64,000 bases of DNA from positions 27,324-91,323 of the IMG/VR virus record IMGVR_UViG_3300031994_000050; one strand, 5' to 3'. Source of the DNA: a virus (Duplodnaviria > Caudoviricetes). The position numbers and the translations under genes are program-made. Numbering within the stretch: the first letter of the stretch is position 1; every line of letters starts with the position of its first letter. Positions 1 to 64,000 of this stretch are shown one piece after another. The notes beneath the pieces are model-generated. The model was given only the letters and a program-made list of their open reading frames with translations, had not been told where the DNA came from and ran no database searches.

Positions 1-379
1 CAAGCCCATTAATATTGTTATCGTAAATCTCTTTTGCTACCTGTGCTTTTGCTTGAGCCTTTTCTTCCGCAAACATCTTGATTTGAGTGTCGATTTCTTT
101 GATAGGTTTATCTATTTCTTCGAGAAGAGTTTTTACTTGTCCTTCAAACTCGTTGTAAGGAATCATAAAATCTTCTTTTAATTCCTTTCGCCTATCATCT
201 ACTGCTTTATGAATCTTTCTTAGTGTTGCGAGTTCTTTCTTAAACTCTGGGATAGAGTCTTCTGTCACTGTCAAACCAGAATATGCACTCATTTGAATTG
301 CAAGAGCTTCTTTGATTTCGCTGAAATCGCATTCAATTTTTCCTGCTGTTTGCGTGACGTTTAAATCAAATCCTATCAT
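1..379 (-). CDS. DUF1351-like phage protein (runs off the window edge)
   Basis: Not in the ORF track. Manual translation from ATG at 379 (SD AAAGGAG) gives MIGFDLNVTQTAGKIECDFSEIKEAL...KKELATLRKIHKAVDDRRKELKEDFMIPYNEFE, a coiled-coil pattern typical of DUF1351. Confidence 0.7.
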   Translation of the reverse strand, partial: MIGFDLNVTQTAGKIECDFSEIKEALAIQMSAYSGLTVTEDSIPEFKKELATLRKIHKAVDDRRKELKEDFMIPYNEFEGQVKTLLEEIDKPIKEIDTQIKMFAEEKAQAKAQVAKEIYDNNINGL

Positions 380-393
380 AATTCTCCTTTCTT

Positions 394-963
394 TTACTTA
401 TAAAATCTTTGTCCGTATTCTTCAAACAGAAAAGATTTATTTTTTCTATGCCAACTCTTTGAACTATTAGAAGATGATTCAAAGAATAAAGCGCCTTGTG
501 ATATGTCTTTACCGCCTTCCAATTCGGCTAATGCTATATGAGTTTCACTTGTGGGATTGGCTTTTTTAAAAACCCCATTTCCCATTACAGCAAATTGATA
601 CTGTCCGTTGTATTTTTGATAAATAACTTCTCTAACAGTGTTCGGGAAATTCTCGCTTTCTACGCGATTCATAATAACATTCATTACAACAAGTTGTCCT
701 TCTACGCCTTGATTTCCCGCTTCGCTCCAAGCAAGCTTCATAATCATTTCCGCTTCTTCTTGAGTGAGTTCAACAATACTTTCATCTATACGATATTCTT
801 CATTGCTAGAAGTTGTATAAATTGGAATTTCATCATGTTCATCTGTATTTTCATCTATTATATATGTTTCGATAGGTTCTATAACAACTTCTGTTTTTCG
901 GGTTGATAATGTCATTAAAACAGTGATTAATATTGATAACATAATTGAAATAATCCGTTTCAT
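394..963 (-). CDS. SleB/Hydrolase_2 cell-wall hydrolase with N-terminal membrane anchor
   Basis: LAWSEAGNQ..GQLVVMNVIMNRVES..FPNTVREVIYQ..QF and GALFF motifs; hydrophobic N-terminus. Confidence 0.85.
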   Translation of the reverse strand: MKRIISIMLSILITVLMTLSTRKTEVVIEPIETYIIDENTDEHDEIPIYTTSSNEEYRIDESIVELTQEEAEMIMKLAWSEAGNQGVEGQLVVMNVIMNRVESENFPNTVREVIYQKYNGQYQFAVMGNGVFKKANPTSETHIALAELEGGKDISQGALFFESSSNSSKSWHRKNKSFLFEEYGQRFYK

Positions 964-978
964 GCCTCCCTCTCCTGT

Positions 979-1191
979 TCATAATTTTGTGTCTGCCAAG
1001 AAAATTTTTCTTTTTAACGTATCAGATAAATTTAAAATCTTAGCAAGATTTTCAAACTCGGATATTTTAACCTCGCTACCTCTAATAATAGCATAAAGAC
1101 GCTCCCGTGAAATTCCTGCTTTTTTAGCAATGTGGACTTTTGTTATTCCACTGTCTTTTATAACTTCTAGCAGTAATTTACCATCCGTCAT
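979..1191 (-). CDS. XRE/Cro-like HTH regulator
   Basis: 70 aa, SGITKVHIAKKAGISRERLY HTH pattern; first gene after a consensus promoter. Confidence 0.8.
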   Translation of the reverse strand: MTDGKLLLEVIKDSGITKVHIAKKAGISRERLYAIIRGSEVKISEFENLAKILNLSDTLKRKIFLADTKL

Positions 1192-1221
1192 CCTGTTACT
1201 CCTTTCTCATGTGATAAAACA

Positions 1222-1250
1222 ATCATATCGCAAAGTGCTTTAAATGTCAA
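1222..1250 (-). promoter_or_regulatory. sigmaA promoter for the HTH-SleB-DUF1351 operon
   Basis: TTGACA-17 nt-TATGAT on the minus strand. Confidence 0.75.
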
Positions 1251-1293
1251 TACTTTTTACAAAAATGTATTTATTTTACACACATATAAAAAC

Positions 1294-1321
1294 AAAAAAG
1301 TCGAGCAACTGCCCGACTTTT
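1294..1321 (-). terminator. Intrinsic terminator ending the head-tail operon
   Basis: AAAAGTCGGGC-AGTT-GCTCGACTTTTTT on the minus strand, just after the Dit stop. Confidence 0.75.
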
Positions 1322-1328
1322 CCGCAAT

Positions 1329-1709
1329 TCAATCATCAATAATTCCACAATCAATAATATTCATTTTGCATGAACGATAGTATTGGAAATCTCCGTTAGA
1401 ATTAATGTAATAAGGTTCGCATGTTCTATCGCCGCAATAACACAGATGAGTGCAATAACCTCCGTTTACAACATCTGGAAAAGTAGCATGAAACTTAAAG
1501 TCTTTGACTAAGTTCAGTATATTTTTCCATTGTTCTTTAGTAAGCCATCGCCATTCCATGTTGTCGAGCTTGTAAATATCTCTTCCTACACGCTCTCCAA
1601 CCATTTCTCCTAACGCATTTCTTCCGCTATTTACGTTCGTTGAAACTGTTTCCGACAATCCTCTAATGGGAACTGGTAAAGAAGTTCCGTTAATCGTTAA
1701 AAGTGCCAT
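1329..1709 (-). CDS. Distal tail (Dit)-like protein
   Basis: Directly follows the tape measure; MALLTING..LPVP...SGRNALGEMVGERVGRD pattern of Clostridia-phage Dit-like proteins; SD GAGGTG before ATG 1709. Confidence 0.6.
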   Translation of the reverse strand: MALLTINGTSLPVPIRGLSETVSTNVNSGRNALGEMVGERVGRDIYKLDNMEWRWLTKEQWKNILNLVKDFKFHATFPDVVNGGYCTHLCYCGDRTCEPYYINSNGDFQYYRSCKMNIIDCGIIDD

Positions 1710-1778
1710 ATCAATCACCTCTTATTTGGAGAGCCGACTTACGCCGACTCTCCTTGATAAATAGTATCGTGGTTCATA

Positions 1779-4700
1779 TTAGTCTACAAATCTATTGCCA
1801 AGTCCTTTTTGTCCTCTATTATTAGCTTCTGCAATCTGTCTATCTCCTATCTGCACATTAACATCTTTATTGTTAATTGTATCAGCTAAGATATTAGTCT
1901 GATTTTCAATAGCATTCTTAATAGATTCATTAGCCATCGACACACCATTCGCTACTGCGGTTACTATCTGTTCATTGTTTGCAACAGCCGCCTTATTTCC
2001 GAAGCTTCCAACAAATTCGGGCTTTCCGTTTTCTCGTGCGACAAATAACTCGCCCGTGTTGGGAATACCGCCCATTTGGAAACCTCTCACAAGGAATGAA
2101 TTTGAATACCAGTTTTCAAAATCCGATTTTGTTCCTCGTGTTTGTCTACCTCCTACAGTAAACGAGAAATCATTAAACTCCCATGCGGGGTCATTGTAAA
2201 ACTTTGATATGTCATATCTCGTTCCGCCCTTACCACTTGCTACACCATAAACATTAAACGATTGATATGCGCCTGTGTCTTTGTTGCGGAATTTAACTTC
2301 AGTTCCATATCCTGTTTGCAATGATTCAAGAGCGCTGACCGCTTCTCTCGGTATGTTTCCAAGCTTAACGTTATACTTATTCAAAACCTCAATATATTTA
2401 TTGAGTGCATCCGACACACTGCTTGGAGTGGTTGATGCCGAATAAAGGTTTTCACTAGGAGTAAGATTATATTTATCTTTAATGTATGCCTTGATAGCCT
2501 CAAGTTGAGTTCTATCAGTAATGGTGTTTCCATTAGCATCTAAGAAGCGAATCTGGTTAGAGCCTGTAGTTAAGTATGAATCAGAGGAGTTAAGAGCCGA
2601 ACTAAGCACGGATGGCTTTGATTTAGCCCAACTATCTATGCTGTCAATTACTGCGCTTCCGCTTCCAGAATATTTCTGACTTACAAACAATGATGTAGCA
2701 CCAAGTCCTGTAGTCTTATTTCTGTATTGAGCCTCAGTGACTTCTTGTCCTCCGAGATAGTATTTTCCTCCCCACTTACCATCGAGCTGTCTACTATGAA
2801 TAATGTTTCCGTCGGAATCGTAATAATTTACTTTTCCTGTTGATACATCAGAATGTCTGTCAGCCCATCCTTCATAGTAATCGTCTTTATGAGGATTTTT
2901 TTCTTTTCTTTCTTTTGCTCTCTTCTCTTCCTCTTCTTTAAACTTGTCGTTCGATACAGCGTATACACTTCCATCAGAGTTATATATCTTGCCGTCTTGT
3001 TCGTAGCCGCCGCTAGGGATTGTTGCGCCCCATGAACTCTTTTTAGGTTCTTCCTTTTCTTTCTTAGTGTTATTCGATGAGCCGCTGTCAGACGAACCTC
3101 CCGAACCACCAGAGCTTCCACCAGATGAGCTATCCGAACCGCCAGAGCTTCCACCAGACGAACCGCCCGAATGTTTATCTTCGTGGTCTTTTGTAGAGCC
3201 ACCCGAACTTCCGCCAGATGAACCTCCCGAAGAACCACCACCAACAGTATTGTTTGTTCCGCCAGTAGAAGGAGTCTTAGCTGTTCCGCCAGTAGAGGAT
3301 GAACTTGAGCCGCCATTAGAACCCCATCTGAACTTTAAGAAATCAAGTACAGTACGTCTATCTCCCGAATCAATCTTTTTTCCATTGCTATCAGTTATAG
3401 GGAACTCTCCGTCAGCAATTCTTCTTCTAAGACCTATGGGTAAATCATCTGTAAGTCTTACAAGTTGACCGTCAACTAAGGCAAACAGACCGACTTTTCC
3501 GTAATTTGTATAAAGAAAAATATCTTTGCCATTATCCGCAGTAACAATTCCATTTCCGTCAGAAGCAGAGCCTCCTGTCTTTCCTCCTGTTGATGAAGAA
3601 CCACCAGAAGAACCACCAGAAGAACCGCTTGTCGAACCGCTTGATTTTCCAGTTGACGAGCTATTTGAAGAACCGCCTGTCGAAGAATTTCCGCTATCCC
3701 TCTTAGCTCCCGCTACCGCAGGAGTATCCTTATTTCCGCATCCGTTGCAATTGCAACAACATGTGCATTCGCACTTAATATTACCAAGCTTATTTATTAA
3801 TGCGTTTATAGCATCTATAAGCCTTGATGTAGCATTGTTCCAAGAATCTGTCGTTGCATGTGCCTCAAAAGTAATAACTCCATCAAGTTTCTCGTTGAGC
3901 TTTGCAAAGATTTCATCAATCTTAGCTTTTGCTCTATCAGCCCAACGAACAAGATAATCATAAGCATTATCTAACTCGTTCTGAAATCCTACGGCAACGC
4001 CTGTAAGTATATTAGGTGCTTTAAATGATTCAAGAGACTGCTTAATCCTGTCAAGCCAAGCCTTTACTAAATCAAGAACTTTTGCCATTTCTTGATTAAC
4101 ATTATCCGAAATGCCCTTGAAGAGTTTTATATTATTCAGCTTGTCAAATTCTACTTGAATCCAAGCTACATAATATCTGACAATATCAAGAACTTTAGAT
4201 AATTCCATGTCGGCTTTTTCGCTAAGTCCGTTAAGGAACTCATCAGCAATACCGTCAAATATTCCTTTTAAATTATCTCTGAATTTTCTTATTCCTTTTT
4301 CAACGCTCATAAAGAAGCCACTAATCATGTTGCCTAACTTATTCAAGCGTTTTCTGATATTTGATATTGAGCTGTTTCCAAGAAACATATCGGCAAAACC
4401 ACCAGTAGTTTGAGAAGAAGTTGTATTTGTTGTGCTAGTAGTTGTTGTGCTGATAGATGAGTTTCCTGTTACGCCTTTTTGAGGATTGCCCCATTTCTTT
4501 TTTAGTTCCTCAATCAATTTATCTTCGGCTGTACGGTCTAAAGCGCTATTTTTTACAATCGGCTTAAGATTTCTTGAAAGGATTTTCCATTTCAAATCAT
4601 CACTAAGACCATCGGTAATAGCATAATCTTTGCCATCTACTCTTATGTATACATCTTGTAAAGCGCCAGATATTGTCTTTGCCTTATAAGTATTTGTATC

Positions 4701-7700
4701 AGAGCTAGTATAAATAGGCGGCTCTACTTTTGTCGAACTATGCGTTGTATTGGACAATGCTTTGTAATCACTTGCAAAATCGCTTTCTTTCAACGCTTCG
4801 TAATATTTTGCATCACCGTAATCACGTTCATCATAAGACTCTCCACCAAACATAAAAGGATTGAATATTGAAGAAGTCGATGATGTTGAAGCGTCAATCT
4901 TGATATCTTTCAGCTCTTTAGCAATTGCGCGTCCAATAATTTCTCCGAAATGCGCCCAATCTATATCTTCGAGAACCTCTCTGAATGCACGAGCCATTGT
5001 TCTTCCGAAGTTTTCCCAGTCGTAAGCACCACCAAAGCCAGTAGCTATAAGCCATCCTGCGTCTCTCCAATTGACATTTTTATTAAATGCCTTGGCAAGT
5101 TGCGCTCCTGCGTCTTCGTAGTTTGAATTAGACTTGAAATTCTCGGCAAACTTTTTCCAATCGTAAGCATCGTAAAAGATATTTAACGCTTCTACTATTG
5201 TATCGCGCAATTTATCGTAATCTATGTCGAATTGAGTAAGAGTACCGCCGCTTGCATTCATGCCATTGCCTGCGTAGGTCTCTCCCATTTTCTTTGAGCC
5301 TTCGACAACGCCATTAGAGTTAAAATCAACATCTTTTACATGAAGCCTATCTGCAAAGATATCTTCAACGATAAGGATTTTTGACGTGATTTCATCGGTG
5401 TTTATATAAGATGCAGTAATTGTTCCGAGCTTGGGGTCTTTAAGCGTAATGGGAACTTTCTTGTCTTTATTGAAAAGGTCTTCCCAAGTTTTCGCATAAG
5501 AATCATCCATCTCTGGTGTAACATCCACAGGAACAGAATACTTATCCTTTGACTTCTTTCCACCAAAGAAATCTTTAATCTTCTTGACAAAATCCTCAAT
5601 CTTCTTCTTAATCTTACCAAAGAACGACGTTAAGCCATTATCAAGACCTTTAGGCTCAACATCATCAAAAGTTTTTGAGAAATCAAACTTATCGGCAAAA
5701 GCTTTCTTGATAAGAGATGCCACTAAAGCTCCAAGCGCCATTGCAACGCCCGTAAACGGATTTGTTGCAAAAGTGATGACAGTTAGCATTGTGTACATGA
5801 TTTTAGCAACTTGCTTTAATAGTAATGGTATATAATCCATCAATACTTTTGCAATTTCTTTTGCTAATTCGTCAAGGTCATTTAATACGGCTTGTGATAT
5901 AGCGTCTTTTTGCTCCAATGACAATAAGAGCATCCTTAACGATACACTTATTAGCATTCCTTTTAGCTTGCCAAGTTTAAGCTGTTTAACTATCTTCATC
6001 ATCTGACGGTGAATATCGCTTGTTTCATCCCAGAAAGAATCAACAATCGCTACAATGCCGTCTATGATAGTATTCAGTGATTTAACTATTGTTTTCTCGT
6101 TGGCTTTTAAGAACTTAACAAACCTATCCGAAAACTGCTTCATTGCCTTGTCTGCATCATCAGCTACATCGCCAAAGAAATCAGCCGCTCCTGTTACTAT
6201 TCCGAGTAAAGTTTCTCCGATAATATCAGCAAGCTTTGAAAAAGAATTGCGATTAATCATGCCTTTCAGCGTTTCTTCTATCGTGGTGCTGAACGAGCCG
6301 AATGCATCCTGTATCATCTTTCTGATGTTGTTTTTATTAGCGAATATTTTATCTATCGCATCAGCAACACCCGTTGATATCTGTTTTGCTAAATCGCCCC
6401 ATTTAATTCCCTTAAGAGCAATATCTACTGCCACAACAAGGTCTACAACAACTTGTCCTGCATTAGCAACGGTTCTTTCTAACGCTCCACTGTTTATAGC
6501 GCTGTTCACAAGGTCTTTAACTCTTTTTGCAAGAGCGTTAAGGTCTATGTCTAATATTGGTTCAATGAACTTAATAACTACTTTAATTGCTTTATCTAAA
6601 GTAACATTAGCGTTATTCCAGAACCTATCATTATTAAGGAAGCCGTTTATTGTATCAACCGCATTCTTTGAAAAATCATTGACGTTTCGCTCTATTGCAT
6701 TCCAATCAATGTGTTCCATGGTTATGCTTAAATGCTCAGCTAACCACTTTCCGAGATTAAAGTCGGCAGGAAGTGAATCGAAAATTCCTCTCAATGCACT
6801 TGATACTTTATTAACTACATCAGCGGGAAACTTGAAAACTTCATCCCAGTTAATTCCATTTAAGCCCTTTTGGATTGCGCCCTGTATTGCGCTTCCAATG
6901 TCATAAGCCTTTATGTCGTTAACAACCTTGTGCAGTCCTTCAAAAATAGTGTTTCCGAATTTTGCAATACTTGTGGTTACTTTTGATAAAAATGCTTCGT
7001 CAGCAAATACTCCGTTGATAACATCGGCAATATTTGAAGCCCATCCTTTTACGCCTTGTCTAAATGTAGACCAATCAATATCAAGCGCTCTCGTTATCGC
7101 GTTCTTGAGATTTTCAGTGAGACTACTAAAGTCTATTCTGCTAAAATCAGAGAAGGCGTTTATAAATATGTCATTTATGATGTGCTTAATTGTATCACCG
7201 ATATCATTCCAAAGGCGAGTATCTCTAGCCCACTGATTAACAGCATCGGTAATGCCTTTTGTCCATCCGTCAACTGCATGTCTTACTTGAGACCAATTAA
7301 TTCCTTCAAGAGCTGTTTTAATAGCAAGTGCTACTGAATCAGCCATATTTTTGAAATTAAAGCTCCATGCAAATGTATCAAGATAAGCTACAATAACATC
7401 ATTAATAACATGAGCTACTGTACTTCCTATATCTTTCCAGAGTTGTTTATCTGCAAAGATTTCATTCCACATGTTTGCCAAACCTTTGGCAAGTGTAACA
7501 ACTGTATCTCTTATGAGCGCCCAATCAATAGTTTCAAGTGCACCCTTTAAGAACGTTGTAATTGCCTGTCCAAGAGCTTTCCAGTCAAGGTCATGTACTG
7601 CTTCGTTGATTATAGCAAAGAGATAATTTACGATTTCGCCTACTGTTTTTCCGAGCGTAGCCCAAAATTCCTTATCTCTAAGAACTGTATTAACTATCTC

Positions 7701-10700
7701 AAATAATCTCTTTACGAAATTCCTAGCTTTTTCCTGTAAAGCATCCCAGTCAATATCACGAAGCTTATCTTTCATCCAATCAAGAATATCTTGAACTTGA
7801 ACCTTTATTCCATCAAACGTACCATCAATAGGCACTTTTTCAAACATATCTTCTGGAAGAATGCCTTGTTTGTTGTCCTTGTTGTTGTTTAATATATTAA
7901 GTTCGTCAAGTCCATTAGTGAGATTCTTGACTTTCTTGTTAGCATCCTCTACATTCTGTCCATAATCTTCAAAGAACTTCTTCGCTCTCAAGTAATACGG
8001 CTGTCCTGTAAGCATAGCCATGAATTTAGAGATGTTTTCTGCAACGCCAGTAAGCATTGTAAGGAAATTCTCTACAGGTGAAGCCATTGCGTTAATCAAA
8101 GGTTCAAAGATAGCTATTGTTTGATTTGCAAGTCTTCTCAAAGCTGAGAAAATGATTGAAACATTGTAATTGAGTTGCAATATTTCGTCATTTGCATTTT
8201 TTTCAAACAAAACCATATCTTCAAATGCTTGCTTCATTGCGTTTAAGAAAGCGGTAATCGACTTTCTCATCAGCATTCTTGTAAGCATTGAGAAGTATCT
8301 TGTTATGGATTTAATAGCACCTTTTAAGATGTGAGTTTGCTTAATAACCTTAGATAACTGGAAATTACTCGAAGCAAGGGTTTTTACAAAGCTAGGAGAA
8401 ACAGCTAAAAGAAGTGCCTTCATTCCCTTTATAGCGGGCGCAAAAGCGTTGCCAACCTTGCCAAAGATTGAAACAATAGTCTTTCCAAAATCGCCAATCT
8501 TACGCAAGGCACTTACAACTATCTCCGCACCGCTACGTACAATAGACACAGCCTTATTCACTGCTCCTGCAACAGCATTAAATGCTCCCACTACAGATGA
8601 AAGCATATTCTTTGCAAACTGCATGAGGCTTTGTGTAAACTTTACAATCGAATCACGAAGCTCAGTTATGATTTTATAGTAAGTTTTGAAGATTGCTATA
8701 ACAACACCCGCAACTGCGGCAACAGCACCTAAAGCAGTTGCTACAGCGCCAAGCGTTCCTGCTAATTCTGACAGCCCCGCAAGCTTTCCCGCATCCATAG
8801 CGATTTCTCCGCTTTGAACTCCTTTTCCGAACATAGTTGAAAGCTTACCGACAGACTTGCTTATATCACCCTTTCCGCCAGACAACATTTGTCCAAACTG
8901 AGTGAATCCTTTACCTATGCTATTGCGAGTTTCCTGCTCAATTTTTTCGCTTGCTTTGCTTGCTCTTTCAAGTTCGTCAGCAAAAGCCGCGGCTCTAGCG
9001 CTAGCGTCTTGAAGAGTCTCTGGCATTGCATCAAGGTCATCTTGAGCTTTTTTTATCTCTTCTTCGATTTCAACCATTCTATCTTTAATGGCTTGGAATC
9101 CTCTTCCCATTCGAGATGAACTATCTGCACCTTCGCCATTATTAAACCGCTTCATAATCGAAGCATATCTTTCATATTCTTCTTTGAGATTGCGGATATA
9201 TTTTAACCCTTCGTTTTCATTGTTGAAACGAGGTGCTTTCTCAATAGCTACATGCAACTGTTCGATTATGGTTCTTAATTGATTAGCTTCTGCGCTTGCT
9301 GTAGCCCACTTACTAACTTGAGTCTGGAATACAGAAGAATCTTTATAATTCTGCTTTGTAGCAACAGTCGTTTGCATTTTAGCATATTCTTCTGTAATGG
9401 TTTTTAAGCGCTGTTGCAACATGCGCTCAGCTTCCGCAAGGCTTCTTTCAAGCTGTCTAAGAGGTGCACTGGTATCAAACATTGAAGAAATATCAATATC
9501 TTTAATGTTTTGCTTTAAGTGATTGGCAAAATCATCCCATGTTCTGTTAGCTGATGTTACTACTTTCTGGAATGTCGCAACGCCACTGCCGTCTAATTTA
9601 ATGCTAATCTTATTGTTGCTTCCCTGTATACTTCCAAGAGAATTTAAAATCTTCGCCAATGCGTCAGCTATAAGATTAAGCTTGCTAGGGTCTGCTTCTT
9701 GCAATCTATCAAGCGCTCTTGTAACAGAACCGAGGTCTTTAAGAGCAACAATCTTGCCGTCTGGGATAACATTAAGAGTGTCAAACAATCTTTCTAGCAC
9801 AAGTTCCAAGCCGTTAAGATTGCTTACATTCATCTTCATCAAGCCTTTAAGGTTATTAACCATAATCTTAAAGTTATTTAATCCTTGACCCATGCCGCTG
9901 AGCTTTGTAAGCGCTTCGCCTATAACAAGTATAGGTTCAACATTTACGCTATCATTGCCCATTATATGAAGCCATGATGATAATGATTTTAAGCCTTCTG
10001 CAAGATTCTGGATATTCTGAATACCATCTAATCCCTTGAAAGATTCGAGAGATTTACCAAGCTGAGAAATTACATTGTTTTCGGGAAGAGAAACACTTGT
10101 ATCTTTCGCAAGGTTAATGATATCTCTTAATGCGTAGAACACATAAGAAAACTTATCCATATTAGTAGGAAGCGCATCGTAGAAAGCTTTTATTTGCGTT
10201 CCTAAAATAGTAAGTACATTGTTTTTCTCGTCAAAGTCTGTGTATTTAAGAGCATTAAGAATAGAAGCGACAGGCTGTGCAAGCGCTCCGATTTTTTCAA
10301 ATTTCTGTAATGCACTCTCAATTGAACTATCGCTAGAAAGAGCCTTTAAATAATCAAGTAATTGAGTAAGACCTTTTGTCTGTAAGTCTCTTCCATTAAG
10401 CATATCCAAGGCGCTTATTAAAGAGCCAAGACCTTGACCTAATCCTCCAACATTCTTGTATGAATCATTCAAGTGCTTAAATTTTTCAAGCGTTTCAAAA
10501 AGATTACTATTCTTTATAGGCTTTAAAGAATCATCTAAATCCGTTGTTATAGCTTCTATAGATTCACGAACATTATAGAACCCTCTATCTGCTTCTTGGA
10601 ATCCGCTAACAAGCTTATCCATCGTGTCTTGCACGGTAGATGAGGTTGAGCCGAGCGTCTGAAATGTTCTTGTGAGAATTTGAAGCGTAGCGACTGTTCT

Positions 10701-11489
10701 TTCAGAACTGCCCGCAATATCCTTATCCCCAAACTTTTTCAGTTCGTTTGCTATTGCGCCAATAGCCCCTACATCAACGTTTTTAGTGTCTTTCAAGGCA
10801 TCTGTGAGATTTGCAATGCCTTGTGTGGCTTGTCCTACAAATCCCCACTTGCGTCCATTCATTGTGTCTGTAAACGCATTTAGAGCCTGTCCAAGACCTT
10901 TGATGTAAGAGAAATCTTTAACATCATTCTTCTTGAAAGACTCTGTTGCCTTACTTAAATTGAGCAAGCCTAGTGCTACATCGTTTATACCTTTTACATT
11001 GTCGTCAAGTCCGTTAAATGTATGAAGTGCTTCGCCAAGCTTTTTAATGTTTCTTATGCCAGTAGTAGCATCTTTTTCTACCTTAGAAAGCTTCTCAAGC
11101 ACATCAACCATTTTGCTGATTCCGCCTGTTACGTCATTTATACCCTTAAGGTTTACACCTATATTGGTAAAAGATTGTAAGGCTTTACCAAGTGAATCAA
11201 GCTGTTTGATGGTTTTATTTGCGTCTTTCGTAAACTCTGCAAGACCGCCTAACGCACCCTTAAGCTTTTCAATATCCTTGACGGTTTTATCAGCGTTCGA
11301 CTTGCCTTTTCCATAATTATTGAGCTGAGCAAGCGCTGATGACATTTTGTCTAAAGAAATTGCGCCTTTTGATGCATTTGCTGAAAACTGCGAGAGTTTG
11401 CTTAGCGCACTTATGGCACTGTCAATACCATTTAGGTCGCCACATTCGGAGTCTACTTTAATGAGTAAATCTTCTAATTCTTGCGCCAT
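1779..11489 (-). CDS. Tape measure protein (3236 aa)
   Basis: Very long helical ORF after the tail chaperones; IDWxxL repeats; C-terminal FQMGGIPNTGELFVARENGKPEFVG motif. Confidence 0.92.
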   Translation of the reverse strand: MAQELEDLLIKVDSECGDLNGIDSAISALSKLSQFSANASKGAISLDKMSSALAQLNNYGKGKSNADKTVKDIEKLKGALGGLAEFTKDANKTIKQLDSLGKALQSFTNIGVNLKGINDVTGGISKMVDVLEKLSKVEKDATTGIRNIKKLGEALHTFNGLDDNVKGINDVALGLLNLSKATESFKKNDVKDFSYIKGLGQALNAFTDTMNGRKWGFVGQATQGIANLTDALKDTKNVDVGAIGAIANELKKFGDKDIAGSSERTVATLQILTRTFQTLGSTSSTVQDTMDKLVSGFQEADRGFYNVRESIEAITTDLDDSLKPIKNSNLFETLEKFKHLNDSYKNVGGLGQGLGSLISALDMLNGRDLQTKGLTQLLDYLKALSSDSSIESALQKFEKIGALAQPVASILNALKYTDFDEKNNVLTILGTQIKAFYDALPTNMDKFSYVFYALRDIINLAKDTSVSLPENNVISQLGKSLESFKGLDGIQNIQNLAEGLKSLSSWLHIMGNDSVNVEPILVIGEALTKLSGMGQGLNNFKIMVNNLKGLMKMNVSNLNGLELVLERLFDTLNVIPDGKIVALKDLGSVTRALDRLQEADPSKLNLIADALAKILNSLGSIQGSNNKISIKLDGSGVATFQKVVTSANRTWDDFANHLKQNIKDIDISSMFDTSAPLRQLERSLAEAERMLQQRLKTITEEYAKMQTTVATKQNYKDSSVFQTQVSKWATASAEANQLRTIIEQLHVAIEKAPRFNNENEGLKYIRNLKEEYERYASIMKRFNNGEGADSSSRMGRGFQAIKDRMVEIEEEIKKAQDDLDAMPETLQDASARAAAFADELERASKASEKIEQETRNSIGKGFTQFGQMLSGGKGDISKSVGKLSTMFGKGVQSGEIAMDAGKLAGLSELAGTLGAVATALGAVAAVAGVVIAIFKTYYKIITELRDSIVKFTQSLMQFAKNMLSSVVGAFNAVAGAVNKAVSIVRSGAEIVVSALRKIGDFGKTIVSIFGKVGNAFAPAIKGMKALLLAVSPSFVKTLASSNFQLSKVIKQTHILKGAIKSITRYFSMLTRMLMRKSITAFLNAMKQAFEDMVLFEKNANDEILQLNYNVSIIFSALRRLANQTIAIFEPLINAMASPVENFLTMLTGVAENISKFMAMLTGQPYYLRAKKFFEDYGQNVEDANKKVKNLTNGLDELNILNNNKDNKQGILPEDMFEKVPIDGTFDGIKVQVQDILDWMKDKLRDIDWDALQEKARNFVKRLFEIVNTVLRDKEFWATLGKTVGEIVNYLFAIINEAVHDLDWKALGQAITTFLKGALETIDWALIRDTVVTLAKGLANMWNEIFADKQLWKDIGSTVAHVINDVIVAYLDTFAWSFNFKNMADSVALAIKTALEGINWSQVRHAVDGWTKGITDAVNQWARDTRLWNDIGDTIKHIINDIFINAFSDFSRIDFSSLTENLKNAITRALDIDWSTFRQGVKGWASNIADVINGVFADEAFLSKVTTSIAKFGNTIFEGLHKVVNDIKAYDIGSAIQGAIQKGLNGINWDEVFKFPADVVNKVSSALRGIFDSLPADFNLGKWLAEHLSITMEHIDWNAIERNVNDFSKNAVDTINGFLNNDRFWNNANVTLDKAIKVVIKFIEPILDIDLNALAKRVKDLVNSAINSGALERTVANAGQVVVDLVVAVDIALKGIKWGDLAKQISTGVADAIDKIFANKNNIRKMIQDAFGSFSTTIEETLKGMINRNSFSKLADIIGETLLGIVTGAADFFGDVADDADKAMKQFSDRFVKFLKANEKTIVKSLNTIIDGIVAIVDSFWDETSDIHRQMMKIVKQLKLGKLKGMLISVSLRMLLLSLEQKDAISQAVLNDLDELAKEIAKVLMDYIPLLLKQVAKIMYTMLTVITFATNPFTGVAMALGALVASLIKKAFADKFDFSKTFDDVEPKGLDNGLTSFFGKIKKKIEDFVKKIKDFFGGKKSKDKYSVPVDVTPEMDDSYAKTWEDLFNKDKKVPITLKDPKLGTITASYINTDEITSKILIVEDIFADRLHVKDVDFNSNGVVEGSKKMGETYAGNGMNASGGTLTQFDIDYDKLRDTIVEALNIFYDAYDWKKFAENFKSNSNYEDAGAQLAKAFNKNVNWRDAGWLIATGFGGAYDWENFGRTMARAFREVLEDIDWAHFGEIIGRAIAKELKDIKIDASTSSTSSIFNPFMFGGESYDERDYGDAKYYEALKESDFASDYKALSNTTHSSTKVEPPIYTSSDTNTYKAKTISGALQDVYIRVDGKDYAITDGLSDDLKWKILSRNLKPIVKNSALDRTAEDKLIEELKKKWGNPQKGVTGNSSISTTTTSTTNTTSSQTTGGFADMFLGNSSISNIRKRLNKLGNMISGFFMSVEKGIRKFRDNLKGIFDGIADEFLNGLSEKADMELSKVLDIVRYYVAWIQVEFDKLNNIKLFKGISDNVNQEMAKVLDLVKAWLDRIKQSLESFKAPNILTGVAVGFQNELDNAYDYLVRWADRAKAKIDEIFAKLNEKLDGVITFEAHATTDSWNNATSRLIDAINALINKLGNIKCECTCCCNCNGCGNKDTPAVAGAKRDSGNSSTGGSSNSSSTGKSSGSTSGSSGGSSGGSSSTGGKTGGSASDGNGIVTADNGKDIFLYTNYGKVGLFALVDGQLVRLTDDLPIGLRRRIADGEFPITDSNGKKIDSGDRRTVLDFLKFRWGSNGGSSSSSTGGTAKTPSTGGTNNTVGGGSSGGSSGGSSGGSTKDHEDKHSGGSSGGSSGGSDSSSGGSSGGSGGSSDSGSSNNTKKEKEEPKKSSWGATIPSGGYEQDGKIYNSDGSVYAVSNDKFKEEEEKRAKERKEKNPHKDDYYEGWADRHSDVSTGKVNYYDSDGNIIHSRQLDGKWGGKYYLGGQEVTEAQYRNKTTGLGATSLFVSQKYSGSGSAVIDSIDSWAKSKPSVLSSALNSSDSYLTTGSNQIRFLDANGNTITDRTQLEAIKAYIKDKYNLTPSENLYSASTTPSSVSDALNKYIEVLNKYNVKLGNIPREAVSALESLQTGYGTEVKFRNKDTGAYQSFNVYGVASGKGGTRYDISKFYNDPAWEFNDFSFTVGGRQTRGTKSDFENWYSNSFLVRGFQMGGIPNTGELFVARENGKPEFVGSFGNKAAVANNEQIVTAVANGVSMANESIKNAIENQTNILADTINNKDVNVQIGDRQIAEANNRGQKGLGNRFVD

Positions 11490-11563
11490 ACCATTCTCCT
11501 TTGTAACAAATTAAGGGATAGTGCTATAAGCACTATTTACTTATAGTCCACTATCCCTTGTTA

Positions 11564-11998
11564 TCAATGTGTTATGGGTTTATTTTTTCTCATAGCATTA
11601 AACTGTTGTACGTATTTCTCGAAATCTCTGCCTTCTTCAACCGCAGTTTTCTTTTGTTTGCCGCCAAATAGTTCAAACGGCTTTTGAGGGTATTTAGTGT
11701 TCTTTGCTAATACCGAAGCGATGGCATGTTGATTATAAAGACCATACAACCAAGCTTCAAGATTAGTTGCGTTTTGTCTCGAATCCATATCCATTTCATA
11801 CGCTTTTTCAAAAGGTTTTAACTTGCGAGGATTCAAATGCCAGAAAACATCGTAAGGAACGTGCATCAATAATGCCGATGGAAGCCAACCCTCATTTACT
11901 GCCTCAGTAAAACTACTATACTTTTTTACTTCTTTGTTGTGGTCTTCCTTGTCTGAGGCTTCTTGTGGTCTTGAGGAGTCGGACGATTCCCAAAACCC
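11564..11998 (-). CDS. Tail assembly chaperone, -1 frameshift extension (gpT-like)
   Basis: The -1 frame is open from the slippery heptamer at 11998-11992 to the stop at 11564 (WESSDSSRPQEA...LMHVPYDVFWHLNP). Confidence 0.8.
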   Translation of the reverse strand, partial: GFWESSDSSRPQEASDKEDHNKEVKKYSSFTEAVNEGWLPSALLMHVPYDVFWHLNPRKLKPFEKAYEMDMDSRQNATNLEAWLYGLYNQHAIASVLAKNTKYPQKPFELFGGKQKKTAVEEGRDFEKYVQQFNAMRKNKPITH

Positions 11999-12291
11999 GC
12001 ATCAGCCATAGCCTCTGTGAATACACCAAAGATATCCTCAAGTGAGCCACCATTGCCAAGATGCTGTGTAAGAAGTCTACCTGCCTCTCTAACAGGAATA
12101 CCTGTCATTACAGCAAGAATACCTCTTGTCATAGTCATAAGCTTTGAACGGTCAAGACCTCCATCCATCATAGCCATTACATCAATTCCCTGTCCTTCAA
12201 GGTCACAAACAAGGTTTGTGAAATCAAGTTCTGCTACAGGAAGAAGCTGTGCGCCATCTGCCGTCTGAATTGTAATTGTTCTTGTAATCAT
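11926..12291 (-). CDS. Tail assembly chaperone (gpG-like)
   Basis: Lies between major tail and tape measure genes; ends shortly after the G GGT TTT slippery site. Confidence 0.8.
   Translation of the reverse strand: MITRTITIQTADGAQLLPVAELDFTNLVCDLEGQGIDVMAMMDGGLDRSKLMTMTRGILAVMTGIPVREAGRLLTQHLGNGGSLEDIFGVFTEAMADAGFGNRPTPQDHKKPQTRKTTTKK
11992..11998 (-). promoter_or_regulatory. Programmed -1 frameshift heptamer GGGTTTT
   Basis: In-frame X XXY YYZ (gcG GGT TTT) with an open -1 frame downstream. Confidence 0.85.
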
Positions 12292-12429
12292 AATTCTTTT
12301 TTCTCCTTTTGTTCGCCTATAAACAAAATCGCCTAGTTTCTAATACTTAGAAGGGGCAAGGCGTTAATCCTCGCCCCTTTCGTTTTTAGTATACCATATT
12401 AGATATCAATGTTAAAGGTTTACCTTTTA

Positions 12430-12876
12430 TCAGCCACTAACTGACTCAACCTTCTTGATAGCCTGTTCACCCTCGTCAGAGATAGTGATTGTCATAGGAA
12501 TTGCCGCATTTGACTCGTAGCCTCCAACATAAACTGAAAGCTTACCCTGCCACTCGAACTTTCCGCCTACACCATCATCTCCAATCCAAACTTGGTATGT
12601 GTCAAGCTCCGAAGCAGAAGTCTTGTCATAGTCAGCTTCCATGATAGCCTGCAAGGTATCATAAATCTCTGAATCGTACCATGCACTGAACTCGTGAGAA
12701 GAAACTGTCTGAATACCATTCATGTTCTTCTGTTTTCTATCAGAAAGCGTTGTAATATCTATCTGCTCGGGCGCTCCGCCTAAGTCGGGTACAGATGTAA
12801 TATCACAAACCTTTGTGAATGTTGCTGTTCCATTAGGTTTTCTGTAAAGATATGAAACATTAGATAATACTGCCAT
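12430..12876 (-). CDS. Major tail (tube) protein
   Basis: SVPDLGGAPEQIDITTLSD motif of siphovirus tail tube proteins; synteny. Confidence 0.85.
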   Translation of the reverse strand: MAVLSNVSYLYRKPNGTATFTKVCDITSVPDLGGAPEQIDITTLSDRKQKNMNGIQTVSSHEFSAWYDSEIYDTLQAIMEADYDKTSASELDTYQVWIGDDGVGGKFEWQGKLSVYVGGYESNAAIPMTITISDEGEQAIKKVESVSG

Positions 12877-12985
12877 CTTTTTTCCTCCATAAATTCCCTA
12901 GCCATAAGGGAGAATTGCCTATATTAAAGGTTGGAAACCGCTAGGCAACGGCTTGTCGGATGCGCTTTCCTATCCAACCAATGTT

Positions 12986-13348
12986 CTATACATCAAGCCT
13001 CTCGTATCTTGCCACGAAACGCTTTACGTTAGTAGGTGTCTCTATTGGTCTAAAGGTTCTACACCTAAATCCCAATGTTCTCATAAAGCTTCTAATTTCA
13101 GAAGCCATATTTCTTGCTTGATTCATGTTTCCATCCGTGTATGTTTCTATCTGAAATGCTAGTTTAACTCCTACTTCATTGTTAGAAAGGTCATCCAATG
13201 CAGTAGGTGCATCAAGCAAATAAAAGTACATATACGGAATTTTTACATCATTTTCATTGTAATTTTGACCTGTCTTAAGGTTTGGGTACAGGCTTTTCAT
13301 ATATATACTTAAATCGTTATATATCTTATTTGTCTTATCTTCTACCAT
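12986..13348 (-). CDS. Tail terminator/completion protein
   Basis: Synteny; PYMYF...FQIETY..MRTLGF pattern. Confidence 0.65.
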   Translation of the reverse strand: MVEDKTNKIYNDLSIYMKSLYPNLKTGQNYNENDVKIPYMYFYLLDAPTALDDLSNNEVGVKLAFQIETYTDGNMNQARNMASEIRSFMRTLGFRCRTFRPIETPTNVKRFVARYERLDV

Positions 13349-13872
13349 TTAAGAACCTCATTCCTAATCTTTCTATGCTCTCCAATCAATCTTTCAACCG
13401 CTCGATACATAAAAGGATTTGCGGGTATTCCGTTTGTTATATGCCATTTTCCGTCCTCGCCTTTGTACTTCCAGTAATCAAGACCTTCTTGATTATGTAC
13501 AATATACGAACCAGTGTTCCAATAAATATTATAAGGCGGAGGTAAGGCATTTAACCATTCGTCATTTATTCCTTCATGGAGATTAAGACCGATAATACCT
13601 GTTCCGAACTCTATAAACTGCACATGACCGTCAAAAACAACAACTCCTTCTGCACGTTCGCCATAATCATTGATATATACACTTTTCATTAATCCTAGCG
13701 CACTACTCGGAGCTTCTTCTAACAAGAGTTCTTTGAAAGTTTCCATCATAGCTTCTGTATACTTCATAGGAAACTCTTTTAAAATCTTTTTATAAGTTTC
13801 AAGTTTCTTTATTGCTTCTTGTATACTAGATACTCTTAATGGATTAACTTTGATTACCTTGTCCATAACCAT
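13342..13872 (-). CDS. Neck protein (HK97 gp10-like)
   Basis: FIEFGTG and G.PANPFMYRA motifs. Confidence 0.7.
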   Translation of the reverse strand: MVMDKVIKVNPLRVSSIQEAIKKLETYKKILKEFPMKYTEAMMETFKELLLEEAPSSALGLMKSVYINDYGERAEGVVVFDGHVQFIEFGTGIIGLNLHEGINDEWLNALPPPYNIYWNTGSYIVHNQEGLDYWKYKGEDGKWHITNGIPANPFMYRAVERLIGEHRKIRNEVLKW

Positions 13873-14239
13873 CTATCCTTTGGATAGCCCATACTCTTTG
13901 ATATAAGCCTTTTGCAACTTTCTTGACTATATAATCTGGTTTTGTATCTGTTGAACCATCCTCTTTAAAGACAGGCGCTACATCTATAAAAAGCTTTGAA
14001 TACTCATTAATCGGCAAATCCTGCACTGTTGAAATCATCTTGTCATACACAAGGTCTCTTCCAAAAGGCGTGTCGTATATTTCTGAGGTATTCGCGCTTA
14101 TCATCGCTTTTGCCTTGATAGGATTTGAATAGCTAGGTACAGTATCTCCCGTCAAATACCCGTCATCATCAACTTCATCTACTTCACCGATATATGTTTG
14201 ATAATAAAATTCTCTTTGATTACCGCTATAGTCAAACAT
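13844..14239 (-). CDS. Head closure/stopper protein
   Basis: Synteny; DDDGYLTG..YSNP and PDYIVKKVA patterns. Confidence 0.6.
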   Translation of the reverse strand: MFDYSGNQREFYYQTYIGEVDEVDDDGYLTGDTVPSYSNPIKAKAMISANTSEIYDTPFGRDLVYDKMISTVQDLPINEYSKLFIDVAPVFKEDGSTDTKPDYIVKKVAKGLYQRVWAIQRIDGYGQGNQS

Positions 14240-14251
14240 TCAATCACCTTC

Positions 14252-14581
14252 TTACCAAACATACGTTTTTACTGGTATCTGACTTAAACTGCTACCTATG
14301 CTTTCATCGCCACCAGACTGCCAAACTCTCCTAACGCCAAGCTCTGAAAATTCTTTCAAGCCATCGCGTTTAGCTACGTCTAAAGTTGTTTTAGCAAGGT
14401 CATAAATTTCATACTCATATCTGTTTATGAAATTCTCACGTTCCTCTGCGGTAGGTATATCACCCTCACCCCAAAAGTAATGATTTAATGCCATGCTTGT
14501 TGCTCTATCAAGTAGCACTTCAAGCTGTGCGTCCGTAAAAGAAGTTTCTCCGATTATAGCTTTAAAAGTTTCTATACTCAT
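14252..14581 (-). CDS. Head-tail adaptor
   Basis: Follows the capsid gene; GLKEFSELGVRRVW resembles the G...SE.G.SR motif of SPP1 gp15-like adaptors. Confidence 0.7.
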   Translation of the reverse strand: MSIETFKAIIGETSFTDAQLEVLLDRATSMALNHYFWGEGDIPTAEERENFINRYEYEIYDLAKTTLDVAKRDGLKEFSELGVRRVWQSGGDESIGSSLSQIPVKTYVW

Positions 14582-14636
14582 ATCAACCTCTTTTTATCGG
14601 CTAGGACATTTCATCCTAGCCGACTTATTTTTAATA

Positions 14637-15602
14637 TCAGCCCGATACTACTGAATCCTCGGGGAAGTCCTCAGAAAGACCAGTAATCTTAGCTGAGAGC
14701 CATTCTGCACCGTGGTCAAGACCAATCATACCGTAAATCTGGTAGTTGTCACCTGCACCAGTCTTTGCAAGAGGCTCAAGGAAGAAGTTACCCTTGTTAG
14801 GAGTAATCTGCTCCATAGGACGCATGATTGAAGGATTGAACACAAGTGCTGTTCCTACAGGGATTGTAGGCATAAGCTGTACTGCTACTGCTCCGAAAGG
14901 TGTAAGCACTGTCTGAATCTGCAAGCCATTGATGTTACGCTCTCTAGGAACTGCTGACATGCCGTTCTTGTTAGCGTCATAATCAAGCTGTGCAAGGTGT
15001 ACTGCTGACATACCAACAACGATATTAGAAATATCGCCACCTGCATTAGCGATTGCCATAAGTGCCTTTGAGATAAGATTACGTGTGAGATAATCACCAC
15101 CTGCGTTAATCTCGTTGGTAGTAATTGCTGTAAGAATACCTCTTGACTTGTTTACCTCGTTGTCAGTTGTAGCCTTATTGAATACACCGTTGATAAATGT
15201 ATACTCAATATCCTGCGCAATCTTAGCCATTGCTCTCTCAATCTGGAATGTAAGTTCACTCTGAGGGTTAGGCTGTTGTCCTGCAACGTTAACGCCGCTC
15301 ATTGTTCCCATGTTAGCCTCTTTTGCGTAAGATACGCTTACAGACTCTTGGAAAATCTGAGTAACGTTTGTCAACTGGCTTCTTGTTGAAACAAGAGCTT
15401 CGGGCGCTGTAAGTGAAGCGCTCTCTGAGATATTAGGCTGTGAACCCTGTACCGCATTGTAATACTGTCCTGTTACAAATTCCACATGATTAGTAGTTCC
15501 TCTATTAGCTCCGATAATTGTTGAAAAAGGAGTTGTCTCAACGCCCTTTCTGAACAACATTCCGCTAAAATTGGGAGTACCAAAACTCATAGCTGTTGCC
15601 AT
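14637..15602 (-). CDS. Major capsid protein (DUF5309/SU10-like)
   Basis: 321 aa after the scaffold; ETTPFSTII, NVTQIFQESVSVS, EPLAKTG...QIYGMIGL motifs. Confidence 0.85.
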   Translation of the reverse strand: MATAMSFGTPNFSGMLFRKGVETTPFSTIIGANRGTTNHVEFVTGQYYNAVQGSQPNISESASLTAPEALVSTRSQLTNVTQIFQESVSVSYAKEANMGTMSGVNVAGQQPNPQSELTFQIERAMAKIAQDIEYTFINGVFNKATTDNEVNKSRGILTAITTNEINAGGDYLTRNLISKALMAIANAGGDISNIVVGMSAVHLAQLDYDANKNGMSAVPRERNINGLQIQTVLTPFGAVAVQLMPTIPVGTALVFNPSIMRPMEQITPNKGNFFLEPLAKTGAGDNYQIYGMIGLDHGAEWLSAKITGLSEDFPEDSVVSG

Positions 15603-15621
15603 TTCTTTTCCTCCTTAATGG

Positions 15622-16257
15622 TTATTGTGCGTTCTGTTGCGCCCCCATAAGCTGAGCTGTAATAGCTCCTTGAAGGTCGCCAGACGCAAGCTTTTCTTGA
15701 TAAATTTTGTTATAATCAATCTGCCCGTTACCATTTCCAGAAGCGGGTTCTGGCATGTGTGCGTACAACTCTGCTGTAGTCTCTTCCTTGACTCTCTTTC
15801 TTTCGGATTCCAAAAATCCCTTGAGAAGAGTATTTACAGCCTCCTCTTCGCCTTCCATTTTCATCTGTGCAACCTTTGTTGCATAGTCTTTATCCATTCC
15901 AAGCGCAAGGTAGCTGTCAACAGAATCCCTAAAAGCATTTTTCTTCTTCTCTTTTTCAAGCTCATCTCTCATAAGAGCAATCTCTTCGGTTTGCTGTGTT
16001 GTTAGCGAACTCTCAGATGCAATCTTTTCGCTTAATTGTTTCTTTAAGCTACTAATCTGGCTTGAATAGTCGTCTATTATCTTCTTTTGCTTGCGAAGTT
16101 CAATCTGCATAGAAGCATTTGCCTTCAAAAGCTCAGAATCTTTAGGTTGTTCTACGTTCTGCCCTTCTTGTGTAGCAGTTGAATTAACATCCTGCTGTTC
16201 AAGGTTCTGCTCGTTCTGGTTAACAGTAGCGTTCTGATTGTTATTACTAAGTTCCAT
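15622..16257 (-). CDS. Capsid scaffolding protein (DUF4355-like)
   Basis: Gln/Asn-rich N-terminus, coiled coil, immediately upstream of the capsid gene. Confidence 0.75.
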   Translation of the reverse strand: MELSNNNQNATVNQNEQNLEQQDVNSTATQEGQNVEQPKDSELLKANASMQIELRKQKKIIDDYSSQISSLKKQLSEKIASESSLTTQQTEEIALMRDELEKEKKKNAFRDSVDSYLALGMDKDYATKVAQMKMEGEEEAVNTLLKGFLESERKRVKEETTAELYAHMPEPASGNGNGQIDYNKIYQEKLASGDLQGAITAQLMGAQQNAQ

Positions 16258-16364
16258 GTTTAATTCTCCTTTGCGTTTAAATTTATTACACGCTTTTCTC
16301 TAAGCGAGTGCGTTTACAGTTCTCTCTGATTTATTTATATGTAAAAGGCTTATAGCCTCGAACA

Positions 16365-17057
16365 TCATTTATATTCTGTAGAACATCTACAGTTATCAAG
16401 CTCACTTTCGCTTGCTCCGAGTGAATCATCTCCCGCAAACATCATTTGTGAAGTACCGACATTAAAAGGTTCATCTATATCTACCGTAACGCCTTCCATA
16501 ATTTCATGGGTAGGTCTTACTCTTTCATCTAATGATGTATGCCATATCTTTTTCTTGTTTTTCGCTTTTGCCTCGAAATATTCTTCATTGTTATATTTCC
16601 AATTGGCTTCATTTAATGCGATTAAATTTGCTCTCGATTGACCGAGCCATGTTTCTATTTTATCTGAATTTGCGATTATAGCACTTACCGCAACTCCTTT
16701 TATTACTGAATCTACAAAATCATCAACATCCTTACGTTTGTTTTTTGTAGGAATAGCTGTTATATTGTTCCAAGTTACTTCTTGTATCTTTGAAGCTTTC
16801 CTAAAAGCTCTGTCTATAACCACCTTTGAATATGCGTCATTGGCGGTTATAGACGTTTTTGTTATCTCAAGATACTTGTCAACTATTTTATCTATATAAG
16901 CCTCTTGATTGCTCTTAAAACTACCGTTTAAGATATCTGCAAATTCCTCATCAAACAAGTCCATAAACCAGTTTTCAAGTTCTTCTGCAAGAAGTATTCT
17001 TCTTGCTTTTTGAGGATTGGTTATAAGCATTGTTGCAAAGTATAATTGAGGACTCAT
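16365..17057 (-). CDS. Minor head protein (MuF/SPP1 gp7)
   Basis: KKIWHTSLDERVRPTH...NCRC motif. Confidence 0.85.
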   Translation of the reverse strand: MSPQLYFATMLITNPQKARRILLAEELENWFMDLFDEEFADILNGSFKSNQEAYIDKIVDKYLEITKTSITANDAYSKVVIDRAFRKASKIQEVTWNNITAIPTKNKRKDVDDFVDSVIKGVAVSAIIANSDKIETWLGQSRANLIALNEANWKYNNEEYFEAKAKNKKKIWHTSLDERVRPTHEIMEGVTVDIDEPFNVGTSQMMFAGDDSLGASESELDNCRCSTEYK

Positions 17058-17080
17058 ATCATTTACTTGCTCCGTATACC

Positions 17081-18631
17081 CTATGTGTTTTCTACCTGTG
17101 CTACAGATGAAGGCTGAATCGACTCAGAAACCTGTGATTTCTTTTCGTTATTTTCTCCACCCGCGCCATCTTCGCTCTTACTTGTAGCGTCAACACCTTC
17201 GTTTGCAATCTTTTTCTGAGATTGTTCTATCACTTCTCTTGAATCGAGCCATGCCTGTTCTGAATCTGAGAACAAACCTACTGTCTGGAATGCCCAAAGA
17301 CCATCTACTCCCGAATTGAGAAGCGTTGCCAGTGCGTTTGCCTTTGATATAAGGTCATAGTTCTTATTTCTTGGCATTGATATTTCTATATCAGATACAT
17401 CTATTTTTGAGATGTTATTGAAATGTCTCTTATCAAGTTCGATGCTTTTAGCAACAAGTCTCAAGATTTCATTCTCTGGCTCTGTGAAATTCTGTTCCAC
17501 TGCCTTTGCTGAAAGCTCTAGGCTCTGCCATCCATTTGAAAGTTGCATTGCTCCTGTGGTAGAACCACCGCTTGCTTCTTGCCAAGAAGGTGTTGCAGTT
17601 ATTTCTTCAACTTGCCTGCTTAAGAAATCTGCAAACGATTGAATCTGTCCTTGGTCTAATACTTGAGAAAGATATGCTATTTTAGCTTCTTTTCCATCAC
17701 CATTCGACTTTGTGACAATCACTCCGTCTCCATCAATCAGCTTTTTCTTTTTTTCTTCATCAATCATGCAGTTGTGAAGCCAAAGCAATGACTGAACATG
17801 CTGTGCAACATCGTTTATTCTATCTGAATTAAGAGTATTTATTCCATCAAGAATAGGTATTGCTTTTTCAAAAACACCCATTCTATCAGTGTTTTCAAAC
17901 TCTACGATAGGAATTATGCCGTACACATTGACTGTTTCATCAACAATCGTGTTTGCATTACCTACCACATAGTTCTTAATTGTGAAGCACTTATTAGGAG
18001 TGTATAACGTTGCAGTCATACTTCCATCTGCGTGTGTATTATAAGTTCCTCTTAATAGAGTTTCTCTAAACGCATCGTTTCTTACTACACTAAATGTCGT
18101 GAGAGGGTTAAGCGTGGTGATTTTAAATGGAGAATATTGATAGGATTTATCGTTTCTCCAAACCATTTGATAGCCAACACCGCATGTCATAAAATCTCTT
18201 GCAAGTTGCAGGTCTTTTTTCGCCTTGCTCTGCTCAGCCATCATTTTATTTATCATGGCTATGTTATCGCTATCCTCATTATATGAGGTCTGAGGTTTTC
18301 TCGAATCATCCTCGACTTTTCCTCTTTGAGCATAAGTAATAGGATTTCCAAAACAATAACCTACATGAGTGTCAACAATCCTTGATGCTATATTAATTAC
18401 CAACTTTTCGTTTATATCTGGACGAATATCTTTTTTTCTTTCTATAATAGGCTGTTTACCTCTTGTATAGCTAAAAAGAAATTCCTCTCGTATAGCATTT
18501 TTTTGATGTTCTGAATAGGCAGTTTCAAAGATTTCTAGTACATTATCTTTGGTGACTTCTTCAACATCTGTATATATAATTATTCTTCCATACGTGGAAT
18601 CAGCGTTTACAATAACAGGCGTTGGATTCAT
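17081..18631 (-). CDS. Portal protein (SPP1 gp6-like)
   Basis: INEKLVINIASRIVD..VGY.FGNPITY, IPIVEFEN and SDRIND motifs. Confidence 0.9.
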   Translation of the reverse strand: MNPTPVIVNADSTYGRIIIYTDVEEVTKDNVLEIFETAYSEHQKNAIREEFLFSYTRGKQPIIERKKDIRPDINEKLVINIASRIVDTHVGYCFGNPITYAQRGKVEDDSRKPQTSYNEDSDNIAMINKMMAEQSKAKKDLQLARDFMTCGVGYQMVWRNDKSYQYSPFKITTLNPLTTFSVVRNDAFRETLLRGTYNTHADGSMTATLYTPNKCFTIKNYVVGNANTIVDETVNVYGIIPIVEFENTDRMGVFEKAIPILDGINTLNSDRINDVAQHVQSLLWLHNCMIDEEKKKKLIDGDGVIVTKSNGDGKEAKIAYLSQVLDQGQIQSFADFLSRQVEEITATPSWQEASGGSTTGAMQLSNGWQSLELSAKAVEQNFTEPENEILRLVAKSIELDKRHFNNISKIDVSDIEISMPRNKNYDLISKANALATLLNSGVDGLWAFQTVGLFSDSEQAWLDSREVIEQSQKKIANEGVDATSKSEDGAGGENNEKKSQVSESIQPSSVAQVENT

Positions 18632-18643
18632 GCCTATCCTCCT

Positions 18644-18717
18644 AAAAAAAATAGAACCGAATTGGTTTCAATTCGGCTCTATTGGCTCTCACTATAGTGA
18701 TTATAGCAAGGTTTACC
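18644..18717 (-). promoter_or_regulatory. Putative late promoter plus AGAGCC attenuator upstream of portal
   Basis: GGTAAAC-N5-TATAAT, then AGAGCC-AAT-AGAGCC overlapping a hairpin followed by a T run. Confidence 0.65.
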
Positions 18718-18765
18718 AATCTCTACAATACCTTTGTTTATTTTATGTAGCTTTTTTTAATATGT

Positions 18766-19257
18766 TTACTTCTCATGGTCTGCGTTTTGTACTGCTTCTA
18801 ACGCTAACTCTTTCCTGTTTTTATATTGTTTACGCTTTCTTTTTGCTCTTTTTACGATGTATCGCTTACCCTCTTTCTGTCCAAAAGGAGTCCTAGCACC
18901 ATAATACTGCTTATACTCTGGATAGAGCGGAAGTACCTTTGCTATGGTTAAATCCTCAAGAGGTCTCCTTCCACATATGATTTCTCTAAGCATTTTAGCG
19001 CATTTAAACTGTAAAACCCATCGGTAAACATGGTCTGCACCATTAGGATTGATTTCATTTTTAGGTATCTTAAAAAGCCTTCTGTGCAGATAAAAACGCC
19101 CGATTCCTTTAATATCAAGGTCTGCTTCCGCAGGATTAGACATTAACTCTTCAACACCAACCCTAAGTGCCGTCAATAGCACTTCTTTTACCAAAGCACG
19201 AGGTATATTACTTTTTGTTTCCCTCGTTGTCTGGTCGCACCATTCTCCAAAAGTCAT
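18766..19257 (-). CDS. HU/IHF-like DNA-binding protein
   Basis: Two helices, then LDIKGIGRF and VLQFKCAKMLRE, resembling the HU GFGxF and FK.SK.LK motifs; basic tail. Confidence 0.5.
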   Translation of the reverse strand: MTFGEWCDQTTRETKSNIPRALVKEVLLTALRVGVEELMSNPAEADLDIKGIGRFYLHRRLFKIPKNEINPNGADHVYRWVLQFKCAKMLREIICGRRPLEDLTIAKVLPLYPEYKQYYGARTPFGQKEGKRYIVKRAKRKRKQYKNRKELALEAVQNADHEK

Positions 19258-19266
19258 ATAATCACC

Positions 19267-20931
19267 TCAAAATCCTAAACTAGCTCTGCTAATCACCTCT
19301 ACTTGAGAACTCTCAAAAGAATTTATATAAAGAGCTAACATAGCAAGAGCATCAACACCATCATCATGTTTATTCTTTCCCATTTGTACATAAGAAAGAA
19401 CACCTTGCATGAATTTCTTGTACATATCCGTCCATTCGGAGGGGTCTTTAAATACTACATGCTTCTTTACCCAGTCCGAATTAACAATAATCTTTGTCTC
19501 TTTGTTTGTCGTGGTATACTTCTTTGTTATAGAACATCTTCCGCCTTTTTCGTTTACCAGACGTTGAACCTCGTTTCCTGTCCTAGAACCCTCTTTATTC
19601 GATTCAAACTGGCACATCTGAACCTTATTCCTAACCAGACAGTTCGCATTTAGTTCATCTAGCGTATATGGAGAACCATTATCATACACAACATCTTCAA
19701 GGTAGAACTTCTTTCCATAGCCATAAACAACTAACAAACAGTTAAAGTCAGTTCCTACGTCCTTTGTATCGCATACGCCTAATATAGAGTCGGCTTCTTT
19801 TGTCTTGCCTTCATCATCACAAGGAAGCCCGCCAAGATAGAACTGCAATTCCTCTTTCTTATAAAGCAATCCTTCTCTTTCAATCGGGTCTGACATATAT
19901 AAACACTTAAAGGTGATTTCATCCATGACATTTTCCATTTCTTTGAAGTAGAAAGTGTCAAAACCTTTGTCGTATTTATAATCAAACTGGCTTTCCCCGT
20001 TTTCATCATAGCAACCATAAGCCAAGAATCGCGCCCTGTCATTACCTTCATTCTCTCTTATAAAATGACCTATGGGGTCATGCACAGACCATCTGGTAGC
20101 TATTGATATTTCCTTACACCCTTTTATTCGTCTTGATTTTGCATCGTTCACGTATTTCTGATAAAGGTTTTCAAGTCTTTGTACGTTCATGGCTTCTTCT
20201 GTTCCCGAAACCAAGTCATCACTCAAGATAATGCCACTTGCTCTCGTTACACCCGTCATTGAAGCATCAATTGAACGACACGTAAGAGATTTAAAGGGCT
20301 TATAGCTATTAAGGTTTATATATTTTTCTTTATCAGACCTTGATTCAAGCTTTACGTTAGGGAATATCTCTTCCCATGCATATTCTCCGCTAAACATTAT
20401 GTCGCACATCGAACGATGAAACATGTCTGCGATTGTTCCTGTATAGGAAACATAAAGATTGAAACTATCTGGGAACAAGCCCATATAGAAAGACAAAAAG
20501 AACTCGGCAAGAGTTGTTTTACCTGCCCCCGGAACTACTGAAACCGTCAATATATCAAGCTTATCATCTAATATATCTTGAAAACCCTGTACAATACCCA
20601 GTTTATTCTTTAATACTTCTCTTCTCGGTAAATAAAATTGGGCATCTGGCTCTCTTTTATGCTCAAGAAATATCATGTAAGAGTCAAAATCTTTAAAATA
20701 CCTTGCAAGATATTTCAAGGATAGAAGGTACACTTCATAAAAGGCGGGGTTCTTTACGGTCTGAACCAATGCGATGTTCCTGCCTTTTTCGCATACCCTA
20801 CGTCCTTCTTCTTCGTCATTATCTGCAAGGTAAATATTTTGCCCCATTTCTATAAAATCTTTTAGACGCTTCGGATTCGTCTTTAAATCTGGGGATAATT
20901 CTAATCGTTTGATAATCGTTTTATTATTCAT
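19267..20931 (-). CDS. terL: Terminase large subunit
   Basis: Walker A VPGAGKTT, Walker B ILSDD, ATRW..HDPIG, C-terminal nuclease HDDGVDAL. Confidence 0.92.
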   Translation of the reverse strand: MNNKTIIKRLELSPDLKTNPKRLKDFIEMGQNIYLADNDEEEGRRVCEKGRNIALVQTVKNPAFYEVYLLSLKYLARYFKDFDSYMIFLEHKREPDAQFYLPRREVLKNKLGIVQGFQDILDDKLDILTVSVVPGAGKTTLAEFFLSFYMGLFPDSFNLYVSYTGTIADMFHRSMCDIMFSGEYAWEEIFPNVKLESRSDKEKYINLNSYKPFKSLTCRSIDASMTGVTRASGIILSDDLVSGTEEAMNVQRLENLYQKYVNDAKSRRIKGCKEISIATRWSVHDPIGHFIRENEGNDRARFLAYGCYDENGESQFDYKYDKGFDTFYFKEMENVMDEITFKCLYMSDPIEREGLLYKKEELQFYLGGLPCDDEGKTKEADSILGVCDTKDVGTDFNCLLVVYGYGKKFYLEDVVYDNGSPYTLDELNANCLVRNKVQMCQFESNKEGSRTGNEVQRLVNEKGGRCSITKKYTTTNKETKIIVNSDWVKKHVVFKDPSEWTDMYKKFMQGVLSYVQMGKNKHDDGVDALAMLALYINSFESSQVEVISRASLGF

Positions 20932-21173
20932 ATTATTGGCATATCGTATTTTGCTTCGGAATCCATAGAATCATGCAATTCTGAAAGAATTTCTGTTGCT
21001 CTCGATTCTCTTTTGTATTGTCCTAGCAGATACGCAACCTCCCCACCTAAATTTAGCAAGAAAAGTCCATAGGCGCTATTATCAACGTCTACAAACTTAC
21101 TCTCTTGAATATATACACCTATAAATTTACTTGTATCGTAAATCGCTTTTCCATCTTGCGTCTTTATAAACAT
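20928..21173 (-). CDS. Hypothetical phage protein
   Basis: ORF overlapping the terL start; MFIKTQDG...LGQY pattern. Confidence 0.65.
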   Translation of the reverse strand: MFIKTQDGKAIYDTSKFIGVYIQESKFVDVDNSAYGLFLLNLGGEVAYLLGQYKRESRATEILSELHDSMDSEAKYDMPII

Positions 21174-21229
21174 TAAATCAACAGCAAAGCGCCACCCGCT
21201 TTTACACGAATGGCGCTTCGGCTCTCCTT

Positions 21230-21553
21230 TTATTTTATTTCAACGGGCAAATCTGCTAGCTTATACTGCTTCCATTCGCCACCAAAATAAATACTTGCAT
21301 CTTCTCCATTGATAAGACCTTTATATGGTCTGCCCTTCCAGAAATAAGCAAAATCCTCTAAAAATACAAAAGTTACCTGCTTTAAGTCCGAAGGTATCTC
21401 GTAGCTTGTCTGAGTTTCGCCGCTAATACCTTGCATGACTAAATCATGGAACAGAGCGCTCCTAGTGGTATTATTTCGCTTAACGTACCAATCAATCTTG
21501 TCAATCTCGTCCTCTGTGAATTTACTTGCTACTGTTATAGACTTACCCATCAT
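21230..21553 (-). CDS. Ribbon-helix-helix domain protein
   Basis: SITVASKFTEDEIDKIDWY...TRSALFHDLV RHH-like N-terminus; SD GGAGGAG. Confidence 0.55.
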   Translation of the reverse strand: MMGKSITVASKFTEDEIDKIDWYVKRNNTTRSALFHDLVMQGISGETQTSYEIPSDLKQVTFVFLEDFAYFWKGRPYKGLINGEDASIYFGGEWKQYKLADLPVEIK

Positions 21554-21561
21554 ACTCCTCC

Positions 21562-22164
21562 TTAATCAACGTCAATGATATCGCCCTCTATCAAGGGTAT
21601 ATCATCCATAGGTATTCTGTTTGCAATATCTGCAATGTTTGTCTCGACTTGCTGTAATGAAATGTTTGAATTGATAGTTGTTTCTGTTCTTGCTTGAACG
21701 TAGTCGTGGTTGTTATTCATATCCTGCATGAACGCCAATGAATTAATAAGCCCCGCATAAGCATTTTGCTTTTTACATCCTGCAATCGCTGTAGCGATAT
21801 TATTGGCAACTTCTGCAAGCTCTACATCCTCAGACCTTCTATACTTCAAAAAAACAGGTCTTGAGATTTTTGCGAACGTACAGAAGTCCTCTATATCTGG
21901 AATGATAGTAACTTCATTTTCATTCGCTTCTACAATGTTTTCAAAGTATTCTCTGGCTTTTTCATAAAGAGTCTCTGCGTTATATGTGACTCTTTTTCGC
22001 TTGTTCTGTATGGTAATCTCTTCACCAGTTTCAATCACTCCGAACATGTTCTCAAGCTGTCTTTTCGCAAGGTCTACGTTCCACTGTCTACGTTTTTCGT
22101 CCTTATTAAGCGCTTTACCTCTATTATAGTCTACGCCTCGCTTTTTACTGTAATTAGCCATCAT
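21562..22164 (-). CDS. terS: Terminase small subunit (probable)
   Basis: AETLYEKAREYFE...PDIEDFCTFAKISR HTH pattern; upstream of terL. Confidence 0.65.
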   Translation of the reverse strand: MMANYSKKRGVDYNRGKALNKDEKRRQWNVDLAKRQLENMFGVIETGEEITIQNKRKRVTYNAETLYEKAREYFENIVEANENEVTIIPDIEDFCTFAKISRPVFLKYRRSEDVELAEVANNIATAIAGCKKQNAYAGLINSLAFMQDMNNNHDYVQARTETTINSNISLQQVETNIADIANRIPMDDIPLIEGDIIDVD

Positions 22165-22170
22165 AGCCTC

Positions 22171-22335
22171 CTACACGTTCACTAAAAATACTTTCTTACA
22201 ATTACTTCCCTTGCATTTAACAGGAAGGTTTTTTATTTTTGTGTCATCTCGCAGTAAAAGTGTTTTCTTACCGCAATATGGGCAACACACCCACTCTTGT
22301 CCGTTGTTATCTTCTCTAATAGTACCCTCTTTCAT
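22171..22335 (-). CDS. Cys-rich KTR / Com-like zinc-ribbon protein (54 aa)
   Basis: Below the ORF-track cutoff. Manual translation: MKEGTIREDNNGQEWVCCPYCGKKTLLLRDDTKIKNLPVKCKGSNCKKVFLVNV; ATGA overlap with the upstream ORF. Confidence 0.75.
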   Translation of the reverse strand: MKEGTIREDNNGQEWVCCPYCGKKTLLLRDDTKIKNLPVKCKGSNCKKVFLVNV

Positions 22336-22553
22336 CTGTTAATCCTCTTCATGGCATCGTTAAGCTGTTTACATTCTTCTACAAGTTCCTCTTCGGTCTC
22401 AAATAAATCGCTTTCCTTGAAATATTCATTGCCATACTTCGTATGAACATAATATAATTTAGAGCTATCGGGCATTATTATTTCTTTCATCGTCACGAAT
22501 CTTACTATCTCTGCGTTGTAGTCTTTTACTACTATTACATACCCTTCCCTCAT
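22332..22553 (-). CDS. Hypothetical protein
   Basis: ORF track; tight operon packing. Confidence 0.6.
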   Translation of the reverse strand: MREGYVIVVKDYNAEIVRFVTMKEIIMPDSSKLYYVHTKYGNEYFKESDLFETEEELVEECKQLNDAMKRINR

Positions 22554-22565
22554 AATTAATCCCCT

Positions 22566-22994
22566 TTATTTTGTTCCAGTAGAACCTATACCGCCCCTGT
22601 CTGAGTTCCCGAGCGTTTCAACCTCTTCAAATTCTATTGTAGGCTGATGCTCAAAAATCCTAAACTGACAGATTCGGGTATTTTTCTCTATAAATGTGTC
22701 CTCTGTTGCATATGCGGGAAAACACCACTGGTCGTTATCACCGCAATAAGATTCATCAATGATACCTACGCTGTTTGAAAGAAGAATCTTATGCTTTTTG
22801 TAAGTAGAGCTACGAGGATATACATGAGCCTCATAGCCTTTAGGTAGTTCCATTGCGATTCCGAGAGGAATCAGCTTAAGCTCTCCCTTCTTAATCACGG
22901 TATCTTCGGCACACCTTAAATCAATAAGGTCTCCTACTGAAATCTTCTCAATCTTATCAATGTCTTTGCTTAAATACTTAATCCTTATCTTCAT
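22566..22994 (-). CDS. dut: dUTPase (trimeric)
   Basis: [20 protein letters not shown] and RGGIGSTG motifs. Confidence 0.92.
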
Positions 22995-23334
22995 TCTCTA
23001 ACTCCTGTTCATTAAGTTTTATTCGCACATCTTCATAAGATGCAACTATTTTAGGTATCAGCCATGCAATCCACTCTACAAGGTTCTCGTCATCATCATA
23101 ATGAGTGCCTGTTTCTCGGCTGTAAGCATGAACCAACTCGTGCAACAGAACTTCCTTCAATGCTACAAGGCGTTCCTCGTCTGTTGCGTCACTTTCAAGA
23201 ATAATCTCTGGGTTTCTAACAATGATTTCGTGCAGATAGCATTTACATACCCCCGCTTTGTCTGACAACAGCGGATTACGTAAATCGTCTAATTTGATTT
23301 GGTACTCCGTACCTAAGATGTTTGTAGATACCAT
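22978..23334 (-). CDS. HEXXH zinc-metallopeptidase-like protein
   Basis: LLHELVHA...DENLVEWIA; start moved to ATG 23334, which has a purine-rich SD. Confidence 0.6.
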
Positions 23335-23530
23335 ATGCCCCCTTTCCCTCCTTATAGGAGGTGACGCGCATAGCCCCTTACAATAAGTTACCATGCGCGT
23401 CCATACATACAACGTTATAAACAAAAGACCACTGATAGTGGCGAATTAGTTACTAGGCTTTGACACCTAGTAACCGTCACGAAAGGAAAGACAATCACGC
23501 CGCATCGGTTTCCCCAAACCTTTACGGCGA

Positions 23531-23576
23531 AGATGCGGGTAGGAATCGAACCTACTTAAAGCCCAAGCCCGCATCT
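23531..23576 (-). ncRNA. tRNA minihelix-like element (acceptor stem + T arm only)
   Basis: AGATGCGG-13 nt-GTAGG TTCGATT CCTAC-CCGCATCT. Confidence 0.55.
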
Positions 23577-23634
23577 GCCTTCACAGAAAGGATAAAAAAT
23601 ATGAAAAAACCCACACCCGCCAAAGAGACAGGAA

Positions 23635-23674
23635 GCCGTAGGCGAGAGTTGAACTCGCGTAACCCATCTACAGC
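23635..23674 (-). ncRNA. tRNA minihelix-like element (acceptor stem + T arm only)
   Basis: GCTGTAG-9 nt-GCGAG TTCAACT CTCGC-CTACGGC. Confidence 0.55.
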
Positions 23675-23842
23675 ATCACATTTCAATAAACCTTTACTGC
23701 GCCAGACTTGCAGTGTTTTAAACTTATCAATGTGTCGTATAAAGTATGCGCCGTCGAAAAATCTTGATTGCTAGATTTTAAGTATACTTTACACATAAGT
23801 TTTTTGGCGTTGATGCAATCATTTAATACTACCAAGGGTTAA

Positions 23843-23900
23843 TGCGACGGTAGGAGTCGAACCTACGTCATGTTTCGTTCTGCCGTTGAACTACGTCGCA
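23843..23900 (-). ncRNA. tRNA-like RNA lacking the anticodon arm
   Basis: TGCGACG-TA-GTTC AACGGCA GAAC-GAAACATGAC-GTAGG TTCGACT CCTAC-CGTCGCA. Confidence 0.65.
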
Positions 23901-23972
23901 CCTAATGCTCAGATATTTTGAGGGGGAATATCTGAAAAGGTAGAACCAAATGGCAAACTGGTTTCCCAGTGA

Positions 23973-24043
23973 CGGCGCTGATAGGAGTTGAACCTACGTC
24001 TAGGCAGTCAAAGTGCCATGCACTACCGTTGTGCTACAGCGCT
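23973..24043 (-). tRNA. tRNA-Gln(UUG)
   Basis: Cloverleaf: AGCGCTG acceptor (1:72 mismatch), GCAC/GTGC D stem, TGGCA-CTTTGAC-TGCCT anticodon arm, GTAGG-TTCAACT-CCTAT T arm; no encoded CCA. Confidence 0.8.
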
Positions 24044-24058
24044 ATCTCATCTATTAGT

Positions 24059-24087
24059 AGTATACCTCATATTTGATGATAAGTAAA
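24059..24087 (-). promoter_or_regulatory. sigmaA promoter for the tRNA/tRNA-like cluster
   Basis: TTTACT-17 nt-TATACT, 15 nt upstream of the tRNA. Confidence 0.65.
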
Positions 24088-24203
24088 CCTTTTCTTTTAA
24101 ATTTTCTTCCCAATGTTTACAAAACATCTTATCATCAGTAAGATTGCCTAGCTCATCGCTATTTCTACAACAGCAAGCGCCGTTTACATGCCATCTACAA
24201 GTA

Positions 24204-24389
24204 TTACATTCTTTCATTTACACACCTCATCCTTTTCTGTCTAAACTGCTTAAACCAATTACAGATGCCGTCACTTTCTACTTCTTCGTTTTTCAACTTA
24301 CAAAAATAATACGGGCGCTCTTCTTCGCCATCCCACTCGTAATTAAAGTCACAGTACGAGCAATCACTGCATTGCAGACGCATCTTCAA
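24204..24389 (-). CDS. Small Cys-rich hypothetical protein
   Basis: CSDCSYC...C...C pattern. Confidence 0.5.
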   Translation of the reverse strand: MKMRLQCSDCSYCDFNYEWDGEEERPYYFCKLKNEEVESDGICNWFKQFRQKRMRCVNERM

Positions 24390-24529
24390 TCAACCTTTCT
24401 ACATCACTATACTTTGCGGGATATACACCAAGTTTACTGCCCGCATTGACAGTTAAAAGCACTTCGCCATCCCCATTGGGCGTTATCTCTACAACATATC
24501 TCTCGTTTACCCATGTACCGTTTAATGTC

Positions 24530-24760
24530 TTAATCATAATACCTCCTTATCTCGTTAGCAACGTAATCCTGCACCCATTCTTTTGTCGCTAAATCGCCTA
24601 TATCTGTCGTTGAGCGATGCTTTAATGAGTTTATCAAGTCTTCACACAAGCTATCAAGAAGAGTAAACCAATATCCATCCTCATGCCCGTCTCTCCTAGC
24701 AAGCCTCTTTTTATCCGCAATCCTTTTTCTAATATCCTCTTTCTTAATCGAAGTAAACAT
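24530..24760 (-). CDS. Hypothetical protein
   Basis: ORF track; overlaps the upstream ORF. Confidence 0.55.
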   Translation of the reverse strand: MFTSIKKEDIRKRIADKKRLARRDGHEDGYWFTLLDSLCEDLINSLKHRSTTDIGDLATKEWVQDYVANEIRRYYD

Positions 24761-24962
24761 ACTTTACCCCCTTCACTCTATATCTTGACCTACCCTTAAG
24801 CTCTATATCGCCTCTTTTTACCAGATTAGAGAAGTGTCTATGCACGGATGCTATACTAGACAATCCTACGCCCTCGCCTATGTCTCTCATGGTAGGTGTA
24901 ACGCCCTCTCTTATCATATAGGCTTTAATAAACTCTAAGACTTCATCTCTCTTCACGCCCAA
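24744..24962 (-). CDS. LexA-type DNA-binding domain protein (no peptidase domain)
   Basis: VLEFIKAY..REGVTPTMRDIGEGVGLSSIASVHRHFSNLVKRGDI. Confidence 0.85.
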   Translation of the reverse strand: MGVKRDEVLEFIKAYMIREGVTPTMRDIGEGVGLSSIASVHRHFSNLVKRGDIELKGRSRYRVKGVKYVYFD

Positions 24963-25363
24963 TCCTCCGTTCCTTTATCCATATCATACAGGCTCTCAAT
25001 CACTCTTCGTTTCATCTCGTCCTTCTTCTTATCCGTGACCTCTAAGGCATCAATCACTTCATCGACCGATATATAATCCTCTTCAATGACCTTATTCTGA
25101 TATCTGAACTTACCTTCCTCATCACGATAGATTAACTCTTTATCAAGCAGAAATCTGAATATCTTGGCTAAATGCCCTGCATCAGTGCCTATCTCTTCCG
25201 CTATCTCATCAAATAGCCCGACATTCCATCCCGTTAGTTTACCTCTTATTACCTCAGATAAGCTCAGACCAGTCATACTCGCTTCATCCCGTAGCATCTT
25301 CATCTGTTCACTGTTTACTCTCACCCTAAGAGTCTCACACAAATCTTCTGTTGGTCTGCTCAT
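24953..25363 (-). CDS. RHH-domain DNA-binding protein
   Basis: ETLRVRVNSEQMKML...GLSLSEVIR RHH motif. Confidence 0.6.
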   Translation of the reverse strand: MSRPTEDLCETLRVRVNSEQMKMLRDEASMTGLSLSEVIRGKLTGWNVGLFDEIAEEIGTDAGHLAKIFRFLLDKELIYRDEEGKFRYQNKVIEEDYISVDEVIDALEVTDKKKDEMKRRVIESLYDMDKGTEDWA

Positions 25364-25550
25364 TTCTTATCTCCCTTAACGCTCTATAAATCTCTTTCTC
25401 ATCGCACCCACCTTGCTCCGCCTTATCAATGGTCTCTACAAGGTATTTTAAGGCATCTATGCTCTTTATCGCCATATTTACAGCCCATTCTTTCTCTGCG
25501 GGTGATACTGGCTCTCCATTTAATATCTCTTTAGCCCTCTTTGTCCACAT
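25335..25550 (-). CDS. Hypothetical protein
   Basis: ORF with SD AGGAGG. Confidence 0.6.
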   Translation of the reverse strand: MWTKRAKEILNGEPVSPAEKEWAVNMAIKSIDALKYLVETIDKAEQGGCDEKEIYRALREIRNEQTNRRFV

Positions 25551-25564
25551 AAGTCCTCCTTATA

Positions 25565-25685
25565 TTTCATAAAAATTGCATGTTTTTTTCATGTTTATTT
25601 CATAAGAACTTCTGCTTTATTTCATAAAAATTTCCTGTTTATTGCATGGTTATTTCATGTTTTTCTCATGGTTATTGCATCAATT
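25565..25685. repeat. Tandem array of eleven 11-bp units (TT[T/G]CAT-N5)
   Basis: TTTCATAAAAA TTGCATGTTTT TTTCATGTTTA TTTCATAAGAA CTTCTGCTTTA TTTCATAAAAA TTTCCTGTTTA TTGCATGGTTA TTTCATGTTTT TCTCATGGTTA TTGCATCAATT. Confidence 0.85.
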
Positions 25686-25936
25686 TTGCACCCTAGCAAT
25701 GCTTCCAGTACATCGTCTGCATCATCTACCAATACCCCGCCTAGCTGTTCAATCCTGCTCATCATCTTAAACTCTCCAAGTGTTATTGGTGTCGGTATGT
25801 CTACGTCTTCTGCCATACGTATCACGTTCCTTTTCCTTTCCTCGTTGACAACCAAGATTCTCTTCCCTGTCTCATGGCTCATCGCTATGAGTGCTTTCGT
25901 CTTTCCAAGTCCTTTTCCTCTTATTATCTTTCTCAT
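25655..25936 (-). CDS. Small P-loop-like hypothetical protein
   Basis: GKGLGKT and VLVDD motifs; SD AAAGGAG before ATG 25936. Confidence 0.6.
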   Translation of the reverse strand: MRKIIRGKGLGKTKALIAMSHETGKRILVVNEERKRNVIRMAEDVDIPTPITLGEFKMMSRIEQLGGVLVDDADDVLEALLGCKIDAITMRKT

Positions 25937-25963
25937 AACTCTCCTTTCTATTTGCAAAATGGG

Positions 25964-26351
25964 TTTTGTGGTACAAAATATTACCCTAAAAAGTTTTGTG
26001 GTACAAAACCCTTACCTTGAAAAGTTTTGTGGTACAAAATGCAGGGTTTTGTGGTACAAAATGTTACCTTGATAGAGTTTTGTGGTACAAAACTATTTAT
26101 TTTGTGGTACAAAACTCGAAACCCGCTCTGGTGCTGAGTTATTTTGTGGTACAAAACTATTTCGAGGGGTTTTGGGGTACAAAACTATTACCTCGTCTGG
26201 GTTTTGTGGTACAAAACTCTCTCTTTTCTCTATTTTTGGTATCGGCATATATAGCAAAATGACACTTTTTTTAGAAGGTTTTGTGGTACAAAACTCAGAA
26301 AGCCCATAACCACGCGGTTTTATTTTGTGGTACAAAACTTGTGGTACAAAA
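25964..26351. repeat. Array of 12 palindromes TTTTGT-GGT-ACAAAA
   Basis: Copies start at 25964, 25994, 26025, 26047, 26078, 26100, 26142, 26170 (one mismatch), 26202, 26279, 26323 and 26339 (partial). Confidence 0.95.
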
Positions 26352-26353
26352 CT

Positions 26354-26383
26354 ATTTTATAACCGAATAGGGTATGGTGTCAA
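26354..26383 (-). promoter_or_regulatory. sigmaA promoter firing leftward into the palindrome array
   Basis: TTGACA-18 nt-TAAAAT. Confidence 0.55.
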
Positions 26384-26546
26384 GTCTTTTTGGATTTGGG
26401 GGTGGAGAGAGGGGTTATTAGGCACGGAAGAGAGTTCAAAATAAACCCCCATACCACGGGTACTAGCTGTTCTTAATAAAAGTTGACAAGAAAATCGTTC
26501 GTAATCAACAACCCCTACACTCCGCATAAATAGGCGGTTCTCAGTA

Positions 26547-26574
26547 CCTTCGTTTAATGGTAATTATACGAAAG
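26547..26574. other. dif/lox-like tyrosine-recombinase site
   Basis: CCTTCGTTTAA-TGGTAA-TTATACGAAAG (11-6-11), flanked by inverted CCGCATAAA motifs near 26522 and 26616. Confidence 0.55.
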
Positions 26575-26895
26575 TGTCTATATTTAACACGGGTGAATGT
26601 GCGGATTATTCAGTGTTTATGCGGGTTTGCGCGACTTCTTTTTTAGTGTCACCGCGATTTGTTTTAATTTGCCACCCCACCAATAATTTTTAAAGACATA
26701 ATATTTTCATTCTAAAAAGTCATTATTTAGAAACAGCTAGTATCATTTATAACAGCTATGAATATAATAAAAACTAATACCAAGAAACAGCTTAAAGTAT
26801 AAATCAAACATAATATAAACAAAGTAATAGAATGATAAGACTGTATATTTATATTGGTATATATGTAGTAATGGAGATGTGCAACAGAGGGTGGC

Positions 26896-27590
26896 TCGGA
26901 CACTTCGTTGTCCGATGCCTTCTCGCCTACGGCGATTACAGGGGAGTATCCGAGGGTCATTGTGTCTCATCTTGAATAGAGCAGAGGGATAGCAAGAAAT
27001 ATAAACAGAGAAATAATCAAGTACCCAAACCCACAGGGCTTTATCTTGTGTGAGCGTCACGACTCGTCTCACGACTCGCTGTTTATAGTCCGCAATGCAC
27101 ACATCCGTGTGTGCAAAGCTCAGTAGGCACACCAAGTTCCGACTAAGTGGCTAAGATTGTCTGTTACTTCGTGTAACAGCCAATTTTACCCACTAAGTCT
27201 CCACATTATAGTATGGGAAAGTTCTAAGGGTCTAAATAACAGCCCCTAAGAACTTTCGGCAGAACCCGACAAGGGTGTGGGTTTGAGGTAAACACATTGC
27301 TATCGTGCGCCACTACACATCACCGCGCCACGAACCACGTTAAATCCGCACGTTCCTACGAAACCGAGCCTTTTAAAAGCCAAAAATACTTGTAGGCTCG
27401 TTTTCTGGCTAACGACTCAAACCCCATAAAGTTTTAATAATATTTTTATACAATCTGTCAATAACAGCTATATCAAAATTAAAAGCTGTGTTGACAGATT
27501 ATACAAAAATATTCCTAAAACTTTACAAGCCCTTGTCTGAACCTGCCAATTCACTAACCTTTGCTAAAGCAAAGCTAAGTGAATCCATAC
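26896..27590 (-). other. Cluster of hairpins with cGNAg triloops (putative single-strand origin / ssDNA control region)
   Basis: Minus-strand cGAAg/cGTAg loops at 26896-26915, 26923-26935, 27161-27179 and 27352-27364; long hairpins at about 27143-27197, 27217-27257 and 27427-27525. Confidence 0.55.
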
Positions 27591-27648
27591 ACAGCAGAAG
27601 GTGTAATTATTGTCAGCTAAATAGCTAAAATCGAAAGGAGATTACACT

Positions 27649-28560
27649 ATGAAAAACTTTAAGGAAATGATTTCAGAAATCACAGCAAACGCAATGGCAG
27701 AGATTGAGGTAAACGAAACAATCAATCTTGTAAATGAGGAGCAGAACGCACTCGACAAAGCACTTGCACGTCTTGAATCAATGGACACAGACGTTCTTGC
27801 AAGAGCTAAAGAGGATGCAAACGCCGTTGACGGTCACACACGCTACTACGATGTAATGAGTGGTTATGAATCACAGTACATGAATCGCAATGATTGGAGA
27901 GTTGCAAGAAAGATACGCAACAATTCAGCTTACAACATTCGTAAAGAGAACTACGAGGCAGAGCAGAAAGCTAAGTTTGAATATGATTTAATTCAAGCAG
28001 GAGTAAAGAAAGCTACAATAGCAAAGATAAAGAAACATAAGAGTTTGCCTAATGCAACATATGTAAAGATTGACAAAAAGGTTTACACTAAAGATTATAA
28101 GCCTAGTAACAGCTCATTTGAAACAGTAAGAGTTGTTGACTACAAGATATATCACAAAGCAATCGTTCTTGAGGTTGCATCGGCAGACGCAGAGCGAATC
28201 ACAGGTTACTTCGACGATATGATTAACGAGTACAATGCAAAGCGTGATGTTTACTTCGATGTAGATACACGTAACGAATCAACTTATCATGTCGTATTCA
28301 GATATGAGCCTTTCGATAGGTTCGGTAAGCCGAACAAATACGACGGAATCATGCAGTTACGTAACTTCTTAAATCAGCAGAAGTTCATAACACAGCAAAA
28401 GCCAGTTCGAGTTGGTGAGTATCTCGAAATCCTCAAAGGTAACAAGGTAAACCTTCCGCTTTCGATGGTTTACAACTACACAGAGAAATCCGATAAACTC
28501 ACTGTTTATAAGGTTTACGGCAACTTTGAAGAGTTCGACAAGGAGCTTCGCGCTGAATAG
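27649..28560 (+). CDS. Hypothetical protein, first gene of the rightward arm
   Basis: 303 aa, SD AAAGGAG, own terminator; no family recognised. Confidence 0.85.
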   Translation: MKNFKEMISEITANAMAEIEVNETINLVNEEQNALDKALARLESMDTDVLARAKEDANAVDGHTRYYDVMSGYESQYMNRNDWRVARKIRNNSAYNIRKENYEAEQKAKFEYDLIQAGVKKATIAKIKKHKSLPNATYVKIDKKVYTKDYKPSNSSFETVRVVDYKIYHKAIVLEVASADAERITGYFDDMINEYNAKRDVYFDVDTRNESTYHVVFRYEPFDRFGKPNKYDGIMQLRNFLNQQKFITQQKPVRVGEYLEILKGNKVNLPLSMVYNYTEKSDKLTVYKVYGNFEEFDKELRAE

Positions 28561-28566
28561 TATAAA

Positions 28567-28599
28567 TCGCCTAGAGGTTAACAGCCTCTAGGCTTTTTT
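28567..28599 (+). terminator. Intrinsic terminator
   Basis: GCCTAGAGG-TTAACAG-CCTCTAGGC followed by a T run. Confidence 0.85.
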
Positions 28600-28643
28600 T
28601 ATGCCAGTTTACCGAGTATATCGAAATTTAATAATGCTCTTGT

Positions 28644-28711
28644 GCCACTCCACTCCATTTCAGTCAAGAGACGCTTCGCTTCTGCTCTTGACTTCCATTC
28701 CGCTACATGGC
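28644..28711 (-). promoter_or_regulatory. GTCAAG/CTTGAC hairpin element, copy 1
   Basis: GCCA-CTCC...GTCAAGAG...CTCTTGAC...CTACA-TGGC; the minus strand has a GCGAAGC loop and three GNA/GNA zippers. Confidence 0.6.
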
Positions 28712-29493
28712 GAGTAAATGTTGTACTTAATAAAACGAAAGGAGCAAACGAATGAATCAAATCGAAATTATATATAACAAAGAAAAACAAACATATAATC
28801 TATTCGTAAATAACGAATGGTACGCAGAGGGAGATTATGAATAAATCGATAAGATGGTTACGAATATACGCAACTGCGAAATAGAAGAAGAGGAAGAATG
28901 GGAATTTGCAGAGGAGGACACATGGGATGAATAAGAGAAAGAAACCAGTGCAAATAGGAATCTTAAGAACAGTTGATTTCATAGTAATCAGAATCACAAT
29001 ATTCAATAAGAGCAAATTAATATGGATAAGACGCGATGTGATGGAATTTGATATGTTCTGTATAGCAATAATGATAATGATAAATCTCTTGATAATAAGC
29101 TTAACGCGCAGAGCAGAAATGCAATGGTATGAAAGAATAGCCATTGTGCTTATTGAAAGGGCAATGATAGTTAAATACATAAAGACAAGAAAAGAAATAA
29201 ACGAAAGGTAGAAAGGAGAGTTATGGCAACTATATACACACGTTCAATCAATGGAGTGAAAATACGCTTCGGAAAGTATTCCGATAATGATTATGTAATC
29301 TATGTCGGAAACAGGTTATATGCAGAGATTGACAACTTGGCAGACGCAAACAGGGAATATAACAATGTGGATGAACGAGTTGTCAAATATCTGGGTATGT
29401 AACAGCTTCGCTGTGTTAAAGAATACAGGAAGAATAGTGTCTACGACGCAAAAATGAAAAATAAAAAAATCGAAAAAGTGAAGGAGGTAAAAA

Positions 29494-29682
29494 ATGAACA
29501 TAGTTAACGTTCTAAACTTGTATAAGAGATTATACAAGGAAACAGAAGTCAAGGTTGAGAATCACAACATGCGGATTATCGACGAAAAGACAGGACTAAA
29601 CTACATAGTAGATAAAGAGAGCGATATTCCAAAGATATTCTCAACAATAGGCAGAATGAGGACGGATTTAATGATGACGTAG
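29494..29682 (+). CDS. Hypothetical protein
   Basis: SD AAGGAGG. Confidence 0.65.
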   Translation: MNIVNVLNLYKRLYKETEVKVENHNMRIIDEKTGLNYIVDKESDIPKIFSTIGRMRTDLMMT

Positions 29683-29694
29683 AAAGAAGGTAAT

Positions 29695-29949
29695 ATGGAG
29701 GAATTATTCACAACAAAAGGAAAAGGTGAAGAATTAAAAGCAATTTACCAAGACAATAAATTTAAAGTTGTGTTTGTATACCCAGACGGCTCAAGATATG
29801 AAGCAGACGAAACAAATGATGTTTCAACTCTGGTTGAATCATACAACTTTTGGGGATTGCTTACAGGCTTATTTAACACTCCAATCGAAAGTAGTCAAGT
29901 TGAAAAGCACTTGACAACTTCCTCATTACGTGTTGATGAGAAAATGTAA
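29695..29949 (+). CDS. Hypothetical protein
   Basis: ORF track; 3' end overlaps hairpin element 2. Confidence 0.55.
   Translation: MEELFTTKGKGEELKAIYQDNKFKVVFVYPDGSRYEADETNDVSTLVESYNFWGLLTGLFNTPIESSQVEKHLTTSSLRVDEKM
29875..29934 (-). promoter_or_regulatory. GTCAAG/CTTGAC hairpin element, copy 2
   Basis: AACA-CTCC...GTCAAGTTGAAAAGCACTTGAC...TTACG-TGTT. Confidence 0.6.
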
Positions 29950-29982
29950 TTGAAAAAATGAATCAAAAAAGGAGAATAAAAA

Positions 29983-30357
29983 ATGAAAAACGAAGAAGCA
30001 ATTATGCAGATGAGAGTAAACCTTATGAGAAATAGACAGATTGGAACGACAGGAAGAAAGATGATGTGGCATGATGTGGATGGAAATGAGATTGAGATTG
30101 ATGAACCCGCTGAAATCCATACATATGCAGGATGGAAGAAGTTGGGGTATCAAGTACCGACAGGAACAAGAGCAAGAATCTTTATTCCTATCTGGAACTC
30201 GATTACACTTGGAGACGGTTCAACATCAATGATGCAGTCAAACAGAGCATTCTTCACGCCAGAACAGGTACAAAGAATCGAAGAAGAAGTAAACAATGTG
30301 CTTGAAGTGCCTAATGCAGGAGTGATGGAAGAGTTGAAAGATATGGCAATTAATTAA
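29983..30357 (+). CDS. ArdC N-terminal-like (ssDNA-binding) protein
   Basis: HTYAGWKKLGYQVPTGTRA.I.IPIW...AFFTPEQV matches the T..W..LG..V.KGE pattern of ArdC-N. Confidence 0.6.
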   Translation: MKNEEAIMQMRVNLMRNRQIGTTGRKMMWHDVDGNEIEIDEPAEIHTYAGWKKLGYQVPTGTRARIFIPIWNSITLGDGSTSMMQSNRAFFTPEQVQRIEEEVNNVLEVPNAGVMEELKDMAIN

Positions 30358-30361
30358 GAAA

Positions 30362-30499
30362 ATATGCGGTGGCGGAATAGAAGTCTTCAAAAGGGAAGAT
30401 GATACATGCATTATGCATAGCGTAGACGCTTATACTCGTAAGAAGCTTGGTTCGAGAATATCATGGCTTCATGTAAGGTGCAAATCCTTACCCGCATAT
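30362..30499 (+). ncRNA. tRNA-like RNA 1 (expanded D loop, no canonical anticodon arm)
   Basis: ATATGCGG-TGGCGGAATAG..insert..GTAGACGC...CAT-GTAAGG TGCAAAT CCTTAC-CCGCATAT. Confidence 0.6.
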
Positions 30500-30501
30500 A
30501 G

Positions 30502-30585
30502 TGCTGTGGTGGCGGAAAGAGGTAGACGCAACGCTGACGAGCGTGACAGATGATTCATGTAAGGTTCAAATCCTTACCCACAGCA
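30502..30585 (+). ncRNA. tRNA-like RNA 2
   Basis: TGCTGTGG-TGGCGGAAAGAGGTAGACGC-A-ACGCT GACG AGCGT...CAT-GTAAGG TTCAAAT CCTTAC-CCACAGCA. Confidence 0.65.
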
Positions 30586-30624
30586 TCACCAGAAATGGTG
30601 AGCATAGTAAATCTTCTTTCAAAA

Positions 30625-30730
30625 GACCGTGATGATGGAAAGGGTAGACAAAATTAAGCGGATTGCTTAATGGATAAGTGCAAAAGCGGAAAAAGCTTAT
30701 CATGCAAGGTTCAAATCCTTGCTCACGGTT
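30625..30730 (+). ncRNA. tRNA-like RNA 3
   Basis: GACCGTGA-TGATGGAAAGGGTAGACA..TTAAGCG GAT TGCTTAA...CAT-GCAAGG TTCAAAT CCTTGC-TCACGGTT. Confidence 0.55.
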
Positions 30731-30759
30731 TAAAAATAATAAAAGGAGAGGAAAAAAAG

Positions 30760-30972
30760 ATGAAAATAATAAGAAAAGACAAAAAAGGAAAGATTTTCGG
30801 AAACTTACCAATAGGAACTGTATTTACAACAGAAAACAACGAATTATGTTTGAAGGTGCAGGATAGCGACATAATAGATAACGCATACGATTTGGAGAAA
30901 AAGAAAATTATATATGTACCGCCATTTGAAAAAGTAGTAGAGAAAAAAGCAAAGATAATAATAGGAGAATAA
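30760..30972 (+). CDS. Hypothetical protein
   Basis: Start moved to ATG 30760 after SD AGGAGAGG. Confidence 0.6.
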   Translation: MKIIRKDKKGKIFGNLPIGTVFTTENNELCLKVQDSDIIDNAYDLEKKKIIYVPPFEKVVEKKAKIIIGE

Positions 30973-31126
30973 ATATGAAATACAAAATAGAATACAAAGA
31001 AAAAGGGAAAATAAAAAGAGCGGAAATAGAAGCAAAGAATATGAAAGAGGCAAAAGAAAAGGCATTGGTAAAATACGGACACGAAACAATGTCGATAGAA
31101 GAAAAATAAGAAAAGAGGAAACAAAT

Positions 31127-32038
31127 ATGAGAGGATATAAGGCATTTAATATGGATTTGACATGTAGAGATATGCAGTACGAAATAGGTAAGGAATATAT
31201 TTTTGAAGGCAAGCCAATAGCGTGCAAACAAGGATTTCATTTTTGTGAAACAATAGCTGAATGTTATCAATTCTACCCAATGTCAAGCAGTACAAGGATA
31301 TGCAAAATAGAAGCAAACGGCGATATTGTGAAAGATGGAATTAAATATATAACAAATAAAATCAAGATTATTGAAGAAATAACAAAAGAGAATATTAAGA
31401 GAGGTAATAAAGGCTATAATAATAGCGGCTATAGAAATGAAGGACATTATAACAGCGGAGAATGCAACAACGGCGCTTATAACAGTGGCGATATGAACAA
31501 TGGAAACAACAACAGCGGAAATAGAAATATTGGAAGTTTTAACAGTGGAGCGATTAATATAGGTCAAGGTAACAGTGGAGATAATAATATAGGAAATTTA
31601 AACAGCGGAAATGAAAATATAGGATATAAAAATAGTGGCAATCATAATACTGGTGATTGTAACAGCGGCGAGTGGAATAGTGGGAATTATAACAGCGGGT
31701 TATTTAACACAGAAATGAAGCCAACAATGAAGATGTTTGATAAAGAATCTTCATGGACATATAGTGATTGGTATAAAAGCCAAGCAAAAAGAATAATGGA
31801 TAGGTGTCCAAATAGTTACACTCAATTTGTCTTTGTAGAAGATATGACAGAAGAAGAAAAAGAAAATCATCCAGAATATAAAACCATAGGAGGCTTTATA
31901 GAAACAGTCAAAATAACAAAAGAAGAGAGACAAGGGTGGTGGGATAACCTTGGAGAAAAAGATAAGAATGAAATAAAAGCACTTCCGAATTTTGATGAAA
32001 AGAAATTCTGTGAATGCGTAGGAATAGAACATATTTAA
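31127..32038 (+). CDS. Pentapeptide (NSGxx) repeat phage protein
   Basis: N-terminal GYKAF..DLTCR..QYEIG...GFHFC domain, then NSGxxNxG repeats and a WW...LPNFD..KF.E C-terminus. Confidence 0.85.
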   Translation: MRGYKAFNMDLTCRDMQYEIGKEYIFEGKPIACKQGFHFCETIAECYQFYPMSSSTRICKIEANGDIVKDGIKYITNKIKIIEEITKENIKRGNKGYNNSGYRNEGHYNSGECNNGAYNSGDMNNGNNNSGNRNIGSFNSGAINIGQGNSGDNNIGNLNSGNENIGYKNSGNHNTGDCNSGEWNSGNYNSGLFNTEMKPTMKMFDKESSWTYSDWYKSQAKRIMDRCPNSYTQFVFVEDMTEEEKENHPEYKTIGGFIETVKITKEERQGWWDNLGEKDKNEIKALPNFDEKKFCECVGIEHI

Positions 32039-32062
32039 AGAAAGTGAGGATGATAGTTAAGC

Positions 32063-34878
32063 ATGAAGAAGAGCGAGATAAAAAAGGTAACAAATAATGA
32101 ATTGATAACGGAGTATGTAAGAACGTATTCCCTTCGTGATGTAAACTGGATATTGGAAAGAGGAACAGAACGTTTAAGCAGACAGTGCAAAGACTTGGAA
32201 AAGGAACTTATAGCACGTGGAATATTAACGACGGAAGATGTTAATTATTTGAATAGATAAGGAGAAAAAATGAAATCATATGAAGACGTACTTAAGGAAG
32301 CATGGGAGCTTGCAGGAAGAATAGATAAAGAATTTACGGAAGGAGAACTAGTTAAGATTTTTGGATATTGCGCACCATATGAAATAATTGACGCACTAAA
32401 CCCAAAGGAAGCAATCCAAAAAATTAATGAATACGATAACCGTAACGTAGAAGTGGGTGATGAGGTAGAATTTAATAAATTTGAGAATAGCGAAGGGAAA
32501 TACGGTGTTTTAATTCAAGTAAAAACTGAAAACAGCCCATGTAGAGATGTAATAGCATTAACAGACAAGGGTGAAGTGTGTATATGGAACAGAACGGATT
32601 TCATAAAGACAGGAAGAAAATTCCCAGAGATAGAAGAGGTATTAAAACAGATGCAGGAGGGCGAAGATGAGTAAAAGTCATTTAAGAGCAATAGCACGTC
32701 ATTTGATAGGTAAGGTATTAGGACTTAAGGTTGCGGCAAAAAACATAGATATAGAAGAATACGAGGGCATTTTTGTAATACCAGAATACCTTGTTTTCTC
32801 AATCAAAGGTGTTGAAACAGTTAAATATACATTAAGAGAACAGCCAAACGGCAAATATAGATTTTACATCAATGGAGCGTTTGTATGTAGGTTAGAATTA
32901 TCTGATTTTGAGGTTGAATAATCTATGAGTGATGAACTTTTTGAAATATTTATAGAAATGTTAGAAGAAGCATTTATGATACTGGATAAGACGGAAGAAG
33001 AGGGATAAGTAATGAAAGAAGAGAAGCCATATATAATAGAAACAATTACGATACAAAAGAAGAAATACAATCCAAATTACGGGGATAACAGAATGTGTGT
33101 ATGCGGACATACATATTACAGACATTTTGACCCATGGAACGACATGGAAGCTGTAGGATGTAAGTATTGCGGGTGTCAAGAATTTGTAGAAGCAAAAAGT
33201 GAGGATAAAGAATGACAGTAAAGCAAATGATTAAGAAGCTTTCAAAATATCCAGAAGATGCAAAAGTACTAATTCCAAATGATGAAATGCACATAGAAGG
33301 GATGTACTATGCAACAAACATTGAAGAATATGATGACGGCACAGTTCTAATTGATACTGATTACGAGAAAAGATTTAAAGAATAGGATGAGGAGGAAAAC
33401 GAAGAATGCCAACCAGAAGAACAACAAAAGAAAAAGCGAAAGAAGCAATTAGAGAAGCATACGGAAATTCTGAATATACAGAAGAAATAATCAAAGCACT
33501 AGAACAAGAGCCATTTATAAACAAGGCATGTGTATCAAGCAACGTATGTAAACATGACAAAGCAGTTGCTCTTGAGAAGATAAAAACAGAGATAGAACAA
33601 ATTGAATTACTCGCAAGATATACAAGAGGAGATATTAAACAAATGGCAATTGATATAATTGACAAGTACAAGGCAGAAAGTGAGGAAAAAGAATGACAAG
33701 AGAAGAAGTAATAGATTTACTAAAAAAAGATAAATCACAGAGAGGAAAGTGTTTTGTATCTGATGCGCTTGATATAGCAATAAACGTACTAGAACAAGAG
33801 CATGATATTAACAAGATAAAAGCAGAGATAAAGCACCGTTCAGAGCATTTCATCAATGAAGATGGAGAGAATTGTTTAGCATTATATGAAGATGATGTTA
33901 TTGAAATTCTTACAAAGTATATAAAAAGAGAGGAAAAAGGGATGATAAAACATGTGGGATTTGCCGCATTAAAACAGAAACCAGAAAGAGAAGGACATTG
34001 GATTGATAATCATAACGGCACTATTTCATGTAGTAGCTGTCAGACATGGTTTCACAAAGATGATAGATATTCTTATATGCATTATTGTCCTAATTGCAAA
34101 GCAAAGATGAAAGAAAGTGAGAGCGAATAATGAATTATGATGTAGTCGATGTATTAACAGTTTCTTTTGAGAGTGGAATAAAGGAAGAATCAGCAATATG
34201 TGTCGCTCGAAAACATGGAGAAGAAATAACTATACTAAAAATGGAATTAGGAGAGCAAGCAGATATTTTATATCATCTTTTAACAGAACAAAAAGCAAAA
34301 GCCAAAATAAAGACAGAAAGTGAGGAAAAGTAATGGCAGAGATAGTATTAAAGATACCCAAAGAATTTGAAGAGAATTTCAACACAGATAAATTCAGAGA
34401 GTGCTTTATGCGTGTATTATTTGACTGTAAAGCATGGGATTACACAGGAATAAGTGGAAATTATGAACATGAAACACTTGAAATGCTACTTGATGCGTTC
34501 AACGAAGCGGTAGTGATTCCTAAAGGACACGGAAGAATAGGCGATTTAGACGCGATTAAAAAAGACATGCAGAATTACCATGATGATTGTGCAAAAACAA
34601 GTGAATATACAAGATTAGGGTTTGAAACTGCTATAGCAGTAGTAGAAGATGCAAATGCAATTATAGAAGCAGATAAGAAAGGGAAGGAATGAATGCAGAT
34701 TAGATGTAAGGAATGTAGACACTATCAAAGCCGTTATTCAGATGGATATAAAACATCTCTATGCAAGAAACATAGTCTAAATAACAAGAAGTTGCAAGTA
34801 AAAGAAAATTTTTATTGCGCAGACGCGGAAAAGAAACAAAGATTATTAGGAATAGAAGCAGATAAGGAGGAAGAATAA
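32063..34878 (+). CDS. Run of small hypothetical ORFs (32063-32260, 32270-32674, 32667-32921, 33012-33215, 33406-33696, 33693-34130 with Zn ribbon, 34130-34333, 34333-34692, 34693-34878)
   Basis: Head-to-tail ORFs with overlapping stop/start codons and shared junction motifs. Confidence 0.7.
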
Positions 34879-34920
34879 AAACCATGAAAAGAGAAAAGAT
34901 AGACGATACATAGAATAGTT

Positions 34921-34980
34921 ACCACTCCGCTCACGAGTTGTCAAGTTGAAAAGCACTTGACTACTCGTTCACTACATGGT
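34921..34980 (-). promoter_or_regulatory. GTCAAG/CTTGAC hairpin element, copy 3
   Basis: ACCA-CTCC...GTCAAGTTGAAAAGCACTTGAC...CTACA-TGGT; 22-nt core identical to copy 2. Confidence 0.6.
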
Positions 34981-35030
34981 TTGTAATTATCATCAATTTA
35001 AAATTATTAAATTTAAAGGAGATTTCAAAA

Positions 35031-36926
35031 ATGAATATAACAAATGAGATGTGCAATTGGTTAAATGAACATGAAGTAGCATATGAAAGAAGCGCAGTTG
35101 AAAAAATTAAAAATGTATGGGAAAGTAATAAAGCTGATTTATTGGAAAAGTTCAGAAAACATCCAAATTGGGATGAAGAGAACCTTGCAATAGTATTCAA
35201 GGAATCAGAGTATGAAAGAGCGCTTAATAAATCCGCAATAGAAGATTTCAATAATTGGGTAGAAAAAATAATGAGAAGAAAATTAAGAGAGGTAAGTAAA
35301 ACTGATGAATATAATAAAGCAAACATAAAGAGAAGTAAGTTAGAAGACGCAGTATATTACTTGAAGTATGATTGTTTCGATGGAATGAACTTGATGATAA
35401 ACGGAGAACCAGCAAGAACAGTAATAGACGAAAGATATGAGAAAGCGCGTTTGGAATATAGAAAAATATCAAATGAAACACAAACGTTATTAAGCGAAAG
35501 AGTTGATTTGGAAACATACGAAAAATACAGAAAAGTATTATTAGCATTAAGAGAATTCGTTAATGTAGAAACAAATTCTGCAACAGAGGAATTGGCAGAA
35601 AGAGTAAATTATCTCATTCCAGATATTAAGGCGGTAGCAGGACAGAAGATTTCAAGAATTATCCAGAAAGTATGCAAAACAATTGATTTGGATAAGTACG
35701 TAGAAATTAATGATTATGGAACATACACAAGAGACGATGGATATAATCGACAGTATGCAATTCTCTGTAATGAGATTAATCCGATTAAGTATAAGAGGAT
35801 TACAGTAATTTCATTGAATCCAATTGACTATTGGAGCATGTCACATGGTTATAATTGGAAGTCATGTCATTACGTAGGAGATGATGAGGACGGATGTTAT
35901 TCAAGCGGAACAGAAAGTTACATGCTTGACAGCACATCATTAATTTATTACGTAATTGATGAGAGCTATGAAGGAACAGAGTATTACAAGCAGAAGAAAA
36001 TAAATAGAGCAGTATTCTGTATAGGCGAAGAGGGAAATGCAATTCTCGAAGCAAGAGTATATCCAGATGACAGAGATGGAGGTGATAATTCACTAGGAAA
36101 ACAGTTTAGAGATGTAATGTCAAAAGTAATTTCAGATATCTACAATGTAAACAACTATTGGAGCATAGTAAAAGGCTCATCAGAATGTGGTGATAGAACA
36201 AGAAGCTACGGAACACATTACAGGGATTATGTTGAATACTCAAACGGAGTAATGATGATTAATAAATCATATGACGGCGAAGTATGCATCGAAATTGGAC
36301 ATGACCCAATCTGTCCTGTGTGCGGAGATGAGCATGGTGAAACAGAAAATATCATATGTTCAGATTGCTTGAATGATATAAGATACAATAACCCACAAAC
36401 ATGTGCAAGATGCGGAGAGAGATTTGATGGTGATGGATATGAAGCAGTATACACAGAAGACGGAAATTGGTATTGCTGTGATGCTTGTGCAGAAGAAGAT
36501 GGATATAGAAGAGATAGTGATGGATATTGGTATTCAGAGGATGAACTGTATTATTGCGACGACGATAGAGAATATCATCACGAAGATGATTGCTACATGG
36601 ATAATTATAATGAAATTTATTACAGTGGAGAACCATACATAACAACAGTAGACGGAAACAATTATTCATGTGAAGAAAACGCAGAAAATGATGGTTATGT
36701 GGAGGTAGATGGTGAATGGATAAGCGAAGATGATACAATCGAAATCGACGGAGAGTTATACAATAGAGAGGACGAAGATTTGGTATGGATTGACGATGAT
36801 ACAGCGTTTACAAGCGAGGAGGATGCAGAAAATGCGGGATATGTAAAGTTAGAGGATGATAATTGGGTAAGTAGAACAGAAGCAACATATGACGAAGAAA
36901 ATGGCGTATGGAGGACAATCGCATGA
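35031..36926 (+). CDS. Large protein with a conserved central domain and Cys/acidic zinc-finger repeats
   Basis: SLNPIDYWSMS..NWKSCH...YMLD...RVYP core; CPVC, CSDC, CARC, CDAC; D/E/Y-rich C-terminal repeats. Confidence 0.8.
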   Translation: MNITNEMCNWLNEHEVAYERSAVEKIKNVWESNKADLLEKFRKHPNWDEENLAIVFKESEYERALNKSAIEDFNNWVEKIMRRKLREVSKTDEYNKANIKRSKLEDAVYYLKYDCFDGMNLMINGEPARTVIDERYEKARLEYRKISNETQTLLSERVDLETYEKYRKVLLALREFVNVETNSATEELAERVNYLIPDIKAVAGQKISRIIQKVCKTIDLDKYVEINDYGTYTRDDGYNRQYAILCNEINPIKYKRITVISLNPIDYWSMSHGYNWKSCHYVGDDEDGCYSSGTESYMLDSTSLIYYVIDESYEGTEYYKQKKINRAVFCIGEEGNAILEARVYPDDRDGGDNSLGKQFRDVMSKVISDIYNVNNYWSIVKGSSECGDRTRSYGTHYRDYVEYSNGVMMINKSYDGEVCIEIGHDPICPVCGDEHGETENIICSDCLNDIRYNNPQTCARCGERFDGDGYEAVYTEDGNWYCCDACAEEDGYRRDSDGYWYSEDELYYCDDDREYHHEDDCYMDNYNEIYYSGEPYITTVDGNNYSCEENAENDGYVEVDGEWISEDDTIEIDGELYNREDEDLVWIDDDTAFTSEEDAENAGYVKLEDDNWVSRTEATYDEENGVWRTIA

Positions 36927-37978
36927 AGCATCACAAGGGAAAAAGAAGAGTAAGCAACAAAGAATTTGTCAAAATATGTAAATTAAGCCAAAAGGAATTA
37001 AGAAGCTATCTTATCAGCGAATTGGCAAAGTATTACGACGAAGTTGTAAAAGAAGATGGATTCGTGTACGTAAAAGGAAATGACAAGATTGCATTAACAG
37101 CACACATGGACACAACTACAAGAGTAGAGTACGGAAAGAGAAAGAAAGTAAAAGAAGTATACGAATATGTAGAAAAAGGTAAGACAATTGTGCATTCGCC
37201 ACAGGGAATAGGAGGTGATGATAGATGTGGCGTGTACATGATTATGGAAATCTTAAAAAGAACAGAGTTAAGACCTACAATCGTATTCTGTGAAGATGAA
37301 GAGATAGGATGCGTAGGCTCATCAAAGTTTACAAAGACAGACTACATAAAGGACTTAAGCGATATGTATTTCATCATAGAATTAGACAGAAGAGGAAATA
37401 ACGATATAGTATTCTATGATGATACAAACGAAGATTTCCATAAGTATGTTGCAGAGGTAACAAAATATGTTGAGGAATGGGGAAGCTGTTCAGATATATC
37501 ATATTTATGTCCAGACTGCGGTGTGGCAGGAGTAAATATAAGCTGTGGATATTATGACGAGCATCATGTATACGAAAAAGTTGTATTAGAAGAGATGGAA
37601 AGAACATTGAATACAACGATAAAGCTAATTAAAGACGGCTTAGAGAAAGGAGTACAGTATGAATACATAGAAAAAGTATATGGAAGATGGGGAATATACG
37701 ATTATAACGGAACATACAGATACGATTACGGAAACTCATATTGGGATGACGAGTATTGGAGCGGGAAAAATACAAGTAGTCATATTTACGGAGATACATA
37801 TTACTTAGAAGTAGAATTTGATAACGGATATGGCGACTGTGGCGACGATGTATTCCAAGGAGACTCAATAGCAGATGTATGGTATCAGTTCTTTTCATCA
37901 CATCCAAACCTAAAAATGGAAAATGTAACAAATTACATAGAATGGACAGAAGACGAATTTAAAAAAGCGGAGGGATAA
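36923..37978 (+). CDS. M28/M20-family zinc peptidase-like protein
   Basis: AHMDT, GIGGDDRCG, DEEIG, ELDRRG, YYDEH metal-ligand motifs; ATGA overlap with the upstream gene. Confidence 0.8.
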   Translation: MKHHKGKRRVSNKEFVKICKLSQKELRSYLISELAKYYDEVVKEDGFVYVKGNDKIALTAHMDTTTRVEYGKRKKVKEVYEYVEKGKTIVHSPQGIGGDDRCGVYMIMEILKRTELRPTIVFCEDEEIGCVGSSKFTKTDYIKDLSDMYFIIELDRRGNNDIVFYDDTNEDFHKYVAEVTKYVEEWGSCSDISYLCPDCGVAGVNISCGYYDEHHVYEKVVLEEMERTLNTTIKLIKDGLEKGVQYEYIEKVYGRWGIYDYNGTYRYDYGNSYWDDEYWSGKNTSSHIYGDTYYLEVEFDNGYGDCGDDVFQGDSIADVWYQFFSSHPNLKMENVTNYIEWTEDEFKKAEG

Positions 37979-37981
37979 AAA

Positions 37982-38398
37982 ATGAGATACACAACAAATG
38001 AAAAGAGAAGAAAAGGCGTAACAAAGGGCGTATATTGCAATATTGAAAAGCTAATGAAATTAGCAGGCAAATTTGATACAGAACAGGAATTTGCAGAAAC
38101 AATAGGAAGAAGCAATACATGGTTGTATAATGCCAAGAAAAGCGGAACAATGAGCATGACAGATGCATTAGCAATCAAATGTGTACATGGAGTAGATGTA
38201 ATAATTGAAAAGGAAGAGGAAGAGGAGATAAAAGAAGAGAAAAAAGAAAAAAATAGTGATTTGACAGCAAAGTTGGATGAAATCAACGCAAATATCAAGG
38301 AATTAACAACAACAGTAAGCAGACTAGGCAATGTAAATATGCAAATTCTTGAGGAATTTCATAAACTGAATAAAGAACTATTAAACACAAAGAATTAA
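37982..38398 (+). CDS. HTH + coiled-coil protein
   Basis: EQEFAETIGRSNTWL HTH-like segment. Confidence 0.6.
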   Translation: MRYTTNEKRRKGVTKGVYCNIEKLMKLAGKFDTEQEFAETIGRSNTWLYNAKKSGTMSMTDALAIKCVHGVDVIIEKEEEEEIKEEKKEKNSDLTAKLDEINANIKELTTTVSRLGNVNMQILEEFHKLNKELLNTKN

Positions 38399-38412
38399 TT
38401 AAGGAGAAATAA

Positions 38413-40712
38413 ATGAAAGAGATAATAGAAGAAAGAAATGTAAGAGAAACAAAAGCATTTATAGCATGTGACGGAACACCTTTCTATGTATATGGAGAAA
38501 AAACAGCAGAAAGAGTAAACGAAGTAAGAAAACAGTGCGAAGAATATGAAAGAACAGCTCAAGCAGTAATAGGAAAAAGAGCAATGAAAATCAAAATTGG
38601 AGATGCAACATCATATGATTTAACAAATGGAGAAGGCTCAGACGAATACGAAGTAGAAATCTTTAAGCCAACGACAGCGGAAAATATCAAAGATTTGCAA
38701 ATGTATCTTGAAAAAGCAACAGCATACGGAAAAATGGAAGTTGATGACACATTGATTAATAAGGAAGTAATGGTTTGGTGGAATTACGATAAAGATGGCT
38801 ATACAATATCAACACTAGAATCATACATGGGAACAATAAAAGAAGCATATTACAAGGCAATCGAAAGATATAAGGAGGAGAGCAGTGAACAGGGATAAAA
38901 TGAAGAAGTTGGCAATTAAAAGACTAAAGGAAATGAAATTGCTAGGAAGCGTAACAAGCCTATTCTCGAAAGAGGATAGGCTTTATTACTCAGAAAGAAT
39001 CAATAAACAGTACTCGGCAGTATTGAATATATTAGATGAAAATGAAGAGTTATACAAGAAAGTAAAAGAGTTTGAAGAGAGGACAGGACATTTAGTATAT
39101 CATTGTATTTTAACACAGACAACATTCGGAACAATTTTAGATATGTTGTTTATATCAAAGTACGAAGAAGATTGGGAATATGACTATGAAAAGATGGATG
39201 ATTTTTACAGAGTAATGTCAATGGCGACAAATCTATCAGATGAAATGCTATCAGATATGGGTTCAATTCTGGTAAGACCAAGCATGGGCGGATTAGAAAG
39301 GATTGGATAAAAGAGAAATGAGTAAAACAAAGTATTATTACTACGTATTGGTAATGACAAACTACGGAGCAGTATTTGTAACATCAATAAACAATGCGGA
39401 AAGAACAGCAAAATGGAATAAATTAGAAACACCACTAAACATGTCAAAGAAGGATGCAGAGTTCATGGCAAAAGCATTAACATGGAATGGAAATCTAGCC
39501 TATGCAGTAACAACAGAATATGAATTATCATATCAGCCATACCTATATCAAACAGGCGAATTTAAGTGGGTAAAAAAGGAGAATAAAGATGAAAATAACA
39601 AAAAGACAGACAACGATTGAGCTAGACGAAGAAGAGAAAAAAGTAATAGGAGAAGCAACAAAAATATTATTAAGAGTAATGTATGAAATAAATGATGATG
39701 AAACACTGTTCGGATATAATAATGCAGATTGGGATGAAATAACACATGGATTAGAAGAAGTATCAGAAAAAGGAGAGTTTGTCATAGAATAAAGGAGAAG
39801 AAAAATGAATGAAGAAATAATATTTGAAACAACGCTAAAAGAAATAAGCGAAGGAATGTCAAAAGCATATGAAAATTGGGCAAAAAGAGCAGGATATAAT
39901 GTAACAGATAAAACAGTTTTTGATTGTAGAATGGTTGAAGTATCAAAAGAAATTGATGAATATTTCTGGAAATATTACAGAGACCAAGCAAGAGAAAAGA
40001 ATAAAAATATAGAAGAAGAGGAAATCACAAGAACATTAGCAATGACAATGTTATGTTATGGAGCAAAAAGAAATGAGAATTTAAAGAGTTGGACGGTAAA
40101 GTTGTCAAAAGAATTTGCAAAAGAAAGTGAGGACTAAATGTTTGTAAGAACATCAAATGGATATCTAATAAATCTAGATAATGTAAAAACAATATATGCA
40201 AGCGTAAATAAAGAAAATATATGCAGTGTAAAAGCAAAGCAAATAGACAACACAGAAGTAGCATTATATAAAGATAAAGAAATGCAATATTGTTTAGAAT
40301 ATCTGAATAGTTTGGCAGATAAAATAGCAATGAAAGTAATTTAGAGGAAGGAAAAAGAAACAAAATGAATAAATTGTATTGTTTCAAGTTGGAGGAAAAT
40401 GGAGAAATAAAGAAAATAACAATAGAAAAATGGGTAGAAAGAAAACAAAGCGAATATACAAAAAGATATACAATAAGTTTTGACAACGAAAAATATCCAG
40501 TAAGCAAAACAGGTAGAAGATATTCGTTAAGTTCAGAGAAATTAGAGCGCTACGTATCAAAGAAATTATTCACAAGTAATGGCGATGAACTAGAAGCATA
40601 TAGAAAAATAAAAAAAGAAATAAAAGAAAGAGCAAATAAAGCAAAGAAAATATACGATGAAGCAATAGGAGAATATGTAAAAATAACGTGTCGAAAAGCA
40701 GAGGGGAAATAA
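38413..40712 (+). CDS. Run of hypothetical ORFs (38413-38898, 38885-39310, 39303-39620, 39589-39792, 39805-40137, 40138-40344, 40365-40712)
   Basis: Tightly packed ORFs with SD motifs; no confident family. Confidence 0.7.
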
Positions 40713-40935
40713 TAAATGAGAGAAATCACGATAAAAATTGAGGTAGACGATGAAACACTAACGTCAGATTTGGAACAAATCATAGAAGAAACTTTAAATG
40801 AAAATGGAGTAGAAGCAATATACGAAATCATAGAATAAAGGAGGAAAAGAGCGGAGAATTGAAGATGAGTTAAATAAAAAAGAATTGCCAGCTTTAATCC
40901 AAACATGTTATTATAAAATAAAAAAGGAGAAAATA

Positions 40936-41508
40936 ATGTGGAAGGATATAAAATCATTAAATTGCAAATATCAAGTAAGCAAAAGTGGAAAAGTAAGAAA
41001 CAAAAAAACAAGAAGAATATTAAAGCAACAAAAAAGCACGTTTGGATATCAAATATTAACAGTGCGACCAAATAAAAATGAACAAAAAAATATAAGAGTA
41101 CATCAAGTAGTAGCTGAAACATATATAGGGGAGAAACCAAAAGGATATGTAGTAAATCATAAAGATGGAAATAAACAAAATAATAACTACAAAAATTTAG
41201 AATATGTAACATCAAGAGAAAACAATATACATGCATTAAAAAAAGGATTAAGAAAACCTGCACATAATCATAGGTATGGAGAAGAATCACCAAGACATAC
41301 ACTAAAAGAAAGCGAAGCAATAAATATATTAAAACTACATTACGAAACAGGATACGGAGAAAGGAAATTAGCAAAAATATCAAAAAAACCAAGAGGGGCA
41401 ATAAGTGGCGTAATAAGCAAAAAACGCCCAAGATGGACAAAAATAGATAGAGAAAAAATAAAAGAAGAATTGAGAAAGGAAGGAAAATTAAATGGCAAGT
41501 TTAGTTGA
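40936..41508 (+). CDS. NUMOD4-HNH homing endonuclease
   Basis: MWKDI...YQVS..GKVRN (NUMOD4), VHQVVA..Y, VNHKDGNKQNN..NLEYVT..EN..HA. Confidence 0.9.
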   Translation: MWKDIKSLNCKYQVSKSGKVRNKKTRRILKQQKSTFGYQILTVRPNKNEQKNIRVHQVVAETYIGEKPKGYVVNHKDGNKQNNNYKNLEYVTSRENNIHALKKGLRKPAHNHRYGEESPRHTLKESEAINILKLHYETGYGERKLAKISKKPRGAISGVISKKRPRWTKIDREKIKEELRKEGKLNGKFS

Positions 41509-42430
41509 AGACATGTTCTACACAGGACGTAATGTACCATGGCATGGACTCGGAACACAGGTAGAAAGCGCACCATCAAGCGCAGATGCAATAAGACTAG
41601 GAGGATTAGACTGGAAAGTTGTTCAGAAAAAAATCTATACAGAGGATGGAATAAGAATCAATGGATATAGTGCGAATGTAAGGGATAAAGACGGCAAAAG
41701 CTTGGGAGTGGTAGGAAGCCGATACTCAATTGTGCAAAATGAGGATGCATTCAAGTTTACAGACGCAATGCTAGGAGAAGGAGTAAAGTACGAGACAGCA
41801 GGAAGTCTAAAGGACGGAAGAATAATCTGGTTGTTAGCAAAGTTGCCAAACAAATATGAAATATTAGGCGATGCAGTAGACCCATACATTGTATTTACAA
41901 ACACGCATGATGGTTCGGGAGCAGTAAGAGTAGCAATGACACCAATAAGGGTTGTGTGTAATAATACACTGAATTTTGCGTTAAAGACAGCAAAGAGAAC
42001 ATGGTCTGCTAGACACACAGGAAGTATTGGAACAAAATTAGATGACGCATTAGAGACATTAGCGTTCGCAGACGAATACATGAAAGCGACACAGAAGACA
42101 TTTGAGGATTTGCATAAAATCAAACTAAATGAGTTTGAAGTAAGGTCAATCATTAATAATATTGTACCTATAAATGACCTAGTAATGAAAAAGCAACAGA
42201 TTGAAAATCAAGAGACAATAAGAAATGATATTCTGTATAGATTTAAAGAAGCACCAGACTTGAAAGGAACAGAATCAACAGGAGCAAGATTAATACAAGC
42301 AGTAGCAGATACAGTAAGTCATATTGAACCATTTAGAAGAACAGCAAACTACGAAGAGAACAGATTGAAGAAAGCAATAGAAGGAAATACATTATTAGAT
42401 AAGGCGATGCAAATATTAAATGTTTCATAA
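41492..42430 (+). CDS. DUF932 (TIGR03299-like) phage/plasmid protein
   Basis: VPWHGLG, LGVVG.RY.IVQN..AF, YETAGSL..GR, NTHDGSG...TPIRVVCNNTL. Confidence 0.9.
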   Translation: MASLVEDMFYTGRNVPWHGLGTQVESAPSSADAIRLGGLDWKVVQKKIYTEDGIRINGYSANVRDKDGKSLGVVGSRYSIVQNEDAFKFTDAMLGEGVKYETAGSLKDGRIIWLLAKLPNKYEILGDAVDPYIVFTNTHDGSGAVRVAMTPIRVVCNNTLNFALKTAKRTWSARHTGSIGTKLDDALETLAFADEYMKATQKTFEDLHKIKLNEFEVRSIINNIVPINDLVMKKQQIENQETIRNDILYRFKEAPDLKGTESTGARLIQAVADTVSHIEPFRRTANYEENRLKKAIEGNTLLDKAMQILNVS

Positions 42431-42448
42431 AAGGAGAGCAAAGCAGAA

Positions 42449-42784
42449 ATGACAAACGAAGAAGTAATAGAAGTTCTCGAAAAAGAAGAAAGTTATATGT
42501 TATCACACGGCGGCGACAGACAAGCAAAAGCGTTAAGAATAGCAATTAATAAAATAGAACAAGAGTATGAATGGATTCCTGTTACTGAGAAGTTACCCGA
42601 AGAGAAAACAGCAGTATTACTTAGTTGTGATGATATGTATTTAGCTAAATTAAATCCTTGTATTGGGTGGATAAGTGGAAATAACTGGTACACCTTTTCA
42701 GCCAGAGGTAGTTACTTAGTTAAATATCCGATTGCATGGATGCCATTACCCGAACCATATAAGGCAGAAAGTGAGAAAACATGA
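42449..42784 (+). CDS. DUF551 protein
   Basis: WIPVTEKLPE...IAWMPLPEPY. Confidence 0.85.
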   Translation: MTNEEVIEVLEKEESYMLSHGGDRQAKALRIAINKIEQEYEWIPVTEKLPEEKTAVLLSCDDMYLAKLNPCIGWISGNNWYTFSARGSYLVKYPIAWMPLPEPYKAESEKT

Positions 42785-45722
42785 GCCTACATATTACAAA
42801 TAAGGAAGTACAAAAACAAATTAAACAGCTTGGATATAAAGGGTGTAGAAACTGCAAACATCAAATAGCACCATTAAGAAGGTGTAAATGGGCAGAACAA
42901 AGAGGTGATGGACACATACATTGGATTTGTCCTATGTGGGATAAATCAAAAAGCGAGGGATAAATAATGGCAGATATAGAGATAGTAATTAAGATACCAG
43001 AAAAAGACTATTTAACATTTTCTAAATTATCTGAAAAAGAAAAAATAAATGAGCTAACATATTATGAAAAAATGATAGCTTATGGCACACCTCTTCCTAA
43101 AGGGCATGGAAGAATAGGCGATTTAACAAAGCTATACAATAAAATTGACAAACGGAATAGAGAAAATGGCAAAGGCAAATATACGGGAATACTTGTACTT
43201 GTAGACAATGCAGAAACAATCATAGAAGCAGATAAAGGAGAATGAGCAATGAATTTAGTTAAAATAGACGGTATATATTTCAATATAGACAGAGTGGATG
43301 GGATATCATTCGCAAGTAAAACAGGAGAAACACATATATTTGTTGGCGGTTCAGAACATCCTTTTGTCGTTAAAAGGAATATTGATGAAGTAGCGGAAAG
43401 AATGGAAATAGCACACAAAAGGTCTTTAAAAGAACAAAAATAAAAGGAGAAAAGAAGTGATTAAAAGAATAAGGTATGTTATTGTACGTACAGAAGATGA
43501 AGCCGTATTTTGTGGGCTTGCTAAAAATTATCAGTTTAAGACATTAGACGAGCTTGGAGACACAGAAATTAAAACATATATGTCCGAAGCCAAAGCAAAA
43601 GCAAGTTTCCTTAACAGTTGGTGGAATAGCAAGAAAGAAGATTTTGAGAATGGAACATACAAAGTAGTTAAAGCGTTTCAGATTTTAGAAGAAGCTAAAA
43701 AAGAAAGCGAGGATGAATAAGATGATTATTATGAAAATAATAGCGGGAATTGTTGGGTACATAATAATTTCAGTTATCATAACAATACTTTTCGCTTACA
43801 CAGAAAGAAAAGCAGGAGCAACCGCACAGGAAGTTTATGAAGGGGATAAATTTAATGAATATTGCATGGTGGGCTTTTTATTCCCGATTGTACTTCCATG
43901 TTTGGTATTTGCGGGAATATGTAAATTAATAACAATTGTTGAGGAGAAAATAGTAAAAATAATAAAAAAAATGTGTATAACAATTGTTGAGCTAAAGATT
44001 GCAACAGAGGAAAAGGATGAGGAAGAAGATAAAACAAAAGTAGAGCCAATTATAGAAGCAGATAAAGAAAGGAGAATAAAAAAATGAACAATCTTGAAAA
44101 GGCAAAAGAAATAGTAAAAAAATATTATAAAGATGCCGATTGTGGTATTTTCAACAGCAGAAATGTTCTTGGGGATGGAATGATAACAATATATAAAGAT
44201 GAAAGCTTAACCATTGATATTTGTTATAACTATGCATACTTCGAGGTATTCGGATTAAATTATGAAGAGTTTAGAGAACTTGAAAAGTATTACGACTCTT
44301 TAGAAGAAAACGAGGAGGAATAAATGGAAAAGAAAGAACTAAAAGCAACAACACAAAAAAGTTATTACGGGAAAGCAATAGTAATAGAAGATAAGTTCGG
44401 AAATAAAAGACTGAAAAGCTATAAAACAATAGTAGCAGAAATCACAAAAAAGGGAAAATTCAAAAGGCTATGGGAAGGTTATAGTCAAACAACAATGAAT
44501 CATATAAATGAATTTAGAAAAGAAAATGGGCTAGAAAAAATCAATGCAAAAGAATGGAAGAACATGCAAGTAGAAAAAGGGGGTGAGAAAAGAAAAAGAT
44601 GGGTATATGTCCTAAGAGATACAAAAAAGAAAACAAATGAAATATTTGAAATGGAACAAAAAAGAAACGCTCTAACAAGAGCATTAAGAAAAGAAAAATT
44701 TGGGAACTTTCTAGCATTAAAAAGCTTTATAGAAATAGCACACAAAGGAGCGAAAATATACTTAAGTGACAACGCAGTATTATCAATAGAACAAATTTAA
44801 GAGGTGAACAATGAATATAATAACATTACAAGCATTAACAAAAATGTGCTTAAAAGAAATGGATAAAGGGAACGGGAACAAGGTAGTAATGATAAGAAAC
44901 AATACAAAGTTTGGAAATTTCACACCAATATTAGCAGAATTTGAAGATAACAAAGACGAAATAAACAAAAATATAAAAACAAGCAGTCCAGAAAACTTTA
45001 TATTACTAGGGTGAAAAATGAGCGAGAAAGAATTTGAAAGATTCATAAAAAGATATAAAGAAACAAGAATAGCAAATAGAATAATGAATATAACGATAAA
45101 CGTAATGATAATACTGTTAATCATAGTAAATATAGAAATATTAATATTAATAAACATGAGGTGAGAATGAGGTTTATAGCGACAAAAGAGGCGATAAATA
45201 AATTAAATGCATACAAAATGACAGAAATGGAAGTAGCACAAGAGCATAAGGCGCTATGGAGTATAGAGCATGAAGGAGGGAATATTGGGCAAGCAATAAT
45301 AAATTTCAAGAACAAAGATTTAATAATAGCACCAGTAGGCAAAAGAACAGCATTGATATACAAATACAAGCAAGAAATAAAGGGTGATTATAGAGCGTTG
45401 CCAGAAATAGAATATAACGGGAAAGAATGGAAAACAAAATAATAGACAAAGCGAATATATATTCGTATAATAAAAGAGAAGCAAAATGAAAAAAGATGAA
45501 TGGATTTTAAGCAAAGAGCTAGGAAGAATAAGAAAATATGGAATACATTTTCAAGCGCAAAGAGCGAATGAAACGCAAGCAGGAAATCAAGCGGAATTAA
45601 GATATGACATAGTAACAGAAAAGACAAGAGAAGTAATAGTGCCATACTGTACAATAGAAGAAATAATGTCAGTAACACTAGCACTAGAAAAAGTAATGGA
45701 AAGATTGAAAGGTAGTGGATAG
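42781..45722 (+). CDS. Run of small hypothetical ORFs (42781-42963, 42967-43245, 43249-43443, 43457-43720, 43713-44087 membrane, 44084-44323, 44324-44800, 44811-45014, 45161-45442, 45486-45722)
   Basis: Head-to-tail packing and SD motifs. Confidence 0.65.
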
Positions 45723-46395
45723 ATTGAAGAAAAGACATGAAATATGGATTGCAATAGCAATAGTTCTCATGATGATTAACGTCATATTTGTAATAATCTC
45801 ATTACCAATATTATTAGTCGTATTTATAGATTATAGTTTATGCAAAAGTAAAAAGGAAATAAAAGAAGAAGAAATAATACCAGAAGAAACAAAAAACCCA
45901 GAAATCATAAGAGCAGTATATGAAGACATAGAAGAAAGAAAACAAAAAGAAAGAGAATATGAAAAAAGTATAGATGTAAGACAATTTGAAGGAAGAGATG
46001 ATGTAAAAAAAGAAGAGGTAGAAGAATATATATGGCATCATCAAATAGGAGCAGGAAGAAAAGAAATAGAATTAATAATAAAAAAAATAATAAAAGTATG
46101 TAATATAACGGAAGAAGAAGGAAAGGAAATAATAGCAGAGCATTACTTAAAAGGAAGAGGAGACTGGGAGAACAACGAAGAAAAGAAGATAGAAAGAGAA
46201 TATATAAGAAAAAGAATACGTGAAAAAGAAAAAGATTACAAAAAAGTAGATGAAATAATAAAAAAAGTAGAAAGCAAAATAGGAGAAAGCGAAAAAATAA
46301 CAAAAGAAATAAGGGATAAGAAAAAAGAAAATGCAACATATGAATACATATTTCATTATGAAGAATGGTTAAAGAAGAGGAAAAAGAATGAATGA
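45715..46395 (+). CDS. Membrane-anchored charged protein upstream of FtsK
   Basis: Long N-terminal hydrophobic segment, K/E-rich remainder; overlaps the FtsK start. Confidence 0.65.
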   Translation: MDRLKKRHEIWIAIAIVLMMINVIFVIISLPILLVVFIDYSLCKSKKEIKEEEIIPEETKNPEIIRAVYEDIEERKQKEREYEKSIDVRQFEGRDDVKKEEVEEYIWHHQIGAGRKEIELIIKKIIKVCNITEEEGKEIIAEHYLKGRGDWENNEEKKIEREYIRKRIREKEKDYKKVDEIIKKVESKIGESEKITKEIRDKKKENATYEYIFHYEEWLKKRKKNE

Positions 46396-47704
46396 AAAAG
46401 GATTAATGAAATTTTCCGTAGGAATGTTCGCACTAGGACAAGTATTAAAGAAAAAGAACAACAAAGGAAAAGAGCTTTTCAAAAAGAATAACTATTATAA
46501 TCCGTTCAGATTACCACAAATGAATCATCCAGTATTCGGGAAATTATTTACAACCACAACAAAAGGAGCAGAAAGAAATGAAAAAGCAAAAGAAACAGCA
46601 GAGAAAATATGCGATGAGATATATAGATTGGAAAACATAGAAATGATACCGCTTTACTATAAAGAAGGCGCAAGCACAATAAAAATAAAAGTAAAGCCAA
46701 TAACAAATATAAAAAAAAGCTTCAATATACAACGACAAATAAAATACATAGTAGGGAATGAGGAAGCAAGAATATATCCAGAAGGAGATAGAATAACAAT
46801 AGAGATACCAAACAAAGGCAATGCAGTAAGGTTTGGGAATCTAATAAATGACGTAAAATACAAAATAAATCAAAGCAAGACATACGTGCCAATAGGAGAG
46901 AATATAGAAGGAGAAACTGTATTTGGAGACATAAAAGAAATGCCACATATGCTAGTGGCAGGAGCGACAGGAAGCGGTAAATCAGTGTTCATAAACGGAA
47001 TAATTGCATCGTTATTAATAAAAAACACGCCATATGATATGAAAATGATATTGATTGACCCGAAGATGGTAGAGTTTAGAATGTATGCAGAACTTGACTA
47101 TGTAAAATACGTAACAGAGATAAAAGAAGCGATAGAAGTATTGAATAGTCTATGTATAGAAATGGATAAGCGATATGACTTAATGGCATCAAAAGGATGC
47201 AGAAATATAGAAACATACAATGAGAAATACAAAAATGTAAGATTGCCGAAAATATTACTGGTAGTAGACGAAATGGCAGATATGATAATAAATAAAGCAC
47301 ACGGAAAGGAAGTAGAACGAAACATAATAAGATTGGCACAGAAAGCAAGAGCATGTGGAATACACATGGTATTAGCGACACAAAGACCATCAAGAGAAGT
47401 TGTAACAGGTCTAATAAAAGCAAATATCCCATGTAGAGCATGTCTGGCAGTGACTTCAAGGACAGAAAGTATGATTATGTTAGACCAGACAGGAGCAGAA
47501 AAATTGCAAGGACATGGCGATATGCTATTCTTAGACGGAATAAATAACAGAGAACCAAAAAGATTACAGGCAGGTTTAATAACAGACAATGAGATAAAAA
47601 ACCTAGTAATATCACTAGCTTTAGACAACCAACCAGAATATGCAAATAAATTCAATTGGAATAATAAAGCAGAAGAGATAAGAAAGTATTACGGGAGAGC
47701 GTGA
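46388..47704 (+). CDS. FtsK/SpoIIIE-family ATPase
   Basis: MPHMLVAGATGSGKS, LIDPKMVE, EMDKRY, VVDEMADM, RLAQKARACGIHMVLATQRPS, GAEKLQGHGDML; no C-terminal gamma domain visible. Confidence 0.93.
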   Translation: MNEKGLMKFSVGMFALGQVLKKKNNKGKELFKKNNYYNPFRLPQMNHPVFGKLFTTTTKGAERNEKAKETAEKICDEIYRLENIEMIPLYYKEGASTIKIKVKPITNIKKSFNIQRQIKYIVGNEEARIYPEGDRITIEIPNKGNAVRFGNLINDVKYKINQSKTYVPIGENIEGETVFGDIKEMPHMLVAGATGSGKSVFINGIIASLLIKNTPYDMKMILIDPKMVEFRMYAELDYVKYVTEIKEAIEVLNSLCIEMDKRYDLMASKGCRNIETYNEKYKNVRLPKILLVVDEMADMIINKAHGKEVERNIIRLAQKARACGIHMVLATQRPSREVVTGLIKANIPCRACLAVTSRTESMIMLDQTGAEKLQGHGDMLFLDGINNREPKRLQAGLITDNEIKNLVISLALDNQPEYANKFNWNNKAEEIRKYYGRA

Positions 47705-48297
47705 ATGGAATGAATAAAAAAACATCATGCATAACAGAAGAACAATTTAATAAGATAATAAATATCATATACAATGGAACAAATAATGGCAAAATAAAAC
47801 CATCAAAAGAAATAGCACTAATATTAACAATAACAGGAAATTGTGCGCTAAGAATAGGAGATTGCACAAAACTAAAATTAAAATCATTCATAAAAGAAGG
47901 AGGCGAATATAAATATAACATAATAGAAGAAAAGACAGGGAAATCAAGAACATGTATCATTCCAAAAGAAATATATGGGATGATTAAAGAATATGCAGAG
48001 AAAGAAGGGAAAGGCGAAGAAGAAAATATATTTAGTATAACAGTAAGAGCAATACAATACAAATTAGCAAGCGTAGCAAAATATTTAGGAGAGGATTATG
48101 TAAATATAAGCACGCATTCATTCAGAAAATGCGCAGGAATGAGAATGTACAGACTAAGCGGAAATGATATAGAATTAACAAGAAAATTTCTGAATCATTC
48201 ATCAGTAAGCACAACGCAAAGATATCTTGGCGTAAACAATGATGATATAAACAGAATATTAAAATCAAACTACAAGATACCATTCAAGGAGGGATAA
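47701..48297 (+). CDS. Tyrosine recombinase (catalytic domain only)
   Basis: LRIGD, EEKTGK, STHSFRK, LNHSS..TTQRY give the R-K-H-R-H-Y set; GTGA overlap with FtsK. Confidence 0.9.
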   Translation: MNGMNKKTSCITEEQFNKIINIIYNGTNNGKIKPSKEIALILTITGNCALRIGDCTKLKLKSFIKEGGEYKYNIIEEKTGKSRTCIIPKEIYGMIKEYAEKEGKGEEENIFSITVRAIQYKLASVAKYLGEDYVNISTHSFRKCAGMRMYRLSGNDIELTRKFLNHSSVSTTQRYLGVNNDDINRILKSNYKIPFKEG

Positions 48298-48452
48298 TGA
48301 GCTATACGGTCAATATAAAAAATAAATACCATAATTTCATAGAAAAGATAAATGAATTTGAAACGTACAAAGAAGCAGAGAATTATATTAAAGAATCACA
48401 CGTAGACATTGATAATTCATGCGAAGAATTTGAAATAATAGAGGTAGAATAA

Positions 48453-48782
48453 ATGAGAAAATATTTAGGAATAATAACAATATTAATAATGATGATTGCA
48501 ATGAGCATTAAAGTAAAAGCCTCATACGAAGAAGAATGGCTTGCAAAAAAGAAAGCACAACAGGAAAAATATATGAAAGAATTGGAGGCAGACGGAAACC
48601 TAACAGAAGAAGCGTACAAATCAATAACAAAAAAGGATGCAAAGAATAAGAAAAGAAATGGAAAGAATATTCAGCAAGAAAATAAAGGCTTAGTATATGG
48701 CGTAGATGAATTGCACATAACAGGATTGCCAACAGACGAAAGAGGATATACGCAAGCAGGAAATTACGGGGAAATAGACTAA
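48453..48782 (+). CDS. Hypothetical protein with signal peptide
   Basis: MRKYLGIITILIMMIAMSIKVKA signal-like N-terminus. Confidence 0.6.
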   Translation: MRKYLGIITILIMMIAMSIKVKASYEEEWLAKKKAQQEKYMKELEADGNLTEEAYKSITKKDAKNKKRNGKNIQQENKGLVYGVDELHITGLPTDERGYTQAGNYGEID

Positions 48783-48812
48783 AAATCAAGGCAAATAGGA
48801 TAGGGAGAAAAG

Positions 48813-49079
48813 ATGATAGATTGGCTATACAAAAACAAAAGAAATGAAAACAAATTCATCGAAGTAAGAAGATATGACGATGGGCATTATGTTTGGAAGC
48901 AATCAATAAGACATAAAGCAAAAATAGAAAAGAAATCAAACATAGAAATCGACATATTGAATTATACAGGATGCTCATTAAAAAGATGCAAAAAAGGAGT
49001 ATGGAAAAGACAAAGAAAGGGCGTGATTGATGAAGTATTAAATGATTACAATATCGTAAAAAGCAAAATAGAGGCTTAA
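48813..49079 (+). CDS. Hypothetical protein, last gene of the rightward arm
   Basis: SD GGGAG; ends in the terminator. Confidence 0.65.
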   Translation: MIDWLYKNKRNENKFIEVRRYDDGHYVWKQSIRHKAKIEKKSNIEIDILNYTGCSLKRCKKGVWKRQRKGVIDEVLNDYNIVKSKIEA

Positions 49080-49098
49080 TTTCAGCCTCTATTTTTTT
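49065..49098. terminator. Bidirectional terminator between the convergent arms
   Basis: AAAATAGAGGCT-TAATTTC-AGCCTCTATTTTTTT. Confidence 0.85.
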
Positions 49099-49126
49099 AG
49101 CATTGCGCACCAAGGGGTTACTATAA

Positions 49127-49405
49127 TTACTTTTTGAAGTCAAGTGTCTTAGCCTCGACTATGCTCTTAAAAATTTGTCCAAAATCGGAATGCCCTACGA
49201 TTTCATAATCAGTAGTGGTTGCTCTAAAACAAAGAACATTGCCATACTCTGTCATAGCAAGTAAAACTTGTTCGTCAGAAGCAAAACCGTAAAACGGCGC
49301 GAAGGCACAACCCAGAGCATAGCCAAAGATAATTCCAGTCTTGTCTGGCATAAACTTATATCGAACAATATCACCTATTTTATAATCAAAGTCACTTTTC
49401 TCCAT
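49127..49405 (-). CDS. Hypothetical protein
   Basis: Start moved to ATG 49405 (SD GAGGT), directly after the tail fibre stop. Confidence 0.6.
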   Translation of the reverse strand: MEKSDFDYKIGDIVRYKFMPDKTGIIFGYALGCAFAPFYGFASDEQVLLAMTEYGNVLCFRATTTDYEIVGHSDFGQIFKSIVEAKTLDFKK

Positions 49406-49409
49406 GTTG

Positions 49410-52400
49410 TTACCTCGCAATAAATGTAAATCCAATATAAAAAGTTGTATTTGCAGTCACAGAAAGAGAATTTCTACAATGAAGACCAGTGCTACTGTAC
49501 CAAAAAGACACACCGCCAGCCTCAACATTAACCCATCCATTAGGATTAGCGGGTAATCCACCAAATAACACAGCACCACCGCTATAAGTTTTTGACGCAC
49601 TAAATTTCATAACACATGCAACTTGAACAATGTCGCCACGTCTAACATAAGTAAGTTGAGTTAATAATACATTAGAATCTCTTGTAGCATAATTAGGTGT
49701 TCCTGCCGAATTATCATATGAATAGCTAATATCAAGCGAATTATCTCTATCAACCCCTATTAAATGATACCTTGTACCATCGTAAATAAAAGTGGCTAAA
49801 TCTCCCGCCTTAATAGCATATGCCTTTATATTTGCGCCCCTATGCCATATATTTTTAGCTCCTTTTGAATTAATATTCATTGTTGCGTTAGCAGGAACAG
49901 CATTGGTGAATTTAACAGAAACATAGCCGTTAGTAACTAAATTATACCCACTAAGAGTTACTACCTTAGCGGCTGTGGCTTCTGCGGTAGAACATGTGCC
50001 ATAGCCAAAGCCTAAACTTTGAGGAGTATAAGTAGTATTATCATCCGAGCCATGTGATTGCCAAACCCAAGAACCGCCATCGAATACATATGTAACATAT
50101 CTATTAGCAACACCGAACGCAGTTCTATTAGTGCCTGTAGGATTACCATTGTTGAAATAAATATTATAAGCACCAGTTCTGTTAACATTAAGGGTAACTT
50201 TATTTTCACTAGTAGCACTATACGAATTGGAGTTTTTGAATTTAACACAAACAGTAACTCCTTTTCTTAATTTAAAATATCCATCAACTGTAGCAACCTT
50301 ATCTTTAACGTCAGCCGCCGTCTCACAAGCTCCTATAAAAAGATTACCCTTATAAAAACTATCATTAGGTCTATATGTGTCGTTTGAAAAAGCAGGTCTA
50401 AGCATGGGCTTGAAAACCTTATTATTAACAGTTGTGCCTTTTAGAATTCTAATAAAATAATTTTGGGTAGTATAAGAACCCGCATAATCATCAAGCTTAA
50501 TCCTAATACCTTCACCATAATCATGAAAGGCTTTTTCACCATCCTCATAGGAAAATTTCAACTGCAAATTAAGCATGTAGGTAGAAGAAGAACCACCGCT
50601 AGGACAACCAGATAAAATATATTCTCCCGCAGGAAGGTCATATGGATTAATCGTAGCTCCTGCAAGAGCGCAACTTGAATCAGCAGTAGCAGTTCCATTT
50701 GCAGTAATTTCGCCAGTAGTAGGATTAAAAGTATAAGTAATACCATTATTAGGGTTAGAGTGGGCAATATAACTCCATGAAGGCAAAAGATTCTTGCCAG
50801 TAGCAGTCATAAGCGCAGATAAATCCCTATCAAGAGTCAACTGCCTCCATTCAGTCCATTTATTATTATTGTTGTAATTATCATAAGACCTATAAAAAAT
50901 ATTATAACTTTGAGATACATTAAAGCTATCAGACGAATGGTTAAGCGCGTAAGTAATATAAAATTGCGTCGCATAGAACGAACCCGCAATCCTCATCACA
51001 GTTAATTTTCCTGCGAGTTTTGTGGGAATATTTAAAATAGTATTAGCCCTATTATTTGACGCAACATTATAAATGCCCTCTGTCTTATAATTATTCAAAT
51101 CAGCGTTGTCTGGAATTTCTTGCCCATAATGAGTGATAAGCTCAGAATCATTCGCAACTCTTACCCATGGATTCCAAATGCCTGCGTTGTTTTGCCTTCG
51201 CCTATAAATAGAATCAGCATTATTCGTTACATAGATTTGCATATTCCAAGAAGAAGTTTCAGTCAATGCCATAACAATCAACTTGCCACTTTTTTTCTCT
51301 GGAATATTAGTCATAGAATCAGCATCAGCTTGATTGAGTACGTAATAAATTCCTATGCTTCCATAATTATTAAAATTAGAATTGGCAGGAATCCTAACAC
51401 CAGTATATATTAAAGCCTGTTCTGATTCGATAAGTCTCCTGTCGCCTCGCCAGTTGCCGTTTTTATAATAATTATACATTAAAGCACCATTAGCTATGTT
51501 ATGCTTTAATACAAATCCATTTTTGTCAAAATGAACGGTATCAACAACATAGCCAGAAGTATCAGCCACATAATTTTGACCCGAAACACTGCTAGAAATA
51601 TCAAACGAAACAACATGATAAACGTCGTTAACAGAGTCATACATAAGCGTTATATAATGCACGCCCGTCATAATGCGTATACTATCACCACTCCTTACAG
51701 GGTTATTACGGTAATACCAAATAGTTTTTGCACCAGTGTTATTAATATTAAGAGTTGCATTTACAGGAAGTGCACTTTCAACCCTAATCATAACCATAAC
51801 GCCATTGACAAGAGAAAAGTTATCTATACTCGCAGTAACAGCCGAACCGCTAATAGTAGCGGTAGTATACCCACCATTAGGCACAGTATCATTTGACGCT
51901 AATTCGCACCATGGTTGAGCTGTTCCATCGTCATCAATACATCTAACACAAATATGAACCTTATGTCCAGTGCCTTGCCAATTAGTTATATACATTTGAA
52001 CGACGCGATTGCTAGAATCTGTATCAAGAACCCAGAGTTTTCCAGACCACGCTTTGCTCATAGGCATATTTGCAATAGTAGCCGCCTTGCCGTTATCAGA
52101 AACATAATAACTGCCCGCAGTAATATAATCATTAAGGTCAGCGTTATCGGGAATAGGAGTTCCTTTGAAATCAAGAGTATGAATTGCCTCGCGAAAAGCA
52201 TCCATATCACCAATTTCATACGTAAGTTTCCCTTGCTTATCCATATAGAACTTGATTCCCTTTTGTCCAAGACGGTTGCCTTGCTCATCGTAATTTCTAA
52301 CATAAGCGAACCATCCAATTCTTCCATCAGGCTCGACAATGGATTCTGTACGCATAAAAATTCTTTCATCTTTATCAAGATGACATTCCATGGTAGGATA

Positions 52401-52781
52401 AATTACACTTGAAACATTATTGTTTGCCTTTGAAGCAATAATGTTGTGATGTTTAATTTCAAGTGCATCAGAAACATTCCTAATTGTATAACCTTTATCA
52501 TCTGGCTGTCTAGCCACAAAATAATCTCTTATTTTTGAAACAAAAGAAGAGAAAAGGCTTTTTCTCTTCTTCTTTTCAGACACATCATAAAAAGGGATAT
52601 AATCTTCATCAGAAATATCCGCTACTTCATCTTTTACAGCGTAATAATCCGCCCTACCTTCTATTCCTACGCCAGATTTCTTATGCGCTGTATCGCCTTT
52701 CGTGAGCTTTTCTTCGTCAACAGAATCCTGTCTTAGATTTATCAAATCATCACCATTAAATCTAACTTGATTAACAGCCAT
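49410..52781 (-). CDS. Tail fibre / receptor-binding protein
   Basis: Three pyocin-knob-like repeats (IP.NADLNxY...G.Y.V), repeated V.VKF.N....TLNIN.TGAK.I modules, a GKNLL carbohydrate-binding-like module. Confidence 0.85.
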   Translation of the reverse strand: MAVNQVRFNGDDLINLRQDSVDEEKLTKGDTAHKKSGVGIEGRADYYAVKDEVADISDEDYIPFYDVSEKKKRKSLFSSFVSKIRDYFVARQPDDKGYTIRNVSDALEIKHHNIIASKANNNVSSVIYPTMECHLDKDERIFMRTESIVEPDGRIGWFAYVRNYDEQGNRLGQKGIKFYMDKQGKLTYEIGDMDAFREAIHTLDFKGTPIPDNADLNDYITAGSYYVSDNGKAATIANMPMSKAWSGKLWVLDTDSSNRVVQMYITNWQGTGHKVHICVRCIDDDGTAQPWCELASNDTVPNGGYTTATISGSAVTASIDNFSLVNGVMVMIRVESALPVNATLNINNTGAKTIWYYRNNPVRSGDSIRIMTGVHYITLMYDSVNDVYHVVSFDISSSVSGQNYVADTSGYVVDTVHFDKNGFVLKHNIANGALMYNYYKNGNWRGDRRLIESEQALIYTGVRIPANSNFNNYGSIGIYYVLNQADADSMTNIPEKKSGKLIVMALTETSSWNMQIYVTNNADSIYRRRQNNAGIWNPWVRVANDSELITHYGQEIPDNADLNNYKTEGIYNVASNNRANTILNIPTKLAGKLTVMRIAGSFYATQFYITYALNHSSDSFNVSQSYNIFYRSYDNYNNNNKWTEWRQLTLDRDLSALMTATGKNLLPSWSYIAHSNPNNGITYTFNPTTGEITANGTATADSSCALAGATINPYDLPAGEYILSGCPSGGSSSTYMLNLQLKFSYEDGEKAFHDYGEGIRIKLDDYAGSYTTQNYFIRILKGTTVNNKVFKPMLRPAFSNDTYRPNDSFYKGNLFIGACETAADVKDKVATVDGYFKLRKGVTVCVKFKNSNSYSATSENKVTLNVNRTGAYNIYFNNGNPTGTNRTAFGVANRYVTYVFDGGSWVWQSHGSDDNTTYTPQSLGFGYGTCSTAEATAAKVVTLSGYNLVTNGYVSVKFTNAVPANATMNINSKGAKNIWHRGANIKAYAIKAGDLATFIYDGTRYHLIGVDRDNSLDISYSYDNSAGTPNYATRDSNVLLTQLTYVRRGDIVQVACVMKFSASKTYSGGAVLFGGLPANPNGWVNVEAGGVSFWYSSTGLHCRNSLSVTANTTFYIGFTFIAR

Positions 52782-53004
52782 TCAAGCCATCCTTTCTAAG
52801 ATATTCTATCAGCATAACAGAATACTTACTTATGATATTACTAACTTGCCTATTAGACATGTTGATTTCTTCACTAATTTTCTCGTGTGAAAGCCCATCA
52901 ATAAAGCATTTTCTTAAAATGAGTCTATCTCTTTGTGAATGGATATTTTCTTCAATTACCTCACTCATCTCGCTATTGGTATAGTTAATATTTTTTAGTC
53001 TCAT
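52771..53004 (-). CDS. Sigma70-region-4-like HTH regulator
   Basis: RDRLILRKCFIDGLSHEKISEEINMSNRQV. Confidence 0.75.
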   Translation of the reverse strand: MRLKNINYTNSEMSEVIEENIHSQRDRLILRKCFIDGLSHEKISEEINMSNRQVSNIISKYSVMLIEYLRKDGLNGC

Positions 53005-53126
53005 TAGTCCTCACTTAATCCCTTTGAAAAGCAAGGGTTATTTCACGACAAAATAATAGCCAACCTCCGCGAAAAGGTTGGCTCTCTTTGGCTCTACATT
53101 CATAAAGCTTTTGATTGTAGATGCAA

Positions 53127-53381
53127 TTATGCCTCGTCAGAATCGTTATTATGACTCTTTTTTACAAGTTTAAATACATCTTGCATCTTATTTTTCTTTA
53201 AAAAACAACACAAGCCAATCTCTTCTGCAAAAAAACCATAAAAACATATCGTTAAAACCGTCGATTCAGCACCCGTTACGGCAAGGATTATTGTATGAGC
53301 AATCGTATATATGATAACAGAAATAACGCTTAAAAGCAACCATTTGTCAAGATTGTCCATCTTCTTCTTATCCTGCTTCAT
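53127..53381 (-). CDS. Two-TM membrane protein (holin-like)
   Basis: Start moved to ATG 53381 (SD AGGAG); two hydrophobic segments; lysis region. Confidence 0.6.
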   Translation of the reverse strand: MKQDKKKMDNLDKWLLLSVISVIIYTIAHTIILAVTGAESTVLTICFYGFFAEEIGLCCFLKKNKMQDVFKLVKKSHNNDSDEA

Positions 53382-53745
53382 AAGAGTTCTCCTGCTGTTT
53401 TGTTGGCAAAGCCAAGGCTTTTTCCTTATACGATTTAGCAACATCATTGCCTCCGAGCTTAGAATATATAGAATATGTTTTATCAAGCGTCAAGCGTTCA
53501 TCGCTATCACAATAGCCTTTTTCTATATACTTTTCGCATGAATTGATAATATTCATCCTCAGTAATGCTTGCACCCCGTCTGCTATTAGAGCGACTTGTT
53601 CACGTTGTTTTTTCTCTGGTTCTCTGATTTTCTTTAAGCTGTTTAGAACTATCGTGGTAGCCCCAGAAACCGTTATTACTACCCCGCACACCCACGCTAA
53701 GATTGTTATGTAATCTTTTATTGATAATACACTTGCAGTACTCAT
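53368..53745 (-). CDS. Lysis-region membrane protein
   Basis: N-terminal TM; GVQALLR...Y..LGGN motif common in Firmicutes phage lysis modules. Confidence 0.65.
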   Translation of the reverse strand: MSTASVLSIKDYITILAWVCGVVITVSGATTIVLNSLKKIREPEKKQREQVALIADGVQALLRMNIINSCEKYIEKGYCDSDERLTLDKTYSIYSKLGGNDVAKSYKEKALALPTKQQENSYEAG

Positions 53746-53764
53746 CTCAAACCCCTTCCCAAAG

Positions 53765-54079
53765 TCAGTCTTTTACAAATTCAGTCATTACATACCCTAC
53801 AATCTTGCACCATCCATTCTTTTCCTCTTCGACAATAACAGGAGTTCCTGTCTTAAGTCTAAAAAGAACTTCTCCGTTCGGGTTAGTTCTTACATTAATT
53901 AAATTAGCAGAAGATGAGATTATTTTCTTTCCCTTTTTCTCGGAAATCTTTTTCTCCACCTTCTTTTCATCCTCAATAGGAGCTTTAATATCTTCTACAG
54001 GAGGATTGAAAGCATCATCTTTCATTGGTTTTACAACTTCGTTTACATTCTCTGAATTTTTCTTTCTCGGCATGTCCAT
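53765..54079 (-). CDS. SH3b-like domain protein
   Basis: LINVRTNP...GWCKI.GYVM. Confidence 0.65.
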   Translation of the reverse strand: MDMPRKKNSENVNEVVKPMKDDAFNPPVEDIKAPIEDEKKVEKKISEKKGKKIISSSANLINVRTNPNGEVLFRLKTGTPVIVEEEKNGWCKIVGYVMTEFVKD

Positions 54080-54105
54080 TCTCCTTTGTCTAATTATTAA
54101 AGGCT

Positions 54106-54858
54106 TTAAGCCTTCAATTCATTCAACTTATTAATTGTTTCTTTGCCAACAATTCCGTCTTGAGTTAAACCGTTATCTTTTTGGAATAAAATAACGGCTA
54201 GTTTTGTTTTGACTCCAAATTGCTTGTCAACATCTAAATTAGCCCCATGACGATTTAGCTCGTATTGAAGCCACGCGACACTCTCTCCAATACTACCTTC
54301 TTTAAGGAGTGAACTTGTCAACTTGTACGGATTGTCACCAATATCTACTACTACAACAACATGATGACCTGCTTTTAATAGAATATCTCCGCGTTTTAAA
54401 CGCGCTGTATTTGCAGTATAAAGAGGTGTTGTAAATATTTGAACGTCACCAGTCGCTTTTAGCACTGCTTGTAATGTACTAGTTGTAGCACAGTTACCAG
54501 AAAGAGTCAATGCGCTCTCTGGAACACCCGCATACATACACGCAACACTAACTAAAGCAGAGCAATCAGTTTCACAAGGGGTATTAACTTTTGACACATC
54601 GTAATTATACTTTCTCGCTTGGGCAAGAAGCGTATTTCTTTGAAGTTGGTCGTAGCCAATATTATTATTTTTACAAGCGTTCTCCATGCACTGAGCTACT
54701 TTCTCCGCCATGCGAGGCTCATTAAATCTTATAACGCATGTCCATCCGTTTCTATACCATGGACGAGTACAGACCTCCTTTTTTGTTTGGTCTCCTGCTG
54801 TTCCATTTTTTACCGTTCCATTCTCGCTTATACTTGCATGTGCTATTGTCACACTCAT
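54106..54858 (-). CDS. Endolysin (NlpC/P60-CHAP-like + PG_binding_1)
   Basis: IGYDQ, TDCSALV, GDILLKAGHH; C-terminal V.WLQYELN...FQ..NGL..DGIVG. Confidence 0.88.
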   Translation of the reverse strand: MSVTIAHASISENGTVKNGTAGDQTKKEVCTRPWYRNGWTCVIRFNEPRMAEKVAQCMENACKNNNIGYDQLQRNTLLAQARKYNYDVSKVNTPCETDCSALVSVACMYAGVPESALTLSGNCATTSTLQAVLKATGDVQIFTTPLYTANTARLKRGDILLKAGHHVVVVVDIGDNPYKLTSSLLKEGSIGESVAWLQYELNRHGANLDVDKQFGVKTKLAVILFQKDNGLTQDGIVGKETINKLNELKA

Positions 54859-55175
54859 TAGTCATCCACCTCTTCGTAATCATATTTGCTGTTGCAATAA
54901 TTGTTTTCTAAAGAAGCTAATAATCTTTGTCGTTCTTCGTCAAAATATTCTTTCAACACTTCTTTAAATTTTTCCAATCCGTCTGGGTTGTCGCTTAAAT
55001 ACTTACCAACGTCAACACTTTTGCCGTCAATAGTAAAATCATAAGCGTCCAGAGTGTCAAAAAAATTATTAATCGAATCTTCAACCGCATAATCAAAACC
55101 CTTCACATATTCTTTTGTGATACCCGTATCACAAAGCTTCCTTCTCATTCTCGACATAGGCTTTAGCCTTTTCAT
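54858..55175 (-). CDS. Hypothetical protein
   Basis: ORF between holin and endolysin. Confidence 0.55.
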   Translation of the reverse strand: MKRLKPMSRMRRKLCDTGITKEYVKGFDYAVEDSINNFFDTLDAYDFTIDGKSVDVGKYLSDNPDGLEKFKEVLKEYFDEERQRLLASLENNYCNSKYDYEEVDD

Positions 55176-55455
55176 TCTTTGAGAGAATATCTTTCATGTC
55201 TTCAAGTACGGCATCCACCCATGCGCTAAAGACAGGAAAAGGAATAATCTTTGAAAAAATCGGGTACTTTTCAATAAAGTTACCATAAACCACCGAGAGC
55301 TTTATTTTCCCTGTGCCACTGCCTAAATCTTTTTCAGCCATGACAACAGCCTGTAGCAGAAATTCGACAACCGAACGTTTACCGTTCAGCAAGAAATATA
55401 CTACCACGGCTACTACAGTGATAATTAAGCTCCAATTATTAATTATCCATTCCAT
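55129..55455 (-). CDS. Holin (LL-H-like)
   Basis: One N-terminal TM; AV..AEK.LGSGTG..KL motif. Confidence 0.75.
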   Translation of the reverse strand: MEWIINNWSLIITVVAVVVYFLLNGKRSVVEFLLQAVVMAEKDLGSGTGKIKLSVVYGNFIEKYPIFSKIIPFPVFSAWVDAVLEDMKDILSKNEKAKAYVENEKEAL

Positions 55456-55476
55456 ACTACCACCATCCTTCTAATC

Positions 55477-55546
55477 AAAAAAAAGAGAGTCAAGGATTAA
55501 ATCCTCGGCTCTCTTTGGCTCTACCTAAATGGTAGCATGGTTTACC
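55477..55546 (-). promoter_or_regulatory. Putative late promoter plus AGAGCC attenuator upstream of holin
   Basis: GGTAAAC-N5-TACCAT, then AGAGCC-AAAG-AGAGCC-hairpin-T run. Confidence 0.65.
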
Positions 55547-55562
55547 TCATTAAACAAACAAT

Positions 55563-56000
55563 TTAATTGTTCATTGACTCGATTGCAACTCTGATAGCCT
55601 CTTTTTCGGTTTCATTAGTTGCTTTATCCATTAGCCTTTGAAGTTCCTCTTTTGTGTTTGAACTGCCCGCATAATACCCGTTATCTCTCGAATATCCATC
55701 GGCATATCTTCCTTGATTATCTCGCTGTGCATTAGCACCACGTCCTCTCGCAAAAGAATAACCGCCCATCGGGTACATACCAGAATATCCATCTTGTCCA
55801 TTCATAGAATTTCCAATATAAGATGCTCCTGCGTATGAGCTTCCTTTAAAATCTTCCATAGCCTCGATTGTGTCAATGTCTTTAATAACATCAACTGCTT
55901 TGTAAACAACCTCAAGGCTATTCATATCAAGAGCGTTTTTGCGGCTTATATGCTCAAGTTCATCACACATAAGTTCTTTTATCTGATTATAAACTCTCAT
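55563..56000 (-). CDS. Cassette gene 6: helical protein with Gly/Tyr/Arg-rich linker
   Basis: ELMCDEL...DVIKDI..IEAM; RGRGANAQRDNQGRY. Confidence 0.8.
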   Translation of the reverse strand: MRVYNQIKELMCDELEHISRKNALDMNSLEVVYKAVDVIKDIDTIEAMEDFKGSSYAGASYIGNSMNGQDGYSGMYPMGGYSFARGRGANAQRDNQGRYADGYSRDNGYYAGSSNTKEELQRLMDKATNETEKEAIRVAIESMNN

Positions 56001-56013
56001 ATTACGCTCCTTT

Positions 56014-56463
56014 CTAAGCTATCCTCGATACAGTCAAGTTTGCATTTGCTACTTCAACTGTTGGAGTAGGCGTTGTAGTACCATCTGTTACACCGCTTAC
56101 GTATCTTACAGACACGTTATAACAGCACCCTTTAGGAACTGTTATAATAGCTGTGCTAGTCAAATTCTGAAACTCCTCTACTGCTTGCGGAGTAGCAATA
56201 GCTAAGCTACTCGGACGAGTTTCACCATTAACTGAGATAGCAATACCAACAGGGGTTACTTCACCGCCTGTCGGTATCTGTACATTGCCATTCCAAATAA
56301 GTTGATAACGAGCAAAACAATTAGGGGTTGCACCTCGGAGAGTAAAGTTCCCTGTTCCGTTGTCATGTATTACATAACCTCTCGGACAAGGGATGGAAGC
56401 ATTAAACACAATCGGATTGTTTAAAGCTACAGTCTGATTGCCTATTTCTATATACTCAGCCAT
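56014..56463 (-). CDS. Cassette gene 5: beta-sandwich (BclA-C/C1q-like) protein
   Basis: All-beta pattern QTV..N..IVF...G.FTLRG...Y....NGNV...NANLTV. Confidence 0.65.
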   Translation of the reverse strand: MAEYIEIGNQTVALNNPIVFNASIPCPRGYVIHDNGTGNFTLRGATPNCFARYQLIWNGNVQIPTGGEVTPVGIAISVNGETRPSSLAIATPQAVEEFQNLTSTAIITVPKGCCYNVSVRYVSGVTDGTTTPTPTVEVANANLTVSRIA

Positions 56464-56478
56464 AGTGTCATCCTCCTA

Positions 56479-57384
56479 TTAAAATTGACCGCATCCACAA
56501 CTTGCTGTTTGAGGACAACTAAAAATCGGAGTATTGCCGTAAACGGGTGTTGTTCCAACAGGGCAATTTTTCAGCCTATTGTACAACTGGTCTACCTCGT
56601 TAGCAAAGCCCTGTGAAATAAATGCGTTCTGCGCTGTCTGTGACTCCCTAAGCGTAGCCATGTTAAGCTGTGTTTGAAGCTCTGAAATTCTGTCATTCTT
56701 TGCTTCAACCTGTGCCTTGACTCCATCTAGCTCAAGCTGACAGAGTTTGTCAAGAATTGCTTTTGTGCCCATTGCCTGAGAATCTATGATATTTCTTGTG
56801 TTTGTTGCACTAGCATTTCTTGTAGCACATTCCTCAGTTGCGATAGTATAGCGAATATCGCCTAATCCACCCTTAACATCAGAATTATTCTGTGCTAATT
56901 GTCCTTGAACAGCATTGAAGCCTTGTGCTGTAGCTGTTTGGCTTGCAAAAGCTTGTTGCATACTAGCCATTTGTCTAGCATTATCAGCTATTTCAGCCTG
57001 CGAGAAACCACTATTTACAGCTTGAACGATTCCATTTCCTGTCTGACAAAGATTCTGATTGATTCCTGCAATGCCAAGTTGAACATCACCGAAACCAGAT
57101 GTTACAGAATTTTGCAGTCCGCTAATAGCGGTGTTTAAAGCTTGATTCTGGAAACCATTAGTAGTAATCTGTGCGTTATTCATCCATGGATAAAGAAGAT
57201 TTCCGTCAGCACCACCAAAGCCTCCGAATCCTCCGTTTCCCCATCCTCCGAAACCGCCAAAAGCGAAAAGAAGGATAAGAATAAGCCACCAATCACCATT
57301 GTAGCCAAAGCCTCCTCCCATACCACTATTAGCGGCGTAAGCAGGAGCTACTGGCATGTAAAGCTGTGAGCTATTTTCTACCAT
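56479..57384 (-). CDS. Cassette gene 4: Gly-rich TM + long coiled-coil protein
   Basis: GGGFG..WWLILILLFAFGGFGGWG, Q/N/A-rich heptads, C-terminal CGCG. Confidence 0.85.
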   Translation of the reverse strand: MVENSSQLYMPVAPAYAANSGMGGGFGYNGDWWLILILLFAFGGFGGWGNGGFGGFGGADGNLLYPWMNNAQITTNGFQNQALNTAISGLQNSVTSGFGDVQLGIAGINQNLCQTGNGIVQAVNSGFSQAEIADNARQMASMQQAFASQTATAQGFNAVQGQLAQNNSDVKGGLGDIRYTIATEECATRNASATNTRNIIDSQAMGTKAILDKLCQLELDGVKAQVEAKNDRISELQTQLNMATLRESQTAQNAFISQGFANEVDQLYNRLKNCPVGTTPVYGNTPIFSCPQTASCGCGQF

Positions 57385-57437
57385 TCAATAGCGTCTCCTT
57401 TCGTTTGATTTATTTCCATATGCGCATAATAGAAACC

Positions 57438-57550
57438 TTGCTTAAACCTCACAAAAGGAATATAATATAACCATCCGTATAGTTACTTTACATATTAGTT
57501 TTGCGAGGGAAGCAATTAACTTACCACCCATTAAAGTTAATTGCTTTTTT
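57438..57550 (+). ncRNA. Putative ~80-nt antisense sRNA with its own promoter and terminator
   Basis: TTGCTT-17-TATAAT (57438-57466), then hairpin AAGCAATTAACTT/AAGTTAATTGCTT plus T run (57510-57550). Confidence 0.5.
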
Positions 57551-57812
57551 CATTCATCATGTTTTGCACTTGATTAACTTGACCTTCAAATTGTCGAATA
57601 TTATTAGGCATCATACCGTTTTGTATGAGATATTGCCCTATTTGTTCATAATTGCACCCCATTTTCTGTATTTCTTCCGCTTGAACATCATTTATCATCC
57701 CACGTTGGCGCAGAATATTAGACAGCATGTTTGGGTTTTGTCTTATTTGCTGTAATTGATTAAAAAAACTCATCATAGGGTTATTCATCATATTAAAAAA
57801 ACTATTCATCAT
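57537..57812 (-). CDS. Cassette gene 3: Met/Asn/Gln-rich small protein
   Basis: MMNNPMM..FNQLQQIRQNP low-complexity helices. Confidence 0.8.
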   Translation of the reverse strand: MMNSFFNMMNNPMMSFFNQLQQIRQNPNMLSNILRQRGMINDVQAEEIQKMGCNYEQIGQYLIQNGMMPNNIRQFEGQVNQVQNMMNEKSN

Positions 57813-58262
57813 TTAGTCCTCTTCATTTGTCTTTTTCTTAGTAGGCTTAAACGAAATCTCAGAAATCTTCTTTTCAACTTCTTCCTTTATTTTATCTGAA
57901 ACAATCTGCTCAACTAAATCTTCTATTTTATCTGATATAAGACTTTCAAATTCCTCTCGCTTCATATAATCTTTAAGCTGTTCAGAATCTTTCGGTTCAG
58001 TCTCATCAACAAGCCTTTTCTTAATAAAAGTTACTTTACCTAGTTGGTCTACAGACTTCATGTAAAGATAATCAGCTCTTTGATTCATCAAAAAGATGCT
58101 TTGTCCTGCGTTAAGAGGGTAATTCGCACCTTCTTCCTCGCTTTGAACCCAAGCAAGTATTTGATTTTGAGCTTGTGAAGGCTGTGGCATTACTGGTTGT
58201 TGAAGTTGTTGTTGAAAATTTGGATAGCTTTGATAATAGCTAGGATAGGGATAGTTGTTCAT
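57813..58262 (-). CDS. Cassette gene 2: Tyr/Pro/Gln-rich N-terminus + conserved domain
   Basis: Start moved to 58262 (ATGA overlap); WVQSEEEGANYPL...FLM...YMKSVD..G. Confidence 0.8.
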   Translation of the reverse strand: MNNYPYPSYYQSYPNFQQQLQQPVMPQPSQAQNQILAWVQSEEEGANYPLNAGQSIFLMNQRADYLYMKSVDQLGKVTFIKKRLVDETEPKDSEQLKDYMKREEFESLISDKIEDLVEQIVSDKIKEEVEKKISEISFKPTKKKTNEED

Positions 58263-58648
58263 TCTTTTTCCTCTCTTTTCCAATAAAATATCGGGGTCTC
58301 GTCACTACTATTCCAAGAATCATAGATATTTGAATCTTTGATACAGGCAACGTGTGTACCCGTTCCAACAATGAATGTTCCTTTAGGATGGTCTTTTGCA
58401 AAATCCCTAAAGGTATAACAATCTGGACACAGATTAGAGATTGCGTATCGTCTAAAGCCTTTTGAATGTAAATACGAATTAAGGACAATATTCGATGAAG
58501 GCATATCCTTCAAGAAAAATCCTTGCGAAGCTAGTTCGATATACGCACTATCCCATGACGTATTTAATGCTTTCGCTAAACACCTTATAGTGCAATCTCC
58601 TATTCCGCGTCTCTGGTATGGATTCGGGTTATAATACACGTATGCCAT
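58259..58648 (-). CDS. Cassette gene 1: papain-fold (C39-like) cysteine peptidase-like protein
   Basis: Start moved to 58648 (SD AAAGGA); YNPNP...GDCTIRC, GTHVAC, IYDSW give a Cys-His-Asp order. Confidence 0.65.
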   Translation of the reverse strand: MAYVYYNPNPYQRRGIGDCTIRCLAKALNTSWDSAYIELASQGFFLKDMPSSNIVLNSYLHSKGFRRYAISNLCPDCYTFRDFAKDHPKGTFIVGTGTHVACIKDSNIYDSWNSSDETPIFYWKREEKE

Positions 58649-58735
58649 CTTGCTTCCTTTCGTGAGGGGATGACAATTTATTTTATAGGGGGCTGTCATC
58701 CCTCTGAACTGTATTATATAATACTTGTTCAAATA

Positions 58736-58790
58736 GGAACATGAAAAAAACATGCAATTTTTATGAAATTTTCATGCAATTTTTAGGAAG
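58736..58790 (-). repeat. Five 11-bp units upstream of the cassette promoter
   Basis: CTTCCTAAAAA TTGCATGAAAA TTTCATAAAAA TTGCATGTTTT TTTCATGTTCC, then TATTATATAAT. Confidence 0.8.
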
Positions 58791-58811
58791 CTTCCTTTGT
58801 TTTTATGTAAT

Positions 58812-58847
58812 AAAAAATCTCTCCCTGTTTGATAACAGAGAGAGATT
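58812..58847 (-). terminator. Intrinsic terminator after the Kelch gene
   Basis: AATCTCTCTCTGTT-ATCA-AACAGGGAGAGATTTTTT. Confidence 0.75.
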
Positions 58848-58862
58848 AAAAATTTATGACAA

Positions 58863-60101
58863 TTACTCAAGAGGTATAACGCACATTTTATTTCTGCCTA
58901 CAGAATCAGTGCCGCCTATAACATATGCGTTATTATCAGCATAAGCAACAGCTCCATATCTAAATGCCCACGGAAGCTCCCCCGCAGATTCCCAAGTCAT
59001 ATTTTCTTCATTTAATTTATAATAATTTAAGTCTACGCTACTTCCTCCCATATAATAAAGACTTGTATTACTGCTAATAAGTTTCCCGCCTTCATTCCTA
59101 TGAGGGAGAAGACATAGTTCTTCCCATACATCCTCTTCATTATTTCTATGAAATCTATACAATTTGTCTGAAGAATTGGCGTAAATCCCGTTGAAACTGA
59201 CAACGTTTCCCCCATCGTCTAACACAAATGGCAAATCTTGTAAACGTTGCCAATCGCCATCACGATTAATATCGCTAACACTTATAAAAAAAGCTCTTTT
59301 TCCATAAAGAGTATCGCCTAAACTTGAGCCGCCTCCTAAACACAATAACCCAGTGTCATAACCAACGCTATTCTTACGACTATGTGGAACTAAATAGAGA
59401 CTATATAATCCCTCTGGTAGATTTGGAATTGCTTTCCATGGATACTCTTCTCCTCTATTTGAATTATAATAACCATCGGAAAGTCCTTGACCGTTAGAGG
59501 AAGAGCCTCCAACAATATACATTCTTTCAAAAAGACTTGCACATGCGAAAGAATAAAAAGGTCTCGGCAAATCAGTACACTTTTTCCAAGTTTCGGTACG
59601 CGTGTTAAAACACCAATGTTCTGTAACGCCAGACCATACACCGCCACCACCCATAATATGAACCGTAGTATCACGCTCGTCGTAAGCTCTTACAGCACAC
59701 GCACCATTTCTTACTGCATAAGGCGTATCAAATATTTTATAAATAGGTTTCGTAAAATCCTTCCATCGTAAGCAACTCTTTTCTATTCTATTTAAAGCAT
59801 CAGCGTCAGCAAAGCTTTCATTTCCCTTAAAATTACTTTTAGCGCCAACATTTGCATTACGTCCTATCCTTGTAAAAGAATCCAGAGCATTCTCAAAAGC
59901 AACAAATTCAGAAGCATAATAATCGTTATTATACCCTGTTTTAGCATCGCCTAAGTTGAGGATAATCTTCTTGCTAGGATAATTAGTATTTAATTTATCA
60001 TTTATATATAGCAAATTGTTTCTTATTCTATTATAGTCTTGATATGTAAACTGGTCTGTCTTAACCCAGTCTGTTTTAGGAGTTATCCATTCGTAGCTCA
60101 C
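58863..60101 (-). CDS. Baseplate protein with a Kelch-repeat beta-propeller
   Basis: WITPKTDW....DYNRI anchor domain; repeated (Y/H)xxGG....W...xLP Kelch motifs. Confidence 0.8.
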   Translation of the reverse strand: MSYEWITPKTDWVKTDQFTYQDYNRIRNNLLYINDKLNTNYPSKKIILNLGDAKTGYNNDYYASEFVAFENALDSFTRIGRNANVGAKSNFKGNESFADADALNRIEKSCLRWKDFTKPIYKIFDTPYAVRNGACAVRAYDERDTTVHIMGGGGVWSGVTEHWCFNTRTETWKKCTDLPRPFYSFACASLFERMYIVGGSSSNGQGLSDGYYNSNRGEEYPWKAIPNLPEGLYSLYLVPHSRKNSVGYDTGLLCLGGGSSLGDTLYGKRAFFISVSDINRDGDWQRLQDLPFVLDDGGNVVSFNGIYANSSDKLYRFHRNNEEDVWEELCLLPHRNEGGKLISSNTSLYYMGGSSVDLNYYKLNEENMTWESAGELPWAFRYGAVAYADNNAYVIGGTDSVGRNKMCVIPLE

Positions 60102-60259
60102 TCTTCATCCTCCAAAAAATCAACAAACAATTCATCGCAATCCGTAGGACTAGCCTCTTCTTGCGCTTGACTAACCGCCTCTATACCATCCTCCATTCTA
60201 TTTAGGAGAGGCGCAGTTACAATTTCGCCAGTTACCCATACATGCTTATTATAATTCAT
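60098..60259 (-). CDS. Small baseplate-anchor-like protein (53 aa)
   Basis: Manual translation MNYNKHVWVTGEIVTAPLLNRMEDGIE..., the W..G..ITA..LN.ME.GI motif of upper-baseplate proteins. Confidence 0.65.
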   Translation of the reverse strand: MNYNKHVWVTGEIVTAPLLNRMEDGIEAVSQAQEEASPTDCDELFVDFLEDEE

Positions 60260-62466
60260 AAGTTTTCTCCTATCTTAAATCTACCTACAATAGCTCGTTC
60301 TAAGTTTGCGTCTGTTCTGTAAGACACTCTTCTTGCTACAAGCCTGCATGAAAAATCCATCCCCATGCTTGTATTAATAGTTTCTTCTTCAATTCTCACT
60401 TCATTATCAGCAACATAATTATTTTCCAGATAAATCAAATCATCAGCGTCAATTGAAGTGTCTCCTCTATAAGTTAAAGAATATTCTACATCATTATCAT
60501 AATATTCCCTAAGCCAATCCGCTTGTTGACTTGCCATTATAGATGAACCTATCAATGGATTTGTTGATTTCTTTTCAACTCCCGTTTCGTGAACATCAAG
60601 AGTATATATATTATCGGTAACAGTAAAAGGATGCGCATAAACTTCTATATCCTGCTCCTTATTAGAGCTTACAACAATATAATACGCTCCGCTTTCCTTT
60701 ATAGTACCATTGGAAACTTTATAGTCATAATATGGCTGTGAGAAAGTCATTTTATTGTCTCCGACCACAGCACTAATTGAACCAATAGCTGAACCGTACG
60801 CGCCCTCTATGGTTGTAATGTCTACAGTTTCCCCACCTTCTTCATTCGGCGTGGTAACGATATTAACTCGTGAGTTTCCGCTTTCCGAATCCGTTTTCTC
60901 TAAGTCGTAAACATAACTATGAACATTTATGTTAGATACTCGCTCTAAGTCATTCGCCATAGGAACATTCTTTAATTCATGGTAAGTTAGATTATATCTA
61001 ACACCACCATCAAGCTCAATACTATTTAAATGAATCCTCTGATTTGGCGATGCTCCATTAAACGTTATTTCTATTTCATCTACAATACCGTCATAAGAAT
61101 AAACAGTTGTGATACTAAGATTTGTTAAAGACTGAGTATCTACTACGCTTCCAGACCTCTTTGAAACAACTGTTACAGAAGTAGGAATAACTACCGCAAA
61201 CTTTAAGAAAACTCTCTTAAGGTCAAATTCCGTTTTAAACGTCATAGTTATCTTATGGCTATGCGTAAATGCTCCGTTTGAATTAGCTATCTCATCAGAA
61301 ACATAACCTACTTGTCGATACGTTTCATTCTCTGGCAAAAACAAAAGTGAACCATCTGCGTATACATATTCATGTTCTGCATCAGCATAATTATACAAAG
61401 AATTATCATTAAAAATAGCTGACGGAATAGAATATGAAGTAGCGCCTTCAAAGAATATATCCTTTATATACTCTGCTCTTGTACCGCTAACAACACAAAT
61501 ATTCCCATCCCTATCCTCATACAATACACTTCTTGAAGCGTTCGCTATCATCTGCAACGCTTCATTATGAGGACAAATAGGCAACGGATTAGAGAAAACT
61601 GTTTTTCTTAAAGAAGAATCAATAATGTAATCCTCTACTCCTGCATCAATTAAAACATTCTCAGTTAAATCATATGCTGAAATACCGTCTTTATAATATT
61701 GCCCCTTATAGTAATCTCCCACTAAGAAATTCAGCTTTCCCATGCAATTAAATGTTGCTTGGTAATCATCACTGTTCCATGATTTGACAAATACCTTACC
61801 ACCTTTAATCGTATAAATAGAGCCGTCAGACATTTCGTAACCATAGTTATATTCAATCATTTGCTGTTCTTGAATATACTCTGCATAACCATAAGGGTTA
61901 TCCTTATTAAACAAATGATTTCTATTATCCACGACAAGAGTAAACGTCTTTACTGGCAAACTATTAGATATATGACTTACGGCATTATCTCTTGCCGTTG
62001 AAATAATTTGTTTGTCAGTAAACTCAAGTTCAATTCCGAAGTAAACAGTTTTTAATGCAAGTTTACCACTATTAGGGGTTATTTTAATATATGGAGACGA
62101 CATAAACCCTTCATCATATACTAACGGATTTTCAGTAACAGCTACCGTATCGCTTTTTGTTCCGTTAGTAACAGTTATAGTCGAAGGTAATGTTCCAGAA
62201 AAAACAAGAGTTAATCCCGCAATGTTAAGTTCGTGATATTGCCCAAACGTAAATGTAATACTTCCGTCATCTTCCGTGCTTACAACGCCTTGATAAGAAG
62301 AAGGACTATCCTTATACAATAATTCTTCGTTTCCCGTAAAAGAAGATGAAATCGAAGCATTCTTTTGAGCGTAGGGATTATACAGCTTTAGCTTTGCAGT
62401 AACAGATGTATGTCCTCGCCATCTTTCTTTCATTTCTTCCTTATATTCATCAGATACATACTGCAT
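60256..62466 (-). CDS. Baseplate hub / Tal-like minor tail protein
   Basis: MQYVSDEYKE, FNKDNP.G, H.EALQMIANA..LYEDRDG.I, YRGD..ID..D motifs. Confidence 0.75.
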   Translation of the reverse strand: MQYVSDEYKEEMKERWRGHTSVTAKLKLYNPYAQKNASISSSFTGNEELLYKDSPSSYQGVVSTEDDGSITFTFGQYHELNIAGLTLVFSGTLPSTITVTNGTKSDTVAVTENPLVYDEGFMSSPYIKITPNSGKLALKTVYFGIELEFTDKQIISTARDNAVSHISNSLPVKTFTLVVDNRNHLFNKDNPYGYAEYIQEQQMIEYNYGYEMSDGSIYTIKGGKVFVKSWNSDDYQATFNCMGKLNFLVGDYYKGQYYKDGISAYDLTENVLIDAGVEDYIIDSSLRKTVFSNPLPICPHNEALQMIANASRSVLYEDRDGNICVVSGTRAEYIKDIFFEGATSYSIPSAIFNDNSLYNYADAEHEYVYADGSLLFLPENETYRQVGYVSDEIANSNGAFTHSHKITMTFKTEFDLKRVFLKFAVVIPTSVTVVSKRSGSVVDTQSLTNLSITTVYSYDGIVDEIEITFNGASPNQRIHLNSIELDGGVRYNLTYHELKNVPMANDLERVSNINVHSYVYDLEKTDSESGNSRVNIVTTPNEEGGETVDITTIEGAYGSAIGSISAVVGDNKMTFSQPYYDYKVSNGTIKESGAYYIVVSSNKEQDIEVYAHPFTVTDNIYTLDVHETGVEKKSTNPLIGSSIMASQQADWLREYYDNDVEYSLTYRGDTSIDADDLIYLENNYVADNEVRIEEETINTSMGMDFSCRLVARRVSYRTDANLERAIVGRFKIGENL

Positions 62467-62488
62467 TTCAAAGTCTCCTTATACAGCA

Positions 62489-62974
62489 TCACTCGCTAGT
62501 TTTCACTTCCCATGAATACACAGGAGTTCCGTTACTAATAGTAGCTGTTAATACATATTCGCCATCTTCACCTTCCGCAAGGGGAAGTAGTTTGTCAGAA
62601 GAAGCATATCCTACCCATGCATTCCAATCAGATGAATAATTTCTCATGTACAAAGAAGAGTCTTCATTGATTATAAATATCTGTACAACGCCGCTTCCTG
62701 TTTCAGCTACAATAAACTTTCCGCTTTTCTCAACAGGCAAATGAGCGATTTCAGAGGCATCTGAATCACTCGCTATATAGAACACTCCTTTTACAGTCAT
62801 ATCATTTACATCAGCGCCCGTCTCGATGCTTTCTCCCGCTCTTATCATTAAATCGGAAGTCGCACCTCCCATAGTCTCTGTTATAGGCGTTAGCTTTTCT
62901 TCAACAAAAGTCTTTATCGCAGTATTTAGATTTCCCATAAATCTCTGCATAAAAGAAAGTGTTATTACAGACAT
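62489..62974 (-). CDS. Tail-associated protein with one pyocin-knob-like domain
   Basis: GADVNDMTVKGVFYI...LP..KSGKFIV...QIF...YMR....W..W resembles the tail fibre repeats. Confidence 0.65.
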   Translation of the reverse strand: MSVITLSFMQRFMGNLNTAIKTFVEEKLTPITETMGGATSDLMIRAGESIETGADVNDMTVKGVFYIASDSDASEIAHLPVEKSGKFIVAETGSGVVQIFIINEDSSLYMRNYSSDWNAWVGYASSDKLLPLAEGEDGEYVLTATISNGTPVYSWEVKTSE

Positions 62975-63038
62975 AGTTACCTCTTTTCTTTAATCTAACA
63001 TTTGCTCTCTCAATATTATATTACAGTTTACCTTTATT

Positions 63039-64000
63039 GTGAAGCCTCACACGACTAAAGTCGCGTGCTTCCTATTGCCACAATCTACGTTGTGGTTGCC
63101 TTTTAGGGCATCGGACTGCGTTTCTGTCCATACGGCTAAAACTCAGTACTTAGGCAACTAATATGTTGTCTAAGACCGCATTTAAGCTAATAAGGTCAGC
63201 CAACGTGCAGGTGCTTCTCTTAGAGCACTGAGGGACTTTAGCCTCAATGTCCAACCTGTCCGTCACCGAACAGGATTTTAAAATTTCTCGTATATAATAA
63301 CGAGCTGCTATATTATACGAAGCGTTAAGGTCGCAATTGTATGTTTTGCCATTTTGAAATCTACACAAACTGTATGTAGGCATATCTGCGTCCTTACCTC
63401 GAAGAACTCTGCCACTGCCATCGAAAGCTAGTCGTGATGTCCCCCATGCGCAAATATGAGATATCCTCATACTAAGTCTGTGAGCCTTGTCTGTTACCAT
63501 AGATTGCACGTACTTTGCCTTCCACATATGGAGCTTTTGTTTCTTAGAGCCACGCTTTTTACCTGCAAAGTCCAAGTGCTCAAAAACTATGGTGTCAGCA
63601 TTGTACATTACGGCTGTATCTATGATAAAGTTAGTTGTTTTAACAGCTATATCATCGTTAATACCTTTAACTTTAGCCCACAGTCTCGGCATCTTGCGGT
63701 TACCATACTGCTGGGCTTTCTTTATACGGTTTACAGCATGGTTCAAACGGTCTGTTTCACTTGGCAGTCTAAGGAAACGTCTGCCGTAGATAGTGCCTTT
63801 TGAATCCATGACGCAACACGTACATGCTGAATTTAAACCAAGGTCAACGCCAACTACAAGGCTGTTTGTATCTGTAAGAGTAGCCTTTTCTTCAAACGGG
63901 AAGTCTAAAAACCATTCTTTACCTCGTTTCTGAAGCGTAGGAGCGCACATCTTACGACCATTACACCTATGATAGATATAATCCATGTCTGATTTGCGAA
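63039..64000 (-). mobile_element. IS200/IS605-family element (right end; continues beyond the window)
   Basis: tnpB followed by a structured 3' region and the subterminal hairpin CACGCGACT-TT-AGTCGTGTG, ending in TTCAC at 63039. Confidence 0.8.
63150..64000 (-). CDS. tnpB: TnpB RNA-guided nuclease (N-terminus outside the window)
   Basis: RuvC I VGVDLG, RuvC II IVFEHL, RuvC III NCDLNASYNIA. Confidence 0.88.
   Translation of the reverse strand, partial: RKSDMDYIYHRCNGRKMCAPTLQKRGKEWFLDFPFEEKATLTDTNSLVVGVDLGLNSACTCCVMDSKGTIYGRRFLRLPSETDRLNHAVNRIKKAQQYGNRKMPRLWAKVKGINDDIAVKTTNFIIDTAVMYNADTIVFEHLDFAGKKRGSKKQKLHMWKAKYVQSMVTDKAHRLSMRISHICAWGTSRLAFDGSGRVLRGKDADMPTYSLCRFQNGKTYNCDLNASYNIAARYYIREILKSCSVTDRLDIEAKVPQCSKRSTCTLADLISLNAVLDNILVA

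Follow-up and report, generated by a model that had tools for sequence, protein, structure and literature searches.

What reads three hairpins that lie dispersed in a rumen phage genome of 91,323 bp, each just upstream of rightward genes, and on which strand are they read? All three fall within the window, that is, the whole stretch of 64,000 nucleotides that was analysed. The first-pass annotation had taken them for possible single-stranded DNA promoters, in which RNA polymerase bound to the folded minus strand would transcribe rightward, and every sequence feature on which it built that proposal was found in place.

A covariance model of the hairpin, built from 15 family members, was run on the whole 91-kb genome and located the family at three sites only, all on the minus strand (Table 1); on the plus strand the same model reached at most 18 bits. 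The inner stem GTCAAG...CTTGAC occurs four times in the window against 0.08 expected, and three of these occurrences are the hairpins. The fourth, inside the tape-measure gene, is unrelated. Copies 2 and 3 have an identical 22-nt core in common, and the GCGAAGC motif was verified on the minus-strand loop of copy 1, the only one of the three copies to carry it. Rfam covariance models detected only tRNAs in the window at gathering score, the hairpins being without a match at E-values up to 5.

Table 1. Hairpin copies and associated features (window coordinates; scores from the family covariance model)
Feature	Position	Strand	Remarks
Intrinsic terminator closing the 303-aa gene	28569..28600	+	11-bp stem, then T run
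Hairpin copy 1	28644..28711	-	68 nt; 27-nt arms, 14-nt loop; 66.3 bits
-35-like box TTGACT, copy 1	28662..28667	-	3' arm of minus-strand hairpin; read from sequence
GCGAAGC mini-hairpin motif, copy 1 loop	28673..28679	-	Read from sequence; complement on + strand
Hairpin copy 2	29875..29934	-	60 nt; 26-nt arms, 8-nt loop; 79.0 bits
-35-like box TTGACT, copy 2	29893..29898	-	Read from sequence
Hairpin copy 3	34921..34980	-	60 nt; 26-nt arms, 8-nt loop; 80.7 bits
-35-like box TTGACA, copy 3	34939..34944	-	Read from sequence

The outer stems covary as had been annotated (GCCA/TGGC, AACA/TGTT, ACCA/TGGT). In the three copies alone, changes on both sides that keep the pair are present at 7 of 26 in-register arm positions, and among the 15 members compensatory double changes occur at 16 of the 26. 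Paired cells amount to 77.9% in these members versus 60.1% in shuffles, and the covariation score is 0.529 versus 0.173, exceeded in none of 500 shuffles. RNAalifold independently returned the same fold. The hairpin is thus confirmed as real and covarying.

The fold also prefers one strand. The mismatches of the three copies are pyrimidine-pyrimidine or C-A at unpaired positions on the plus strand and purine-purine in 17 of 19 cells on the minus strand; in the family, minus-strand mismatches are likewise all purine-purine except for a few T-T and T-C cells. G-T wobbles occupy eight cells on the minus strand of the three copies and none on the plus strand, the corresponding figures for the 23 distinct family sequences being 47 and 0, and G-C/G-T polymorphisms recur in several lineages at arm positions 2, 5, 9, 10, 13 and 14. 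The consensus fold was calculated at -30.4 (minus) versus -19.3 kcal/mol (plus) with RNA parameters and at -14.3 versus -9.6 kcal/mol with DNA parameters, and for 14 of the 15 members the minus-strand fold is the more favourable one. The DNA stability predicted for the hairpins is modest (-9 to -13 kcal/mol). The best conserved part is the basal stem together with an internal loop of G-A, N, A-G at arm positions 6-8. The minus strand, which is the template for the downstream genes, is supported as the strand under structural selection.

The phage encodes a terminase, portal, DnaB-like primase/helicase, replisome organiser, Erf and SSB, in keeping with a dsDNA siphophage, as well as a small tyrosine recombinase and an IS200/IS605 TnpA; no Rep or relaxase was found in the genome, and there was no Rep_trans match. 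The three hairpins are confined to 6.3 kb, and just upstream, at 26.85-27.56 kb, there is a field of hairpins with a more favourable minus-strand fold. Copy 1 is situated 44 nt past the terminator and 41 nt ahead of the ATG at 28752; the terminator implies that the genes beyond it require a new start signal. Copy 2, which takes in the final 25 codons of an ORF (29695-29949), precedes the ATG at 29983 by 49 nt, while copy 3 stands 51 nt before the ATG (35031) of a 631-aa zinc-ribbon protein. In eight of ten AT-rich copies a Shine-Dalgarno sequence and start codon follow at +41 to +61 nt, the other two start codons being at +86 and +116, and the orientation of these genes makes the folded strand the template.

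The geometry of the folded minus strand resembles that of a promoter. TTGACN occupies arm positions 24-19 in the upper stem, and the 17-nt spacer that follows this box ends exactly at the last base pair of the helix. No AT-rich member departs from T4-G3, which places TG at -15/-14, with positions 1-2 covarying; the last pair of the helix is at -12, and the 3' base next to it (-11), the first unpaired one, is A in nine of nine distinct AT-rich variants. Both this TG and the unpaired A make the likeness to a promoter closer. That TTGAC is invariant across the wider family is in part imposed by the search pattern, which required it. As regards the polymerase reading of the first-pass annotation, the TTGAC box together with its spacer and orientation suits rightward transcription into the downstream genes, but a consistent full -10 element does not go with them. 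The annotation had itself reported no consistent -10 hexamer, and the three sites indeed read TAACTA, TAAATA and CACAAG, with an inconsistent T at -7. Nor are sigma factors known to read the G-A, N, A-G loop, the most conserved part of the element.

As duplex DNA the sites offer no usable -10. The word most like a -10 lies 19-22 bp or more from TTGAC. A sigma-70 scan returned fewer sites than shuffled sequence (28 vs 37.6), none of them using the hairpin TTGAC boxes. The sole sigma-70 candidate near copy 1 was rejected, not being conserved in a 90%-identical relative. PF00940 (T7-like RNA polymerase) had no match in six frames of the genome, in a search to which the control genomes also gave no match, and neither sigma-70 region 2 nor an RdRP-type polymerase was found in the genome. 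A 3236-aa ORF matches tape-measure PHROGs only, and a PDB sequence search with it gave no hit to the N4 virion RNA polymerase.

We tentatively read the hairpins as a small template-strand initiation signal for host RNA polymerase, a reading with a real chance of being right that falls short of probable. A narrower version, on which we are more doubtful, holds that the hairpin is a fork-junction promoter, compact and portable, which comes into being only on folding of the template strand and is used by a tailed dsDNA phage as well as by unrelated GC-rich mobile DNA. We infer that RNA polymerase binds the hairpins. When the minus strand folds, the upper stem would rebuild a duplex -35 box, and the 17-nt spacer, to which sheared G-A and G-T pairs would lend stiffness, would join this box to a short basal stem with TG; with the stop of the helix at -12 and the unpaired A at -11, the whole would have the shape of a fork-junction promoter that is already open. 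To this folded strand host sigma-A RNA polymerase could bind without melting DNA, and it could copy the 5' flank of the same strand rightward from a putative start site some 12 nt beyond the base of the helix. This would yield the mRNA of the gene block that begins at a distance of 41-61 nt and, possibly, a primer for synthesis of the complementary strand as well. On the fork-junction version, the polymerase would start whenever the strand is exposed by replication, extrusion or entry. We know of no step in the dsDNA siphophage cycle that exposes the template strand of the accessory arm; the single-stranded or extruded state might arise on the displaced strand in sigma-mode replication or by N4-style extrusion helped by SSB. 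In coliphage N4, supercoiling and SSB extrude the promoter hairpin, which is a possible route to the folded state here.

Diverged members were found in related rumen-phage contigs, in two 43%-GC contigs beside IS genes and in one 66%-GC element; none was present in 150 relatives of a host-like MAG, nor elsewhere in that MAG. The same design in the 66%-GC element fits recognition by a universal host enzyme, and a diverged ortholog (L082:3793-3860) keeps the GCGAAGC loop motif of copy 1. Several observations tell against the promoter reading, among them the modest predicted stability, the partly imposed invariance of TTGAC and the conserved G-A, N, A-G loop already described. The copy-1 ortholog L082:2789-2897 keeps the basal purine zipper and has lost the -35 geometry, TTGTAT standing at the -35 position and CTTGAC being displaced into a bulge. 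The GC-rich members, which lie about 165 nt upstream of a gene having its own ordinary promoter, have neither the TG nor the unpaired A. The T at -7 is inconsistent, as described above. Finally, at L082:5227 a terminator-like hairpin separates the element from the gene that follows, some 45 nt past the base of the element's own hairpin.

Among known systems, the first-pass annotation had likened the hairpins to Frpo-type promoters. The likeness holds in that they fold on the template strand of the downstream genes, according to both wobbles (47 vs 0) and energies, but the Frpo architecture is not that of the phage elements. The Frpo/ssi promoters of the F, ColIb-P9 and pESBL leading regions are about 300 nt long with -35 and -10 both in the stem, and such folds carry -10 mismatches and are very stable, screening having been for values below -75 kcal/mol (PMC11541004; PMC12672017). 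As in those promoters, a folded template strand here rebuilds a duplex -35 that would aim RNA polymerase at the downstream genes, and several copies precede successive accessory-gene operons and would be silent as duplex (PMC11541004; PMC12672017). The phage hairpins differ in being 60-68 nt long and of -9 to -13 kcal/mol, in holding only the -35 and TG in the stem, with the -10 at and beyond the helix end, and in residing on a dsDNA tailed phage, whereas Frpo is carried by DNA known to enter single-stranded.

With the N4 promoters P1-P3 the elements have in common that three template-strand hairpins stand before genes in a dsDNA phage and that purine-rich mini-hairpin loops of the GAA/GGA type are present (PMC13037366). 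GCGAAGC is an extraordinarily stable DNA motif which is also found in the G4 origin, RSF1010 ssiA and the N4 early promoters (PMC13037366). Unlike the 5-7 bp stems and 3-nt purine-centred loops of N4, the present hairpins have arms of 26-27 positions, loops of 8-14 nt and a host-type -35 box; the N4 hairpins are read by a T7-like virion polymerase, and no such polymerase was found in this genome. Folded strands are read by host RNA polymerase, in a strand- and orientation-specific manner, at ssoA/ssoU, the M13/f1 minus-strand origin and ICEBs1 sso1 (PMC4595007). What these sso produce, however, are short primers, on replicons for which a single-stranded circle is an obligatory stage, and a position before start codons is no sso feature. 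The defining motifs of ssoA are RSB (GAGAAAA) and, in the terminal loop, CS-6 (TAGCGT) (10.1101/2020.09.30.320143); both are absent from the loops of copies 2 and 3, and copy 1 has only AAGCGT. The exact geometry of the AT-rich members is that of the fork-junction templates of Guo and Gralla (1998), reportedly in vitro substrates of sigma-70 holoenzyme with a duplex from -35 to -12 and an unpaired non-template A at -11. Those substrates are artificial, and to our knowledge no natural element has this design.

Other readings have to be weighed against an RNA polymerase start. Exposed by displacement in sigma-mode replication or as lagging-strand template of a leftward fork, the folded minus strand might instead act as an ssi- or sso-like site that recruits the phage primase-helicase, host DnaG or RNA polymerase and yields a short primer in place of an mRNA, which we consider unlikely. 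The strand specificity, the sheared G-A and GCGAAGC motifs known from the G4 origin, RSF1010 ssiA and RNAP-dependent sso, the phage-encoded DnaB-like primase/helicase and SSB, the minus-strand-favouring hairpin field at 26.85-27.56 kb and the L082:5227 terminator, which would give a primer-sized RNA, all suit it. However, the three copies are clustered in 6.3 kb of 91 kb, priming would not call for the short, fixed distance that each keeps from the start codon after it, the ssoA hallmarks are missing, and no rolling-circle Rep was found. A dedicated phage or host protein could alternatively recognise the folded nucleic acid, and this too seems improbable, including its RNA variants, namely a leader, processing or antitermination element in the plus-strand transcript or an antisense minus-strand RNA hairpin. 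Invariant unpaired purines are typical of protein recognition, and the basal stem with its G-A, N, A-G loop is kept even where the -35 geometry is lost. Copy 2 and L082:5227, being in or at the end of upstream plus-strand ORFs, are probably transcribed, and RNA parameters strongly favour the minus strand too. Yet a plus-strand RNA would have C-A and pyrimidine mismatches where the minus strand has its wobbles, and for a minus-strand RNA, necessarily antisense, there is no leftward gene, no convincing promoter and no terminator; no Rfam family matches, and no candidate protein is common to the AT-rich phages and the GC-rich element.

An operator palindrome bound by a dimeric repressor over a weak double-stranded promoter would account for an inverted repeat with a TTGAC box 41-51 nt before genes and for a GTAAWT-like word that recurs beside several copies, 3-9 nt to their right. 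We give this little credence: copy 1 has a half-site spacing 8 bp different from that of copies 2/3, the arms covary without keeping their sequence, the outer boxes are not symmetric, a wobble bias strictly confined to one strand has no meaning in duplex DNA, and the best -10-like word is 19-22 bp or more from TTGAC. Just as little is given to a single-stranded recombination or mobility signal (attC-, REP- or IS200/IS605-end-like) marking cassette boundaries. It would agree with the gene content, which in L084 changes directly past copy 2 and in L008 some 37 nt ahead of copy 3, with the IS3 and IS21 genes adjoining the members in L073 and L094, with the two copies 1278 nt apart that flank a small cassette in the GC-rich contig L083, with a GTAG word on the 5' side as in REPs, and with the TnpA and tyrosine recombinase of the phage. 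The TnpA, however, is of the IS200 type by score (144.7 bits), reaching only 33 bits as a REP-associated transposase against a cut-off of 80, and has its own unrelated end hairpin adjacent, with no family member near it by the covariance model. The attC core sites RYYYAAC/GTTRRRY are absent and the basal stems lack conserved AAC/GTT cores, while the copies number only three, all before start codons, with none in the 150 relatives of the host-like MAG.

Promoter reading aside, the family constitutes an undescribed, strongly covarying and strand-specific motif with invariant sheared-purine loops, which must have a specific binding partner even if that reading fails. If initiation by host RNA polymerase on the folded strand is true, single-strand promoters would not be confined to conjugative leading regions and ssDNA replicons, and the hairpins would represent the first class of them read by the host polymerase beyond conjugative plasmids and such replicons. 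A single-stranded phase, or replication-coupled expression, would be implied for the phage accessory arm. At 60 nt, modular and spanning 32 to 66% GC, the element would be a handy tool and a clean substrate for melting-free promoter recognition. On the same condition, part of the gene expression of a dsDNA phage would depend on a passing single-stranded or extruded state, a timing device of a new kind for accessory and likely counter-defence genes.

The first-pass annotation had drawn attention to three dispersed hairpins with covarying stems and a TTGAC box, each ahead of a rightward gene, and this observation was confirmed. On the + strand the three sites have the consensus CACTCC, 11 nt, GTCAAG, a 10- or 18-nt centre, CTTGAC, 10 nt, YTACRTG, the two arms being of the same length and in register, and in these copies alone 7 of the 26 arm pairs show double changes that keep the pairing. 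A covariance model built on copies 2 and 3 recovers copy 1, and one built on 15 members detects the three sites and no others anywhere in the genome.

Relatives were sought with a pattern that fixed the internal-loop bases and the GTCAAG/CTTGAC stem and left the remaining arm positions free. Among GTDB genomes it found the sister phage, with identical hairpins, and among metagenome contigs 22 loci in four groups: near-identical relatives; diverged AT-rich variants (L076, L079/L080 and L082, the last with two copies, one of them detected by the covariance model only); 43%-GC contigs (L073, L094) in which the hairpin adjoins IS3- and IS21-type genes; and a 66%-GC family, in which L083, a single contig, has two copies separated by 1278 nt, beside a ribbon-helix-helix gene. 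The free arm positions do pair across the family. In the in-register alignment of the 15 members 77.9% of cells are paired (60.1% in shuffles), double changes occur at 16 of 26 pairs, and the covariation score is 0.529 against 0.173 in shuffles, exceeded by none of 500; the signal is lost when the partner is slid by 1–3 columns. RNAalifold independently gave the same fold. From the excess of pairing, the covariation and this agreement it follows that the hairpin is real and under selection.

No Rfam family matches the hairpins, and they are absent from MT835477 and from 58 viral loci encoding 24–39% identical homologues of the 631-aa protein whose gene follows copy 3. L005, from the viral scan, was rejected as a chance match within coding sequence. 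A host chromosomal repeat was likewise rejected, no copy being present in 150 relatives of the MAG holding the sister phage or elsewhere in that MAG. In L083 (MWVZ01007765.1) the two copies lie inside ~200-bp direct repeats around a 1-kb segment; next come a second repeated block of GC-rich hairpins and the ribbon-helix-helix gene, which probably has a leaderless start. The arrangement resembles a cassette array. The members in L073 and L094 (Ga0209737 contigs) have a 33-nt loop; transposase genes of IS3 and IS21 type, on the opposite strand, have their 3' ends ~20–30 nt away, and ~50 nt past the hairpin are common to both contigs before the IS sequences start.

Features of the hairpin region and its surroundings (window positions unless another sequence is named)
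Feature	Position	Strand	Remarks
tRNA matches	23842-23900; 23973-24043	minus
Array of repeated TTTTGT-GGT-ACAAAA palindromes	25964-26383		downstream of the leftward promoter
Strong leftward promoter	26383-26354	minus	TTGACA, 18 nt, TAAAAT
Non-coding, hairpin-dense region	26850-27560		between the divergent blocks
Hairpin in this region	27110-27140	minus	better minus-strand fold (-22.4 vs -17.1 kcal/mol on the + strand)
Near-perfect palindrome, 99 nt	27427-27525	minus	TTGACA in both arms; better minus-strand fold
Oppositely oriented block, 21 kb	27.6-48.8 kb	+
Hairpin copy 1	28644-28711	minus (folded)
Hairpin copy 2	29875-29934	minus (folded)
Non-coding gap	30362-30730
Weak tRNA-like match	30503-30585	+	29.9 bits
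Segment missing from sister genome	31800-34884		~3.1 kb
Hairpin copy 3	34921-34980	minus (folded)
631-aa protein	35031-36926	+	C-terminal zinc-ribbon repeats
IS200/IS605-family element	63150-64000 and genome 1-1100 (L105)		spans the arbitrary record ends
Perfect 10-bp hairpin with TTGACA	L082:1600-1690
Ortholog with copy-1-type loop	L082:3793-3860
Hairpin copy with a terminator-like hairpin before the next gene	L082:5227

The 91,323-bp IMG/VR record, whose bases 27324-91323 make up the window, is rated complete, has a 127-bp repeat at its ends and is of the siphophage type. The large terminase, portal, major head protein, tail proteins and tape-measure protein are specified by the minus strand, as is a replication module comprising a DnaB-like primase/helicase, a replisome organiser, Erf, NinB and SSB. 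A single block, rich in small ORFs, is oriented oppositely to the rest; its products include a DUF7666/pentapeptide protein, the 631-aa zinc-ribbon protein, an M28-like peptidase, an HNH endonuclease, DUF932 and DUF551 proteins, an FtsK/SpoIIIE ATPase and a short tyrosine recombinase. The 631-aa protein is a member of a large family, with 438 hits, that is often met in 50–170-kb phages, with relatives at 80–89% and at 40–55% identity. By terminase the closest deposited relatives are gut phages and Clostridium innocuum phage Maintenon (40–46% identity); megablast revealed no relatives among deposited phages or plasmids. The sister genome (L008, ~90% identical) lies within a contig of a rumen 'Bacilli' MAG. 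The right junction of the segment that it lacks is 37 nt upstream of copy 3, and in contig L084 another gene stands in place of the one after copy 2, from ~22 nt beyond the hairpin; the hairpins therefore lie at module boundaries. The weak tRNA-like match lies inside the non-coding gap past the gene following copy 2.

Across 23 distinct sequences the minus strand gives 371 Watson-Crick, 47 G-T and 157 mismatched cells, and the + strand no G-T cells. G-C/G-T polymorphisms occur in separate lineages at arm positions 2, 5, 9, 10, 13 and 14, and minus-strand pairing is always preserved (about nine independent cases, none the reverse). The other minus-strand mismatches are nearly all purine-purine, with G-A at position 6, A-G at 8 and tandem G-A/A-G at 11–12, which bears out the sheared-pair motifs noticed earlier on this strand. 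Consensus and single-sequence energies, with DNA and RNA parameters, favour the minus strand in 14 of 15 members. The copy-1-type loop reads GCGAAGC on this strand and is retained in the diverged ortholog L082:3793-3860 despite different stems; GCGAAGC is a DNA mini-hairpin reported at the G4 ori, RSF1010 ssiA and the N4 early promoters (PMC13037366). The minus strand is the template for the downstream genes, so that any RNA with the minus-strand sequence would be antisense and serve no gene; the simplest reading is folded template-strand DNA.

The geometry of the folded strand resembles that of a promoter. TTGACN occupies positions 24–19 of the minus-strand 3' arm, and the next 17 nt finish exactly at the last base pair. 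Arm positions 4–3 are T-G in all AT-rich members, which puts the TG at -15/-14, as in an extended -10; positions 1–2 covary freely. The last pair of the helix is at -12 (T-A or C-G). In all 9 distinct AT-rich flank variants an A comes next, as the first unpaired base on the 3' side. Duplex to -12 with an unpaired A at -11 is also the design of fork-junction promoter substrates. RNA polymerase placed on the folded minus strand would use the 5' flank of that strand as its template and so transcribe rightward. A Shine-Dalgarno sequence and start codon lie at +41 to +61 nt in 8 of 10 AT-rich copies, the exceptions being the two in L082 (start codons at +86 and +116), and copy 1 directly follows an intrinsic terminator. 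In L082, a diverged relative, the perfect 10-bp hairpin precedes the first gene of the rightward block; after it come, in this order, a CTACAT word and TATAAA, an echo of the right arm of the three hairpins.

Other hairpins occupy the region between the divergent blocks, mostly with better minus-strand folds, and this may be an origin or a field of single-strand signals. The rightward block's first gene lies ~125 nt downstream of the 99-nt palindrome. Owing to G-T pairs the minus-strand fold of this palindrome is the better one (-27.2 vs -24.1 kcal/mol on the + strand, z about -9), and in size it is nearer to Frpo than are the three hairpins. The TTTTGT-GGT-ACAAAA palindromes look like iterons or operators.

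Against a promoter stand several properties of the family. The remainder of the -10 is not conserved, and most copies lack T at -7. In L082 the hairpin orthologous to copy 1, 110 nt long, keeps the basal module and has TTGTAT at the -35 position, with CTTGAC displaced into a bulge; in the same contig the copy at L082:5227 is separated from the next gene by a terminator-like hairpin. GC-rich members have neither the TG nor the unpaired A and lie ~165 nt before a gene having its own canonical promoter, and across the wider family the invariance of TTGAC is in part a product of the search pattern. The best-conserved feature is the basal purine zipper, not a known sigma contact, which may be read by something other than sigma. 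A site for some other protein, or a role at the RNA level, is rather unlikely.

An ordinary double-stranded promoter was rejected, since the duplex has no -10 hexamer at 16–18 bp from the TTGAC box. Sigma-70-like sites are rarer in the region than in shuffled sequence (28 vs 37.6), and the sole weak duplex candidate, to the left of copy 1, is not intact in the sister phage. A link to the 21-bp promoter motif of phage 0305phi8-36 was also rejected, GTCAA..TTGAC not being enriched there (8 vs 10 in control). No relaxase or rolling-circle Rep was found in the phage genome, and the phage packages and replicates as dsDNA, which tells against a promoter that would need a single strand. The consistent preservation of pairing on one strand makes a duplex operator improbable. 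A priming signal of the ssi/sso type is rather unlikely. It would share the folded strand and mini-hairpin, and ssoA origins resemble the hairpins in the recognition of a folded strand by RNA polymerase, but their defining RSB and CS-6 motifs are absent here. The presence of IS200/IS605 TnpA and TnpB in the phage led us to consider attC and REP/IS200 ends. The TnpA (144.7 bits to NF033573), followed by a TnpB-like ORF, is not of the REP-associated type, and the GC-rich end hairpin upstream of tnpA is the element's own and unrelated to the three copies. A single-strand recombination or cassette signal would suit hairpins at module boundaries, and we give it little credence.

The N4 early promoters likewise combine a template-strand hairpin with a mini-hairpin loop, but they depend on a virion polymerase, and none was found in the present phage. 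An N4-like model with a phage polymerase was rejected, searches having revealed no T7-like RNAP, RdRP-type two-barrel family or sigma-70 region 2; the giant ORF (3236 aa) is the tape-measure protein. Nor did the 631-aa protein qualify as a polymerase or primase, its AlphaFold model (pLDDT 86.8) having no significant PDB fold match and weak rows that are GNAT-like, or the 303-aa product of the first gene of the rightward block as a sigma factor or regulator (no family match, no Atlas hit).

Frpo/ssi promoters, ~300 nt long with both boxes in the stem, act on transferred single strands (PMC11541004; PMC12672017). Their working principle is similar, but the three hairpins have a different architecture and hence are not Frpo members. 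The first interpretation, a single-stranded promoter like those of Frpo type, is partly supported: the covarying template-strand hairpin, the TTGAC box and the rightward orientation stand, the Frpo architecture does not. Our tentative preference, held with somewhat less than even confidence, is for a compact template-strand initiation signal, shaped like a fork-junction promoter, for the host RNA polymerase. On this reading the element would belong among the single-strand promoters and initiation signals, with an unexpected carrier and an undescribed minimal architecture.
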